Origin: Sedimentisphaerales bacterium
GTDB lineage: Bacteria; Planctomycetota; Phycisphaerae; Sedimentisphaerales; Anaerobacaceae
Length of the DNA stretch: 64,000 nucleotides
Assembly (NCBI GenBank): GCA_963708075.1
Contig: OY970194.1
Coordinates: forward strand, 1,056,001 to 1,120,000
Direction of reading: 5' to 3'
How positions within the stretch are numbered: position 1 is the first letter of the stretch; each line of letters starts with the position of its first letter. The position numbers and the translations under genes were made by a program. This document shows, piece after piece, positions 1 to 64,000 of the stretch. The notes beneath the pieces were generated by a model. That model saw nothing but the letters and a program-made list of their open reading frames with translations, did not search any database and was not told the DNA's origin.

Positions 1-2
1 AA

Positions 3-182
3 CTCGCTCTGTACTTCACGCTGAGCCAGCCAGTCACAGCGGCCATTCCGCCGGGCGAAGAATCGCTCTTTCGCATGGCAGTGGAACTGGCGATGGGCTT
101 TCGCCCGGTCTCGCAGCAGGAGAAGCAGACCCTGCAACAGATGGCTCAGGCTCTGAATCCCATCTTTGAACACAAGACATAG
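3..182 (+). CDS. 3' end of a probable aldo/keto reductase (runs off the window start)
   Basis: Frame 3 reads LALYFTLSQPVTAAIPPGEESLFRMAVELA...NPIFEHKT* (TAG 180-182), resembling aldo/keto reductase C-termini. Confidence 0.55.
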   Translation, partial: LALYFTLSQPVTAAIPPGEESLFRMAVELAMGFRPVSQQEKQTLQQMAQALNPIFEHKT

Positions 183-183
183 C

Positions 184-2346
184 TCATCGCACGATGCGGA
201 TAAGATGCCACGGCGTAGCCGGGTCACCTATTGGAATGCGATAGCCGTCCTGTGCCTTCTCTGCCCGGATCGGTTCCCCAATCGGCTTGGCGCCGCTATC
301 GAGAGGGACGGCTTCAATCTGTCTCGCTTGCTCGACCCCTCGCAGAACGACGAATCCCTTGACCGGCTCGATGACCGTCGGCTCGGTTCCCCAGTCCGTG
401 AGCGTCGTCCGTTTGTCGTTCCACTGCATGGCCGTGTTGGCCGAACGCGCGGTGGTCACGAGGAGCAGCCGATTCGCCTGCGCAATCGGTTTGTCTTCCA
501 GCGATGTCAAGAGGATGGAACAGAATTCATTTTCGACGGTGGCCGCAAGGTTCTTTAGCGGCTTGTCGGCTCGCTTGACGAATCCGATGACCGCCTGGGA
601 TCTATCCGTGTCGATAGTCACAAGTCCTTGCTTTGTCTGATCACGATGCCACGCAAGCTCGCGCGTGTCGGAAGTAATTGTGTCTATCGCGTCCGCGCTT
701 GGGTATGGCCCGCCGGATTCCCCAAAGCCCTGGATTCGCGTCGCATGTGTGAGGGCGAGGGCGGGGTTGAATCCGGGCGTGAAGAACGGTCGCTGCGAGG
801 AGGCCAGGCGGAGGCTCTCACGGATCTGCTCAGGTGAATAGGACCGGCGGACAGTCTCCTTCGCCTGCTGCACATCGGCTCGCAGGAAGATGCACGCACC
901 AGCGGCGATGTTCATCATCTTCACCGGGTCCGGCCGAATCTCGAAGTGGCTGGGCATCCGCGCGGTCCACTCGCGTGGCAGTTTGTGCTCGAACGTGTAG
1001 AGGAAGATGCCGTCCCAATCGTGGAACGCCGCATACGCGGCGAGAATGCCGATGCCCTCGCAGGCGTACTCGTTGGGGAACGGGTGGTTGATCTCCGACA
1101 CCGTGTAGGGCTTGCCCGCCATCGCCGACCGCGACAACTGCACGACTGTCGAGTTCAGCGGATCGTTCACCATCGGAGTATTGCCGATGGTGAAGCCCTG
1201 CCTTCGAGTTTTCGGGTCGGTCGTGTAGTTCGGGTGCTGCCAGTAGACGTGGCCGTCGATGATGTCACATTCGCTGGTCGAAGCCAGGAGCGGATAGCCG
1301 CTGTTGTAGTGATTGTGGTCGCTCGTGCCGGCGATGAGAGACTTCACGCCGAGTTCGTTCTTCAGGTAGTCGTACATGCCTTTGAAATACGCCTGTTCGA
1401 GATGCATGTAGAACGCCGCCTCGGTGTGAAAGCGTCTGGCGGGGGCGTCCTTGAACTGTGCCTTGATCAGACGCGGAATCGGCTCGCCCTCGGCCACGCC
1501 TGCAACTCGCCGCAGCTCGCGCAACTCCTCAGGGCTGAGCGTCTCCCGCAGCCACGCGTTGTACTTCTCCGTAAGCTCCTCCGCATACGGCGCCGTGATG
1601 TCGGTCCACGTGCCGGGGTTCTTCTGGGTATTCTTGCCGAGCAACCGGTCGCTGAACCACGCCTCGACAATCGAGTTCTCATTGACCAGTTCCACGGTAG
1701 CCACGGCCGGCTCATGGCGATACTCGTTGCCCGTGTACGGATTACGATGCGTCAGAAGCTGCTGAGCATATTCCTTGTGCAGCATTTGAATCTGCTCATC
1801 GAAGTAGTTCACGACCTTGGCAAAGCTGAGGTACTCGTAGTCCTTCACGCCGTCGCCTTTACGGAAGGTGCGTCCCACGTTGAGGTTCAGATTCGTGTAA
1901 ATGCCGCGTTTCTTCAACTCCGCGACAAAGTAATCGAGCGTGTCCAACTGGCTGGGATCGAGCGAGCGGGTATTGTCGCTGCCCCGCACAAACAGACTCG
2001 GCGACCAGTTCGAATCCAGGAAATGGAATCGTACGCAGTTGACCCCAAACCGTGCCAGATGCGTCGCGACAACCGGGGCATCCTCCCGCGATGGAAAGCA
2101 CGCCGCCCCCGTGACATTGACGCCCCAAATCCTGAACCGCTTCCCATCCGGCGTCACCATGTGTCCATCCTTGATCCCGATGGCCCCATTCTTGCCGGCC
2201 GGCGGATCAAGAAACGACGACAGATCGACCAGGGGCGAGGAATTGTCCCGCCAGTCCATAACAAACGGCCGCATCTCGCCCTCAGCAAGAGCAACACACG
2301 GCATCACCGAGACGAGAACCAACGATATCCACCGCAGACACATCAT
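184..2346 (-). CDS. Secreted clan GH-A glycoside hydrolase (GH5/GH148-like)
   Basis: AAGGAG RBS before ATG at 2346; signal peptide; WGVN, VRFHFLD, ELVNENS (acid/base), DGHVYWQHP, VSEINHP (nucleophile). Confidence 0.75.
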   Translation of the reverse strand: MMCLRWISLVLVSVMPCVALAEGEMRPFVMDWRDNSSPLVDLSSFLDPPAGKNGAIGIKDGHMVTPDGKRFRIWGVNVTGAACFPSREDAPVVATHLARFGVNCVRFHFLDSNWSPSLFVRGSDNTRSLDPSQLDTLDYFVAELKKRGIYTNLNLNVGRTFRKGDGVKDYEYLSFAKVVNYFDEQIQMLHKEYAQQLLTHRNPYTGNEYRHEPAVATVELVNENSIVEAWFSDRLLGKNTQKNPGTWTDITAPYAEELTEKYNAWLRETLSPEELRELRRVAGVAEGEPIPRLIKAQFKDAPARRFHTEAAFYMHLEQAYFKGMYDYLKNELGVKSLIAGTSDHNHYNSGYPLLASTSECDIIDGHVYWQHPNYTTDPKTRRQGFTIGNTPMVNDPLNSTVVQLSRSAMAGKPYTVSEINHPFPNEYACEGIGILAAYAAFHDWDGIFLYTFEHKLPREWTARMPSHFEIRPDPVKMMNIAAGACIFLRADVQQAKETVRRSYSPEQIRESLRLASSQRPFFTPGFNPALALTHATRIQGFGESGGPYPSADAIDTITSDTRELAWHRDQTKQGLVTIDTDRSQAVIGFVKRADKPLKNLAATVENEFCSILLTSLEDKPIAQANRLLLVTTARSANTAMQWNDKRTTLTDWGTEPTVIEPVKGFVVLRGVEQARQIEAVPLDSGAKPIGEPIRAEKAQDGYRIPIGDPATPWHLIRIVR

Positions 2347-2551
2347 CACAATTCTCCTTATTGAACCCAAACCCATAGCATACTTGAACCGGCCGCGGCC
2401 GGATAGTGTCAACCACTCGTCTTTACCGCCCCTATTGATTGCCTGATGTTGCCGGGTATAATCGCGGCGACAACTGATGGAAAGTCAGATGTGGCGAGTG
2501 CCCACGATACATGATTCGGGAAGGACAGCCGCGACGCAGGAATTTGACGGG

Positions 2552-3277
2552 ATGACAAACCGGCGAAAGATATTGCGGTGCCTGTGGATATGCTGGACGC
2601 TGGTCATAGGATCGTGCTTGTCCGGATGCGCGTCTAACGGCAAGGCGACGCCCGTCCCGCCACCGTGGCAGCCGGCGCCTGAGGCGGTGGCGTATCCACG
2701 CGGGCTGCCACAGATTGGCAAGTGGATGTTCGATGCACAATATGAGCCGGCACACTGGCTGGGCGAACTGTATCGGGGCAAGCGTCTAAGGGAGCCGATC
2801 AATGTCATCATCATGGACACGACGGCGGGGTCGGCTGACGAGGCGCGGAAACGCTTGCTGCAAAACTTCGCCGCGGCCGGCTACCTCGTCCGAGAGCGGC
2901 ATTCGACAGGATATCTCGCCTATATCGATGGGGTCGTTTACGAGCAAATTCCAGATGGCAAGAAGCAGGCGTTTTCGAATGAACCCTTTGAAACGGACAA
3001 CAATCACGGGCGGATGTTCGGGCCGCATCCTTACCGCGGCGCGTGGCTTTTCATCGGGGCATTCAGTCGTGAACGCATGGACCTGCTGGAGAAGGTGAAG
3101 CACTGCTACGCGTCATTCAATCAGGCGCGTGACGATCTATCGCAGCGTCTGGATATGAAGACAGACTACAAGATCAAAGCCTTCTTAGATCTGGACAACG
3201 TCTTAATCGGCGACCCGACGTTCACGGCAGGCGACCACGATGGGGTCGCCGTGTTATTGACCACCTCCGAACCCTGA
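2552..3277 (+). CDS. Hypothetical lipoprotein
   Basis: Basic N-terminus, hydrophobic stretch and lipobox-like LSGC; long non-overlapping ORF. Confidence 0.65.
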   Translation: MTNRRKILRCLWICWTLVIGSCLSGCASNGKATPVPPPWQPAPEAVAYPRGLPQIGKWMFDAQYEPAHWLGELYRGKRLREPINVIIMDTTAGSADEARKRLLQNFAAAGYLVRERHSTGYLAYIDGVVYEQIPDGKKQAFSNEPFETDNNHGRMFGPHPYRGAWLFIGAFSRERMDLLEKVKHCYASFNQARDDLSQRLDMKTDYKIKAFLDLDNVLIGDPTFTAGDHDGVAVLLTTSEP

Positions 3278-3493
3278 CGGGCAGCTCCGGCCGGGCTGGA
3301 CGCCGGACGCGGATTCGTTGCCAACCCTCTTGAGCGGTCCGACAGACCGTGTTACCATGGCCTTCGTAAGCAAGGGCGACTAAGTTGCTGGGAATGCATG
3401 GGACATCCGATTCAGAGAGAACGCTCGCGAGACAGCCGGTTGTGAAGCCGGCGGACGCACGGCCCGCGTATGGCGCGATCCGGAGAGACACAC

Positions 3494-4060
3494 GTGAGTA
3501 GAGGAATTCTACGAAGCGCAGTCGCTATCGCGTCGGGGTGGATCGTCGTGACTGGCGGTTACATCCTGACAGTGATCGTATTCGCCCTGTTCAACGCGGA
3601 AGGCTTCACGCCCGGAGCGCCACTTTCCGCGGGGTGGCTCCTTTTCACGCTGGCAGTATCTGCAGTCTGGTCCATAGCCGCCGGATTTGTGACGGGGGTC
3701 GTTGCTCGACGAAGAGAGGTCGAGCATGCGATTGGACTTGCGCTTCTCACGCTGGTGGTCTCTGTATACTTCGTGAGCAGGAACAGGAATCTTGGACAAG
3801 TCCCCACTTGGTATATGATAGCAGGAGAGGCGGTGACGGCCCTTGCGATTCTCGTCGGAGGATGGTTGCGAAGGGGCCAGCGGATTCTGCTTGGCAAGGT
3901 ACCCGAGGGCATGGCTGGGAAGGTGGATGACGCGCGTTTGTCGATCGCAACAACAGTTGACCATTGGCGGTTCTGGATAGCGGCGGTTGTTACGTTCATC
4001 ACATTTCTTGCTTCCTTCTGGGCATTGGTGTTAGGAGCGGGGGAGGGTGTATTCTGGTGA
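3494..4060 (+). CDS. Hypothetical membrane protein
   Basis: About 5 hydrophobic segments; GGAG before GTG at 3494. Confidence 0.6.
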   Translation: MSRGILRSAVAIASGWIVVTGGYILTVIVFALFNAEGFTPGAPLSAGWLLFTLAVSAVWSIAAGFVTGVVARRREVEHAIGLALLTLVVSVYFVSRNRNLGQVPTWYMIAGEAVTALAILVGGWLRRGQRILLGKVPEGMAGKVDDARLSIATTVDHWRFWIAAVVTFITFLASFWALVLGAGEGVFW

Positions 4061-4210
4061 CGCTGCTCTCTCGATCTACACGTTTGAAGTCACGCTGAAA
4101 CCGGGGATCAGAAGCAGGGGCGTTGGGGGGGGATATGATCGCCGTTGACAGAATCGGTGTTCGCTGCTACCGTTTGGGTCGGTACTGAGTGACCATAAGG
4201 AGATACAGAT

Positions 4211-5374
4211 ATGACGGATATTCGCACGGCTGTCGTAGGAGCTGGGTTTATTGGGCCGGTGCATGTGGAAGGGCTGAAGCGGGCGGGAGTGGAGGTCGCC
4301 GGGATTCTGGGGGTGTCGGACGAGGAGTCGCAGCGGGCGGCGAAAACGCTGGGATTGCCCAAGGCCTACGGGAGCTTCGAAGAGATATTAGCCGACACGG
4401 GCGTGCAGGTGGTGCATATTGCCACGCCGAACCGGCTGCATTACCCGATGGCCAAGGCGGCGCTGAATGCGGGCAAGCACGTGCTGTGCGAGAAGCCGCT
4501 GGCGATGAACTCGCGTGAATCGGCCGAGCTTGTCAAACTGGCCGGACGCACGGGCCTTGTGGCGGGGGTGAACTACAATATCCGGTATTATCCGCTCAAT
4601 ATCGAGGCGGCCGACATGATGCAGCGGGGCGACCTCGGGCGCATCTACTCCGTCTGCGGCAGCTACGTGCAGGACTGGCTGTTCCGCCCGACCGACTACA
4701 ACTGGCGGGTGCTTGCCGAGGAGGGCGGTGAGCTGCGGGCCGTCGCCGATATCGGGACGCACTGGCTGGACCTGGTGCACGCGATCACCGGGTTGGAGGT
4801 GGAGGCCGTCTGTGCCGATTTGTCCACCGTCCATCCCGTGCGGCAGAGGCCGCTGGGGGAGGTGGAGACTTTCAAGGGCAAGCAGCAGAAGAAGCGCGTC
4901 CGGACGGAGCCCATCAACATCGCTACGGAAGACTACGGTTGCATCCTGCTTCGCTTTGAGGGCGGGGCCAGGGGCTGCCTGTGGGTGTCACAGGTGACGG
5001 CGGGGCGGAAGAACTGCCTGCGGTACGAGATCGCCGGCTCCGAGCAGGCCCTGGCCTGGTGCAGCGAGCAGCCGAACGAGATGTGGATCGGCCATCGCGA
5101 CAAGCCCAACGAGAGCCTGATCCGCGATCCGGCGTTGGTGTCGGATCGGGCCCGGCGGTTCATCAATTATCCCGGCGGGCATAACGAAGGCTTCCCGGAC
5201 ACGTTCAAGCAGTGCTTCCGGGCGTTCTATGACTATATCAGGGCGGGGGACTTCTCGGCGGCGCCGACGTTCCCCACCTTTGCGGACGGCCACCGCGAGA
5301 TTTTGCTCTGCGAGGCCATCCTGAAGAGCCATCGCCAGGGGAAATGGGTAGCCGTGAAAGGAGGACGTTCATGA
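4211..5374 (+). CDS. Gfo/Idh/MocA family oxidoreductase
   Basis: VVGAGFIG Rossmann motif, [23 protein letters not shown]. Confidence 0.92.
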
Positions 5375-6285
5375 AGCTCGGATTCGTCAGTGCGATTCTG
5401 CCGGACTTGTCGCTGAAAGAAGTGGTCGAGTTCGCCTTCGAGGCGGGCTACTCGTGCGTGGAGCTGATGTGCTGGCCGAAGGGCAAGGCGGAGCGACGAT
5501 ATGCCGGCGTGACGCATCTCGACGTCACGGACTTTGGGCCCAGGGAAGCCGACGAGGTGCGTAAGCTCCTTGCGAGTTCCGGCGTGACGATCAGCTCGCT
5601 CGGATACTACCCGAATTACCTGAGTCCCGACCGGGACGAAGCGAAGCAGGTGCTGGCCCATTTCAAGAGGGTGATCCGGGCGTCGGCCCTGCTCGGCGTG
5701 GGACAAGTCACCACCTTCATTGGCCGGGACTGGACCAAGTCCGTCGAGGAGAACTGGGCGAGGTTCCAGAAGGTCTGGCCGCCATTGGTCGAGTTCGCCG
5801 AGGACCGCAACGTGCGGATCGGCATTGAGAACTGCCCGATGCTGTTCTCCAACGACGAATGGCCGGGCGGCAAGAACCTGGCGCACAGCCCGAAGATCTG
5901 GCGGCGGATGTTCGAGGAAATCCAGTCCAAGTACTTCGGGCTCAACTACGACCCCTCGCACATGGTCTGGCAGCACATGGACTACATCAAGCCGCTGTGG
6001 GAGTTCCGGGACCGCATCCACCACGTCCACGCCAAGGATGTGCGTCTCGATCGCCAGCGGCTCGACGACGTCGGCATCCTCGCCACGCCCCTGCAGTACC
6101 ACACGCCGAAGCTGCCCGGGCTCGGTGAGGTCAACTGGGGCCGCTTCTGCTCGGTATTGGGCGACATTGGCTACAAAGGGCCGGTCTGCGTGGAGGTGGA
6201 GGACCGGGCGTACGAGGGTTCTCTGACCACTCGCAAGGCCGCGTTGCAGCAGAGTGCTCGATTCCTGCTTCAGTACATGCCGTAA
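5371..6285 (+). CDS. Sugar phosphate isomerase/epimerase (xylose isomerase-like TIM barrel)
   Basis: [29 protein letters not shown] overlap with the upstream gene. Confidence 0.9.
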
Positions 6286-6298
6286 ACGGGAGGGCCGT

Positions 6299-8470
6299 AT
6301 GAAGACTTCACAGCGGTGGATTCTCACCTGTTTCGTCGGCGCATTCATGGGCGCCTCACTTGTGGCTGCGGCGGAGCTGCCTGGCACCGGCGCCGATGTC
6401 GGCAAAACCGTGGTCTATCGCGACACTTGGGGTGTTCCGCATATCTATGCACCTACGGCCGAAGCGGGTCTCTATGCGATGGGGTGGGCACAGGCCCAGG
6501 ATCGGCCCGAGGAGCTTCTGAAGAACTACATGCGGGCGATGGGCGAGAGCGCGAAGTTCGACGGCCCCGCGGGCGTTGAATCCGATATGGTTTCGCTCCT
6601 GTGGGACAATTACGGCACGAGCAAGCGGAACTTCGACAGAATTCGGCCGGAGATTCAGGAGCAGGTGCGGGCGTACGTAAGAGGCGTCAACGATTTCTAC
6701 GCCGTTCACACGCGTGATATTCCCGTCTGGTGGGGCGACCGCAAGGTGGACGAGTACATGGTAGTGGCGTTCTTCCGTCTCTTCCTGTACGGCTGGTCCG
6801 TGGGGCAGGTCTTCGATGACCTGCAGGCCGGAGGCGTACAGCCGGGCTTTGATGAAGTGTCCCGGGGATCGAACCAGTGGTCGGTTTCGCCCGGGCGGAG
6901 CGCCGAAGGAGCCGCCATCCTTTGCATCGATCCTCATCTGTCCTGGTGGGGCCCATCGCGGTTCTGGGAGTTCCGTATCCATGCGGGTGTGCTGCAAGGC
7001 AGTGGATTCACGTTGCCCGGTTGTCCCTACATCGGCCTTGGGCACAACGCGAACGTCGCCTGGGCGATGACCACGGGCGGGCCCGACACTGCCGATGTGT
7101 ACGAGCTGACGCTCAAGGACGACGATCCCACGAAGTACCTGTTTGACGGGCAATGGCGGACGTTGAGCCGTCGGGAAGCGACCCTGGAGGTGAAGGGGGC
7201 GCCGCCGCAGAAGATCACCATTTGGTCTTCGCACCACGGCCCAATCGTGGCGATGCGCAAGGGCAAAGCCTATGCCGCAAAGATGGCGTATGCCGAGGAA
7301 GTGCAGCTTGCGGAGGCCTGGTACGAGCTCAATACGGCGAAAGACTACTCCGGGGCCGTGCAGGCGATGAGCATGCGGCAGCTCTTCCCGCAGAATGTTA
7401 TGGTCGCCGATACCTCGGGCAATATCTATTATCAGCGGACCGGACGAGTGCCTCGCCGGCCTTCGGGGTATGACTGGTCGAGGCCCGTCGATGGCTCCAC
7501 GTCGGCCACGGAATGGCAGGGACTGCATCCCGCCTCGGACCATCTGCAGGTACTGAATCCTCCGCAGGGCTACATGCAGAACTGCAACATCTCGCCGGAC
7601 GTCATGATGGTGGACAGCCCGTTCTCGTCGGACAAGACGGTGTCGTATCTCTACGGCTCGTCCGCCGGCGCGACAAATCAGCGCGGGTCTCGCGCCGTGC
7701 AGCTTCTCCAGGCGGACGCCTCCGTCACTATCGAAGAGGCCCAGGCCTATGCCACCGATGTCCATCCGTATGGCGTCGAGCGATGGCTGGAGGTGCTCAG
7801 GCGTGCCGATGCGGCATTTGGCTCGTCGCACCAGTCCGATGCGGACTATACTGCAGGAGTCAAGGAACTACTCTCCTGGGACGGGGAGCTTCGCCACGAC
7901 TCCAAAGCCGCATTGAAGTACTATTATTGGCGCAGACAACTCGTCGCGGATCATGGAGCCGAGGCGGTATCGGACGCGGCTCGTCGTATCGATTGTTATC
8001 TGGCTGCATTGGGCAAGCCCGCGCCGCAAATTGATCTCAGCGATGAGGAACTTCAGGCGGCGGCCGACTCATTTGCTAATGCGATAGCCAGGCTCAAGGC
8101 GGATCGCGGCTCGCTCGATGCCGCCTATGGCGACATGTTCCGGGTGGGGCGCGATGATGTCTCGTGGCCTTTGGGGGGAGGCGGAGACTACGGGACGACG
8201 ACTCTTCGCAATATCGGTTACGGACGCGAGCGCAGCGACCATATGCGCTGGGGGGATCACGGCCAGACCTCGACGCAAATCATTGTACTGAGCAAGCCCG
8301 TGCGAAGCTGGACCTACGTGCCCATCGCACAGAGCGACCGTCCGAGCTCGCCTCACTACCGCGACCAGGCCGAGAAGCTCTTCAGTCCCTGCAAGCTGAA
8401 GCCCACGTGGTGGCAGCCGGAGGACCTTGTGGAACATATCGAATCCCGAACCGTTGTTGGGGAACGCTGA
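6299..8470 (+). CDS. Penicillin acylase family Ntn-hydrolase (S45)
   Basis: Signal peptide; RDTWGVPHIYA, GWAQAQDR, GSNQW autocleavage site, DPHLSW, HHGP. Confidence 0.92.
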   Translation: MKTSQRWILTCFVGAFMGASLVAAAELPGTGADVGKTVVYRDTWGVPHIYAPTAEAGLYAMGWAQAQDRPEELLKNYMRAMGESAKFDGPAGVESDMVSLLWDNYGTSKRNFDRIRPEIQEQVRAYVRGVNDFYAVHTRDIPVWWGDRKVDEYMVVAFFRLFLYGWSVGQVFDDLQAGGVQPGFDEVSRGSNQWSVSPGRSAEGAAILCIDPHLSWWGPSRFWEFRIHAGVLQGSGFTLPGCPYIGLGHNANVAWAMTTGGPDTADVYELTLKDDDPTKYLFDGQWRTLSRREATLEVKGAPPQKITIWSSHHGPIVAMRKGKAYAAKMAYAEEVQLAEAWYELNTAKDYSGAVQAMSMRQLFPQNVMVADTSGNIYYQRTGRVPRRPSGYDWSRPVDGSTSATEWQGLHPASDHLQVLNPPQGYMQNCNISPDVMMVDSPFSSDKTVSYLYGSSAGATNQRGSRAVQLLQADASVTIEEAQAYATDVHPYGVERWLEVLRRADAAFGSSHQSDADYTAGVKELLSWDGELRHDSKAALKYYYWRRQLVADHGAEAVSDAARRIDCYLAALGKPAPQIDLSDEELQAAADSFANAIARLKADRGSLDAAYGDMFRVGRDDVSWPLGGGGDYGTTTLRNIGYGRERSDHMRWGDHGQTSTQIIVLSKPVRSWTYVPIAQSDRPSSPHYRDQAEKLFSPCKLKPTWWQPEDLVEHIESRTVVGER

Positions 8471-8487
8471 CAGACTAGGAGTAAGCG

Positions 8488-9174
8488 ATGGATTACACGT
8501 ACCTGGATATTGCCAAGATGATCGATCACTCCCTGCTGAATCCGACGTTGACCGTGCCGGAGCTTGAAGCAGGTTGCAAGCTGGCGCTCGAATATGACAC
8601 CGGCAGCGTTTGCATCATGCCCTACTATCTCAAGAGGTGTGCCGAGATCCTCAAGGGCAGCACGGTAAACGCGAGCACGACAATCGGCTTTCCGCACGGC
8701 GGGCACACGACGGCCATCAAGGTGGCGGAGGCGGAGCAGGCCCTCGCCGACGGCGGGCAGGAACTGGACATGGTGGTCAACATCAGCAAGGCCCTCAGCG
8801 GTGACTGGGAGTACGTCCGCCGGGATATCGGCGCCGTGATCGACGTGACGCACAAGCGAGGCCAGAAGGTCAAGGTGATCTTCGAGAACTGCTACCTGAA
8901 TAACGACCAGAAGATCAAGCTGTGCGAGATCTGCGGAAAGCTCGGGGCCGACTGGGTCAAGACATCCACCGGGTACGGAACCGGCGGCGCGACCATCGAG
9001 GACCTCAAATTGATGCGCCAACATTCGCCCAAGCACGTGCAGGTGAAGGCGGCGGGCGGTGTTCGCGACCTCGATAAGCTCCTGGAGGTCCGCGCCATCG
9101 GCGTCACGCGCGTCGGCGCCACTCGCACAGCGGACATGCTCAACGAGTGCAAGCGACGGCTGGGAATGCTGTGA
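8488..9174 (+). CDS. deoC: Deoxyribose-phosphate aldolase
   Basis: IDHSLL, GFPHG, ELDMVVN, KVIFE, VKTSTG, VKAAGGVR. Confidence 0.93.
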   Translation: MDYTYLDIAKMIDHSLLNPTLTVPELEAGCKLALEYDTGSVCIMPYYLKRCAEILKGSTVNASTTIGFPHGGHTTAIKVAEAEQALADGGQELDMVVNISKALSGDWEYVRRDIGAVIDVTHKRGQKVKVIFENCYLNNDQKIKLCEICGKLGADWVKTSTGYGTGGATIEDLKLMRQHSPKHVQVKAAGGVRDLDKLLEVRAIGVTRVGATRTADMLNECKRRLGML

Positions 9175-9219
9175 GGTAGGAACCGCCTCCGACAGGACTC
9201 GCGTCGGCGGATCGTGCGG

Positions 9220-9729
9220 TTACAGGGTATCGACTGGTTCCTGGCGTTCGGTGACTGTGACGCCGTTTTGCTGGTCGAAGCTCCAGACGCTGGTCACGCC
9301 GTTGCCCTCATCGACGACGCAGACCTTCTGCGGGACGAATTTTCCGCCGTTCCAGACCCATCGGACGGTGACTTCACCGTACATGAGGTCCTTGTACTTC
9401 GGATTGCCGCAGTTCCTCGCATCGACGATGCCCACGCGTTTGGTTCGCGGCTGCACATCCACAGGCGGCATCTCGTCGAGCCCGGCTGCCTCGGCGCTGG
9501 CCCGCATCGCGGCTTGTACCGCGTCCGCAATGGCAGGGGCGGGCATTTCCGCGTTTCCGGTAGTGACTTCCGCATTTCCGGACCTTGGCGGCTTGCTGTA
9601 GAGCATCAGCACGAGCAACACCGCTGCCACGACGACGAGCTCAAGTCTCGTGCTGTTGGAAAGCATCGCGGAGATTCTGCTCTCACCCTGTCCTGTGCTC
9701 TGATCTGTTTTCGGTGCCTGTGTTTTCAT
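9220..9729 (-). CDS. Hypothetical single-pass membrane protein
   Basis: One hydrophobic segment then a soluble domain with two Cys; start placed at MKTQAP. Confidence 0.55.
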   Translation of the reverse strand: MKTQAPKTDQSTGQGESRISAMLSNSTRLELVVVAAVLLVLMLYSKPPRSGNAEVTTGNAEMPAPAIADAVQAAMRASAEAAGLDEMPPVDVQPRTKRVGIVDARNCGNPKYKDLMYGEVTVRWVWNGGKFVPQKVCVVDEGNGVTSVWSFDQQNGVTVTERQEPVDTL

Positions 9730-9911
9730 AACAAGTCCGGATCGCTGACTGCTCGTTTCCAAATATCGGCTGATTTCCGCCTCAGATAAAATATAATCTA
9801 TGTTTGACGTTACCCCAAAAACCGTACCGAAGCCCGGTTGAGAGAAGGAGTGAAATAGGCGTTCAGACCCGAAAAAAGAGGCGTTGGTGGCTTGTTCGTG
9901 CGGGCGCGGGA

Positions 9912-10850
9912 TTATCGGCGCTCTTCGGGCGCAGGTTCTCCCGGCGTTCCTTTGCTTGTGCGGGCGAAGTAGTACAAAGGCGGGTGGACCCCCTCGCTGA
10001 TGGTGAAGTAGCCTCGTCCTTTGCTGTCGAAGCAGATAGCCTCGCCCTGGGGCTCGTGCGCCAGGGGCAGACGGGTCTGTTTTCCGGAAAACGCATGCCA
10101 TAGCGGCTCGCCCGCGGGACGCGGCCACAGGGAGGCGTTGAACATGCCCCTGACGATCACCTCGCGGCCGTCGGGCGAGACGTCGCCGGCGACCGCGAAT
10201 CCCCACGGCAACACGGTCACGGCCTCCATCCGGGTCCGCCCGACCAGAGATTGCGGGAAGCCGGCCCGGTACACCTTCGAGAACAGCTCCCGTTTGGCGA
10301 CGATGTAGATGTCGCGTGTCAGCGGATCGACGAGCAGCGTCTCGGCATCCCGCGGGCCGTCCGGGTAAGCAAGGCGGATGATCTCCGCCGGGCCGATCGT
10401 CATCGTCCCAAAAGCCGTGGCGGCGTCCACGTTGGGTTCGGCCACCCGATACACTTTGACCTCCGGGTACTTCGCCTGGTTGTCGCCGATATCGCCGATG
10501 TAGAGATACTGCCGGTTGGGATCAGGCCCGGGACCGACGGCGATGTCCTCCCAGTCGCGTGTCGTGGCCCCCCGGATCGTGCACACGCCGAGCAGGTCGC
10601 CCTTCGTATCGATGGCAAAGACCTTTGCGCCACTGCCTGAGTCGTTGTGCACCCAGAGCACGCCGGGATTCTGCCGGCTGGCCACGAGGCCCGAAGCTTC
10701 GCGAATCAGCTCGCTCCTGACGACCCCCGCCGGCTGACCCGCCAGGAACTCGTCGGACGACCCCGCCAGGGCGCACGAGGAACTCAGCAGCATCAGCGGC
10801 GCGATGACATTGACGAGAATGTACACGTGATGAATCATCCCGTGCGACAT
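9912..10850 (-). CDS. Secreted uncharacterised beta-propeller-like protein
   Basis: EASGL, HNDSG, DWEDIA, IGDIGDN, DAETL, QGEAI motifs of a widespread uncharacterised family; signal peptide. Confidence 0.75.
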   Translation of the reverse strand: MSHGMIHHVYILVNVIAPLMLLSSSCALAGSSDEFLAGQPAGVVRSELIREASGLVASRQNPGVLWVHNDSGSGAKVFAIDTKGDLLGVCTIRGATTRDWEDIAVGPGPDPNRQYLYIGDIGDNQAKYPEVKVYRVAEPNVDAATAFGTMTIGPAEIIRLAYPDGPRDAETLLVDPLTRDIYIVAKRELFSKVYRAGFPQSLVGRTRMEAVTVLPWGFAVAGDVSPDGREVIVRGMFNASLWPRPAGEPLWHAFSGKQTRLPLAHEPQGEAICFDSKGRGYFTISEGVHPPLYYFARTSKGTPGEPAPEERR

Positions 10851-10985
10851 TCTATCGCCTTTCAGGTGTCGAAGCAATGGCTATGGCTCGGCCGCTTCGG
10901 CGCACCATAACCTTCTTTCGGACGAGCGATTCCTGTGGTATGATCGCAGCAACGTCCTTTGTGGGCGCAACGGGAGGTTTGAATC

Positions 10986-12437
10986 ATGAAGGTGTTGTGC
11001 ACAGCACTATATTGTTCGCTGATTCCGCTCTGTCTGACACAAATCACAAGGGGGCAAAAGATGGATGGGGGTTACGTTCGCGTGAGTCCGCGGGACCCGC
11101 GATACTTCGAGTTATCTGACGGCCGGCCGTATATCCCAATCGGGCTGAACATGATCGCCCCGCCCGGCGGCGACGAAAAGGCCGCCCTTGCCCGGATGGA
11201 CGAGTGGATGCGCAAGCTCTCCGACAATGGCGGCAACTTCATCCGCATCTGGCTGAGTAACGGTTTCTTCGACGTGGAGCATGCGAAAAGCGGCGTGTAC
11301 GACAGCGCTAAGGCCACACGCATCCGGGCGGTCCTGGCGATGGCCCGCCGGCATGATATTCGCGTGAAGATGACCCTGGAGCACTTCCGCCACCTCGGTG
11401 ATGGCAAGCAGTCGTGGGCGTCCAAACCCATCCATCACGCATCCCAGGGCGGCCCGGCCAAGGACATTGTCGATTTCTTTGCTGGTTCCGCCTTGCGCGA
11501 GCAGTTCAAGACGAAGCTGGACTGGTACGTGAAGTGGTGCGGCGACGATCCGACGATTTTCGCGTGGGAACTCTGGAATGAGTTCGACGCGGTGCAGGAG
11601 ATGTGGAAGCCCGAAATGTGGCAGCAGGGCGGTGTCGCGCTGAGTTGGACGCAGGAGATGCTGGACGCTCTGCATCAGCGATTCCAGAAGAATCTGGCCA
11701 TCCAGAGTCTCGGCAGCTTCGACAGCGAGCGCAAGACGGAGACGTACCGGACCTTCTGTCTGATCCCAAATAATGACATCGCGCAGGTGCACCGCTATCT
11801 TGATTTGGGAGCGTCGCTTGAGGTCTGCCACGGCCCGGTGGACGTCCTGGCGGCGGATGCCGTGACGACCCTGATCCAGTTCAATTCGGGCAAGCCCGTC
11901 CTGCTGGCCGAAAGCGGGGCGGTCGAGCCGAGCCACAGCGGTCCGTTCAAACTCTACGAGCGGGACAAGGCCGGCATTATCCTGCACGATGTGCTGTTCG
12001 CGCCGTTCTTCGCCGGTGCGGCCGGGCCGGGCCATTGCTGGCACTGGGACAATTACGTGGCGAAGAATGATCTTTGGTGGCAGTTCGGCCGTTTCGCCCA
12101 AGCCGTGAAGGACATCGACCCACCCGCCGAGCACTTCCGGGTGATTCGCATCGAGCACCCTCGCCTGCGTATCTACGCCCTGGCGGGCCGGCACACGTTC
12201 CTCGCCTGGTGCCGTGATACGCAGAATACATGGAAGACCGAACTGGCCGAAAGCAAAGAGCCCGAACGCCTGACGGGCCAGACAATCCGCCTGCCCGCTG
12301 AGCTTACGTCGCAGGGCCCCACGCATATCCGCATCTACGATCCATGGTCTGACACCTGGTCCGAGGGCAAGATCGACGGCGGCCAACTGCCGCTGCCGTC
12401 ATTTGCTCGCTCCATCATCGTTCGTGTAGGCCAATAG
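10986..12437 (+). CDS. Secreted GH5-like glycoside hydrolase
   Basis: Signal peptide; GGNFIRIWL, WELWNE (acid/base), LLAESG (nucleophile). Confidence 0.75.
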   Translation: MKVLCTALYCSLIPLCLTQITRGQKMDGGYVRVSPRDPRYFELSDGRPYIPIGLNMIAPPGGDEKAALARMDEWMRKLSDNGGNFIRIWLSNGFFDVEHAKSGVYDSAKATRIRAVLAMARRHDIRVKMTLEHFRHLGDGKQSWASKPIHHASQGGPAKDIVDFFAGSALREQFKTKLDWYVKWCGDDPTIFAWELWNEFDAVQEMWKPEMWQQGGVALSWTQEMLDALHQRFQKNLAIQSLGSFDSERKTETYRTFCLIPNNDIAQVHRYLDLGASLEVCHGPVDVLAADAVTTLIQFNSGKPVLLAESGAVEPSHSGPFKLYERDKAGIILHDVLFAPFFAGAAGPGHCWHWDNYVAKNDLWWQFGRFAQAVKDIDPPAEHFRVIRIEHPRLRIYALAGRHTFLAWCRDTQNTWKTELAESKEPERLTGQTIRLPAELTSQGPTHIRIYDPWSDTWSEGKIDGGQLPLPSFARSIIVRVGQ

Positions 12438-12455
12438 CATGCAGCCAGTATGGCC

Positions 12456-13460
12456 TTATGTGGCCCGAATTCCCTCAATGATGTTGACTTCATGCGCGGT
12501 GGGGATGATGCGGCTCAGCGTTAGCCCCGCCTGGGAGAACAGCCGCCGGTATTGTTCTTCCGTTCGCTCACGGCCATTGACGAGCAGCATCATCAGGTCC
12601 AGCCATTTGCCGAAACAGGGCTCGTTTAAGGGCGGAATCACCGTCTCAACCACGAGGATTCTACCGTCAGGATTCATTGCGTCCCGGCAGTTATGCAGGA
12701 TGGAGGTCGCCTCCGCATCCTCCCAATCATGAATAATGTGTCGCAGGACATAGGCATCGGCGGCCGGCACTGATGCAAAGAAATCGCCTCCCACAATCTG
12801 ACAACGCCGGGACAGGCCCAGTTCCGAGATGATGGCTCGGGAACGGTCCACAACGGCCGGCAGGTCGAACAAGATCCCCTCGACGCTTGGGTGCCGGTTG
12901 AGGATCGCCGCAAGCATGCGACCGTTGCCTCCACCGATATCGACGACGGTTCCAAAGGCAGAGAAGTCGCAGGCGTCCAGCATCGGCTCGGTCTCTGCGA
13001 CACCGTGGACCATCATCGCGGCATCGTAAATGGCATGTCGGTCGGGATGCTCCGTCATATACTGGAAGAAGGGCACACCGAACCTCTCCTGGAACCCTGG
13101 TTCGCCGGTCCGAGCAGAATGCAACAGGTTCCCCCAGGACTGATAGAATTCCGCTCCCACCATGATGGCAAATGACCGCAGGGAGTCCGGGATGTCACTG
13201 CGCAGGCAGTTGGCGACCGGTGTCAGGGAGAACCGGCGGTCGGCGTCCTCGGTGAAGATGCCGACGGTGGCCAAGGCACGCAGCACGCGGTAGAGCGCAC
13301 CGCCGTGTGCATGGGTATGCTCGGCCAACTCTTCGGCCGTTCGGGGGCCGTCGGTGAGCAAGTCGGCAATCCCGAGTTCCGCTGCAACGTAAACAGCCTG
13401 GGTGATCCATCCGCCTACCATCAGCCTCGACAACTGTTGACTTGATTGTACATCGGTCAT
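12456..13460 (-). CDS. SAM-dependent O-methyltransferase with dimerisation domain
   Basis: AAELGIADLL, VVDIGGGNG, GDFF, LRHIIHDW, GRERT; GGAG RBS. Confidence 0.92.
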   Translation of the reverse strand: MTDVQSSQQLSRLMVGGWITQAVYVAAELGIADLLTDGPRTAEELAEHTHAHGGALYRVLRALATVGIFTEDADRRFSLTPVANCLRSDIPDSLRSFAIMVGAEFYQSWGNLLHSARTGEPGFQERFGVPFFQYMTEHPDRHAIYDAAMMVHGVAETEPMLDACDFSAFGTVVDIGGGNGRMLAAILNRHPSVEGILFDLPAVVDRSRAIISELGLSRRCQIVGGDFFASVPAADAYVLRHIIHDWEDAEATSILHNCRDAMNPDGRILVVETVIPPLNEPCFGKWLDLMMLLVNGRERTEEQYRRLFSQAGLTLSRIIPTAHEVNIIEGIRAT

Positions 13461-13824
13461 GATCGCTCCTTTCTCTTGTGTCAGTACGCCAGTCGTTTGG
13501 TCTCTCGTTCTCAATTCAGCCGTAACAGGCCTGTCAGGCTATTCCCATGATACGAAGCGCCGGCAGCAAAGATCAGTATATCTATGGGATTCATAGGAAT
13601 ATGGCCGGAATCAAAGACCTGCCATATTCTCTCCCAAAGCTCGGTCTGGGGCATCGGGGAAGTGAATCTACTGTCCTGTCTCGGCCGAAGCCAATCTACA
13701 GACAATGGCGGTGCCTCCCTTATCGTCTTGCCAGATGAGGGAGACTGGTGTATCCTTAGGGCAGGATGTCTGAATGCAGACGCGGAATGGATAACAGCCT
13801 GCATGGAGCAGCAGATAGGGATAT

Positions 13825-14313
13825 ATGGGCGATTGGGAAATCAAAAGGCCGCTGGGCGAGTGTTGCGGCAGCGGGAACAGGATTGAAAGCGGGCAGGAAT
13901 ACTACGGGGCCCTCATCGAGACCGAGCAGGGCCTGGAACGGCGGGATTTCAGCGCGGAGTACTGGGAAAACAGCAAGCCGAGTGTGTTCTGCTTCTGGAA
14001 AACGAAGCTCGCGGCTGCGGATCAGAAGAAGGAGCTTTTCATCGACGACGGGATGCTGATGGCCTTCTTCGAGCGGCTGGCGACGGAGACCGATCCGGAC
14101 AAGATCAACTTCCGGTTCGTGCTGGCCCTGGTGCTCATGCGGAAACGCCGCCTGAAATACGACGCCACGAAAGTCGTGGACGGTCAGGAAGTCTGGTGCC
14201 TGCGCGTGACGGGCGACAAGGAGATTGTCGAAGTGGTCAACCCCCACCTGGACGAGGGGCAGATCGAGCAGCTTTCGTCGCAAATCGGACAAATTCTGCA
14301 AATGGACTTGTAG
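13825..14313 (+). CDS. Conserved hypothetical protein
   Basis: Clean ORF at the head of an apparent operon; FRFVLALVLMRKRRL motif. Confidence 0.75.
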   Translation: MGDWEIKRPLGECCGSGNRIESGQEYYGALIETEQGLERRDFSAEYWENSKPSVFCFWKTKLAAADQKKELFIDDGMLMAFFERLATETDPDKINFRFVLALVLMRKRRLKYDATKVVDGQEVWCLRVTGDKEIVEVVNPHLDEGQIEQLSSQIGQILQMDL

Positions 14314-14316
14314 ATC

Positions 14317-15189
14317 GTGAGATTCAGGGCTATTGCCAACTCGTGCCTGTTCGTTGCGTTCGCGGCCGCGATATTCATCGGCGGCTGTGCCGCTCCGGGC
14401 CGGCCTCGACTGCCTGTCTGCCCGGGCAAGGCGAATGTAGACGAGGCGCTGGCGGCTTTGGCTGCTCAGGCGCAGCAGGCGGTTTCGTTCCGCGCCAATG
14501 GCCAGACTCTACTGAAGTACTACGAGCCGGACAGCAAGAATGAAAAGCAGCACAACCTGCCCATGACGCTCTGGTTCAACCCGCCCTGGGAGACGTACAT
14601 CCAGGGCAGTATCGCGGCCGACCCGAAAGCGGTGATCATTGGCTCGAATAAAGAGAACTTCTGGCTGGCGCTGCGGCCGAAGGAGATGAGCAGTTACTAC
14701 ATCGGCGAGTGGGCCGAGGCTCGTACTGTCGAGGGCTTGATGATGAGCCCCATGGTTGTGCTGGAAGCCTTCGGGATTATTACGGACAATGAGTCGAACG
14801 AGGGCGGCTGGTCGTTGAAGAATGAAGGGGCGTTCGACATTCTCACCAAGCGGAACGAAGCCGGCCGGCTGGTCAAACGCGTGCACGTGTATGCCTGCGA
14901 TTACCTGGTTCACAAGATCGAGTACTTCGACGATCGCCAGAAGGTCGTTGCTGTGGCCGAGCTCGGTGAATACAAGCCTGTGGCCGAGAGCTTTCGCGTG
15001 CCGACGCGGGTGAGAGTTACGGCGATCGGGCCCACGAAGCGTCAAGACTCGATCAATATCGCCCTGACCTCCATGAACGAGAGGAAACCCAACGAGCAAC
15101 AGAGGAGGGTGTTCTTCAATCCGCCTGATTCCGACAAGTTTGAGCACGTGTACATGCTGATTGATGGCAAGTGGATTCGTCAACAATAG
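14317..15189 (+). CDS. Hypothetical lipoprotein
   Basis: Lipobox IGGC after a hydrophobic stretch; starts 3 bp after the previous stop. Confidence 0.7.
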   Translation: MRFRAIANSCLFVAFAAAIFIGGCAAPGRPRLPVCPGKANVDEALAALAAQAQQAVSFRANGQTLLKYYEPDSKNEKQHNLPMTLWFNPPWETYIQGSIAADPKAVIIGSNKENFWLALRPKEMSSYYIGEWAEARTVEGLMMSPMVVLEAFGIITDNESNEGGWSLKNEGAFDILTKRNEAGRLVKRVHVYACDYLVHKIEYFDDRQKVVAVAELGEYKPVAESFRVPTRVRVTAIGPTKRQDSINIALTSMNERKPNEQQRRVFFNPPDSDKFEHVYMLIDGKWIRQQ

Positions 15190-15237
15190 GGCGGCGGCGC
15201 TGCCTGCCCTCCAATTCATTCTGACCGCGAGTGAGAC

Positions 15238-16149
15238 ATGAGCAGACCAAAACTGACAGAGAGAATCAGACAAGGCGTATTCCTGCTGGATGGGGCGATG
15301 GGGACGCAGCTCTTTGCCCGCGGGGTCGAGCCCGGCTCGTGCAATGACTTGCTCAACGTGAAGTCGCCCGATATCGTGCTGGACATCCATCGCGCCTACT
15401 TCAAGGCAGGCAGTGACGCAGTGCTCACGAATACGTTCGGCGCCAACCGCTACGCCCTGGCCCGACACGGCTGCGCCGATAGAACGTTGGAGATCAACAA
15501 GGCCGGGGCCGAGGTGGCGCGAAGGGCGGCGGGCGAGGACTGCTACGTGCTCGGTGACATCGGTCCGACCGGCGATTTCCTCGAGCCTCTCGGGAGCCTT
15601 CGGGCCGAGCAGGTCAAGGATGCCTTTACCGAACAGGTGAACGGCCTGCGGCAGGGCGGCGTCGACGGACTCATCATCGAGACAATGACCGCGCTGGACG
15701 AGCTTGAGATCGCGATCACCGCGGCCAGGACCGCCGGCGGCGGCCTGCCTGTCTTCGCCTCGATGTCCTTCGACAAAGGCGCCGCGGGATTTCGCACGAT
15801 GATGGGCGTGGACGTTCCGACAGCCATATCGAAGATGCTCTCCCTCGGAGTCGGCGCCGTCGGATTCAACTGCGGCACGGGAACTCTCGACGACTATGTC
15901 GAGCTGTCGAAGGCCTTCGTGGCCGGTGTGCGGTCCTGCGGGAAGAAAACGCCCGTGTTCGCCGAGCCGAACGCCGGCAAGCCCGCGCTGGTGGATGGAC
16001 AAGCTGTCTATCTGGTGATGCCCGATGAATTCACAGCCGCGTGCAGGCGAATCCTCGACGCAGGCATCCGCATTCTCGGCGGTTGTTGCGGCACAGGCCC
16101 CCAGCACATCCTCGCCATGGCCCAGACCCTCAAGCATCAAGCCGGCTGA
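15238..16149 (+). CDS. Homocysteine S-methyltransferase family protein (stand-alone MetH N-terminal domain)
   Basis: LLDGAMGTQL, TNTFGAN, GFNC, PNAG, GGCCGTGP Zn ligands. Confidence 0.93.
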   Translation: MSRPKLTERIRQGVFLLDGAMGTQLFARGVEPGSCNDLLNVKSPDIVLDIHRAYFKAGSDAVLTNTFGANRYALARHGCADRTLEINKAGAEVARRAAGEDCYVLGDIGPTGDFLEPLGSLRAEQVKDAFTEQVNGLRQGGVDGLIIETMTALDELEIAITAARTAGGGLPVFASMSFDKGAAGFRTMMGVDVPTAISKMLSLGVGAVGFNCGTGTLDDYVELSKAFVAGVRSCGKKTPVFAEPNAGKPALVDGQAVYLVMPDEFTAACRRILDAGIRILGGCCGTGPQHILAMAQTLKHQAG

Positions 16150-16257
16150 CAGGCAAGCCAATCCCTTCCATGAGGAAACGCCTTTTCCTGTACGACCCAC
16201 TTCTCAGGCTCGGCGTACTGCTACTGTATGAAGTTCAAAGATTCATGAGGTTGCAGT

Positions 16258-17124
16258 ATGAATAAGTGTACAAAAGAACGTTCTCCAGACGGCAGCTCTG
16301 AGAAATTGAGACACGGAGCAATGAGTCTATTGAACATGTTATCGCCGGCCGCGTCGAGAATGCCGGCTTCCGCGCCGACGTCTCTCCTGGAGCGCCACCT
16401 GTGCTTTTGCCGAAGGACCAAATCCGTCGGGATCGACCGCGGCCTTTTCATCTGCATCATACACTCGCAAAAGCCGCAGGCGGGGGAAATCGACCCGTGG
16501 CCGGCGACTGAACTTGAAGTCTGCAGAGCCCTCCGTTGGTCCGAGGAACGCCTTCTCCAGACGTGTATTGAATACGTCAAAGCAAACCATTCTCGTGCCG
16601 GCGAAGCCGATCATCTCTTGTGCAGAATTCTGAATGAGTGTGAGCAGCGCCTCGGCCAGCCCCTTTCCGCCCATCCGTTTATAGACAGCGCGGAAGAGGT
16701 TCTGAGCCGGGAGGCTTTGGTGAAGAGCCTGACCTCCACAGACAAGCCTGAGGCGGCGATCTCCGTCTTGCGGGACAAATACGGCCTGGGCGATACGGTC
16801 ATATCCGGCAAGGCAGGGGACGTTCTCGGAGAGATCAAACGCCTGCTTCGTCCCGTCCTCGCCGGGCTGGCGCGGCATCCGAAGTTCCTGTATTTCGAGG
16901 TTGACAATGAGCCGTGGGATGCTCGTCAGAAGACGCAGGGAATAAGCTCCTGGCTGGATTATACGGTCATCCATGCCCGCTTTGCACAGCCGCAGAAGTC
17001 GATCACTTTCTGCGTCTTCTGCCATAGCCGTCCGCACGATACCGAGGACACATATTACATCCTGGCGACGCACCATCCGAAGCTTATCGACTACCTGCGC
17101 AGCCACGTGAAAGAAGCCGGATAG
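16258..17124 (+). CDS. Hypothetical protein
   Basis: 288-aa ORF fills the intergenic gap; no recognised motif; start uncertain. Confidence 0.55.
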   Translation: MNKCTKERSPDGSSEKLRHGAMSLLNMLSPAASRMPASAPTSLLERHLCFCRRTKSVGIDRGLFICIIHSQKPQAGEIDPWPATELEVCRALRWSEERLLQTCIEYVKANHSRAGEADHLLCRILNECEQRLGQPLSAHPFIDSAEEVLSREALVKSLTSTDKPEAAISVLRDKYGLGDTVISGKAGDVLGEIKRLLRPVLAGLARHPKFLYFEVDNEPWDARQKTQGISSWLDYTVIHARFAQPQKSITFCVFCHSRPHDTEDTYYILATHHPKLIDYLRSHVKEAG

Positions 17125-17231
17125 CGTACTCGCATCTGCGCTTCGGCCTTTGATTTCCGGTTGAGTGGCCGCTATGATGAGAACACTATGCGCTGTGGGT
17201 CGGTACGGCTTGTCTTATGGAAGGGGAGCAA

Positions 17232-18719
17232 ATGGTGCGACATTGCGGCAAGTATCTTGCGATTGGACTGATGCTGACGGCGATGGCTTCTGCGGCAAAC
17301 GATAGTGCACCGCCCATCCGTCTTTATCCGAAGAACCCGCGGTACTTCGAATGGCGGGGCAAGGCAATCGCCCTGATCACCAGCGCAGAGCACTACGGCG
17401 CGGTGCTGAACCTGGACTTCGACTGGCCTCGGTACCTTGAAACGCTGCATCGCGACGGCATGAATTACACGCGTATCTTCTCCGGCAGCTACGTCGAGCC
17501 GGTAGGGGCGTTCGGCATTCAGCGCAACACTCTCGCGCCTGCCTCCGGCCGATTCATCGCCCCATGGGCTCACAGCAACGAACCCGGTTATGCGGGCGGA
17601 GGCAATAAGTTCGATCTCGATCGGTTCAGCTCGGAGTATCTTGCCCGTCTGAAGGAATTCCTCGCGGAGGCGGGGCAAAAGGGCATCGCCGTCGAACTGA
17701 CGCTCTTCTGCTCCACCTACAGCGACAGGCAATGGGCCGTACACCCGTTCAATCCGCAGAACAACATCCAGGCCCTTGCCGTGCAGGACTGGAGGAAGCT
17801 CCACACGCTCGACAACGGTCCGGCCATGGCGTACCAGGAGAAACTCGTTCGCTGGCTCGTGCGCGAATTGAACGGCTTCGACAATCTCTTCTTCGAGATC
17901 CAGAACGAGCCCTGGGCCGACAACCATGTGATGGGCGACATCATCAACCCGTATCTCACCGACAGGCGCCAGTTCCCCAACGCTGTGGAGGTAACGACGG
18001 CGCACTCGGTCGCATGGCAGGCCGCTATCGCGAAGATCATTACCGATGAAGAGTCGCGTCTACCGCACAAGCACCTGATCGCGCAGAACATCGCGAACTT
18101 CCGCCTGCCCGTACGGCCGGACGACCTCGCGCCGAACGTCAGCATCGTCAATTTCCACTATGCCTATCCCGAGGCCGCGATCTGGAACCTCGCGATGCCG
18201 AAAGTCATTGGATACGACGAGTCCGGGTTTGCCGGCCGGGCCGATGCCACCTACCGCCGACAGGCCTGGAACTTCCTGCTCAGCGGAGGCGGCTTGTTCA
18301 ACAGCCTCGATTACAGCTTCACAGTCAGCCATGAGGATGGCACCGACGTCACGAACCAGGCCCCCGGCGGTGGCAGCCCGACCCTGCGCAAGCAACTCAA
18401 GGTCCTCAGCGATTTCCTCCATTCCTTCGACTTGGCGGCGTTTCAGCCGGACCGAGACTTCGTCAAGGCCAGTCCCGGCGTCGTAACCCGCGTCCTCAGT
18501 GCCCCCGGCGAGGCCTACGCCCTGTATATGGAAGGCCGCTCCCCGACCACCCTGACGCTGACTCTCCCTCCCGGCCAATGGCAGGCCGACTGGCTCAACC
18601 CCGAGGACGGTGCCGTCCTGAAACACGAGGACGTAGACCATCCCACCGGCCTCCGATCCCTCGAAAGCCCCTCCTTCACCGAATCCATCGCCCTGCGCAT
18701 CACGCGAAAACCTGGTTGA
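17232..18719 (+). CDS. Secreted clan GH-A hydrolase-like protein with C-terminal beta-sandwich
   Basis: Signal peptide; NYTRIF, FEIQNEP, VNFHY, GYDESG. Confidence 0.7.
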   Translation: MVRHCGKYLAIGLMLTAMASAANDSAPPIRLYPKNPRYFEWRGKAIALITSAEHYGAVLNLDFDWPRYLETLHRDGMNYTRIFSGSYVEPVGAFGIQRNTLAPASGRFIAPWAHSNEPGYAGGGNKFDLDRFSSEYLARLKEFLAEAGQKGIAVELTLFCSTYSDRQWAVHPFNPQNNIQALAVQDWRKLHTLDNGPAMAYQEKLVRWLVRELNGFDNLFFEIQNEPWADNHVMGDIINPYLTDRRQFPNAVEVTTAHSVAWQAAIAKIITDEESRLPHKHLIAQNIANFRLPVRPDDLAPNVSIVNFHYAYPEAAIWNLAMPKVIGYDESGFAGRADATYRRQAWNFLLSGGGLFNSLDYSFTVSHEDGTDVTNQAPGGGSPTLRKQLKVLSDFLHSFDLAAFQPDRDFVKASPGVVTRVLSAPGEAYALYMEGRSPTTLTLTLPPGQWQADWLNPEDGAVLKHEDVDHPTGLRSLESPSFTESIALRITRKPG

Positions 18720-18720
18720 C

Positions 18721-18872
18721 ACCGATTACGTGTGCGCTCTTCGCGGCGCATCGTCAAATTCTGGGTGGCAGCGGCAAGCGCGAGCTTGCCGATGGTTTGA
18801 CCATTCGCCATCGGCAAAGCTTTGGTTTTGCGGATGCTGCCCGGACATACGAAAGCCCTGGCTACGATTGAT
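18721..18872. repeat. Miniature palindromic element (shell plus hairpin core), copy 1
   Basis: Shares flanks with 62291-62440; core 18763-18842 is approximately the reverse complement of core 62331-62411. Confidence 0.8.
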
Positions 18873-18894
18873 GTGCGATCATCGTCTATAGCCG

Positions 18895-20115
18895 TCAAGC
18901 AGATGGAAGAGGCTGCGGTGCCGGCATCGGCTGCACGCGGCGGGTAGCTCTCATGCCGAACAAGACACGGAATATGTTCACTCGGCGGATGAGTAGCTCG
19001 TAGATCGCCATAATCACGGCAAAGGAACTGGTGGCGATGATCAGGTACTCCAACCACAAGTGGGTGTGGAGGCGGATCACGTAGAAGCCGATGGAGAGGA
19101 TCACCATCTGGTGCAGGATATAGAAGGGCAGAACTGCCTCATTGGCATACTTCAGGAAGCCGTTACTGAATCGAAGGTATCGGCCGGCGAAGCCGCAGAT
19201 GGCGACCAGCCACGACCAGCAGAGAATACCGCGAACAAAGGACATGAGCAGCTCGCGGGGCAACGGGGACCATTGCTCACTCGCTTTGTACGCGAAGTAG
19301 GCGATGACGAAGGAAACGGTGCCTGCCAGGAGTGCAGGGACGCGATGGCGTTCCATTGCTTCAGCAAGCCTCTCGTCAGTCGCCAACACATAGCCGATGA
19401 TGAGCAGGGTGAGGTAGGGCAGGGCGCTCCAGCCGCCGAAGCCCTCGTTGCCAAAGACGGTGTCGTTGATCGGCGGCAACTCGGCGACAAACTCTGCGAC
19501 GCCAATCGCAAGAGCCGGCAGGAATATCGCCCAGGGTCTGCCGAGAAAGCGGGTCAACGAGCCGACCCTGCGGCTGCCCGAAGGGGACCGCAGGTACAGA
19601 AACAGCGGCAGGGTGATGATGGAGAATACGAACAGGAACTCAAGATACCACAGGTGGATTCCCATCCAGGCGAAGTTGCCGCCTTCCTGAATGCCGTACC
19701 AGCCCTCGAAGTAGTGCGGATAGAAGCTCCAGAACGAGCCCTCGAATTGCTTATTGCTGATGCGCTCCAGATAGACCTGCAGGGGCGCGATGATCACGAA
19801 GATGCCGAACAGCAGTGGCACGAGAAGCCGCTTGACTCGCGAGACAAGGTAGTGCGGCCATCTCTGATGCGCCAGAGCGTGGTAGATTCCGATCCCCGAC
19901 AGGATGAAGAACAGCGGCATCATCCACTGCACGGCGAGAATGGTGAACAGCATGGATGCCTCGCTGGTCTCAGGACTTTTGACGTGCCAGCCGTCCGTGT
20001 CGAAGAACCGGTTGTTGTGAAACAGAAACACCGTCATCATGCCCAGGACTCTGAGCCAGTCCACGTCATACCGCCGCGAGAGATCAGTGTGAGGAGCATT
20101 CTGTCCCAATGCCAT
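18895..20115 (-). CDS. Acyltransferase family 3 protein (OpgC/MdoC-like)
   Basis: RRYDVDWLR, MPLFFILSG, RVKRLLVP, HLWYL, FYILHQ; multiple TM helices. Confidence 0.88.
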   Translation of the reverse strand: MALGQNAPHTDLSRRYDVDWLRVLGMMTVFLFHNNRFFDTDGWHVKSPETSEASMLFTILAVQWMMPLFFILSGIGIYHALAHQRWPHYLVSRVKRLLVPLLFGIFVIIAPLQVYLERISNKQFEGSFWSFYPHYFEGWYGIQEGGNFAWMGIHLWYLEFLFVFSIITLPLFLYLRSPSGSRRVGSLTRFLGRPWAIFLPALAIGVAEFVAELPPINDTVFGNEGFGGWSALPYLTLLIIGYVLATDERLAEAMERHRVPALLAGTVSFVIAYFAYKASEQWSPLPRELLMSFVRGILCWSWLVAICGFAGRYLRFSNGFLKYANEAVLPFYILHQMVILSIGFYVIRLHTHLWLEYLIIATSSFAVIMAIYELLIRRVNIFRVLFGMRATRRVQPMPAPQPLPSA

Positions 20116-20150
20116 GATTTCGCCCATCCCTGTCGCGAGCCGCCGGCCCG

Positions 20151-21452
20151 CTATCGTGCATGGAGCAACTTGCCGAGAGCTTCCATGGTTCTCGCTGTTG
20201 CTCCTTGGTTCTGCTTGATGACCGCCTGCCCCGCCCGGGCTATCTTCCCGGCGTATTCCGGCTCGGACAGGCACTTCTTCATATTCGCCAGCAGGTCCTC
20301 TTTGTCCGCCACCTGGATGGCGCCGCCGCCCTCGAGCAGGGCCTCCACCGTCTGGCGGAAGTTGAAGGCGTGAGGTCCGAACATTGTGCACTTGCCGAGC
20401 GCCGCTGCCTCCATCATGTCCGAGCCGCCCATCGGAACGAGCGAGCGGCCCACGAGGATCACGGTCGCAAGTGAATAGAATTTCCGCAGGTCCCCCATCG
20501 TGTCGCCGAGGATCACGGGCTTGCCATTCACCGCGGCCGGACCGGCGGAGTTCTTCAACTGACTGTAGCGGACAAGAGGCAATCCCGCCTGCTCGATCAG
20601 TTGCGCCACTTCGTTGAATCGCTCGGGCTTTCGCGGCACGATGGCCAGACGGACGTCCCTGAATCGCCCCTCCTGCATCAGCGATCTGTACACATCAAGG
20701 ACGATCTTCTCTTCCTCATCCCCCGTGCCTCCCGCCACCCACAGTCGCTCCTTGCCGAGACTGAGCTTCCGGGCCAGCGCATCCGCACCCTCCACAGCGT
20801 CCGCCACCTGGGCCGTGTCATACTTCAATGAGCTGGTCACGATCACGCGATCAGCGGGGCAGCCCAGTTCCCGAAATCGCTCCGCGTACTCCTGCGTCTG
20901 AGCCAGGACAAGATCGAGCTTGCCGAAGAACCGGCGGGTGAGGCCCTTGATCCTGCGGTATCGAGAGAAACTCCTGTCGCTGATTCGCCCGTTAAGAACC
21001 AGTACCGGCACGCGTTGCTCGCGGGCGGTGAAGATGAAATTGGGCCAAACCTCCAACTCCATCAGCAGGCAGATGGAGGGGTTCAGCCGTCGAAACGCCC
21101 GCCGTGTGACCCACGAGAAGTCAAAGGGGAAATAGAAGACCGTCCGTGTCTGGCCGAAGAGCTTCTCGGCCCGGGTGAATCCGGTATCCGTCGTCGTGCT
21201 GATCACGATCTCGAAATTGCCAAACTGTCTCTCGATCTCAGCAACGAGGGTCTGGGCGGCGTTGACCTCCCCGACACTGACGGCATGCAGCCAGATACAC
21301 TCTCTCTCCGGACTCTTGCGACGGATCCTGCCGAATCGTTCCGCCCAGCCGCCGCGGTATCGTTTATGCCGCACCATCCGGTAGAGAACCACGGGACTGA
21401 ATGCCAGCCCTGCAAACACATACAACAAATCAACAATGAACCTCATAGCCAT
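20151..21452 (-). CDS. waaA: 3-deoxy-D-manno-octulosonic acid (Kdo) transferase
   Basis: IWLHAVSVGE, STTTDTG, ELEVWPN, NGRIS, VPRKPERF, DTMGDL. Confidence 0.93.
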   Translation of the reverse strand: MAMRFIVDLLYVFAGLAFSPVVLYRMVRHKRYRGGWAERFGRIRRKSPERECIWLHAVSVGEVNAAQTLVAEIERQFGNFEIVISTTTDTGFTRAEKLFGQTRTVFYFPFDFSWVTRRAFRRLNPSICLLMELEVWPNFIFTAREQRVPVLVLNGRISDRSFSRYRRIKGLTRRFFGKLDLVLAQTQEYAERFRELGCPADRVIVTSSLKYDTAQVADAVEGADALARKLSLGKERLWVAGGTGDEEEKIVLDVYRSLMQEGRFRDVRLAIVPRKPERFNEVAQLIEQAGLPLVRYSQLKNSAGPAAVNGKPVILGDTMGDLRKFYSLATVILVGRSLVPMGGSDMMEAAALGKCTMFGPHAFNFRQTVEALLEGGGAIQVADKEDLLANMKKCLSEPEYAGKIARAGQAVIKQNQGATARTMEALGKLLHAR

Positions 21453-21487
21453 CCTGCATCGGTTAGGTACTGCGGGTTAATGCCGGC

Positions 21488-21516
21488 ATGATAGTCCCAT
21501 CAGCCGGTAGTGTCAA
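21488..21516 (-). promoter_or_regulatory. Sigma70-type promoter for waaA
   Basis: TTGACA-17 nt-TATCAT on the minus strand. Confidence 0.65.
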
Positions 21517-21563
21517 ATGCGGCGGGAAGCTCATATCGGTGGATGGTGCCCAACCAACACGAT

Positions 21564-21676
21564 GGGTGGCATCGTCAAGCGCAGCTTGGCGATGGTCTTG
21601 CTGATGCCGGGAAACCATCGCCAAGGCCTTCGGCCCCATTCGACTTCGCTCAGGGCAGGCTTCTACGCTGCCATCC
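21564..21676. repeat. Variant hairpin core with a nested second repeat
   Basis: GGGTGGCATCG...GCTGCCATCC matches the cores at 18763 and 62331; extra TTCGACTTCGCTCAGGGCAGG near 21639-21659. Confidence 0.7.
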
Positions 21677-21723
21677 GGCACATGTCTGGAATGCGAAGCA
21701 ATGTGGATCGCGATGTCTGTGCT

Positions 21724-23168
21724 CTAGTTGACGCCGGATTCAACGCGCTGCAATTCGAGCGCCGGATCGTCCTGGAGGAAGAGCCCGCCCCCGCGTACGA
21801 TCAGGTTGAAGTCCACAAACAGATTCATCCCGATGATCCCGTCGAGCGTGCCGCCCTCCGGCGAGGGCATGTCCAGGAAAATGACCGGAATGTTCTTGGC
21901 CCGGAACCACTGGCCCAGGGCGGGAATTTCAAGGGCATCGACGTAGTAGCCGGGTGCCATGGTTACATCGCCTGTGACGCCCTCCACCTCGACCTCAAAC
22001 TCCGGGTTTGCCGGGTCCAGTTGCAGCCGGGCGGCGATTCGGGACCCGACCACGGTGATCTGGGCGCCGGTGTCCAGCATGAAGCGGTTCTTGTCCATCG
22101 CGCTCTTCTCGCCTTCATAGATATCGACGCTGTGCACGAAAAAGAGGCTCTGAGCCGAATTGCCCATGATCACCGACGGGCTGGCGGGCGGGGAATCTGA
22201 GGAGAGTCCGCCCCCGTCAAGAATGTCATCAAGGTCAAAATCCCAGTCGCTGCCAAATCCGAGGTCCACAGACGGGAAGTATTGAACGCTCACGCCGCCC
22301 AACGGACGCAACTCCAATGGAATCACGTTCGTGAAACTCGGGGCTTCCGTGTCGTCGGGCTCATACAGCGTGATCTCAGGTGCGGTGAACGTCTCACCAT
22401 CCCGCTGGATGGTCATGGTACGGTCATTGCGGATCAGCGTGATGTAATAGACGCTGAGCGGTGTTCCAATCGCAGTAGGGAGGTCCGGGTGGTCCCCGGG
22501 GTCCTGACCGACCATAACGGCCACATTGCTCTGGCCCATCATGCCGGACCGATCCAGTATCAACGTATCCGGGGCGACGGCGTCGAGCCCGTCGATAAAC
22601 ACAGCCAATGGCTGACTGACAGAGGCCATGACCGATCCGGTCACGCCGGTGATAACCGACTCATTCGACGTAACCAGGCCCTTGTAGACCCCGGCTCGCG
22701 TCGCGTCGGCGTAGCCTATTACGTGGCGCTGGCCCCCGTATCGAAGAGGCCGATAATATAATCCGTTTGTGGTTTCACGCCGGTCGGATAGCTGCCTCTG
22801 ACGGACGTCTCGACCTCCGCTTCCATCTCCAGTTCCGCTTTTCGCTCCTTGGTGATCGAAACGGCAATCCAGGGCACAAAACCATCGACAGGCGGCGCCT
22901 CCACGAGCATCTCATCCGGTGCGGCTGCCACCTTCAGTCTGTCCCGGGTGGCCGATGTGCCGCCGGCCTGCCGCTTGGCGCGGGTGGGCAGGGGCTGGTC
23001 TTGGGGATAGTGAATGCTCTTGATCCGCCTGCCGCCGCCCGCCTGCCAGTCCACGTCGTTGCGCTGCCAGCTCTCCCTCGCCCCCTGAAGGGGCAGCGTC
23101 CATGCAAGCAAGAGGGTGAGAACTGCCGGAATGCCGACTCTGGTCCTTGTGAGCCCTGTCGTCTTCAT
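21724..23168 (-). pseudogene. Secreted two-domain retropepsin-like aspartyl protease, split by a 1-bp frameshift near 22725
   Basis: Signal peptide; FDTGAS in ORF 22719-23168 continues as HVIGYADATR...VTGSV in the frame of ORF 21724-22644, which has LDTGAQ and DGIIGMN. Confidence 0.8.
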
Positions 23169-23312
23169 ATGCCCATCCTTTCCGATCTGCGCTCCATTAT
23201 AACATGCCTGGCCTTACCTCCCGGCAAAAAAACAGGATATCCTGCTCTCCACAGGTTTAGTGCCATTGAAGGCTTTCCACGTAACGATTTTAACGAAAGC
23301 TGTAGTCCGAAC

Positions 23313-23340
23313 TTGACGCGCCCTTACTGGATGCTAATAT
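23313..23340 (+). promoter_or_regulatory. Probable tRNA promoter
   Basis: TTGACG-16 nt-TAATAT with TG extension. Confidence 0.45.
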
Positions 23341-23362
23341 TAGGATCAGATGTTGCAGATGC

Positions 23363-23436
<74 letters not shown>

Positions 23437-23472
23437 GTCAAAGCCGCAATTGCGGGCCTCTGCCAGCGAGGC

Positions 23473-24930
23473 GATGACGTAGGATATTGTTCGCACATTG
23501 TACCGGGACGTAAAAAGAGTCCTTTCTCTGGTCGATGGTTGATAGGTCACAAGGAAACCGTTCAATCAGAGAAAGGACAGGATCATGCAAGACAGTACTT
23601 CGGCACCGGCGGACAAGAACTTGAGTCACGTGATCAAGATTGATGAGGCCAAGATTCAGTGGCATCTCGGGGAGATGGTTCGCTCGACGGTGGAACAGAC
23701 GCTCAATGGGATGCTTGACGCCGAGGCGGATCAGTTGTGCAAGGCCCGCCGCTACGAGCACACGGAGGGCCGGACCGACCAGCGGGCCGGGCATTATAAG
23801 CGCAAGCTCCAAACGAAGGCCGGAGAAGTGGAGCTGAAGATTCCCAAGCTGTGTCAGGTGCCCTTCGACACGGCGATCATCGAGTGGTATCGGCGACGTG
23901 AGTCGTCGATCGAAGAAGCCCTGATGGAGATGTACCTGGCGGGAGTCCCGGTGCGTCGGGTGGAGGACATTACCGAAGCCGTGTGGGGCGTGCGGGTCAG
24001 TGCCGGCACGGTCAGTGAACTGAACCAGAAGATGTATGAGCGGATCGAGGCGTGGCGTAACCGCAAGATCGAGAAGGCATACCCTTACGTCTATCTCGAT
24101 GGGATCAGCCTCAAGCGCACCTGGGGCGGCGAAGTCCGCAACGTGTCGATTCTGGTGGCGGTGGGTGTCGGGGAAGACGGCTATCGGGACATCCTGGGCA
24201 TCGCCGAGGGTTGTAAGGAAGACAAGGCCGGCTGGGGCGGTTTCCTGGCGTACCTCAAAGGCCGGGGTTGACCTGCCCGGAGCTGTTCATTTCAGACAAG
24301 TGCCTCGGGCTGATCGAGTCTTTGGCCGAGTACTATCCCCAGGCTCGCTGGCAACGCTGCATGGTCCACTTCTACCGGGACGTCTTTGCGATGGTGCCCA
24401 AAGGGCAAGTCAAAGTTGTGGCGGCGATGCTCAAGGCGATCCACGCCCAGGAAGATCGGACGGCGGCTCAGGAGAAAGCCAAGGCTGTGGCGGACAAGCT
24501 GGAGGCGATGAAGCTGCGTGCGGCCGTTAAAGAGGTCCGCGAGGGCATCGAAGAGACGCTGACGTATTATGCCTTCCCTGACAAGCATTACCGTCAGATC
24601 CGCACGAATAATCCACTGGAACGGATCATGCGGGAGATCCGCCGGCGAAGCCGGGTCGTCGGCTGCTTCCCCGATGGTCAAAGTGCCCTGATGCTGGCGG
24701 CGGGGAGACTGAGATACATCGCAGGCAGCCGCTGGGGCACACGGCAGTACATGAACATGGAGCGACTGAAAGAACTCAAACAGGAGCAGCAGGAGGTCTC
24801 GGCGGCTGTCGCCTGAGGCTCCGATAACGTGCAGCCCCCTTGGGGGGGGCCAGGAGATAGAGTCTTGACCATGATCCATCGACCGGAGTGACACCTATCA
24901 GAAAATGTGCGAAGAACTCTTTACACTACC
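23473..24930 (+). mobile_element. IS256-family element (degenerate)
   Basis: Imperfect IRs sharing TTCGCACATT; right end ...TTACACTACC; flanking 8-bp repeats AGCGAGGC/TGCGAGGC. Confidence 0.88.
23585..24816 (+). pseudogene. IS256 transposase, frameshifted at GGGG 24264-24267
   Basis: YVYLDG, FISDKCLGL, WQRCMVHF, RTNNPLERI; two ORFs join as KGRG/LTCPEL. Confidence 0.9.
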
Positions 24931-25015
24931 TGCGAGGCTTGTCAGTGGTCGATAGTTAGCCAAGTCAGACCGCACGTATTTCTTCTGTATCCATCGCTGC
25001 CGCAGCCACCCACTA

Positions 25016-26161
25016 AGTAGGTAGCCAAAAGTTTTCACAGGAACGATTCTCTTCGCGTGTATGATGGGGTACATGCGAAGAACGAAGAGCGCCTCAGAAC
25101 GTGGTTTCGATCGATATGATAAACATCGTCTTACGCGGGCCTTACAGGGGGTCGCTGACATTCGCACCTACCGGCGTATCGAAGCGATCCTGTTGGTGGC
25201 CCAGGGTCGGACGGTTCCGGAAGCAGCGCAGATCACCGGGACCCGGCCGTGGAGCGTCTATCGCTGGGTGCGGGCCTATCTGCACACCCATTGTCCAGAC
25301 CGCCTGCAGGACGCACCGCGTTCCGGACGGCCTCCGGTCGCCACGCCGATCACGGACGCCCGTCTGGTACGCGAGTTCCGCCGGGACCCGATGCGTTTGG
25401 GCTATCGCGCCACGGGTTGGACGGTGTCCTTGCTGGCAGATCACCTCCAGCAAAGGTACGGGTGTGCAATCTCGCCTCGTACCCTGCGGCGGCGGATGCG
25501 GGACTTGGATCTGCGGTGGAAACGTCCCCGGTATGTCTATGCGACCAAGGACCCGAACCGAGCCCAGAAAAAGGGGGCCTGGTTCGCCGCCTGAAACGGA
25601 TGCCGGCGCTGGCGGTGCTGTTGTTTTCGGATGCGACCATCCTCCGCTGGTTTCCGCCCTTGCGCTATGTGTGGGCGTTTCGCGGCGAACAGGCGCAGGT
25701 CAAGATCACGGGCCAAAACGACAAACGGGTTCTGTTCGGCACGATCAATCCACGAACCGGACACCGGGTGGTCCTGCGTCGGCCCCGCCAGCGGCAAGAG
25801 GACTTTCAAGCCTTCCTGCGGGAGTTGCGGCGACGGTATCCCGGACGCCCGATTTGGCTGTTGCTGGACAAGGCCTCTTTTCATCAGGCGATCAAAAGCC
25901 AACGACTGGCCACCCACTTGGAGGTGACCCTCTTGTGGTTGCCGAAGCAGTGCCCGGAACTGAACTCTCAGGATCATCTCTGGAAGGAGTTGAAACGGTT
26001 GATTGCGGCCAATCGCCAGTTCCAAACGATTGATGATGAGGCGGCCTACGCGGAACAGTGGCTCTTGGGACTAACTGCGACCCAGGGCCTCCGCAAAGCC
26101 GGTGTCTTGTCGGCGGATTTCTGGCTCAAGGCTTTTGTGTGAAGACTTTTGGCTACCTACT
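25016..26161 (+). mobile_element. IS630-family element
   Basis: IRs AGTAGGTAGCCAAAAGTTTTCACA / TGTGAAGACTTTTGGCTACCTACT; TA on both sides. Confidence 0.93.
25061..26142 (+). CDS. IS630 transposase (HTH OrfA + DDE OrfB, probable programmed frameshift at AAAAAGGGGG 25568-25577)
   Basis: PRSGRP, WTVSLL, WKRPRY in OrfA; FSDAT, LLDKASFH, PELN...LWKELK in OrfB. Confidence 0.85.
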
Positions 26162-26163
26162 TA

Positions 26164-27399
26164 GTGGTTCATGACAGTTGCCTTTAGGATGAACCTTCAG
26201 GAGTCTATGCGTGTATACTCTCCGTTAGAGGAAGGACAGCTTTGACGGAGAACACTATTGCAGAAGAAGTACATCGTTCGGCTCAGCGCCGAAGAACGTA
26301 CAGGAGTGGACGCGATGGTCACCAAAGGCAAGGCCGCAGCCTACAAGATCAAGCATGCCCATATCTTGCTGGCGGCTGATGTGAACGGACCGGCGTGGCC
26401 GGACCGACCGATTCCCGAGGCGTTTTCCTGCCACGTGCGTAGCGTAGAGAACGTACGGCGACGGCTGATGCTGGAGGGTTTGGCGGCTGCCCTACAACGC
26501 AAGAAGCAGGCCCAGCCCTCGCACCCGGCGAAACTCGACGGCCAGGGAGAGGCCCGGCTGATTGCCTTGGCGTGTAGCTCCCCGCCCGAAGGGCGAGACC
26601 ACTGGACCCTCAAGCTGCTGGCCGAACGTCTGGTTGCCCTGGAGGTGGTCGATTCGATCAGTGACCAGATGGTGCGACGCACGCTAAAAAAGAACCAACT
26701 GCGGCCGGACCTCCAGGAGTGCTGGGTAATTGCGCCCGAGGCCGATGCGGAGTTCGTCGCGTGCATGGAGGATGTTTTGGATCTGTACGAACGCCCGTAT
26801 GATCCGAAACACCCGGTGGTCGAGATGGATGAACAACCCGTGCAACTGGTGAAGGAAACTCGCCGGCCCCTGGCGGCGGAGCCGGGGCACCCGCGACGGT
26901 AGGATCACGAGTATGAGCGGGCGGGCACGGCCTGTGTGTTTCTATTTACCGAAGCTTTGCAGGGCTGGCGACAGGTCAGCGTTCGTGTCCGGCGTACGGC
27001 GGTGGACTGGGCGCAGGAAGTGGCCGCGTTGCTGGAGGGCCGTTATGTCCAAGCCGAGAAAGTGATCTTGATTTGTGACAATCTCAACACCCATACGGTC
27101 GCTTCGCTGTACAAGGCTTTCCCTGCGGATAAGGCACGTCGCTTGGCCCAGCGACTGGAAATCCACTACACGCCCAAGCATGGCAGTTGGCTCAACATCG
27201 CCGAATGCGAATTGAGCGTCCTGACACGCCAATGCCTTCGGACCCGTACCCCGAGCCTTACGGCTCTGGTCCGCAAGGTGACTCCGTGGGCTCGGGACCG
27301 CAACGCTCGTCAACGCGGGGTAGACTGGCAATTCACGACGAAGGACGCCCGCATCAAGCTCGGACGCCTTTACCCACAGGTGCAAATGTCATGAACCAA
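26164..27399 (+). mobile_element. Second IS630-family element
   Basis: IRs GTGGTTCATGACA / TGTCATGAACCAA flanked by TA. Confidence 0.88.
26258..27394 (+). pseudogene. IS630 transposase with internal TAG at 26900-26902
   Basis: PPEGRDHWTL, MDEQP, RR*DHEYER, CDNLNTH, TPKHGSWLNIAECE in one frame. Confidence 0.88.
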
Positions 27400-27415
27400 T
27401 AGGTCTATAGAAAGA

Positions 27416-27445
27416 AGCTGGCCCGACACAAGAGGTCGGGCCAGC
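27416..27445 (-). terminator. Intrinsic terminator of the PPC-repeat gene
   Basis: GCTGGCCCGAC/GTCGGGCCAGC stem followed by TTCTTTCT on the minus strand. Confidence 0.65.
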
Positions 27446-27524
27446 GAGAGACTCACACATCCTGTCCGGATTCGCCCCTGTCGTGACCACCGTGTTGGAA
27501 GCCACGAACAAGGCTGCCGGCTGT

Positions 27525-30500
27525 CTACGGCTTGCCGTAGGTGCCTTGACGGATCTTGTCGATCTCCGCCGAGGTCAGGATATCGTTGAAGACCACGAAT
27601 TCGTCCAGCATGCCGTCGAGATTGTAGTTATAGGTGGAGCGGCCTGCCGACTGACCGATGCGGACCTCGCCGGCGTCGAAGGTGACATTGTGCGTCGCTG
27701 TGCCGGTCAGGTCGGTTCCGAGGATCGCGTTGGCGGTCGCATCCCAGATCCGAATCCGATAGGCCTTGCTGGCGCTGTTGAAGGTAATGCCGACGTGGTA
27801 CCAGCGGCCTCGCTGCAAGGTGGACTCGTGGATGAACTGCTCCGGGTTGGCTCCGTTGCTGTAGCCGATAAACGTCTGGAGCTTATCCAAATTGGTCTTC
27901 GAGATCCCAAAGCCGTACTTGTTGCTCAGGTTCTTGGAGAAGATGTACGGGTACAGGTTCATCTCATCGAATTTCAGCCAGAAGCAGACGGAGATCTTGT
28001 TATTGGTGGTCCCGTTCTTGAACGGGAACCCGCTGCTGAGGTTGGCGTCGATGATCGAGAAGTACTCGCCGTCCGCCCGGTCGAAGCTGGCCGCGGCTGC
28101 GCCCTGCTTGTAGTCGACCGTGTTCACATCCACGGAATTGACATCCTTCAATTTGTTGGTCTTGATGCTGTCCAGAGTGAGCTTGCCTGCCTCGAATCGC
28201 CAGAGGGCGGCGCAGTTGGGATCGACAGCGAAATTGTTGCCGATGACCGTGACGCCGTAAGTGGCGGTGAGGGTGACGCCGGAGTAGGCCTGGTAGCCGC
28301 GGAGCATGATGTACCAGGTAGCCGCGGCCGGAGTGGCGATCTCCACCTTCTCGTCATTGCCGATCAGGTACGGACGATAGTCCCAACTGCCGCTCGTCGG
28401 CTTCTCACCTTTCTTCACGTACAGGTCTACATCGCCGGTGCCGCCGGGGCCTCCGGCGATTTCAATGTTCAGGAAATCCTGTCCGCCGGGCACATCGATC
28501 CTGTAGAACTTCTCACTGCCGGTTGCCCCGCTGAGTCCGGGCACGGGTACGCCGTTTGTCAGAGGCGTCACCGTTTCGGGCACGGGGTAGTACGCGGCGT
28601 TGAGTGTCACTCCAGTGAAGGCGGCATAGCCCCGCAGCATGATATACCAGGTGGCTGCCTCCGGATTATCGATCGACACCATCTCGTTATTGCCGATCAG
28701 GTACGGGCGGTAATCCCATTCGGTCGTGCTCGGCTTGGCGCCCTTCCTGACATAGAGGTCTGCATCGCCAGTACCGCCGCTCATGAGGATGTCCAGCTTC
28801 GCCTGCCCTGAAGGCACGTCGATCTTGAAGAACTTCATGCCTTCGGCCGCCCCGGAGATACCGGTGACTGCCACACCGTTGAGCAGGATGGTTACTTCGT
28901 CCGGCTCAGGCGTGCCGCCGCCGAAGGTGGCGAGGAGCGTGAGCCCGGCATAGGCCCGGTAGCCTCGGATCATCACGAACCAGTCGCCGCCGGTGGGATT
29001 GTTCACGGTAACTGTTTCCTCGCTGCCAATGAGGTACGGACGATAATCATACTCCAGCGAGGTCGGCGGTGAGCCGCGTTTGACGTAGAGGTCGGCATCG
29101 CCGGTGCCGCCGGAGATCACGAACTCGAGCTTGGCCTGGCCGCTGGGCACGATCAAACGATAGATGCGTTCGCTGCCTTCGGTGCCGGAGATATTCGTCA
29201 CGGGCACGCCGTTGCTCAGGAGGGTCACGGTGCCGGTGAAGGAATACTGTGCTTTGAGCGTCACGCCGTTATAGGCCTGCTGGGCCTTGAGCATGACGTA
29301 CCAGGTGCCTCCGGCCGGACTGTTGATGCTGATGCTCTCGGTGTTGCCCGGCTGGATGAGCCGATGATCCCAGGAAGCGGTGGTCGGCTGGGCGCCTCGT
29401 TTGATGTAGACATCGACATTGCCTGTCCCGCTGCTCGTGGTGAACTGCAGGGTGTCCTGCCCGCTGGGCACCTCGATCTTGTAGTATTTCTCGTTGCCGA
29501 GCGGGGCAGACAGGCCGTTTACGGCCACGCCGTTCTGGAGCGTGTACACATCGCCATATGTGGCCTTAAGGCTCGCCCCCGAGTAATCGCTATAGCCTCG
29601 CAGCATGATGTACCAGGTGCCGGCGGTGGGGGTGTTGACGGTGACGCTCTCATCAGTACCGGCGAGGAAGGGCCGATAGTCGTAGTCAGTTGTCGTCGGA
29701 CGTGCGCCGAACTTGACGTACAGATCCGCATCGCCCGTACCGCCCCACGCGGCGATCTCCAGATTCGTCTGGCCGGCGGGCACCTGGATGCGGAAAACCC
29801 TCTCGCTGTTCTGCGTGCCGGAGATGGGGGTGACGGGCACGCCGTTCTGCAATTCTTCACCGATGCCGCCGCTGTAGCTGGCCACCAGAGTCAGACCGCT
29901 GTAGGCGGCGTAGCCCTTGACCATGATGTACCATGAGCCTGCGGTCGGATTGTTGACCGTCACGGCTTCTTCGCTGCCAATCAGGTAGGGCCGGTAGTCG
30001 TAGGAGGTCATCGTGGGCAGGGCATCCTTCTTGACGTACAGGTCTGCGTCACCCGTGCCGCCCGACATGCTGATTTCCAGCTTCAACTGGCCCGCCGGCA
30101 CGTCGATCTTGAAGAACTTCTCGCTGGCGGCAGCGCCGGAAAGGCCCGTCACCGGCACGCCATTGGCAAGGGTCACGATGGTGACCGCTGCGGAATAGGT
30201 CGCTTTGACAGTGACGCCGGCGTAATCGGCATAGCCACGCAGCATGACGTACCACGTGCCCGCCGTAGGATTTGCGACGGAAACAGTTTCTTCGTTGCCG
30301 ACCTTGTAGGGCCTATAATCGTAGCTGGTGATCGTGGGCAGCGCGCCTCTTCGCACGTATAGGTCCACGTCGCCGGTGCCGCCGGTGGTGAGGATCTCCA
30401 GTGCATCCTGTCCAGCGGGCACGTCGATCCTGTAGAACTTTTCACTGCCGGAGGTCCCGGACTGCCCCGCCAGGGGCACGCCGTTAGTCAGCGGGGTTTC

Positions 30501-30587
30501 GGCCGCGTAGGACACGGAGGCCAGGATGCACGTCACGGCCAACAGCACTACGGCTTTTCTCGGACGATTCGTATTTCGACCAGTCAT
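27525..30587 (-). CDS. Secreted protein with seven tandem PPC (pre-peptidase C-terminal) domains and a C-terminal LamG-like domain
   Basis: Signal peptide; seven units of L.NGV.V...GGTGDADLYV...YDYRPY...GTWY.ML.GY; C-terminal WYHVGITF...LDGMLDEF. Confidence 0.9.
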   Translation of the reverse strand: MTGRNTNRPRKAVVLLAVTCILASVSYAAETPLTNGVPLAGQSGTSGSEKFYRIDVPAGQDALEILTTGGTGDVDLYVRRGALPTITSYDYRPYKVGNEETVSVANPTAGTWYVMLRGYADYAGVTVKATYSAAVTIVTLANGVPVTGLSGAAASEKFFKIDVPAGQLKLEISMSGGTGDADLYVKKDALPTMTSYDYRPYLIGSEEAVTVNNPTAGSWYIMVKGYAAYSGLTLVASYSGGIGEELQNGVPVTPISGTQNSERVFRIQVPAGQTNLEIAAWGGTGDADLYVKFGARPTTTDYDYRPFLAGTDESVTVNTPTAGTWYIMLRGYSDYSGASLKATYGDVYTLQNGVAVNGLSAPLGNEKYYKIEVPSGQDTLQFTTSSGTGNVDVYIKRGAQPTTASWDHRLIQPGNTESISINSPAGGTWYVMLKAQQAYNGVTLKAQYSFTGTVTLLSNGVPVTNISGTEGSERIYRLIVPSGQAKLEFVISGGTGDADLYVKRGSPPTSLEYDYRPYLIGSEETVTVNNPTGGDWFVMIRGYRAYAGLTLLATFGGGTPEPDEVTILLNGVAVTGISGAAEGMKFFKIDVPSGQAKLDILMSGGTGDADLYVRKGAKPSTTEWDYRPYLIGNNEMVSIDNPEAATWYIMLRGYAAFTGVTLNAAYYPVPETVTPLTNGVPVPGLSGATGSEKFYRIDVPGGQDFLNIEIAGGPGGTGDVDLYVKKGEKPTSGSWDYRPYLIGNDEKVEIATPAAATWYIMLRGYQAYSGVTLTATYGVTVIGNNFAVDPNCAALWRFEAGKLTLDSIKTNKLKDVNSVDVNTVDYKQGAAAASFDRADGEYFSIIDANLSSGFPFKNGTTNNKISVCFWLKFDEMNLYPYIFSKNLSNKYGFGISKTNLDKLQTFIGYSNGANPEQFIHESTLQRGRWYHVGITFNSASKAYRIRIWDATANAILGTDLTGTATHNVTFDAGEVRIGQSAGRSTYNYNLDGMLDEFVVFNDILTSAEIDKIRQGTYGKP

Positions 30588-30958
30588 TGTCTACTCCTCT
30601 CTTGCCTGTACGGATTAACGCCTTCTATTCCGATTGTCGGATCGACAGTCATCAAAATAAGTGCCACAAGTACTCCGTTTCGTATCGACTCTTCTGTGAA
30701 ATTCCTGCTTCTCGACGTAATGTCGGCCAATTTGGACCTCGTGTTTAGGCGAAGAACTCAACCACATTGTCTTCACCGCGAGGGAACAGAGAGTCCGAAG
30801 GCGCGGATAGTCGATATTGCTGATTGGCTGGATGGTTCTCAAACAACCCCTCGCAGAATCTGGATGACCTCACGGTCACCGGTGGCAGCTACAGACCCTC
30901 AGCCCGGAGCATGCTCCCATATCCGATAATTCCACGCTGGTTGTTTGGCGGCATATGT

Positions 30959-30987
30959 ATCCTAACACAACGTCCCGGGGCAGTCAA
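30959..30987 (-). promoter_or_regulatory. Sigma70-type promoter for the PPC-repeat gene
   Basis: TTGACT-17 nt-TAGGAT on the minus strand. Confidence 0.55.
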
Positions 30988-31218
30988 GACCTCTGTGCGA
31001 TTTTATTGGGCGAAACGGTCCTCCGTCGCGCCGGCGGCTTGATCTCGTTGTCCCTAACGCCTTATAAAATCGCCATTTACGGGCATAAGGGCCGTCTGCC
31101 AAGATTTTTGAAAAATGGTCGGTGACAGCATAGAAGATGATCTTTTTCCGGGATTGTGTCGATGAGTCTGCGGGCATGAGCATAAAGCAGAGCGTGCCGA
31201 AGGTTCCGTCAAGGCGGG

Positions 31219-31247
31219 TTGACGGGCCGATCGACAACGCGTAGAAT
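31219..31247 (+). promoter_or_regulatory. Sigma70-type promoter for the rml operon
   Basis: TTGACG-17 nt-TAGAAT. Confidence 0.65.
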
Positions 31248-31273
31248 CTATTCGCTTTTGTGGAGAAACGGCA

Positions 31274-32005
31274 ATGACTGTAAGCTTGCGGGGTGTTGTG
31301 CTTGCCGGGGGCACCGGGTCGCGCCTTCGTCCCCTGACGAAGGTGACGAACAAGCATCTGCTGCCGGTCGGGTGCAAGCCGATGATCTATTACCCAATCG
31401 AGAAGCTGACGGCGGTCGGCATGGAGGAGATTCTGATTGTCACCGGTGTCGAGCACATGGGTGATGTCGTGGGTCTCCTGGGCTCAGGCCGGGAGTTTGG
31501 CTGCCGGTTCACCTACAAAGTGCAGGATGAGGCGGGGGGGATCGCCCAGGCGCTCGGCCTGGCGGAGAACTTTGCCAATGGCGGGGCCATCGCGGTGATT
31601 CTGGGCGACAACATCTTTCAGACCAGCCTGAAAGGATATGCCCGACGGTTCCTGGACCAGGGCACTGGGGCGCGGATGCTGCTCAAACAGGTGTCCGATC
31701 CTTCGCGATTCGGCGTGGCCGAGATTCGAGACGGCAAGGTCCTCGGCATCGAGGAAAAGCCCAAAGCCCCGAAGTCGGATTACGCGGTCACAGGCATCTA
31801 CTTCTTCGATGGCTCCGTTTTCGATGTCATCCGGACGTTGAAACCCTCCGGCCGGGGCGAGCTTGAAATCACCGATGTGAACAACTACTATGTCCACAAG
31901 GGACAGATGGGCTGTGACGTTCTGGAGGGCTGGTGGACGGATGCCGGAACGTTCGAATCCCTCATACGGGCCAATGAGCTGGTCGTTAAGGAACCCCCGG
32001 AATGA
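31274..32005 (+). CDS. rmlA: Glucose-1-phosphate thymidylyltransferase (short RmlA/SpsI type)
   Basis: LAGGTGSRLRPLT, KHLLPV, LGDN, EEKP, RGELEITD, WTDAGT. Confidence 0.9.
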   Translation: MTVSLRGVVLAGGTGSRLRPLTKVTNKHLLPVGCKPMIYYPIEKLTAVGMEEILIVTGVEHMGDVVGLLGSGREFGCRFTYKVQDEAGGIAQALGLAENFANGGAIAVILGDNIFQTSLKGYARRFLDQGTGARMLLKQVSDPSRFGVAEIRDGKVLGIEEKPKAPKSDYAVTGIYFFDGSVFDVIRTLKPSGRGELEITDVNNYYVHKGQMGCDVLEGWWTDAGTFESLIRANELVVKEPPE

Positions 32006-32529
32006 AGAAGCAGATCCTGCCATTGAAGGCGGTCCTCGTGGATGAAGGGCTGATCGTTCGCAGCTCCGGCGGACTCATCGCCGGCTTTGGCGTGCGACGG
32101 GCCAAGGTGATTCCGGATGAGCGGGGCAGGCTCGGCGAGATCCTGCGGGCCGACGATCCGTGGTTTGAGAAATTCGGGCAGGTGTACTTTACGACGACTT
32201 ATCCGGGCATCGTCAAGGCATGGCACTACCATCGCAAGCAGACGGATCACTTCTACGTTATCCGCGGCACGGTCAAGGTCGGCCTGTACGATGCGCGCGA
32301 GGATTCGCCGTCGCGAGGCGCTGTCCACGAGATCTACCTGGGCGAGCACTGCCCCGGCCTGGTGCGCATCCCACCGGGCGTGCAGCATGGGTGGATGTGC
32401 GTCAGTGACGTGGAGGCGTACATCGTGAATATCGTCTCCGAGTCCTACGACTACAAGAACCCCGATGAATTCCGGACGCATCCGCACGATAATGACATCC
32501 CTTATGACTGGATGCGGCGGGATGGGTAA
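32002..32529 (+). CDS. rmlC: dTDP-4-dehydrorhamnose 3,5-epimerase
   Basis: DERG, KAWHYH, IPPGVQHG cupin motifs; operon context. Confidence 0.88.
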   Translation: MKKQILPLKAVLVDEGLIVRSSGGLIAGFGVRRAKVIPDERGRLGEILRADDPWFEKFGQVYFTTTYPGIVKAWHYHRKQTDHFYVIRGTVKVGLYDAREDSPSRGAVHEIYLGEHCPGLVRIPPGVQHGWMCVSDVEAYIVNIVSESYDYKNPDEFRTHPHDNDIPYDWMRRDG

Positions 32530-33364
32530 ACGGAGCGTGGCGATTCTGGGGGGCAGGGGCATGCTCGGAAGCGATCTGGCGGAGGAGTGCGAACGCCGTG
32601 GGTTCGAGGTCCGAGCCTGTGACCTTCCGGAGTGTGATATTCTCAATCGCGGGCAGGTCGCAGAGGCGGTCGATGCAGTGGATGCCATTATCAACTGTGC
32701 CGCCTATACAAACGTGGATGGAGCGGAGAGCCAGAAGGAGCTGGCCCATCGCGTCAATGGCGAGGCGGTGGGGCAGTTGGGTCGCCTGGCGGCCGAGAGA
32801 CACAAGTGGGTCCTTCATTTCAGCACGGATTTTGTCTTTGACGGCGAGTTGGACCGGCCTTACGTGGAAACCGATCCGCCGAATCCGATCAACGAGTATG
32901 GCAGGAGCAAACTGGCCGGCGAGCGGCTCTTGGCGCAGAGCGGCTGCTCCCATTGCATCGTCCGCTTGGAGTGGACCTACGGAACGCATGGGAACAACTT
33001 CGTGAAGAAGATTATCGAGCGGGCCCGCACGAGCAGCCAACTGAAAGTGGTCAGTGACCAGGTCGGCTCGCCCACAGCGACAACGGAAGTGGCCGGGGTC
33101 GTCTGCAGGCTTCTGGAGCAGCGTGTGGAAGGCCTGTTCCATTTCGCCGGCAGCGGTTATGCCAGCCGCTTCGACGTGGCGAAGTTCATCGCGGAGCAGC
33201 TATCTCTCAATGTGGAGGTATTGCCCTGTTCCAGCTCCGAGTTCCAACTGCCTGCCCGGCGGCCGCTGAACAGCCGCTTCGATTGCCGCAAAATCCAGGC
33301 ACTGCTGAGTGAACCTATCAGGTCATGGCGGGAGTCCATGGCGCATTTTCTGAGGCAGCTATGA
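32522..33364 (+). CDS. rmlD: dTDP-4-dehydrorhamnose reductase
   Basis: GGRGMLG, NCAAYTNVDGAE, STDFVFDG, YGRSKLAGE, DQVGSPT. Confidence 0.93.
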   Translation: MGKRSVAILGGRGMLGSDLAEECERRGFEVRACDLPECDILNRGQVAEAVDAVDAIINCAAYTNVDGAESQKELAHRVNGEAVGQLGRLAAERHKWVLHFSTDFVFDGELDRPYVETDPPNPINEYGRSKLAGERLLAQSGCSHCIVRLEWTYGTHGNNFVKKIIERARTSSQLKVVSDQVGSPTATTEVAGVVCRLLEQRVEGLFHFAGSGYASRFDVAKFIAEQLSLNVEVLPCSSSEFQLPARRPLNSRFDCRKIQALLSEPIRSWRESMAHFLRQL

Positions 33365-34374
33365 GAAACATCCTTGTGACGGGCGGCGCCGGCTTCATCG
33401 GGAGCAACTTCGTGCGGATGGTCCTCGCGGAGCATCCGGACTGTCACGTGGTCAACCTCGACAAGCTGACCTACGCCGGCAATCTCGAGAGCCTGGTGGA
33501 CGTGCTGGACAACAAGCGGCACCGATTCGTGCACGGCGATATCTGTGACGGCCCGCTCGTCGAGAAGATTATCAACGACTGTCGAATCGACGCCGTCATC
33601 AATTTCGCCGCCGAGAGTCACGTGGATCGCTCGATCACCGGCCCAAAGATCTTCATCGAGACCAATGTCACCGGCACGTTGACGCTATTGCAGGCCGCGC
33701 GCGACAAGAAGGTGGAACGTTTCATCCAGGTCTCCACCGACGAGGTCTACGGCTCCCTCGGCCCGCAGGGCAAGTTCACCGAGCAAAGCCCCTTGAGTCC
33801 GAACTCGCCCTATTCCGCGAGTAAGGCCGGGGCCGATCTCCTGGTAGGGGCCTTCGGTCATACCTGGGGCATCCGGTACAACATCACGCGATGCTCCAAC
33901 AACTACGGCCCGTACCAGTTCCCCGAAAAGCTCATCCCGCTGATGATCAACAACGCTCTCCACGACAAGGAACTGCCCGTCTACGGCGACGGCCTGTACG
34001 TCCGCGACTGGATCTACGTCTACGACCACTGCACGGCGATCTGGCAGGTGCTGGAGAAGGCCCCACCGGGCGAGATCTACAACATCGGCGGCTGCAACGA
34101 GAAGGCCAACCTCGAAGTGATCGAGATCATCCTCGAGCGGCTCCACAAACCGAAGACCCTGATCCGCCACGTGACGGACCGCCCGGGCCACGACCGCCGC
34201 TACGCCATCGAAGCCGGCAAGATCATCCACGACCTGGGTTGGAAGCCCTCGGTAACCTTCGAGCAGGGCATGGCCCGAACCATCGACTGGTACCTGGACA
34301 ACCAGCCCTGGCTCGCCCACGTCATCTCCGGCGACTACCAGAAGTACTACGAATCCATGTACGGCAACCGCTGA
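33361..34374 (+). CDS. rmlB: dTDP-glucose 4,6-dehydratase
   Basis: TGGAGFIGSNF, DKLTYAGN, AAESHVDRSI, STDEVYG, YSASK, DRPGHDRRY. Confidence 0.96.
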   Translation: MRNILVTGGAGFIGSNFVRMVLAEHPDCHVVNLDKLTYAGNLESLVDVLDNKRHRFVHGDICDGPLVEKIINDCRIDAVINFAAESHVDRSITGPKIFIETNVTGTLTLLQAARDKKVERFIQVSTDEVYGSLGPQGKFTEQSPLSPNSPYSASKAGADLLVGAFGHTWGIRYNITRCSNNYGPYQFPEKLIPLMINNALHDKELPVYGDGLYVRDWIYVYDHCTAIWQVLEKAPPGEIYNIGGCNEKANLEVIEIILERLHKPKTLIRHVTDRPGHDRRYAIEAGKIIHDLGWKPSVTFEQGMARTIDWYLDNQPWLAHVISGDYQKYYESMYGNR

Positions 34375-34382
34375 GCCTCTTC

Positions 34383-34484
34383 GTAGGTCGTGCGTCCCCG
34401 CACGACCGGTCTGGGCCCTTGCAGTGGATTGGATATGATGCAAAGCCACGGCCCTGGAGGGACGAGCGAGGACGCTCATCCCAC
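34383..34484. repeat. Convergent pair of GTAG/GTGG-type REP hairpins
   Basis: GTAGGTCGTGCGTCCCCGCACGACC (34383-34407) and inverted GTGGGATGAGCGTCCTCGCTCGTCCC (34459-34484); related copies at 41348-41418. Confidence 0.8.
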
Positions 34485-34625
34485 GTGGAGCCCCCCACAT
34501 CCGCCACCGAAAGCCGGCCGCACCCCGCATTCGTACGGAAGCCCTTTTTTCATGAGGCTCCCTTACTCCTTCCGTGATAAGGAGTTAAGAGAACAGAAAA
34601 TAGTGAGTCAATGTTTGAATTCCTG

Positions 34626-34654
34626 TTGACAGGAGGGAATGGTGAATATACCAT
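34626..34654 (+). promoter_or_regulatory. Sigma70-type promoter for the HNH-AP2 transcript
   Basis: TTGACA-17 nt-TACCAT. Confidence 0.6.
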
Positions 34655-34661
34655 AACTGGA

Positions 34662-34818
34662 AGAAAGCTCGAAATTCGAATATCGAAACCCGAAACAGAC
34701 TCAAAATCTGAAGGCTTCGAGGACCGAAACGCTGTCGCTGGGCCTGGTGCCGCTTCGAATTTCGGGATTTGGGACCTTCGTGCTTGTTTCGAATTTCGAC
34801 ATTCGGGTTTCGTATTTC
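34662..34818 (+). repeat. Long imperfect hairpin built of ~7-nt units (GAAAnnC / GnnTTTC)
   Basis: Left arm GAAATTC GAATATC GAAACCC GAAACA can pair, with G-U pairs, to TGTTTC GAATTTC GACATTC GGGTTTC. Confidence 0.8.
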
Positions 34819-34870
34819 CCGTCCTGCGGGTGTTTCGTGCTTCGGATCTTCTTTTGAAAAGGGGAGAACC

Positions 34871-35767
34871 ATGAAGAAGGTTGCGAGAGACAAGAAGAGC
34901 AGGACCACGGCCCCAGTTAGCCGGAAGCGGACCGGCCGTGTGCCGCCGCCGGAGAGCGAGTTGTGGCCCCTGTGGTGCCGTGGCAAGCTCTGGACGCGCG
35001 AGGCGGCCCGATGGTTTGCGGGTCGCTGCCAGTTGTGCGCGTACGCCTGTCGGCCGCCCGAGAGCCGCCGCCGGCTGGACAAGCTGGCTGCGTTGCCGAC
35101 CTTTCTGATCTGCACGAATCACCCGGCCAGTCCCGGCCGGATGCGCGAGGTTATGCCCACGGAGAAGTGCCGGAACTTCATGGCCCAGCGCTGGCGACTG
35201 CCGAGAGTCAAATCGCCCCAAAGGATGCCGCATCCGCAGGCCTGTGGACCCAAAGGCAAGGTCCGACACATCCCGTTAGGTCATGGCCTGTTCGCCACCG
35301 TCGATGCCGCGGACTACAAGTGGCTCAGCAAATACAAGTGGTCCGCCGTCAACATGTACGACCATATCTACGCAATCCGCCACGGCGACAGGCATCGGAC
35401 GGTGTACATGCATCGCGAAGTCGCGCACGCCACCAAGGGCTCCGTCGTGGACCACGCCGACCACAATACCTTGAACAACCGCCAGTGCAACGTCCGCCCC
35501 TGCACCCAGGCGCAGAACTCCGCCAACGCACGACCTCGCGGCGGGATCTCCGGATACGTGGGCGTCCACAAGAACGGGACAAAATGGGTTGCAGTGATCA
35601 CGTGCCGGGGCAAGAGCTACTATCTCGGGCGATTTGCCGATCCCGTCGAGGCCGCCAAGGCCCGCGACCGCATGGCCTACAAGCTCCACGGACCCTTCGC
35701 CTACCTCAACTTCCCGGAAGATTTCCCCGAACGCCGACACAAGCGGTCCTCGAAGAGGAAGGGTTGA
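34871..35767 (+). CDS. HNH endonuclease-AP2 domain protein with Cys-rich N-terminus
   Basis: GGGGAG RBS; CQLCAYAC...CTNH...CRNF; HNH VDHADHNTLNNRQCNVRPCTQAQN; AP2 SGYVGV...W...YLGRF..PVEAAKARD...AYLNFP. Confidence 0.9.
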   Translation: MKKVARDKKSRTTAPVSRKRTGRVPPPESELWPLWCRGKLWTREAARWFAGRCQLCAYACRPPESRRRLDKLAALPTFLICTNHPASPGRMREVMPTEKCRNFMAQRWRLPRVKSPQRMPHPQACGPKGKVRHIPLGHGLFATVDAADYKWLSKYKWSAVNMYDHIYAIRHGDRHRTVYMHREVAHATKGSVVDHADHNTLNNRQCNVRPCTQAQNSANARPRGGISGYVGVHKNGTKWVAVITCRGKSYYLGRFADPVEAAKARDRMAYKLHGPFAYLNFPEDFPERRHKRSSKRKG

Positions 35768-35987
35768 GGGTCGATGGGCATAAGCATTCGGCGTGGCCAG
35801 ATTGCGGGATTGGCCGATTGCCACAGGGCCAGACCTGTCGTATCGTATAATCGTGAGAGTAAGAGAGCTGTAGTTCGTCACGCCGCGAAAGCGGCGGTCG
35901 ATGAACGAAACGATCTTGCTTTCCAAGCACCAGGTGGTTCGCCACTTGGTGCTCTTTTTTTATGTACGCACTGTCCGCAGCCCAGAC

Positions 35988-36086
35988 GGCCGCAAGGCCC
36001 GCGAACTCAACAATCCCTATGCTTACCTCAGCTTCCCAGAGGATTGCCCCCACCACCGCAAGCGGTCCCAAAAACAGGAAAGGCCA
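35988..36086 (+). repeat. Degenerate copy of the AP2 3' end
   Basis: Translates GRKARELNNPYAYLSFPEDCP versus gene DRMAYKLHGPFAYLNFPEDFP. Confidence 0.8.
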
Positions 36087-36288
36087 GGCGCAAGTGTCCT
36101 TGGTTCTCCATTCGGGGGCGGCGCTAGGTTGCGGTACAACCTAGCGCGTGTTGAGGACGGCGCTAGGTGGTAATACCACATAGTGGATGTGACAGCAGGG
36201 ATAAGCGCAGCCGCCACGTCTTTCTCGGGTACCTGTCCGCGCCGTAGCTGATTCCCCACACGCCCCAGCGCAGGCGCCATCCACCCCG

Positions 36289-36400
36289 GCCAAGGCCAGC
36301 GACCGCAAGGCCCTACGCCCTCCACAGCCCCTACGCCTACCTCAACTTCCCAGAGGATTTCCCCCAGCGACGCAAGGCAGCCTCGAAATAGAGAGGGCCA
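36289..36400 (+). repeat. Second degenerate copy of the AP2 3' end
   Basis: AKASDRKA/(+1)YALHSPYAYLNFPEDFPQRRK; GCCTACCTCAACTTCCC identical to the gene. Confidence 0.85.
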
Positions 36401-36464
36401 GAGTCAGGTTAGGCCCCGTCCTGTCTGGGCCCGCGAGAATAATGAGTAATGTAGATACGGCCCC

Positions 36465-37769
36465 TCATGTCCCACTGCGGGCGGGTTTCTTAAACGAAAG
36501 GACTACCTCGCTCCGCATTCGCGTGTTCAGTGTGGCCGTGTCGCCTGATGCGGATGGTGGGGGAAGGTATCGACGATTGGCAGGGAGCGTGCGCACGCTT
36601 CGGCTCTCCAGAGTGAGCCCGAATCGCTCCGCAACAGCAGACACAATCACTGAGTTGGGAATATATGTCCCGCGGACAGTGTTCTCTCCGACTACGTATA
36701 CAGCCCTGCCGGCCGGCCTGAGTACGCGCGCAGCCTCATGCACTGTACGGCACATGTCTCTAATGTATCGCACAAGTATGCCTTTGTCTCGCGGACCTAA
36801 CTCCCGTACGACTTTCAGTTTCTCAACCAGACGGCTGACTTCTGGGCCCTGCTGGCTGGCAGTCTCGCCAACCTCAGATCCAATGCTTCTGCTACGTAGA
36901 CGGCGAAGGTCACTAATCCCATGCCCCATCCAGACAAGCGAGAACTTACTGCAGCGCATGTAGTCGATTGCGTTCAGGTAAGGCGGCGATGTTACAACCA
37001 GATCGATTGAAGCGTCATCCAGCGGGAGAGTGCGCGCATCACCCTCATAGACCTGAGTCGAAGGACCGCGTTTTCTGCTATTCCCATCAATGCAGTTTTC
37101 GACCACGCGATTTACAGATGCGAGAAACTTACGGAAGGGCTTAGACGGCGCATGGTCGAAGCATTTGTGCGGGCGGCTATGCGACAGATCCATTGCCAAT
37201 GAAGCACCAGCCTGCTTGCTGATGATTAGGCGAGAGAAAGCGCACCAGAGAACATCGCGGACTTTGTGATCGCGTATACGGTTGATTGCGACTGCTAACG
37301 AGGAAAGCTGCCGTCTGGCATAGCCATCGAACCAGTATGCGACGAAATGCCGGGTTTCATCATCCGCATGTATGGGATAAGCATCTCGCGTGGCCAGGGT
37401 CACAAAGATCCGTTTGGCGCGATGCAAGACCTCCAGTGCCCTTTCGCGGACCCTTGATGCGTCGACGGGTGTCGTCCAAACCTTGGAGATAAGGACAGCA
37501 AGGGGATCGATATCTATCCCAATAGCCCAATGTCCTTTGGAGCGAGCTACTGCAAGTACGGTCCCCGAACCCATCATTGGATCGAGCACCCTGAGCGGCT
37601 TCTCAGCGTCTGCAATTGCGTCGAGAGCGATCCCCGGCGCCATGCGTGCGGGGAAAGGATGGACGGATTCACGTCCAAGTATCTCGTAGATTGTCTTCTT
37701 GTGTGATTGCACCATTGGTTCAGCCTCGAGCATCCTGGACAACGTCCGCCGGAGGATGCGTCGGCTCAA
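36465..37769 (-). CDS. Site-specific DNA amino-methyltransferase (probably N4-cytosine)
   Basis: HPFPARM, motif I VLDPMMGSGT, motif IV VTSPPY; 4-bp overlap with the upstream gene (start could be ~37714). Confidence 0.9.
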   Translation of the reverse strand: MSRRILRRTLSRMLEAEPMVQSHKKTIYEILGRESVHPFPARMAPGIALDAIADAEKPLRVLDPMMGSGTVLAVARSKGHWAIGIDIDPLAVLISKVWTTPVDASRVRERALEVLHRAKRIFVTLATRDAYPIHADDETRHFVAYWFDGYARRQLSSLAVAINRIRDHKVRDVLWCAFSRLIISKQAGASLAMDLSHSRPHKCFDHAPSKPFRKFLASVNRVVENCIDGNSRKRGPSTQVYEGDARTLPLDDASIDLVVTSPPYLNAIDYMRCSKFSLVWMGHGISDLRRLRSRSIGSEVGETASQQGPEVSRLVEKLKVVRELGPRDKGILVRYIRDMCRTVHEAARVLRPAGRAVYVVGENTVRGTYIPNSVIVSAVAERFGLTLESRSVRTLPANRRYLPPPSASGDTATLNTRMRSEVVLSFKKPARSGT

Positions 37770-40318
37770 GATACATCGTCCGAATACTCTCTCGTAGCGG
37801 CCTCAATTGCGTCGATGACATTGGTAGCACTCTGATCTAGTTCCACACTTTCAGAACTCGCGAATATCGCGCCAGGAGCCATTTGTGCCATGGCCTTGCA
37901 CAAATCAATGAGCGTGTCGTCCGTCTCATACTTGATTGGTGGCGTCCGATGCGAAAGCTCGACCCTCAGAGCTGCATACTTGACACCGCTGCTCTTGTAT
38001 TCTTTCTGGAGGTACTCAATGGTCTCCACAATCGCTTTATAGGGCGTCTTCTTAACCTTTGTCTCCTTGATGGCCTGGACCCATGCCGCACTCTCGTTGG
38101 GCAACTGACAGTTGAGCAGGAGGTCCCTTATCTTCACTAGGCCAATCTGCTTGATTGGACGAAGCTTGACAAGCTCGGCAAGGTCGTCGATCGTGATCAA
38201 TGTGATAGTTTTGGGCCCACCTATTTTCTCCGTTTTCATGCGATCATCGGCGATTTCCTTCGCCAGCGCCGATGCTCCACCTTTGGAAGTGGGAAAATCA
38301 CGTCCCACCACGAGTGCGTGTTGGCACCTATAAGCATCCCGCTGGCGGACGATTGCTGAAACGCCCACTGTGTGAGCGGCCACTTTTCCCTTGTCAGCCT
38401 TCTTGCTCTTGGCTTCGAGGCTTACCGCATATTGGCGTGCTCTGCCCTTGTCATCTGCTGAAAGGTATGCTGTCGCGACACCATCTGGCTTACCGGGGCC
38501 CCCGATTGGCGTCACCTCGAACCCAAGACTTCTAAACGCGCTACATAGTCTGTCCTCCAGCGCATCGGCATCATTCCTCGCGTTCCGAAGCTCGAGCGAG
38601 ATGGCAAAGGCACTTTTACGTCCTGACTCATTGGCAAGATTGCGGAGCAGTTGATCCCGCAGAGTAAGGAAATCATCGATCAGGTCGCCCTTGACCCCGA
38701 TGGAGTGGAGGTGGGCCTCGGTGAGGACCTCAGCCATGGCAAGCAGTTCGAGCGGCTGACCTGCAGCCTTGCTTGCGAATTCATCGTGAAAAGTGGCGAC
38801 AAATGGGTGCCACGCATTGATTCGGAGGTAACCTGTCACCGTATCATACCGCGCAATGCCGTCGACGGGCGAGCCTTCGTAGTCAATCGTCAGACCGCTT
38901 ACGAACTTGTCTGCCTCAGCCGCGCGCCCCTCAAGGAGGCCCAAAAACGCATCACGTTCGACGGCTGATTCAAGATCCGGCACAATGAGGTAGCGGGACT
39001 TGCGCTGTCCCTTAAGTACGGCCCGAGCGAGATTGACAATTGGACTTCGCGAGAGGCTCGCGGGACTCGCAGACAACTTGCGAGCCAGCCTTGCGCCTGG
39101 CTCCTCCTCCTGATCGTACTTCTCGATTGTGGGGCGCACGGCGTTGAAGATGGCTCGGAGCACGTTCTGTGCAGTAGTGAGGAGTGGGCCTTCACTTATT
39201 GCCTCACGGTTCGACCGCAGTCCCTCATCGAGTCCGTCCATATAGACCACGAGTCGGAATCGTCCAAATGTGCCATGGCGGAGTTCATCGGGTGATATTC
39301 CAAAGTGGCCATCAACCACGTTCAGAAGTCGCCCGAACACGTAAACGAAGAAACCATAGCTGCGCCCCAGTTCGTCCGACTTTCCGGTCAACAGGTCCTT
39401 ATATGCCTCGGCATAGCCCGTGATACGTCCAAGGCCAGGAATATCGAGGCCGAATCGATGGTCGCTGGCCTTGTCAGCGTTCAAGTCCTCCGATGCCGAT
39501 ACTCCCTTGGGGCTTGGCTTGGGCGGCTGAATCAAGTCCCTGCCGAGAACCCATCGCTTTAACAATCCCTTGTCGTGCTTGCTCGGGACCAGTTTCTTTC
39601 CGTTTAGCCAGACGGCAAAATCCGGTCGCAAGGGCAATGCAGTCCGGAGTACCCATTCGAGCACGCCTGGCTTGATCTCGTGCACCTTAGGTTTGAGCGA
39701 CGACATTACCGCAATCGTCCACGAATCTGGCGATTTTTTGCCGAAGAGAACCATGTCCGCAGCCTTGAAAGCGCCAGAGCCTGTCCACGCCTTGGTCACA
39801 CGTTTCGCCTCCTCTTCGCTCAGTTGCCTCAGGGCGATCTTAATAGGAGTTGTAGGGCCTACTTCCTTTCCAACTTGCCCTTCAATTGCCGTATAGTCCA
39901 TCGACGTGGAGTAGTACTTTCCATCTCGCTTGCTGATATGAGTGAGCCGCTCAGACAGGACGTAGGTGGCCAATTTGCCGATGCCGAACTTGCCAATCTG
40001 TTGTCGGCCGCGCGGGAGTGAATCCAATTGGCGTTTATTGCTGATGCCGATCAGCCAGTGTTGCTTGAGCCCAACGACGTCCATTCCTTCGCCATCGTCG
40101 ATTACGGTGATCGTCGCATCTTGTGCGTGCATGTTTGGGGACAGAAGTAGCACCACTCGCTGCGCACCTGCATCGAAAGAGTTGGCTACCAATTCCTCAA
40201 TAGCCTTGTTTGGGCTGGCGTAAAGCCCCTCCGAGAACAAGTCGATGATCCTGTAACTCAGGAGCACATCAATGGTATCAATCGACTTGCCGATGGATAC
40301 AAAACCGGGTTCTTTCAC
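37766..40318 (-). CDS. GHKL (MORC/HATPase-like) ATPase fused to a C-terminal PD-(D/E)xK restriction-type nuclease
   Basis: EELVANSFDAGA, DDGEGM, GKFGIGK; C-terminal AFRSLGFEV...GKPDG...LEAKS. Confidence 0.85.
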   Translation of the reverse strand: MKEPGFVSIGKSIDTIDVLLSYRIIDLFSEGLYASPNKAIEELVANSFDAGAQRVVLLLSPNMHAQDATITVIDDGEGMDVVGLKQHWLIGISNKRQLDSLPRGRQQIGKFGIGKLATYVLSERLTHISKRDGKYYSTSMDYTAIEGQVGKEVGPTTPIKIALRQLSEEEAKRVTKAWTGSGAFKAADMVLFGKKSPDSWTIAVMSSLKPKVHEIKPGVLEWVLRTALPLRPDFAVWLNGKKLVPSKHDKGLLKRWVLGRDLIQPPKPSPKGVSASEDLNADKASDHRFGLDIPGLGRITGYAEAYKDLLTGKSDELGRSYGFFVYVFGRLLNVVDGHFGISPDELRHGTFGRFRLVVYMDGLDEGLRSNREAISEGPLLTTAQNVLRAIFNAVRPTIEKYDQEEEPGARLARKLSASPASLSRSPIVNLARAVLKGQRKSRYLIVPDLESAVERDAFLGLLEGRAAEADKFVSGLTIDYEGSPVDGIARYDTVTGYLRINAWHPFVATFHDEFASKAAGQPLELLAMAEVLTEAHLHSIGVKGDLIDDFLTLRDQLLRNLANESGRKSAFAISLELRNARNDADALEDRLCSAFRSLGFEVTPIGGPGKPDGVATAYLSADDKGRARQYAVSLEAKSKKADKGKVAAHTVGVSAIVRQRDAYRCQHALVVGRDFPTSKGGASALAKEIADDRMKTEKIGGPKTITLITIDDLAELVKLRPIKQIGLVKIRDLLLNCQLPNESAAWVQAIKETKVKKTPYKAIVETIEYLQKEYKSSGVKYAALRVELSHRTPPIKYETDDTLIDLCKAMAQMAPGAIFASSESVELDQSATNVIDAIEAATREYSDDVS

Positions 40319-40613
40319 AACAGTACCTCGTCTTGGACGATTTACTCCTCACTGATTCAAAGCTCTTACCAACCCGCATACGTCTGATAATTCTGTTCAA
40401 CGTACCGGTCCCTGCGACGTCGGTCCACAGCATATACTGCTCCCCTCAGGAGGTCAACTGACTTATTCGTGCGGAGTCCGATGGTAGTATGGGGGGCAGG
40501 TCCATCGTCTGCGTCAGGACCACGCGGAGAGAAACGATGGGAATGACGCACGCGGCCGGCGTGCCGAATGGGTGATCTCACGTCAGCGGTGAAAACGGAA
40601 AGGGGCCCTCTGC

Positions 40614-40979
40614 CTATCGGCTTTGATATACCACATGGAGACGGGTGGCGGCGGAGTGGAGGGGGCGGTCGAGGGTCCAGAGGGGCAGGTTGGCGAGTTG
40701 GGCGGAGGCGAGCAGGTGGATGTCGATATAGCCCAACCCCAGGCCCATCAGATGGTTCGACTCGATGAAATGCAGGACCTCTTCGTGGGCAGCGACCGGA
40801 CAGGTGCACAGGGTTTGAAGCAGGTCGAGGATTTCGTGGCGGTTCTTCAGGTTCCCGCAGGCCAATTCGCCCAACACAAAGGGATGACAAACAACGGCGG
40901 CCGCTTCGAGTTGGGCGGCCAACTCGGGCAGACCCCGGCGGAAGTGCTCCACCCAGACGGAGGTATCGACCAGGACCAT
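40614..40979 (-). CDS. vapC: VapC-like PIN domain toxin
   Basis: VLVDTSVW, GELACG, IDIHLLASA, LWTLD. Confidence 0.9.
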   Translation of the reverse strand: MVLVDTSVWVEHFRRGLPELAAQLEAAAVVCHPFVLGELACGNLKNRHEILDLLQTLCTCPVAAHEEVLHFIESNHLMGLGLGYIDIHLLASAQLANLPLWTLDRPLHSAATRLHVVYQSR

Positions 40980-40983
40980 TCTC

Positions 40984-41178
40984 TTACTTCCATGCCCGGC
41001 GCCGGCGGGGCCGCTTCAGTTGCTTCTCCGTGCCGCCGAGTTTTGCCAAGCGTTCTGCGCTTTTCTGCGCGATCAAGGCCTCCAGGCCCATGCGCACGAG
41101 CGAGGTCCGCTCCTCGACGCCCGTCAGCTTGGACGCCTTGGCAACGAGCTTATCATCTACGTTCAATGTCGTTCTCAT
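40984..41178 (-). CDS. vapB: VapB-like ribbon-helix-helix antitoxin
   Basis: MRTTLNVDDKLV...LVRMGLEALI...LAKLGG directly upstream of the PIN gene. Confidence 0.88.
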   Translation of the reverse strand: MRTTLNVDDKLVAKASKLTGVEERTSLVRMGLEALIAQKSAERLAKLGGTEKQLKRPRRRRAWK

Positions 41179-41347
41179 ACACGTGCTCCTGATGCATGGT
41201 CTATACATATATGTATGCATATCCTGATGCATATGTCAAGTGGAAATCGAGCGACGGAAAGATAAGAATGCGGCTGCGTTTCTTGGCACGGGGTGGCTCG
41301 CTGGACGGGAGAGATCACATCATAGGGCATAGCCCGCTCAATGAGAA

Positions 41348-41418
41348 GGGTCGTGCGAGGACGCACGCCCTACGAAGAGCACGACCCTCCGCGTAGGATG
41401 AGCGTCCCCGCTCGTCCC
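41348..41418. repeat. Divergent pair of GTAG-type REP hairpins
   Basis: Inverted GTAGGGCGTGCGTCCTCGCACGACCC (41348-41373) and GTAGGATGAGCGTCCCCGCTCGTCCC (41393-41418). Confidence 0.8.
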
Positions 41419-41480
41419 TTTTTGGCGTGTGTCGGGGGCCGGATCACAGGCGTAGGACACTCATGTAGAGGGTGGAATAG

Positions 41481-41513
41481 AACAGGGCTCCCCGCGATTG
41501 GGGAGCCCTGGTT
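41481..41513 (-). terminator. Intrinsic terminator after the glutamate synthase-like gene
   Basis: CAGGGCTCCCC/GGGGAGCCCTG stem. Confidence 0.65.
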
Positions 41514-41537
41514 CAACTTTGTGCTGTGAAGCCGGGA

Positions 41538-43137
41538 TCAGGAGTTGATGATCTTCTCGGCTTCTTCTCTGTAGGCGTCCATGATGAAGGGGATGCCGGA
41601 GACTTGTGCGGCTTCCGGGGTGAGGGCCATCAGGTCCTCGCGGCTGATCGTGGAGACCTTGAAGTTTCGGCTGCCGGCCATGAGCTGCTGGAGGCCGACC
41701 TTCAGCTTGTCGGCGAGGGTGTAGAAGGCGATCGCGCCGAGCGGCAGGCTCTTGACGGTGTCCTTGCCGTACTTGGCGACCAGGTCCTCGTAGCAGACGA
41801 AGATTTCCTCGACCTTGTTGCCGTAGGCGCTGACGGTCTTGGGCAGAGCCTCGCCGCCTTCGTTGAGCCAGATGCCGATGTTCTTGCCGACCATGCCGGG
41901 GATCATCAGGGCCCGGCCCATGCAGACCGCCTTAGTGAACGGGGCGCCCATGGCCAGGACCTTGAAGATGTGGTCTTCGGAGCTGAATCCGCCGGCGATG
42001 GCGATGTCGGGGACGAACTCGCCCCGGGCCGCGAGCTTGCGGCACAGCTCCTGCGTCATCGCTTGCAGGTAGAACGTCGGGACGCCCCATTCCTGCATCA
42101 TGCGCCAGGGGCTCATGCCCGTGCCGCCTGCGGCTCCGTCAATCGTCAGCAGGTCGAGCTTGGCCTCGGAGGCCCACTTGATGGCCATGGCCAGCTCGCG
42201 CATCGGATAGGCGCCGGTCTTGAGGGTGACGCGCTTCGCGCCCATCTTGCGGATGCGCTCGACTTCTTTCATGAAGCCGTCGCGATCGACGAATCCCAGG
42301 CGGGAATGTCTCTCGAAGTGCTTCAGGGCGCCGTCGCGGAAGGCGGCCTGGTTGGCCTCGTTCGACGGGTCGGGCGTCACGAGGTAGCCTCGGCGCTGCA
42401 GCTCGAGGGCCCGGTCCAGCGTGTCCACCTGGATTTCGCCGCCGATGCACTTGGCGCCTTGGCCCCACTTGAGTTCGATGCACTCGACGCCGAGGTTGCT
42501 GACCACGTACTCGGCCACGCCCAGGCGGGTGTCCTCCACGTTCATCTGGACGATCATGTCGCCGTAGCCTTCGTGGTAGCGGCGATACTGCGCGACGCGC
42601 TCGGCCATGTTCGGCGACTTCTTGACTTTGCCCTTGGAATCGAGCTCCAGGCCGGGATCGATGCCGCAGACATTTTCGCCGCAGACGATGGTCACGCCGG
42701 CAATCGCGGCGCCGGTGGCGAAGTGCTCCCAGTTCTTGCGGGCGATTTCCGTCGAGCCGAGGGCGCCTGTGAAAATGGGCAAACGCATCTTCACCTTCTT
42801 GTTGACGCCGTACTCCGTCTCCGTGTTCACCATGGGAAACAGGGTGTTGTCCGGGTGGCCCGACTGGCCTTGGGGCAACCCCTTGGCGCCGAGGGCATAG
42901 CCGGCGATGTTGAGGTGAGAGTAGTCGAGGGGGTAGTTCTTGTCGCCGCCGGCGGTCAAGGTTCCGAACGGACCGGGGTAGATGACTTCCCGGCCGCGGA
43001 AGCTGGCCTTGAACGTCTCGCAGTTGCCTCGACATCCGTCGATGCAACGCGTGCAGATTCCCGAGAACCGGCGAAACGCTCCGCGAGCGATTCGACGTCT
43101 GGGTGGCCTCATTGGCATTGGGCTGTAGCAGACTCAT
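41538..43137 (-). CDS. FMN-binding glutamate synthase family protein (apparent +1 frameshift near 43068-43071)
   Basis: N-terminus MSLLQPNANEAT..NRSR in one frame continues as SGICTRCIDGC; ELKWGQGAK.IGGE, LKTG, IDGAAGGTGMSP, AGG. Confidence 0.88.
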
Positions 43138-43256
43138 TTCGGGCTCCTTTCTAAGATTCTTCTTGTTTCTTTCGATTAGCGGAACTAATATTATGCGCAT
43201 GTATGCTTAACGGGAAAAGCAGTTTATCGTGATACATTCCATAAGGGCGACTGATA

Positions 43257-44141
43257 ATGCATGTAGAAACGTTGAAGATCTTTTGCGATCTGGCGGATTC
43301 GCGGAGTTTCTCAAAGACGGCGGAGAAGCATCTGCTGAGCCAGTCGGCGATCTCGCAGCAGCTTGCCCAGTTGGAAATGGCCTATAAGTGCCAGTTGATC
43401 ACGCGCAAGAAGAGGCCGATCGAACTGACCCCGGCCGGACAGGTATTCTATAAGGGGGCCAAGGAGATCCTTGAACGATACGAGCAGCTCAAGAACGAGG
43501 TCAACACCCTCCAGAGCACGACCGACCACCGCATCAACGTGGCGGCGATCTTCAGCATCGGCATGCACAGCCTGCCCGATTACGTCAAGAAGTTCATGGT
43601 CACGTACCCCCAGGTCAACGTACATATCGAGTATTTCAGAGCGGATAAGATCTATGAACTGATTCTGGATGGGGAGGTCGATATCGGCCTGGTCGCCGTA
43701 CCGAAGAAGGATAAACGGCTGGAAGTATATGACTTCGAGGAGGAGACGATGGTCCTGGTGTGCAACCCCAAGCATCCCCTGGCCAAGGAGTCTGAGATCG
43801 ACATCCACAAGCTGCAGTTCGAGCGGTTTATCGCATTCGAACGAGAGGTGCCAACCCGCATATGGCTTGACGGCATCCTGTCCCGCTATAATACTGTGGT
43901 GCGGCCTGTGATGGAATTCGACAACACGGAGACGATCAAGCGCGCCGTCGAGATCAATGCAGGGGTGAGCATCCTGCCGGAGGCGGTGGTCGTTCAGGAG
44001 GTCGCCGGAGGCACGTTGAAGACCGTGCCCTTCTCCAACGAGCGTTTTGTCCGGCCGACCGGCATTCTCGTCCGCAAAGGCAAGCTCTTCAGCCAGGCCG
44101 GCCGGTATCTCGTTGAGTTGCTGAGGAAACAGGCAAAATAG
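43257..44141 (+). CDS. LysR family transcriptional regulator
   Basis: SFSKTAE...SQSAISQQLAQLE, LTPAG, NTETIKRAVE..AGVSILP; divergent from the glutamate synthase-like gene. Confidence 0.93.
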   Translation: MHVETLKIFCDLADSRSFSKTAEKHLLSQSAISQQLAQLEMAYKCQLITRKKRPIELTPAGQVFYKGAKEILERYEQLKNEVNTLQSTTDHRINVAAIFSIGMHSLPDYVKKFMVTYPQVNVHIEYFRADKIYELILDGEVDIGLVAVPKKDKRLEVYDFEEETMVLVCNPKHPLAKESEIDIHKLQFERFIAFEREVPTRIWLDGILSRYNTVVRPVMEFDNTETIKRAVEINAGVSILPEAVVVQEVAGGTLKTVPFSNERFVRPTGILVRKGKLFSQAGRYLVELLRKQAK

Positions 44142-44170
44142 ACGGTTTCCGCACCTGGATTGATGTGTAT

Positions 44171-44779
44171 ATGGCGATAAAGGCAGTGATATTCGATCTG
44201 GACGGTACCATTACCGAGCCCTACTTCGACTTCGACGCGATTCGCGAGGAGATCGGGATCGGTAGAAATGGAGGATCGGTGCTGGAAGCCATGGAGAAGA
44301 TGACGCCCGAGCAGCGGCAGCGGGCCGAGGAGATTCTTCATTTCCACGAGGAGAAGGCCCTGGCCGCCTCCAGGCTGAATCCCGGCGCCCGGGAAACGCT
44401 GGCGGACCTGCGCCGGCGAGGCATCCCCATCGGCATCCTGACCCGCAACCGCAAATGCAATGCCGTGGCCATCGCAGAGAAGCATAGCCTTCAATTCGAC
44501 GGGATCGTGGGCCGGGAGGATGGCCCGGTAAAACCGGACGCATTTGGGGTGCGGCACCTGTGCCGGCACTTCGGCGTCGAGCCCCCCGAGACCCTGCTGG
44601 TGGGCGATTATCTCTACGACGTGCTTTGTGCCCGTGCGGCCGGAGCGATCTCTGTACTACTGGCCAACCATCCGCGAGCCCCGGAGTTCGTTCAGCATGC
44701 GGATTTTGTCATCCAGAATTTACGCGAGATACTTCAAATCATTGACGATAAATGTTCTATCGAAGGAACTGAGTCCTGA
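44171..44779 (+). CDS. HAD family hydrolase
   Basis: IFDLDGT, ILTRN, KPD, LVGD..YD. Confidence 0.92.
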   Translation: MAIKAVIFDLDGTITEPYFDFDAIREEIGIGRNGGSVLEAMEKMTPEQRQRAEEILHFHEEKALAASRLNPGARETLADLRRRGIPIGILTRNRKCNAVAIAEKHSLQFDGIVGREDGPVKPDAFGVRHLCRHFGVEPPETLLVGDYLYDVLCARAAGAISVLLANHPRAPEFVQHADFVIQNLREILQIIDDKCSIEGTES

Positions 44780-44791
44780 GAGGATAAGGAT

Positions 44792-45619
44792 ATGCACAGG
44801 ATAGTCATTGCAGGAGCCATCGTCGGTTTCTCGTTCATCGCCGGCCCGTTGTACGGCCAATCTTGTTCCGCGAGTTCCACTACCTGCCAAGTCCAGCCAC
44901 AGCAGCAGGAGCAACAACCGCCCGCCGACAGTCCCCTGGAGATGATTCTTGAGGGATTGCAGAAGAAGGCGTCAGAGTTGAAATCCTACGAGTGCAAGGT
45001 AGATTACCTCGTCAATCAGACGTTGCTCGAATCGAAGACGCGCCGGACCGGCGTGCTCTACTACGCCCGGTTCGACGGCAGGTCCCGGCTACGCGTCGAT
45101 TTCCTCACCCTTCAGCAGGACGAGGAGCCGCAGCAGGAGTATCGCGAGCAGATCACCTTCGACGGCGTGTGGCTCCAGCAGATCAGCTACCAGACCCGCA
45201 GCGTCGAGCGCCGCCAGATGACCGAGCCAAACAAGCCGATTGACGCCTTCGCGCTGGCCAGCCGCCAGGTCCCCGTGTTCGGGTTCTCCAAGGTCGAGGA
45301 CCTCCACAAGCAGTTCGAAATCACACTCGTGGCCGACGAGCAGAAGGAAGCGTCGCCATATCACCACCTTCATCTGAAGGTGAAACCCGATTCCATCTAC
45401 AAAGACGACTACAGCACGATAGATTTCTGGATCGATAAGAAGCTGGGATTGCCCGCCAAGATCGTGGCCGTGGGCGCAGAGGTCGATGTCGGCGAGACCT
45501 ATGAGATCAAGCTGATCGAGCCCAAGATAAACACGGGCATCGACAAGAGCGTATTCCAGGTCAGTACCCCGACGGGTTTCTCCGTGGAGACCATCCCGCT
45601 GGAAAAGCAGCAGAAGTGA
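44792..45619 (+). CDS. Secreted LolA-like protein
   Basis: Signal peptide; FDGVWL, FWIDKKLGLPAKI, INTGIDKSVF pattern. Confidence 0.7.
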   Translation: MHRIVIAGAIVGFSFIAGPLYGQSCSASSTTCQVQPQQQEQQPPADSPLEMILEGLQKKASELKSYECKVDYLVNQTLLESKTRRTGVLYYARFDGRSRLRVDFLTLQQDEEPQQEYREQITFDGVWLQQISYQTRSVERRQMTEPNKPIDAFALASRQVPVFGFSKVEDLHKQFEITLVADEQKEASPYHHLHLKVKPDSIYKDDYSTIDFWIDKKLGLPAKIVAVGAEVDVGETYEIKLIEPKINTGIDKSVFQVSTPTGFSVETIPLEKQQK

Positions 45620-45677
45620 AAAGGGACGCCCCGGAATGGGTTTTGCGAGCACAGGTATTGAGGACGGCACAACAACG

Positions 45678-47220
45678 ATGGTTACAGGTCGCGTGAACGA
45701 GAACGATTTCCGGGGTCTGGTGGAGAAACGGGCACAACCGCTGCTGTCGCTGGTCAGTTATCTCTCGCAGTGCAACCCGTCGGATGATTTCCTGACCCGT
45801 CCTCTGGCGGGCGAGCTGTTGTCGCAGGCGATGCAAGTGGAGGAATTCTTGGACACGTACGACGCGGGCAAGTGCTGCACGTGGTGCAACCTGCGATCGT
45901 TGACGGCCGCCTTCAAGCTTTTCGCCGAGGTCGGCTATGAGCTGCTCCACATCCGCCACCGTATACCGACCTATCGGCTGATGTCGGTGACGAAGGATTT
46001 CGCCGCCGCGACGGAAGATACCCTCAAGGTCATCAACGGCGTTCTCTCCGGCGCCGCCAAAGAACTGGTGGCCAAGGCGCAGGAGCTGAATCTATCGGTC
46101 CCCTCAGGGGACGGCATCGAGGAGATGTACGCGGAACGGCGTCTCATCGGCCACCTGCCGCACGATTGCCGCGCTCGACGAGGCCAAACCGCAGCGGAAA
46201 CCGTCGCCCTGCTGGCCACGGCCTTCCTGAACCTGGCCTCGGAAAGCGAAGACGTCCGGGCGGCCACCCGCGCCAAGCAGGAGGAATACGCCCTGTGCGT
46301 GGCGGCCTCCCTCACCGAGGAGAGACTCCGCAGCCTCGAGCTCCGCTTCCACAACCTCCAGTCGAAGTACGACACGTCCGTCTCCGGCACGGAAGTGGAG
46401 CGCACGGACGCGGAGCTGCCCGTCCTGCGCGGCCACGCCAGCGTCGTGTTCCACCTGCTGAAAATCGCGACATTGTTTGCCCATTATTACGAGCGGCACG
46501 TGAACAAAGAGGCGTGCATCGCTCCGCCGTTGTCGCACCGCCTCATCTCCGCGGACGCCCTGTTGGCGGTGCTGATGAACTACTCGATCACGTTCATCGA
46601 CCTGTACATCGGCGGCACGGTGGAAGTGTGCCAGGAGATGCTCAAGCGCTACGCCGAGGTCGGCCGCATCGAAGTCCCGATCCCCAAGTACCGCGGCTTC
46701 CACGTCCGGCCCTCCACGCTGGTCGCCAAGCTCGTCCTCCATTACGGCAGCAACGTCCAGATGCTCCTCGGCGACGGCACGTACGACGCCGGCATGCCGC
46801 TCGACCTGTTCCGGGCCAATGAAGCCATCAATGCCCAGAAACGCCGATGGCTGGCCAAAGAGATCGTTCAACTGAGTCTGTTCCCGGAGGACTCCACGAC
46901 CGAGGACGTGACATCGGTCGTCCGCAGCACGATCCTGGCGCTGGCCCAGAAGGGCAAGCTCATCATGTACGAGCAGCCGCTGGACATCCCCGAGCACGCC
47001 GGCAAGGTGGAGGGCACGCTGCTCCAACGCGTCATCAGCGAGAACCGGCCGCCTGCTGGCCCTGGGCAAGATCGACATCGAGACGGACATGACCGCCCAG
47101 TTCATCGGCGACAAGCGCGTCCTCGCCGACATCCGCCTGCTCGCCCAGTACGGCTACGGCGAAGACAACTTCGGCAACAACATCGCCTTACCTGATAAAC
47201 TCGCCTACCTGCGCCGATGA
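45678..47220 (+). CDS. Large protein with an HPr-like phosphocarrier motif (apparent +1 frameshift near 47043)
   Basis: YRGFHVRPSTLVAK; the shifted frame reads GRLLALGKIDIE...FIGDKRVLADIRLLAQYGYGEDNFGNNIALPDKLAYLRR*. Confidence 0.75.
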
Positions 47221-47274
47221 CCCCTCCAGTTCGCATGCTTCTATCGTAGGGTGTGCATCGCACACCGATTCCCT

Positions 47275-47649
47275 CTATTCACAGAGCTTGCGGCAGACAG
47301 TGACAAACTCTCTCGCCCAACCGAGCACTTCCCGCGCCTTCTCGTCCACCAGTCGGACCACAGGCAGGTAGTCGCTCTCCTGTTGGAGGTCAAAAGTGTC
47401 GGCAAAATACCTGTGGAGTCTGATATCGACATGCCCGGGCTTGGCAAAGAACTGGCCAAAAGCCGCGATGACGCCCTGGTGCGAATGACGCGTGATACCC
47501 CGATGCAACAAGGCCGCCGTGGCGGCGTGGAACATGGCATAGTAGGCCCTGTTGACGGCAGCGCCGACACGGGAGGCGGCCAGGAGCAACTCTGCGTCCG
47601 CGATGCAATCATCGGCCCTCTCAAGGTGCAGACGTACGTCGTCGGTCAC
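47275..47649 (-). CDS. HEPN domain protein
   Basis: AVNRAYYAMFHAA, SHQGVI..F, ESDY. Confidence 0.9.
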   Translation of the reverse strand: MTDDVRLHLERADDCIADAELLLAASRVGAAVNRAYYAMFHAATAALLHRGITRHSHQGVIAAFGQFFAKPGHVDIRLHRYFADTFDLQQESDYLPVVRLVDEKAREVLGWAREFVTVCRKLCE

Positions 47650-47975
47650 GCTGGAATCCCCTCATCTCTGACGGCTCCACAAACGGCGAATCGACGGGTC
47701 TCGAAATCGACTTCTCTGATCAGCAGAAAACTGACAAGCGTATCATACTCTACACTGATACCGGAGCGGAGATTGCTAATGCGCATGTGCTCGGCAAAGC
47801 TGTCTGCGACCTCATCAAGCACCACCGCAATGTCGATGTCGCTGTCCTCGTGCAGCCGATCTCGTGCCGCCGAGCCGTAGAGGTACACGCCCCGCAATCG
47901 CTCGCCGTAGATTTTCTCCAGTCCCACCCGAACCTTCGCCGCGATCTCCAATGCCTGTTCCCGTGTCGTCACCAT
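47646..47975 (-). CDS. Minimal nucleotidyltransferase (MNT)
   Basis: LYGSAAR...DSDIDIAV; 4-bp overlap with the HEPN gene. Confidence 0.9.
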   Translation of the reverse strand: MVTTREQALEIAAKVRVGLEKIYGERLRGVYLYGSAARDRLHEDSDIDIAVVLDEVADSFAEHMRISNLRSGISVEYDTLVSFLLIREVDFETRRFAVCGAVRDEGIPA

Positions 47976-48037
47976 GACGCCATCATAGCATTTCCGCCGA
48001 ATCCGATGCAACAACAAAGGCCCTTCACAGACCGCCA

Positions 48038-48208
48038 TGTGCGACTACATTTCGTGGGCAAACAGCCCCCAATTGTCATGCTGAGCGAAGCGAAGCGTCT
48101 GGCCCACGAATGAAACCAACGCTTGTTCCCACGCTCGACTGAGATCCTTCGCTGACGCTCAGGATGACAAGATGCACGCTCGGCCCCCCACAAAAATTAG
48201 TCGCACAC
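48038..48208. mobile_element. MITE with ends of the ISKra4-like element and a REP-like core
   Basis: TGTGCGACTACATTTCGTGGG...CCCACAAAAATTAGTCGCACAC match the IS ends at 54675 and 53142. Confidence 0.85.
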
Positions 48209-48296
48209 GACGGGCAGTCCGCCGCCGTTTGGAGGCCACCCTGCTCCAAGCCGAACAGGCAGAGAAGGCGACAAGGAAGAAGTGAGGACGAGGCCG

Positions 48297-48385
48297 CCCC
48301 GTTATCCGCATGATCAACGGCGAAAGAAAAGGGGTATGTCCCTCCAGTACCCCCGGAGATACGGAATTCTCAGTCGTAATCGGTA
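48297..48385. repeat. Third, degenerate member of the 18721/62291 shell family with a different core
   Basis: 48352-48385 matches 62409-62442 at 29 of 34 nt. Confidence 0.65.
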
Positions 48386-48412
48386 TCAGCCGTACATGGG
48401 ACTTGCGATCGA

Positions 48413-48465
48413 TAGAGCACTAGCCTCCCAAGCTGGCTACGCGGGTCCGATTCCCGCCACCCGCT
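48413..48465 (+). pseudogene. tRNA-Gly(CCC) 3' remnant
   Basis: TAGAGCA-CTAGC-CTCCCAA-GCTGG-CTAC-GCGGG-TCCGATT-CCCGC-CACCCGCT; 5' acceptor strand absent, T loop mutated. Confidence 0.75.
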
Positions 48466-48603
48466 TTCTCTACGGGGGCAGAAGACGTGGCAATCCAATT
48501 CTCTATCCGCTTATTTCAACATACGGCGGGCGGCAGCGCAAGGGGCAAGGCGAGAGAATCTGTGGCGGGAGCGTGTCGGAAAACAAAGACCGCCAAGGAG
48601 CGA

Positions 48604-49341
48604 TCAGGCAAGATACTGCTTCCGAGAGGCCAGGAAATCGTCTGGAGACCCTGAGCAACCTTGGCACCTTGCGTACAGGTGTAATCCCGACTCAAGTGCG
48701 CCAATCAGATAGCGATCCCCTAAAGGTTTTGGACCGCCGTTACGAGTGTACTCAAGCAGACCCAACGCCTCAAGGCGCTCCAACATACGCCGAAGAAGCG
48801 AAACATCAGACAGCTTGGCAGCTTTCAGGAGTTCGTTGACACGGAAGGTCAGATTACACACGCTTATTTCGGTGAAACCATCGGCAAGAAGCGATTTGAC
48901 GGTAGCTTGGAAAATGAAGTCAAAGAGTCGGGCCTCCGGGGTGGTCATTTGGCTGAGCATGTCTATGAAGATGAGATTCGAGTCATCTTTGCCATCTTCA
49001 GTGCAAGACGAAGCCAATAGCCCAGCCCACATACTCTGAATATCGACATCCTCCACCCATGAACCTTCTTCAAATGCCTTCATGACGATGCGGGCAGGAG
49101 CACTGAAATTCTCCAATGGAGTCCTCTTCTCCTCCATCATGGCTCTGAACTTCTCACCGAGGGCGATCATCTGACAAGCCCTCCAGTAGCTCACCCTATC
49201 TTTGAACAGAAGCCCAAGTTCGTCTGAAGCTGGTTTGCAGACACTCCGTATAGCTCCGACTACTGCCTCAGCACTAATCTTAAGTGATTCGCCACAAGGC
49301 CTGAGTCCCAGCCAATCACCCTTCAGTTTCTCGTCACACAT
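48604..49341 (-). CDS. Abi-alpha (DUF4393)-like protein
   Basis: AAGGAGG RBS; MWAGLLASSC...FIDMLSQMT.PEAR; C-terminal LERLEALGLL wHTH-like helix. Confidence 0.7.
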   Translation of the reverse strand: MCDEKLKGDWLGLRPCGESLKISAEAVVGAIRSVCKPASDELGLLFKDRVSYWRACQMIALGEKFRAMMEEKRTPLENFSAPARIVMKAFEEGSWVEDVDIQSMWAGLLASSCTEDGKDDSNLIFIDMLSQMTTPEARLFDFIFQATVKSLLADGFTEISVCNLTFRVNELLKAAKLSDVSLLRRMLERLEALGLLEYTRNGGPKPLGDRYLIGALESGLHLYARCQGCSGSPDDFLASRKQYLA

Positions 49342-49535
49342 AGAAGCCTCCTTAATACAGAGCACAACGGCCACAATATGGCAACATGACACGAAGGTCA
49401 AGTGATCCTTGACAAAGTCTGTCAAATCGGTAGGATTGGCGGCGTTCCTTCCGCAGGTGTCTCGTACAGCATTTGAAACGGGGCTTGGCGTTATGCGGAT
49501 CGATATAATCAATATCAGGCCGACAAGGTGTACTG

Positions 49536-50348
49536 ATGGCTAAGAAACGTCCTGACCCGGCACCGATAGAGCCGCGAGAATTCAAATCAGTCGATGAGAT
49601 TGATGCTGCGATTGCCAAGATCGAGCGGCGAATCCGCGATCTCGACCAACTGAATGTCATAGGGGCTGTTCTGAACGATCCCGGTGCAGTCGAAGTCATA
49701 CAAAGTAACCTGCGAGAAACCGTTCGAGAGGTATTTGGCGAGAACTCGCCGCAGTTTAAGGAACATAAGTATATCAGCCTTTGGGGCGGGGACTGGCAGG
49801 TAGATATGTCCGACACAGAAGAAGCCATCAAAGGGTATAATCACGGGCGTAAGCGGTTAATTACGATTCTCAATGGCTTCATCTCAGGACTCAAAGAGAA
49901 GAAGGAGGACTTGGGCGGTGTGGGTGCAGCATCCGTTCCTTCTACTTACTTCGACCGACTCAAGCTCCACCCCCGAATTGAGGATGTATCACGCGACCTT
50001 TTTCTTGATGGACACCACTGGCCAGCAGTCTTCGAAGCTTCCAAGGCATTGGTGAACTACATCAAGGAACGGTCGGGCTGCCATGAGCTTGATGGCACGA
50101 CACTCGTCAGGACTGTGTTCTCGAAAAATAGTCCGATCTTGGCCTTCAACGACCTGTCTGACCAGACCAAACAAGATGAACAAGAAGGCATGATGCATCT
50201 TTTCGAAGGGGCTATCCTCGGCATCAGAAATCCGGGCGGTCATTCTTTTCCAGAAGGCCCAGAGCAGCGCGCTATTGAGTACATATCCCTGCTGAGTCTT
50301 CTCGCGTACAGAGTCCAAGAAGCCACTAAGCGTCGCCAGGGCTCTTAG
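49536..50348 (+). CDS. TIGR02391 (Ymh)-like protein with HEPN-type RxxxxH motif
   Basis: LHPRI...AVFEA.K...DG..L...FS..P.L...DEQEG...LF.GA...IRNPGGH. Confidence 0.82.
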   Translation: MAKKRPDPAPIEPREFKSVDEIDAAIAKIERRIRDLDQLNVIGAVLNDPGAVEVIQSNLRETVREVFGENSPQFKEHKYISLWGGDWQVDMSDTEEAIKGYNHGRKRLITILNGFISGLKEKKEDLGGVGAASVPSTYFDRLKLHPRIEDVSRDLFLDGHHWPAVFEASKALVNYIKERSGCHELDGTTLVRTVFSKNSPILAFNDLSDQTKQDEQEGMMHLFEGAILGIRNPGGHSFPEGPEQRAIEYISLLSLLAYRVQEATKRRQGS

Positions 50349-50596
50349 TGACATGAGTTGATGGAACGGTAAGGCGGCCACCTGGGGGTACGCCTCACAG
50401 ACGGCCGACAAGTGCTTCACCTTCGAGGTATAGTCTTACGTGGGGAGCTTCTGCTCGCTGGTAGCACGGGGGCGGCATCTATTCTGGCCCATGACGTACT
50501 CGACCTTGTCAGTGGGATTCAAAGTTGGCCATCCATTCGTGGTATCACCAGCGGCAGGGTCGGAGGCTGTGCGGATGGCGGATGGGTGGGCCAGCC

Positions 50597-50623
50597 GTGG
50601 AGACGCAGGATCTTGTGTCTCCA
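50597..50623. repeat. Single REP-like hairpin (GTRGAGACGCA...TGYGTCTC family)
   Basis: Related copy at 58370-58395. Confidence 0.65.
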
Positions 50624-50835
50624 TAGCTTGTTACGGCCGGTTGTCGCAATCTTGGCATGCAGTCGCCATGTCGCGACGAAGTGGGGGCCGCCGCTTGACG
50701 GCGAGTGCCGGCGTCTGGTACACTCACATTCAGGTCCCTGCGATTCTGATTCTTGGTGGCGGCCCAAGGTAGGTGGGTGTGCCGCAACGGAGAGTTCCTG
50801 TCATATCAGTTCTTTCTTTTTTGGAGGGTTGGATC

Positions 50836-52998
50836 ATGAGAACACACGTATCTGCGTCTCGCGCGTTGTTGCTGGCTCTTTGTGTGCTCGGCGGCTCGGT
50901 GGTCAGCCAGGCGAGCATTGTCGGGCCGTACGCTGTGGACAAGTGGGTGCTGCACATCTGGCATCTCGATGAGCCTGCCGGGAGTACGACGGTGGCGGAT
51001 GACGCCGTGCCGCAGCCCCTGGCGCTGAATGTCACGGGCGCGCCGGTTCTGGCCAGCCCGTCGTTCGCCAAGTTCGGGACATCCATTCAGACGGGCAACG
51101 CCAATTATCTCAGTGGGGGCGTGCTGCCGCTGAACCGGTTCACCTGGTCCGATGGGGCCTTCACGTTTGAGGCGATCATTCGCCCGGATGTTGATCCGCT
51201 GAAGGCTCCCAACAATATGAATATCATCTGCGGCGAGCGTGCGGGCTCGGATCCGAGGTCGTGGCAGTTCCGAATCACCAACGCGGGCCAGTTGCACTTC
51301 ATCCGGCTTCCCAGCAACGGGGCGGTCGAGAACTTCAGCGCTGCACTGCCATCCTCCGGCCCGAACGCGGCGGTGGCGGGGCAGTGGTATCACGTGGCCG
51401 TGACCTATACGGGCGTGCCCGCCCAGCCGGGCAACCTGAAGCTGTTCTGGACGCTGCTCGACGAGAGCCGGACGAAGGCGGCACTGCTGGCGGAATTCAC
51501 GATGAACGTCAGTCTCGGCGGCGAGCCGCTGTTCACGGTCGGCACCAGCGGCCGCAATCCCAATGGCGAGGGATTCCGCGGGCTCATCGACGAGGTCCGC
51601 ATCAGCGGCATCGATCGCTATGCCGATGAAATGCAGTTCTCGGACACGGGGGGCGGACTCGCTCCGAAGTTCACGGTGCAGCCGGCGGACACCCTGGCCG
51701 GGTTCGGCGAATCCATCAAGCTAAAGGCGATCACGTCGGGCACGCTGCCCATCTCCTATCAGTGGCAATTCAATGGTGTCAATTTAGCCGGCGAGGTGAA
51801 CGACGTTCTGACGATTCCGGCGGCGGCATTCGAGCAGGAGGGACGTTACAAGGTCACCGCTACCAATGCGTTCGGCAGCGCCGACAGCAATGAGGCGCAA
51901 CTCACGGTCGGCGCCCTGTTCTCAGAGCTCTTCAATACCGGCCAGGACGTGAATCTCGCGGTCCTGCCCGGTGACTCAAACGACCTGCACTACGGGCTTC
52001 TCGAGAGTCCCGACGTGAACAACCTTGGTCCGAAGGTCAAGGTGTGGAGCGATGCCGGTCCTGTGCCGGTGTTTGTCTGGAACGGTCCGGTTTCGTCGTG
52101 GATCAGTGCGGTCGCGAACGCGGGTATCGTGCCCGGGAAATACGTGTACCGCACGCAGTTCCTGATCGATTCGGCCGATCCATGCACGGCGGCGCTCCAG
52201 GGCACCTGGATGCTGAACACCCGCGGCGACGATATTCTATTGAACGGGCAATCCACGGGAATCACGAACACGTCGGAACTGCCGTACAAGGTCGCCGAGA
52301 GTTTCACGATTGACAAAGGCTTTGTGGCGGGTCTCAACACGTTGGACTTCATTGTGACCAACGCGGGCGACGTGGCGGGCGGGTACGCAGCGTTACGCGT
52401 CGAACTGCGTGGCGTCGGCAAGGCACTGCCGGCAGGCGTGCCGCAGATCGTCACGCAGCCTCAAAGCCGTACGGTTCGCAGCGGGGGCCAGACCTCCCTG
52501 TCGGTGATCGCGTCGGGCCGGCCGCCGCTGTCCTATCAGTGGCTCTTCAACGACAAGCCCATGACGGACCCGAATGCAAGCCTTCGGACACTGCCGTTGA
52601 ATGTCGTCAACGCCGACTCGGCGGGCCGCTACACGGTGGTGGTTACCAACGCATCCGGCTCTGTAACCAGCGAGGCGGTCGTAGTGACGGCTGCCGCGAA
52701 CAACCAGGCCCCTGTGGCGCTGGCTTACAAGGCCACAACGGTCCAGGATCAGCCGGTGGAGATCCCCATCTCCCGGCTGCGATGGAATATGAGCGACCCG
52801 GATGGCGACCCCACGTACTTCACGGCGGTCGGCGAAACCAGCGATGCGGGCGGGAAGATCGTCGACCTGGGCGGCGCCAGTGTCACGTACACGCCGGCCG
52901 CCGGCTTCGTCGGATCGGACCGGTTCACCTACTCGATCGAGGACGAGATGGGCGGCACAGCCACCGCCGATGTGCAGGTGGAAGTGACGCCGAAGTAA
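50836..52998 (+). CDS. Secreted LamG + Ig-like + cadherin/Big-like multidomain protein
   Basis: Signal peptide; WYHVAVTY...FRGLIDEVRIS; two QP...SYQW...GRY.V..TN Ig units; NQAPVA...SDPDGD...YTP..GFVGSDRFTY. Confidence 0.85.
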   Translation: MRTHVSASRALLLALCVLGGSVVSQASIVGPYAVDKWVLHIWHLDEPAGSTTVADDAVPQPLALNVTGAPVLASPSFAKFGTSIQTGNANYLSGGVLPLNRFTWSDGAFTFEAIIRPDVDPLKAPNNMNIICGERAGSDPRSWQFRITNAGQLHFIRLPSNGAVENFSAALPSSGPNAAVAGQWYHVAVTYTGVPAQPGNLKLFWTLLDESRTKAALLAEFTMNVSLGGEPLFTVGTSGRNPNGEGFRGLIDEVRISGIDRYADEMQFSDTGGGLAPKFTVQPADTLAGFGESIKLKAITSGTLPISYQWQFNGVNLAGEVNDVLTIPAAAFEQEGRYKVTATNAFGSADSNEAQLTVGALFSELFNTGQDVNLAVLPGDSNDLHYGLLESPDVNNLGPKVKVWSDAGPVPVFVWNGPVSSWISAVANAGIVPGKYVYRTQFLIDSADPCTAALQGTWMLNTRGDDILLNGQSTGITNTSELPYKVAESFTIDKGFVAGLNTLDFIVTNAGDVAGGYAALRVELRGVGKALPAGVPQIVTQPQSRTVRSGGQTSLSVIASGRPPLSYQWLFNDKPMTDPNASLRTLPLNVVNADSAGRYTVVVTNASGSVTSEAVVVTAAANNQAPVALAYKATTVQDQPVEIPISRLRWNMSDPDGDPTYFTAVGETSDAGGKIVDLGGASVTYTPAAGFVGSDRFTYSIEDEMGGTATADVQVEVTPK

Positions 52999-53035
52999 CC
53001 CCGGTCGCAAGCCGGTTGACAATTTTGCAGGTAGT

Positions 53036-53071
53036 AAGGGGCCTGTGCGACATCGCGCGGGCCCCTTTCTT
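53036..53071 (+). terminator. Intrinsic terminator
   Basis: AAGGGGCCTGTGCG/CGCGCGGGCCCCTT stem plus TCTT. Confidence 0.65.
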
Positions 53072-53141
53072 GTGGGTGGACAGGGCGTCGCGGGGCGATC
53101 CGGAGGCAGACTCGCCAGATCGCGGCCTCCCCAAATGCAGC

Positions 53142-54675
53142 GTGTGCGACTAATTTTCGTGGGGATCGTATGGCCTGTGGGCAGTTGGACAGCGTATGAT
53201 GAGAATGGAATTATTCAGTCATTCAGTCATACAGCAAGGAAGTACTCATGCACGAGAAGCTCACTGCCTCACAGTTGAAAAAGGCGATGAGGGGAGAGGT
53301 CGATACCTTGATCGAGGACGTGGTCAAGGCCGTCAATCAGGCCCAGGCCGGACGCATCATTGCCGATAGCGAAGAACTCGTTCGCCAGGCCAGTGCGTTG
53401 TTTCGCCAGCGTCTCTATGAGAGAGCCCTTCAATTACGCCAGCAGCACAGTGAGGCGGCTTTTTCCCCCGATGCCCAGCGACGACGGCCCCAGGTACGAG
53501 AGTAAAGGCTGCCGTTCGATTGAGTATCTGACGGTCAATGGTCCTGTTCAGATCCGCCGCCGGGTCTATTGGAATCGCGGCAAGGGCTCCATCACCCCGG
53601 TGGATCAATGGCTGGGCATGAGCCACAGTCGCTACAGCGTGGGGGTTCGCCAGTTATGCTGCCGGGCGGCGGTCGGCAGTGACTTTCGCACCGCCGCCGA
53701 GAATCTGGCCTACGTCGGTCAATTGCACATCAGCCATGAGACGGTCCGCGGCCTTGTCGAGGGTGAGGGCCGGCAAGTCCTGACGCAGCAGCGTTCGGGG
53801 GCTCTGGGCCCCGACTGGGCGGCCGAGGACTGCCGGTCCGGACCGAACAAATCCACCTGCATCATCACCGGAGCCGATGGGGTTAAGGTGCCCTTGGTCA
53901 CCCAGGTGGAGAAAGAGAAACGCCGCAAGCGACGGGCCCGTCGCCGTAAGGGCCAGCCCAAGCGTCGGCCGATGCATCCCGGCAGTGATCTGCCGTACAA
54001 GGAGTTCAAGATCGTGGCGTTCTACGATCCCTCGAAACAGCACCAATATGCCATCGGCACCAGCGGCAATGCCCAGACGCTGGGCCAGTTGATGCGTCAG
54101 CACGCCGGCCAACTCAAGCTGGATCAAGCCGCTCTGGCCTACTCGGTGAGCGACGGGGCCGAGTGGATTCGCAAGCAATACCACCTCCAATTGCCGATGC
54201 TCAAGGCCAACATCCTGGATTACTATCACCTGCGGGACAACGTGATCAAGGCCAGTCAAAGCGTCTATGGCCAAGGCAGTGTGCAAAGCCAGCATTGGCG
54301 TGAGCAGATCTGTGGCTGCTTCTTAGAGCAAGGCCCCGAGCAGGCCCTGGAGCAGATCCAAGCCCTGCGTAAGACGCTTCGAGCCGCCGACAAACGCAAA
54401 GCCCTGGAGCAGTTGATCAAGTTCATTGATGTCCGCCAGGAGATGACGCAGTATCCACAATTCAAAGCGGCCGGCTATGAGATCGGCTCGGGCCCGACAG
54501 AGGCCTTCTGCAAGACGTTGACGGTCCGGCTCAAAGGCCCAGGGATGCGCTGGGACAAACCCAATGCTGAGGCCATGATGGCCCTGGCGTCAGTGCGTTC
54601 CAGCCATCTATGGCATAACTACTGGGACATCCAACGCAAGATACCCGCCTGACCCCACGAAATGTAGTCGCACAC
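53142..54675 (+). mobile_element. ISKra4-like insertion sequence
   Basis: IRs GTGTGCGACTAATTTTCGTGGGG / CCCCACGAAATGTAGTCGCACAC; perfect 8-bp target duplication AATGCAGC (53134-53141, 54676-54683). Confidence 0.92.
53248..54652 (+). CDS. ISKra4-like transposase (two ORFs, probable -1 frameshift at TTTTTCCCCC 53460-53469)
   Basis: ADG, SDGAEWI, ILDYYHL, IGSGPTEAFCK, RLKGPGMRW. Confidence 0.85.
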
Positions 54676-55178
54676 AATGCAGCATGGACTGCATGTTTTT
54701 CTTGCAACAGGGCATGGCAGATTGGTATAAATGAGGGAGGTAGTTCCTGCGATTGTCATTCTTGAAGGCTGGAGTCTGCGATGGCTCAAGACGGCACGGC
54801 AGCACGCGTGTGACGTACGAAGACCGCGTGCCGTGAGGGTACCCCATTTCATACACGTTGTGTCGGTCTGTCGCAACTCATTCACCGACCCCGCTGGGGC
54901 CATTCAAGGAAGGAGGTTGGCTGGGATCTTGAGAGTCTTGCCGTTCTTGCAGAGGCGTGCTCCACACGAGCATCTATCCGCGCTGAGCAACCGGGATTGA
55001 GGGTACTGAGCATGGGACGCGGATGGTGAGGAGTCTCTGGAAACACTGGAGCGGCGTGTGTCTGGCTTATAGTCGGGCAGGATTGGGTGAGGGTGTCGCG
55101 CATGCAAGGCGTGCGGAAATCCTGCGGCCTGTCCCGGAGCCAGGCTGTATCGATTCGAACTGTAAAAGGAGGATTATC

Positions 55179-57098
55179 ATGAGTAGAACACTGTTTTCTC
55201 TTGTATCTGTCCTGTTGCTGTCGGTGGCGAGCACCAGTTACGGCCTCGTCATCGGCGATTTTGAAGCCGGCCTGGATGGCTGGGGCGAGACGTCGGAGAA
55301 GAATGCCACATTCGCCGTGAGCACGGTGGGAGCCGTCACCGGCAGCCAGAGCCTGGCGGTGAAGCTTACCGGCGGCTACTGGAGCGTTCAGTACAACGCG
55401 CCGACTGTGCCCGTGATCGTGCCCGGCATGAAGTTTCAGTTTGAGGTGACCATGGTGCAATCGGAATGGACCAACAACAACTGGACGAAGGTCGCCGATA
55501 AGATTGCCCTCAATGGCGGCGCGAGCGGCTGGAAAGAGTATATCCCCACGGCCGTGGACACGGTCACCGGCGAAGCAGTGGCATCGGACTGGGGTCCCTG
55601 GAATCCCACGGTGACGAAGACGTTCTCCGTGGATATCTCCGATTACGATATGACGGGGGCCACCTGGTTCCAGATCGTTATGGCCCTGCAACAGAATCCG
55701 AACGAAGGCGCGGGCTTCTTCTACATTGACAATGTGCAACTGATCGAGCCTGCCAAGAAGATCGTTTTCGTTTCCTTCCATGGAGCGGATGATGTGGCCT
55801 CGGCCGGTGCCGCCGGCGCCGGCTTCACCACAGCGGCCGACAAAGGGTACACCGATCTGCTGAAGGCCAATGGGTACGACGTGACACGCTTCGTCTCGAC
55901 GAACACTCCCGACGTGAATGTGCTCAATGCGGCGGATCTGGTGATCCTCGGTCGCTCGGTCGGCAGTGCCCAGTATCAGAACGCCTTGGCCGACACGTGG
56001 AACGCCCAGATTACCGCTCCCATGATCATCACGAATGGCTACGTCCTGCGGAAGAGCCGCATGGGCTTCAGCACCGGTAACACCTTACCGGACACCACCG
56101 GGGACATCAAGTTGGTGGTCAGCGACCCGAACCACCCGATTTTCGCGGGAATCGCACTGACCAATGGCACTATGGACAATCCGTATGCCGGCGTGCCCTT
56201 CTATCCCACTGACGCAACAAAAAAGGCGCGGGGCATCTCGGTGAACACCGATCCGGCCAACGCCGCGGGGACAGTCCTGGCCACGATTGCAGCGCCGGCA
56301 GATCCCAATGACCCCAATGATCCCAATGATTCCTTTGATCCTATCAATGGTCCTGTCGGCGGCATCGTGATCGCCGAATGGCCGGCTCGGGCCACACTGA
56401 CGCACGACGGCGGGGCCAAAACGAACATACTGGCTGGTCCTCGGCTGGTGTTCCTGACCGGCAGTCGCGAGGCAGACAAGGTAAACTCAGAAACGGCGGG
56501 TATGTATGATCTGGCCGCAGATGGCGAAAAGATGTTCCTCAACGCTGTCGCGTACATGCTGACACCGAAGACGGTGGTTGTGCCCGTGGTGAACGCCAGC
56601 TTCGAGCTGCCCGGCACCGCGAAGATCAAGGGCTGGAACGGCGAAGGCATTGCCAACACCCCGGCCGTCGATATCCCTGGCTGGGCCAGCGATGCAGGCG
56701 TTGCTGTTGCGGATTCCGGTGTGGAATCGGACACCCGATATCCTGCCACAGACGGCGTGTGGACGGCCTTCATGAAGGGTGCTGATCCCTCCATTTGGCA
56801 GTTGACGGACTTCGTCATTCAGGCGCAGGACGTCTTCGTGCTGAAGGTGGATGCCCGGAGCACTTGGAATTCCAAGACCCTGAAGATGAGCCTGTATTGT
56901 GATGTGGCCGGCATTCGGCTTCCGCTCACTTTCCAGGACGTGGCGTTGACAGACACCATGCAGACGTTCACGCTGGAATTTGCGGCGAAGGACATGCAGG
57001 TTGCCGTAGGCGCAAAGATTGGCATTGAACTCGACAATGTCACTACCGACGGCAATAGCTGGGCTGGTTTGGACAACGTGAGTCTTACCTTGAAGTAA
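55179..57098 (+). CDS. Secreted multidomain protein (carbohydrate-binding-like beta-sandwiches)
   Basis: AGGAGG RBS; signal peptide; IGDFE...FYIDNVQL and NASFE...LDNVSL CBM-like boundaries; DPNDPNDPND tract. Confidence 0.8.
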   Translation: MSRTLFSLVSVLLLSVASTSYGLVIGDFEAGLDGWGETSEKNATFAVSTVGAVTGSQSLAVKLTGGYWSVQYNAPTVPVIVPGMKFQFEVTMVQSEWTNNNWTKVADKIALNGGASGWKEYIPTAVDTVTGEAVASDWGPWNPTVTKTFSVDISDYDMTGATWFQIVMALQQNPNEGAGFFYIDNVQLIEPAKKIVFVSFHGADDVASAGAAGAGFTTAADKGYTDLLKANGYDVTRFVSTNTPDVNVLNAADLVILGRSVGSAQYQNALADTWNAQITAPMIITNGYVLRKSRMGFSTGNTLPDTTGDIKLVVSDPNHPIFAGIALTNGTMDNPYAGVPFYPTDATKKARGISVNTDPANAAGTVLATIAAPADPNDPNDPNDSFDPINGPVGGIVIAEWPARATLTHDGGAKTNILAGPRLVFLTGSREADKVNSETAGMYDLAADGEKMFLNAVAYMLTPKTVVVPVVNASFELPGTAKIKGWNGEGIANTPAVDIPGWASDAGVAVADSGVESDTRYPATDGVWTAFMKGADPSIWQLTDFVIQAQDVFVLKVDARSTWNSKTLKMSLYCDVAGIRLPLTFQDVALTDTMQTFTLEFAAKDMQVAVGAKIGIELDNVTTDGNSWAGLDNVSLTLK

Positions 57099-57125
57099 TC
57101 GAGGCAAGATGCAGAAGCAGTCTCG

Positions 57126-57159
57126 GGCCTGTACTCCTCGTGGGTACAGGCCCTTTTTT
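57126..57159 (+). terminator. Intrinsic terminator
   Basis: GGGCCTGTAC/GTACAGGCCC stem followed by TTTTTT. Confidence 0.85.
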
Positions 57160-57195
57160 GTTGGCAGCGGGGAGAACGATGCTATAATAACACCC

Positions 57196-57981
57196 ATGTC
57201 AAGGGACATGGACGTGGACAAAGCGGTTCGCCAGCAGCTCGAGATGGACGGGTTCTTCACCGGTTTTGCTGTGAAGGGTGGCAGAGAGGCAAAGCCTTGT
57301 GTTGCTGTCGAAGCGGGCAGTTGCACTCCTTTGGAACAGCCTTCACCTGCACAGCCACGGAGCGGCCTTGATCCGGCCGAGGCGGCCAGGGAGCTTGGTG
57401 CGCTGGCCGGCGAGGTTCGGCAATGCCGCTTGTGCGGGCTTGGCGCATCGCGGACGAACGCGGTGCCCGGCGAGGGCAACGCCAGGGCGCGCATCATGTT
57501 CGTCGGCGAGGCCCCGGGGGCGGATGAAGACGCCCAGGGCCGGCCGTTCGTCGGCAGGGCGGGGCAGCTCCTCGACAAGATCGTCGCCGCCTGCGGCCTC
57601 AAGCGGGAGGATGTCTTCATCGGCAACATCCTCAAATGCAGGCCTCCGGAGAACCGTGAGCCCCGGCCGGAGGAGATCATCAACTGCCTGCCCTACCTGC
57701 AGAGGCAGATCGAGGCGATCAACCCGGACGTCATCGTGGCCCTGGGGGCCCATGCGGCCAAGACCCTGCTGAATACGCCGAAATCCATCAGCCATCTGCG
57801 GGGCCAGTTCCACGAGTACTCTGTGGGGATTGGCCGGCCGCCGGTCAAGCTTATGGCCACATTCCATCCCGCCTATCTCCTTCGCAACTACAGCGAGGAG
57901 AACCGCCGCTACGTCTGGGAGGATATGAAAAAGGTCCTCACCGAGCTCGGCCTGCCCGTCCCTGAACGCAGCAAGGGCTGA
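57196..57981 (+). CDS. Uracil-DNA glycosylase, family 4
   Basis: CRLCGL Fe-S motif, VGEAPG..ED..GRPFVG.AG, KCRPP.NR.P, TFHPAYLLR. Confidence 0.94.
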   Translation: MSRDMDVDKAVRQQLEMDGFFTGFAVKGGREAKPCVAVEAGSCTPLEQPSPAQPRSGLDPAEAARELGALAGEVRQCRLCGLGASRTNAVPGEGNARARIMFVGEAPGADEDAQGRPFVGRAGQLLDKIVAACGLKREDVFIGNILKCRPPENREPRPEEIINCLPYLQRQIEAINPDVIVALGAHAAKTLLNTPKSISHLRGQFHEYSVGIGRPPVKLMATFHPAYLLRNYSEENRRYVWEDMKKVLTELGLPVPERSKG

Positions 57982-58369
57982 TCGCTCCGCCGTCGCGGCA
58001 TCATTCCGCCGCGATTTCCCATCGCAAGCGCGGATGGGCCTTGCCCTGGTCAATCCGCCAGATATCCTCTGCGCGGTTGGTCGTCTCACCTGGCCAGTTA
58101 GTTTCTCAGGAGCCGGTTCGCCAACGGGGACCCAGTGTGGGGACATGACCCATGGCCATATCGTTCCCTATCGCCGAAAACGAGCCTATCCTCTTCTGAC
58201 GATACCATGTGAGCCCGGAAGATCCATTGTGCAGAACTGTGTATTTTGGGGACGGATGAGCCGTGTTCTCCAAAAGATTAGCGGCGTTCTTGTCGCAAAT
58301 ATCTTCTCAGGACACACTTTTTCTTAGTAATGGTGGCGGTTTCTGTGCGTCTGATAGGACGGAGTCGCT

Positions 58370-58395
58370 GTAGAGACGCAGAATCTTGCGTCTCC
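58370..58395. repeat. Single REP-like hairpin
   Basis: GTAGAGACGCAGAATCTTGCGTCTCC. Confidence 0.65.
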
Positions 58396-58523
58396 GGCGC
58401 CAGGCATGTAGAAAAAATGTCCGGTTTTGAGTAGAATTGATGTCTTGCAGGTCTCTTGGAGGCAGGGGATCCTCTTGCTGATTCGATTCTCTGCTACGAA
58501 AGCTTCTCGGAAAGGGAGAAAGT

Positions 58524-61500
58524 ATGAAAAAGACTGTGCTGTCAGTCCTCATCGCATCGTGCGTTTTTGCCGTCTCGGCCTCCGCCACCACTCGGAAGGT
58601 CCCCAGCGAGTACCCGAGCATCCAGATGGCCATCCAGGACTGTACCGACGGTGATACGGTCCTCGTGGCGCCGGGTGTGTACTACGAGACGATCAATTTC
58701 GGCGGCAGAGACATCGTCGTGACAGGCACGGACCCGAACGACTCCAAGATTGTAGGGTACACGATCATCGATGCCGACGGGGACGGCTCGACCGTCACGT
58801 TCGAAAACGGCGAGACATCGGCTGCTGTACTGACCGGGTTTACCATCACCGGCGGCTTCGGGACCCTCAACACCACCGTTGAGGGTGGGAACGCCTTCTG
58901 GGGCGGCGGCATCTACTGCATCAACGCCTCGCCGACGATCACCAGGAACATCATCACGCGCAACGAGGGTCCCACCGAAATGGATCTCATGACCGGGCAG
59001 GGCGAAGTCAGCTACGGCGGCGGCATTGCGGCCATCTATTGTGACCCCATCATCACTCACAACATCATCCGGAACAACACCGGCATGATCGGTGGCGGCA
59101 TGATCCTGTACATCGGCGATCCGTTGGTCAGCAACAACATCATCTCCGACAACTCCAGCTATGTCGGCGGCGGTGTGATTCTGCTCGGCGGCACCCTCAT
59201 CAACAATACAATTACCCGCAATGATTGTGATGCGGGCCCGGAGCCGGGCATCGGCGGCAATCTCTACGCCATCTTCGATCCTCAATTCGGACGCTCCCAG
59301 GTCTCCGGGAATATCCTCTCTGATGCTGTCTCCGGCGGCGGCATCCTCTGGCAGGGCGATATGCCGGTGGACCTCTTCAAGTATAACAACGTCTGGAACA
59401 ACGCGACCGGCAACTACCTCAGCATGAATCCCAACACCGGGGAAACACAGTATGACGGCCAGAATGACCGAACCGGCACGATGGGCAATATCAGTGTAGA
59501 TCCTCTCTTCGTCAACCCGATGAACAGGGACTATCACCTGACCTTCGAGTCGCCGTGCATCGATGCGGGCGACCCGCAGTGGGTCTTCGACGAAGGACAG
59601 ATCGACATTGATGGCCAGCCTCGTGTCCATGGCTCGCGAATTGACATCGGGGCCGATGAGTACCTGGGCTACGTCAAGCCCGTGGCGGTCGCCGGCTTCG
59701 ACCAGCACGTCCTTGCGCCTCTCGAAACCATCATGCTCGATGGCTCCCAAAGTCGTTTTTATGATCCCTGCAGCATCCGAACCTTCCGGTGGACGCAGGT
59801 TGAGGGGGCGTCCGTAGCATTGAGCGATCCGAACTCCGCGACGGTGACATTCACGCCGGAGGCGATGGGGGAATACGCCTTCGAGCTGATCGTGGCGGAT
59901 GACCGATATGCCAGCGAGGCGGACCGGGTCGTTGTGCTGGTGGGTGCAAATCAGCCGCCCGTCTCCAGTGCGGGGGCGGACAGGGTTTCGCAGGCGCCGG
60001 GCGTTGCCGTGCTGGATGGGACCGGCTCTTACGATCCCGACGGCGTGGACCGGCTCCGCTATGCCTGGAGGCAGATCGACGGGCCGCCGGTGGAGCTGCG
60101 TGATGCAGAAACGGCGAGGCCGTCCTTCGCCTGCGAGGTCGAAGGGCAGTATGCCTTTGAGCTGGTCGTCAGCGATGGCTTCGTGGACAGTCCGCCCAGC
60201 CGGACGAATACGGTGGCTGTCAGCGTCACCAAGAGCCTGCTGAGCAAGAGCGTCACTCCGACAACCACGCCGGGTATGTCCTATCACCCCGACATCTCCG
60301 GTGGCAGAATAGTGTGCACAACGGGACTGGGCGTGACAACGTGGCAGATCGCCTTCAAGGACCTTGGCACGGGTGTGACCGAGATGTTTACCGGAGGCGG
60401 CATGAACATGCAGCCGAAGGTTGACGGCGACCTGGTGGTCTGGACCGGCGCCTCGTTCACGACCACTTACGGGCCTGTCTGCAGCAGTGTCTTTGTTCGG
60501 AACGTCAGCACCGGTTCTCAGCAGACATTGCGGGCCGGCACCGACACCAGTTCCTTCAGCCATCCGGCGGTCTCCGGCAACAAAGTGGTCTGGGTGGAGC
60601 ACCGCGGGATCGACAGGAACACTCCTGAAAAGTGGTACAATATGCCATACGACATCTGCGGCGCCGATGTCAGCAATCCCCAGAAGCCGCGGTATTTCAC
60701 CATCGCTGTCGCCGCCGGCCGGCGAGATCCGTTCCCGCTCGCCAATCCGACCACCGAACATGATGTTCTCGATATCTGTGACGACATGGTGGTCTGGGAG
60801 GGACAGGGCAATATCTACGCGGCGTTCATACGTGACTTGAATGACATTCAGGTCTATACCGTGTGCGATCACCCGGCCCGCCAGTATGACCCTGCGATCT
60901 CCGATCGATTCGTCGTCTGGACCGATGAGCGAAACGACCAGGGGGATATTTATGGAGCTGATATCTCCGCCCTCTGTGACATCAGGGAGTTTGAAGTGGC
61001 CAAGAGGCCCGGATACCAGCAGCAGCCGACAGTCGACGGAACCCAGATCGTGTACATTACCGGCAGTGGACTTCGTGGCTCGGCAGGACTCGCCTGCAGG
61101 ACTCGCACGTACGGCTTCCTCGACATCGACCTGCCCGAACTCGCGAACGCAACGACACCTGTGCTGGATGGCACGACACTGGTCTGGGTGCAGGCGTCCT
61201 CCGGCTCGATTCAGGGCTACTCCCTCAGCTTCGGCTACTCTATCTTCGATGGCGATGTGCAGAACGCCAGGACGAGCCGGCGGTACGATTACATTCAGCA
61301 CGCCATCAGCGATGCCAACACGGGCGATGAGGTGGTTGCCGGGCAGCGCTCCTATGTGGAACAGATCGACTTCCTCGGCAAGGCGTTGACGGTCCGTTCG
61401 AGCGACCCGACGGACCCGGGGGTCGTCTCCGGCACTGTGATCCAGAACCGGAGCACACTTGTGACCTTTGCCAACAAAGAAGGCGCCGACAGCGTTCTGG

Positions 61501-62273
61501 ACGGTCTGACAATTCTGTGGGGCGACGTAGGCGTTTCCTGCTCTGGGACTTCTCCCACGATCAAGCGGTGCAACATCACGGCCAACCGCAAGGTGGGCCT
61601 CAGATTGCAGAATCAGAGCAATCCCACGATCACAGATTGCCGGATCACGGCCAATGATGGCCCGGGCATCGAGATGTCGTCAGTACGGCAGGGGCGTCTC
61701 GTCCGGTACAGCCAGGCGACGATCAGCAACTGTATCATCGCCGCCAATCGCCGGCAGGGCATCTTCGGCGGCAAACCTACGATCGCCAACTGCACGATCG
61801 TGGAGAATCTCGATGAGGGGATCACCGCCACCGTCCCGGTGGTGACGAACTCGATTATCTATTTTAACAATCGCGACGGCGACGGCACCCAGATCAATAG
61901 CAACTTCGCCACCGTTACGTACTGCGACGTCGAAGGCGGCTGGGAAGGCGACGGCAATATCCAGGCTGACCCGAACTTTGTGGAGTTGGGACGCTGGGTG
62001 AGCGCGAACGAAGCGACGGCAGATCCCGGGGTCTGGTGGGCAGGCGATTACCATCTCAAGAGCCAGGGGCTGCGATGGGATGGCGGAAGCAACTCCTGGG
62101 TCTCGGATAGTGTCACGAGCCCGTGCATCGACGCAGGCGATCCAGCTTCTCCGCTCCTCGATGAGCCTCTGACGATGACGCAGACCGGCGGCCAGCAGTA
62201 CCTGAACGCGCGGATCGATATGGGCGCCTACGGCGGCACAGCCGAAGCCAGCTTCGCGCCGCTGTCCAAGTAA
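58524..62273 (+). CDS. Secreted protein: beta-helix, two PKD-like domains, beta-propeller, second beta-helix
   Basis: Signal peptide; SIQ.AI...GGGI repeats, SPCIDAGDP twice, LDGS/T..YDP..W.Q..G, PAISD..VVW.D.RN repeats. Confidence 0.85.
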   Translation: MKKTVLSVLIASCVFAVSASATTRKVPSEYPSIQMAIQDCTDGDTVLVAPGVYYETINFGGRDIVVTGTDPNDSKIVGYTIIDADGDGSTVTFENGETSAAVLTGFTITGGFGTLNTTVEGGNAFWGGGIYCINASPTITRNIITRNEGPTEMDLMTGQGEVSYGGGIAAIYCDPIITHNIIRNNTGMIGGGMILYIGDPLVSNNIISDNSSYVGGGVILLGGTLINNTITRNDCDAGPEPGIGGNLYAIFDPQFGRSQVSGNILSDAVSGGGILWQGDMPVDLFKYNNVWNNATGNYLSMNPNTGETQYDGQNDRTGTMGNISVDPLFVNPMNRDYHLTFESPCIDAGDPQWVFDEGQIDIDGQPRVHGSRIDIGADEYLGYVKPVAVAGFDQHVLAPLETIMLDGSQSRFYDPCSIRTFRWTQVEGASVALSDPNSATVTFTPEAMGEYAFELIVADDRYASEADRVVVLVGANQPPVSSAGADRVSQAPGVAVLDGTGSYDPDGVDRLRYAWRQIDGPPVELRDAETARPSFACEVEGQYAFELVVSDGFVDSPPSRTNTVAVSVTKSLLSKSVTPTTTPGMSYHPDISGGRIVCTTGLGVTTWQIAFKDLGTGVTEMFTGGGMNMQPKVDGDLVVWTGASFTTTYGPVCSSVFVRNVSTGSQQTLRAGTDTSSFSHPAVSGNKVVWVEHRGIDRNTPEKWYNMPYDICGADVSNPQKPRYFTIAVAAGRRDPFPLANPTTEHDVLDICDDMVVWEGQGNIYAAFIRDLNDIQVYTVCDHPARQYDPAISDRFVVWTDERNDQGDIYGADISALCDIREFEVAKRPGYQQQPTVDGTQIVYITGSGLRGSAGLACRTRTYGFLDIDLPELANATTPVLDGTTLVWVQASSGSIQGYSLSFGYSIFDGDVQNARTSRRYDYIQHAISDANTGDEVVAGQRSYVEQIDFLGKALTVRSSDPTDPGVVSGTVIQNRSTLVTFANKEGADSVLDGLTILWGDVGVSCSGTSPTIKRCNITANRKVGLRLQNQSNPTITDCRITANDGPGIEMSSVRQGRLVRYSQATISNCIIAANRRQGIFGGKPTIANCTIVENLDEGITATVPVVTNSIIYFNNRDGDGTQINSNFATVTYCDVEGGWEGDGNIQADPNFVELGRWVSANEATADPGVWWAGDYHLKSQGLRWDGGSNSWVSDSVTSPCIDAGDPASPLLDEPLTMTQTGGQQYLNARIDMGAYGGTAEASFAPLSK

Positions 62274-62290
62274 GCAGTTAACCGATAGTA

Positions 62291-62440
62291 CCGATTACAC
62301 ATTAGTCCCCCGTGGCGCATCATCAGGCTCGGGTGGCAGCGGCAAGGCCGAAGGCTTTGCCGATGGCGAATGGTCAAACCATCGGCAAGCTCGCGCTTGC
62401 CGATGCCACCCGGAGATACGATATTCTCAGGTGTAATCGG
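62291..62440. repeat. Miniature palindromic element (shell plus hairpin core), copy 2
   Basis: Terminal IRs CCGATTACAC/GTGTAATCGG; core 62331-62411. Confidence 0.85.
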
Positions 62441-62536
62441 GATAAGATGCCGACAGTAGATGGCCGGCAGTGGCAACTGACCGATCGCTGCATGTGTTCA
62501 GCTTTCTTCTGTGAGTCGGTAGGGTTTGGAGATGTG

Positions 62537-63391
62537 CTATTGACCGGCCTGAAGCATGGCTTTGAGCCGCTGCAACTCCCCGTCTTTCATGTGGTAGCTG
62601 TGCTCAGGGTTGGGGAACTTGCCGGACTTCACTTCCTCGGCGTACGCTCGCATAGCCTCAACAGCCTGGGTGCCTAACTGCCCATAAGCTTTTGTGAATT
62701 TGGGCAAACGCCCCCCTGAGAGCCCGAGGATGTCGGGAGCAATCAGGATCTGTCCATCGCAACCCGATCCTGAGCCACAACTGATCACGGGTACATCGGA
62801 CTGCTCCGTGATAGTCTGGGCAACCTCGGCAGCGGTGCCTTCAATTAGCAGGGCACCCGCACCTGCCTGAATCATCTGTCGAGCCAAAGCGATGAGCTCG
62901 ATCGCCATCTCCGCCGTCGTGGCCTCCGCGCGGAATCGGCCCATTGTGCTGATCCTCTGCGGACGGATTCCGATGTGCGCCATTACGGCGATGCCCGCAT
63001 CGGCAACGGCTTTGATCGTGTCCAATTGAGCGGCAGCAGCTTCGATCTTCACCATCTGGGCGCCGGACTCGACGAGGAACCGTCCTGCGTTTCGCACGGC
63101 CTCCGCAGTGCTGGTGTGATAAGATAGGAAGGGCATATCCGCGATCAGATAGACAGTTGGGGCCCCTCGGCGAACTGCGGCGGTGATTGTCACCATGAAA
63201 TCCATCGTCGCCGGCAACGTCGAATCGAAGCCGAGCATCAACTGAGCGGCGGAGTCGCCGACGAGAATGATCTCCACGGGGGCTTGCGAGACGATGCGGG
63301 CAGTTGTGTAATCATAGCAACTGACTGCGACGACGCGGCGGTGCTCCTGCTTGGCCAGCAACAAGTCTGTAATCGTGATGCGATTGTCCAT
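62537..63391 (-). CDS. panB: 3-methyl-2-oxobutanoate hydroxymethyltransferase
   Basis: YD, ILVGDS, ADMPFLSY, VKIE, AHIGIRPQ, CDGQIL...DILG. Confidence 0.94.
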   Translation of the reverse strand: MDNRITITDLLLAKQEHRRVVAVSCYDYTTARIVSQAPVEIILVGDSAAQLMLGFDSTLPATMDFMVTITAAVRRGAPTVYLIADMPFLSYHTSTAEAVRNAGRFLVESGAQMVKIEAAAAQLDTIKAVADAGIAVMAHIGIRPQRISTMGRFRAEATTAEMAIELIALARQMIQAGAGALLIEGTAAEVAQTITEQSDVPVISCGSGSGCDGQILIAPDILGLSGGRLPKFTKAYGQLGTQAVEAMRAYAEEVKSGKFPNPEHSYHMKDGELQRLKAMLQAGQ

Positions 63392-63692
63392 CCGTCAAAC
63401 GCCCAAAAATTAACAGCCTTTCCGTTACAATAGTAGAACAAAACACGCATTGCAAGCGTAAAATAGTCGTGTTAAGGGTCGAGAATGAGGCCATTGTCAG
63501 CCGGAGAGCGAGAAAAACTTGAGAATTTCGAAATTCGCTCTTGATTTTCGCTGGCAAAGACGTATTTTCGCAATATCTTCTGTTTTTGCTAAAGAATTGT
63601 CGGCCTATGAAACGATGAATGAAGTAGCAAGTGGTAATTGGATAACAGAAGCCTTTAAGGCAGACAAATAGCTTTTCATCACCCTCCTCCGA

Positions 63693-63725
63693 AGCCAGAT
63701 TCTTTAACAGGGATCTGGCTTTTTT
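63693..63725 (+). terminator. Intrinsic terminator with no large ORF upstream
   Basis: AGCCAGAT...ATCTGGCT stem plus TTTTT. Confidence 0.75.
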
Positions 63726-64000
63726 ACAGCCTCTTTCGATGTTAAAATGGGAAGCTGTCGGCATGAGCGGGTGATAGAGTGGGTAATCACGATAGCTGTG
63801 GAGGACTCCGATTTGCATCACGTACTTCTTTGGGTCCTCACTCTCTGCTCCGGCCCCGTTGCGGGGGTGTCTTGCAGTTCAGGTAGTTCTGTGTGCGTAG
63901 CGGGGCCACTGCTGCGTGGACCTGCATCTCCCATTCAACTCGGGTTATCGGTCGAATGTCGGCCGAGGCGGCCGGTTACGTGGGAGTTCGTGCGCTGGCA

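Follow-up and report, generated by a model that had tools for sequence, protein, structure and literature searches.

The 298-aa open reading frame (ORF) at positions 34871..35767 (+ strand) of the window, by which we mean the whole stretch of 64,000 nucleotides analysed here, belongs to a Cys4-HNH-AP2 gene family that has 37 dispersed copies in its source genome (G000). We tentatively read these copies as predicted homing-type nickases that may have spread by nick-initiated ectopic gene conversion, and such a homing-like spread to non-allelic sites is favoured by the copy number, the genome-specific clades, the structure of the junctions, the residence among repeats and the swapping of cargo at orthologous slots. 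Most known free-standing homing endonucleases come from phages and organelles, and they usually have one homologous site each. With dozens of diverged and mostly intact copies at chromosomal sites that are unrelated to one another, the family poses the question of how a homing gene can reach new loci without a transposase.

A predicted Cys4-HNH-AP2 endonuclease

The ORF is uninterrupted and preceded by a ribosome-binding site (RBS) read from the sequence at 34860..34866 (+ strand), a purine-rich Shine-Dalgarno sequence common to the paralogues, so that both features appear as the first-pass annotation of this DNA had described them. The encoded protein begins with a basic leader, followed by a Cys4 domain (~35027-35170), an I-HmuI-like HNH domain, an AP2 domain (~35552-35725) and a variable basic tail. 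Pfam placed HNH_3 at residues 189-217 and AP2 at residues 228-274, both below the curated cut-offs, while PHROGs returned the HNH endonuclease family phrog_99 (E 9e-33). An AlphaFold model of the protein (pLDDT 88.5) matched I-HmuI (PDB 1u3e) with Z 6.5 and rmsd 4.1 over 78 residues (profile E 7.5e-6) and AP2 with Z 10.0 and rmsd 1.5 over 57 residues. Among 99 homologues, the catalytic residues are kept to a high degree (D194 in 89, H195 in all 99, N207 in 97, N216 in 93 and N219 in 89), and the model and this alignment support the earlier description of an apparently intact HNH site and an AP2 domain.

The cysteine-rich N-terminus was likewise correctly recognised: C53, C56, C81 and C100 are kept in 95-97 of the 99 homologues and form a predicted Cys4 domain with putative metal binding. 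This domain had no match in Pfam or the Atlas and no significant match in PHROGs; its single-sequence model (pLDDT 52) was too poor for a fold search, and comparison using the full-length model gave one weak row (2y8n_B, Z 3.4). Atlas clusters of the whole protein are mostly from Planctomycetota. Among the ORFs listed for 28-52 kb of the window, some of which were scanned against the libraries, there are no phage structural genes, which agrees with the earlier statement that neither phage genes nor an intron are found nearby.

A predicted stem at 34836-34909 encloses the RBS and the start codon and might serve as a translational brake, with a z-score of only -1.4 for the whole region. Apparent fusions implied by open frames of 806-1795 aa were rejected as run-on into neighbouring antisense frames or linkers, and so was a derivation of the RBS and start from a GTAG REP arm, as some starts are similar to it and most are ordinary Shine-Dalgarno sequences.

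Copies, distribution and evolution of the family

Searching with the protein by tblastn detected the 37 loci in the 7.5-Mb single-contig genome (41 matches in another count), of which the window covers C1:1056001-1120000. The paralogues are diverged, with a maximum of 72% and a median of 41% amino acid identity, and because no near-identical copies exist we conclude that the spread is old or slow. The four cysteines of the Cys4 domain together with H195 and N207 are retained in 32 of 36 aligned copies, one of which is short in AP2. Broken paralogues comprise one that is frameshifted, possibly by an assembly error (C1:7515281-7514393), one interrupted by a repeat (C1:5338538-5337590) and one truncated in AP2 (C1:5410790), and solo remnants of the 3' end lie at C1:2897610 and 6460205. 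All 22 pairs that were compared have dN/dS values of 0.08-0.58, with 0.08 for the fixed-site orthologues L066/L074.

Matches to this query are present in 15 of 18 congeneric genomes (1-32 each) and absent from the other three. Of 12 genomes that represent other families within the order, 3 contain 2-16 matches. Across the class, 7 of 150 genomes have a match, none of which spans the full Cys4 domain, and close homologues were found in 22 of 275 genomes of the taxonomic family, distributed over three genera. A scan of genome contigs with a single protein as query gave no match. In a tree of 99 proteins, 19 of the G000 copies fall within one 23-member clade (SH-aLRT 99), 11 of the G000 copies form an exclusive subclade (SH-aLRT 89) and a clade of 8 is exclusive to another genome, G001 (98), though this tree was made by a quick method without bootstrap and the relatives' loci were the top-listed matches (60 + 5), which biases the clade counts. 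The farther apart two G000 copies lie on the chromosome, the lower their protein identity tends to be (rho -0.36, p 0.0002, n = 36), which suggests local copying along the chromosome. The copies show no leading-strand bias (20/37), and 28/37 lie in the origin half as placed by GC skew only (p 0.001 against 0.5), an excess that is weakened by the location of 60% of repeat bases in that same half.

Occupied sites are not shared with relatives. An HNH-AP2 gene beside rfbB, as seen in the window, is absent from the loci of 11 relatives, one of which ends at a contig edge. Conversely, 11 of 65 loci from relatives had both flanks mappable to G000, where the flanks of 10 mapped apart and one locus was syntenic without a copy. 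The 37 loci together with the absence of the gene beside rfbB in relatives support the proposal of a free-standing selfish or mobile unit.

A palindrome and a promoter at the left end

Near the left end of the unit we found a palindrome, TTA-N4-TT-N7-AA-N4-TTA, at 34563..34587 (no strand assigned), a putative IHF/HU-type site whose centre lies ~86 nt upstream of the predicted transcription start. The promoter, previously called consensus-like, is indeed a sigma-70-type sequence with 10/12 matching positions (TTGACA-17-TACCAT, 34626..34654, + strand); it is conserved in the subfamily and lies 37 nt after the 27-nt motif window, and the search detected 2 promoter sites where shuffled sequence would give 0.5. 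The spacing between palindrome and promoter is 36-37 nt in 16 of the 30 units that have such a promoter. Palindrome scores exceed 12 at 22/37 loci of G000 (the training set), at 39/61 independent loci of relatives and at 5/17 further loci that are mostly from sister genera, compared with 9/600 control genes and 0/73 phage loci; in a sister genus, the motif is weak.

The profile of 66 sites, TT-N7-AA-N4-TTA, has AA steps nine bp apart followed by an N4-TTR arm, as in an IHF site (for whose geometry see the accessible part of PMC1874591). Only the CAA of the IHF core WATCAA is kept (C in 49, A in 55 and A in 46 of 66 sites), while WAT, the other half of the E. coli core, is not conserved in this profile. 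Three PF00216 (IHF/HU) genes are present in the genome, and from its sequence the palindrome is likely bound by an IHF/HU-type protein supporting the unit's own promoter.

The palindrome is not confined to the family. Three genomes with no match to the query (G005, G006 and G013) contain 53-75 sites compared to 0-1 in controls, and 20 sites of G005 have no HNH-AP2 gene nearby. It also precedes 8/9 genes of an unrelated dispersed family and 14/31 repeat-spacer arrays, as well as what we take to be two copies of a transposase-like gene and tRNA-like fragments. Because it abounds in genomes without the family and stands before other dispersed families, we regard the palindrome as a predicted host-factor site and not as a signature of the nuclease. 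A role as the nuclease's own operator or target was rejected as its sole role given the 53-75 sites in query-negative genomes. Several subclades carry a ~16-nt motif as a direct repeat on both sides of the palindrome, ~100 nt apart (L047, L061, L064, L070, L077 and L034-L042; C1:4226774 and 2151666 in G000), of which the upstream copy marks a sharp left end of the unit in an architecture reminiscent of looping or recombination.

Extent of the moving unit and its repeat-rich surroundings

Where junctions are readable, the segment that appears to move extends from just upstream of the palindrome, through the unit's own promoter, to about the end of AP2. The homology of close paralogues begins at or just before the palindrome. 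L069 and L080 are 91.5% identical over 934 nt and have different upstream neighbours; the shared stretch starts ~40 nt before the palindrome, inside a repeat cluster, and stops at the C-terminal motif of AP2, beyond which the two tails show no relationship. The same end point is seen for L061 and L070, which have the unit in common and differ in their upstream neighbours, and unit identity across both pairs is 83-100%, with the sharpness of the right junction partly reflecting fast decay of the tail. At one orthologous slot (L064, L070), identity is 87-97% in the upstream flank, 80-93% in the promoter module and only 57-93% in the ORF, a pattern that fits replacement by a paralogue.

The occupant of an orthologous slot varies between species: it may be the unit, two paired REPs, some unrelated gene or what by eye looks like a 5' fragment or a RAYT-like gene. 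The comparison of filled and empty sites proposed in the first-pass annotation thus revealed patchy occupancy and no clean empty allele, as unfilled slots contain other cargo, and the sequencing-run contigs examined had no empty allele either. At the junctions of L076/L095, L069/L080/L257 and L064/L070, all of them species-level pairs, we saw no terminal repeats or target-site duplications, and no core-site duplication appeared at the junctions read.

Upstream flanks of the family are rich in repeats (26/37 vs 158/714, p 9e-10). In the window, a GTAG-type REP doublet follows rfbB at 34375..34526 (no strand assigned; at least 12 other genomic copies of 79-85% identity), and a REP-like doublet at 36120..36190 (likewise unstranded) has copies of 73-89% identity elsewhere in the genome. 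The gene's own 3' end, i.e., the AP2 end, recurs as two decayed copies at 35987..36080 (+ strand), an arrangement also seen at the homologous locus L115, and at 36289..36407 (+ strand). Besides these two, stray 3'-end copies occur at L115, in G014 and elsewhere in G000. The two decayed copies, the palindrome and the RNA unit downstream had escaped the first-pass annotation.

The hairpin in the 5' leader

Between promoter and ORF lies a hairpin of heptad inverted repeats (34665..34818, no strand assigned) that behaves as a dispersed, MITE-like repeat and passenger of the 5' leader. The long heptad-built hairpin itself, 34665-34818, had been described correctly, with arms at 34670-34697 and 34785-34812 that are 82% complementary. 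In isolation, it has a predicted folding energy of -53 kcal/mol (z -3.1), and its minus strand also forms a fold (z -5.3). With flanking sequence included, the z-score is just -1.5, and a comparison of the region with Rfam returned nothing credible. A hidden Markov model of the hairpin detected 29 loci in G000, nine of them longer than 135 nt, and 25 of the 29 are far from any HNH-AP2 paralogue. Several occupy short gaps separating co-oriented housekeeping genes that we take, judging by their translations, to be nadC/birA and ilvB/ilvN.

At C1:4716947-4717420, two halves of the hairpin model (positions 74-153 and 2-77) stand on either side of a TIGR02436 four-helix-bundle gene (C1:4716987-4717352). 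Inverted heptad arms flank five of six TIGR02436 genes (C1:5596407, 6174194, 4880609, 4717026, 1129633 and 6460740), and only an upstream arm was seen at the sixth. Based on these two observations, the hairpin is best read as an ORF-less miniature of a TIGR02436 four-helix-bundle element. Each of the six genes has a heptad repeat type of its own, and these types also exist without an ORF. In the literature searched, we found no link in print between heptad repeats and TIGR02436 four-helix-bundle genes, and the accessible text of PMC4679880 does not mention helix-bundle genes. With heptad hairpins explained as relatives of such elements, similar flags of a "hairpin plus gene" can be discounted in these genomes.

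The first-pass annotation had seen the hairpin as an RNA partner, regulator or DNA recognition structure and had suggested checking its co-occurrence with the paralogues. It is present in the leader of 2/37 paralogues in G000 and upstream of 3/78 copies in relatives (1/61 + 2/17), which is largely the picture of a generic dispersed repeat, and none of the three closest homologues, which are 85, 72 and 68% identical, carries it. Two of these have a GTAG-type REP in its slot and the other leader is short and unrelated; the leader is a hypervariable slot collecting repeats. A cis-encoded RNA partner or recognition structure in the manner of HEARO/OMEGA systems is thus largely refuted and, in our view, extremely improbable. 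What speaks for it are the few leaders mentioned and a metagenomic contig that joins the hairpin end to the start of an HNH-AP2 homologue (n = 1), all among the closer homologues, together with a roughly ten-fold enrichment of the hairpin within 700 nt of family loci (4/37 vs 12/1161 control genes); other repeats are enriched at these loci as well, one REP type far more strongly (7/37, or 9/37 with mismatches, vs 1/800). These points are opposed by the hairpin-free closest homologues, the 25 distant loci, the match to TIGR02436 arms, equal folding on both strands and the lack of a match in Rfam.

A candidate RNA downstream of the gene

A better RNA candidate than the hairpin lies downstream of the gene, where a second promoter-like site (35818..35846, + strand; 9/12), in a region kept in both L115 copies, precedes a candidate non-coding RNA of 110 nt (35853..35962, + strand) with a stem, an internal loop, a variable inner hairpin and an intrinsic terminator at 35926-35960. 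L115, an 85%-identical homologue at an unrelated locus, has two copies of it, one on each side of the gene, that show pair-preserving changes, and the fold z-scores of the three copies range from -6.7 to -8.4 with the terminator included. Searches of Rfam with the window region and L115 gave nothing credible; the RNA is single-copy in G000 and missing from 23 congeners, its covariance model had no match near ~40 other homologues, and blastn of 300 genomes of the order produced three short matches of 24-39 nt only. Exact-pattern scans found nothing, and no sequencing run was listed as carrying the RNA. Hammerhead ribozymes have a CUGANGA core, and this assignment was rejected as the core is missing.

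A sub-lineage of the nuclease might work with this RNA as antitoxin, inhibitor or guide-like partner, for which one can cite its own promoter and terminator, the strong fold of three copies whose differences preserve the pairing, and the position of all three known copies beside a close family member, at two unrelated loci. We nevertheless consider this very improbable, since the RNA is limited to two closely related loci, was not found near the ~40 other homologues searched and might be cargo that became trapped between the duplicated 3' ends.

Comparison with known systems

By its architecture, the family belongs to the HNH-AP2 homing endonuclease genes, and homing is predicted for it by analogy. 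Such genes have been described in phages, cyanobacteria and protists in the accessible part of PMC10448857, which also discusses turnover of homing endonuclease genes at favoured loci. The phage representatives (IPA-HNH of PMC10448857; phrog_99) are similarly free-standing with an N-terminal HNH and a C-terminal AP2 domain, and their HNH-AP2 core is 33-46% identical to that of the G000 family. Unlike these phage genes, the G000 family is chromosomal, has up to ~40 dispersed copies, carries the Cys4 domain, starts with a palindrome-promoter left end and resides among REP and heptad repeats. None of the 80 best phage loci had the Cys4 domain, the hairpin or the palindrome. The nicking HNH homing endonuclease I-HmuI has the fold of its HNH domain in common with the G000 protein. 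Whereas I-HmuI is intron-encoded and ends in a helix-turn-helix, the protein studied here has an AP2 C-terminus and no intron.

With regard to REP/RAYT and MITE-type repeats, GTAG-tagged REPs have been reported for Planctomycetes (accessible part of PMC3733652) and surround the units here, and the hairpin resembles an ORF-less miniature but differs from REP/RAYT elements in being built of heptads and tied to TIGR02436 genes rather than RAYT. OMEGA/HEARO (IscB) systems likewise combine an HNH gene with a structured sequence upstream. Unlike in these systems, there is no conserved cis RNA (the hairpin is absent from 75/78 loci of relatives), no Rfam match and no RuvC-like domain, as Cys4, HNH and AP2 account for the 298-aa chain. 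No transposase family was matched in Pfam (query), NCBIfam or PHROGs (64 members), and by the features tested the family is neither an OMEGA/HEARO system nor an insertion sequence. In the literature searched, which covered few subscription journals and no supplements, we found no description of a chromosomal, Cys4-extended HNH-AP2 expansion of ~40 copies.

How the family may spread

In the ectopic gene conversion that we tentatively propose, the protein would nick DNA in or close to competing paralogues or intergenic slots rich in repeats, and repair would copy promoter and ORF from a nearby donor. Homology on the left could be provided by dispersed repeats or an old promoter module and on the right by an old AP2-end remnant or microhomology, while an IHF/HU-type protein bound to the palindrome would support the promoter of the new copy. 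Simple homing theory predicts no purifying selection once a site is filled, and the low dN/dS of the fixed-site orthologues L066/L074 (0.08) is at odds with this model, as are the lack of recent identical copies and of a clean filled/empty pair and a palindrome that is neither family-specific nor strong in a sister genus. A more elaborate picture, that of a transposase-free selfish chromosomal element, is possible, but we would not yet call it probable. Here, an HNH-AP2 homing nuclease of phage origin would have acquired a Cys4 domain and a portable IHF-type promoter. With dispersed REP and heptad repeats and older paralogues as landing pads, it would have passed from homing at a single site to local spread throughout the genome, up to ~40 competing copies of potentially different DNA specificities.

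Purifying selection on orthologues would rather be expected of a domesticated family whose members act as host regulators, process repeats or cut invading DNA and that grew by ordinary duplication in recombination-prone repeat clusters. The intact cysteines and H195/N207 of 32/36 aligned copies, the strong divergence of the paralogues and the different promoter types that subclades have behind the same palindrome are compatible with this, and plant AP2 factors derive from such endonucleases according to the accessible part of PMC10448857. Such domestication is nonetheless unlikely in our judgement, because these queries find the family neither in three of the congeners nor in most of the order and class, because the slots change their contents and remnants are frequent, and because the retained catalytic residues argue against pure regulators. 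Somewhat less likely still is a unit that travels as passive cargo, moved by RAYT/Y1 proteins acting on REPs, by an IS transposase or by a tyrosine recombinase that uses the IHF-like end, with the nuclease merely protecting the unit or being neutral. The genome does have 13 Y1-family matches and 4 tyrosine recombinases, the palindrome also precedes the unrelated family and the arrays, and one orthologous slot holds a RAYT-like gene; yet the REP type most enriched at family loci is near no Y1 gene (0/41), the junctions read share no terminal repeat, core-site or target duplication, and selection on the HNH residues would be left unexplained. The family would moreover provide a natural collection of nickases targeted by AP2 domains and a living example of how an HNH-AP2 endonuclease may turn into an AP2 regulator.

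Neighbouring genes and other dispersed elements

Downstream of the unit, a defence-like island (36465-41232 of the window) encodes a DNA methylase and a GHKL-ATPase of 850 aa whose N-terminus resembles the restriction enzymes BbrUII/HgiDII, and it includes a VapC-like gene next to a small ORF. At the corresponding position, L115 has a different large gene that by eye looks SIR2-like with TPR-like repeats.

G000 further contains 31 arrays built from a ~16-20-nt repeat (CAAAGCCAAT core) whose copies lie at varying distances of ~33-212 nt from start to start (e.g., C1:482698-483113 and C1:415134-415906; also loci L217-L229 of G005). The IHF-like palindrome lies within 1.5 kb upstream of the 14 arrays mentioned above, for many at a distance of only 200-330 nt, and repeat arrays of this kind in G005 are preceded by the promoter module with which other species drive HNH-AP2 genes. 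Array spacers as guides were rejected: 0/189 match an ORF of the family, and matches to flanks are most likely shared repeats.

The second dispersed family is defined by an N-terminal ANRRNAxKSTGPxT motif, reaches up to ~480 aa and often ends in repeat arrays. The palindrome is found upstream in eight of its nine copies (C1:940952, 1540891, 2509744, 2846839, 3263565, 4778181, 6280368, 1879764 and 2340987), and no relevant paper on this family was found in the literature searched. Five other palindromes (C1:2097787, 3099738, 4138695, 4177392 and 6493165) adjoin fragments that we take to be similar to the 3' half of tRNA-Phe, suggesting old attachment-site scars.
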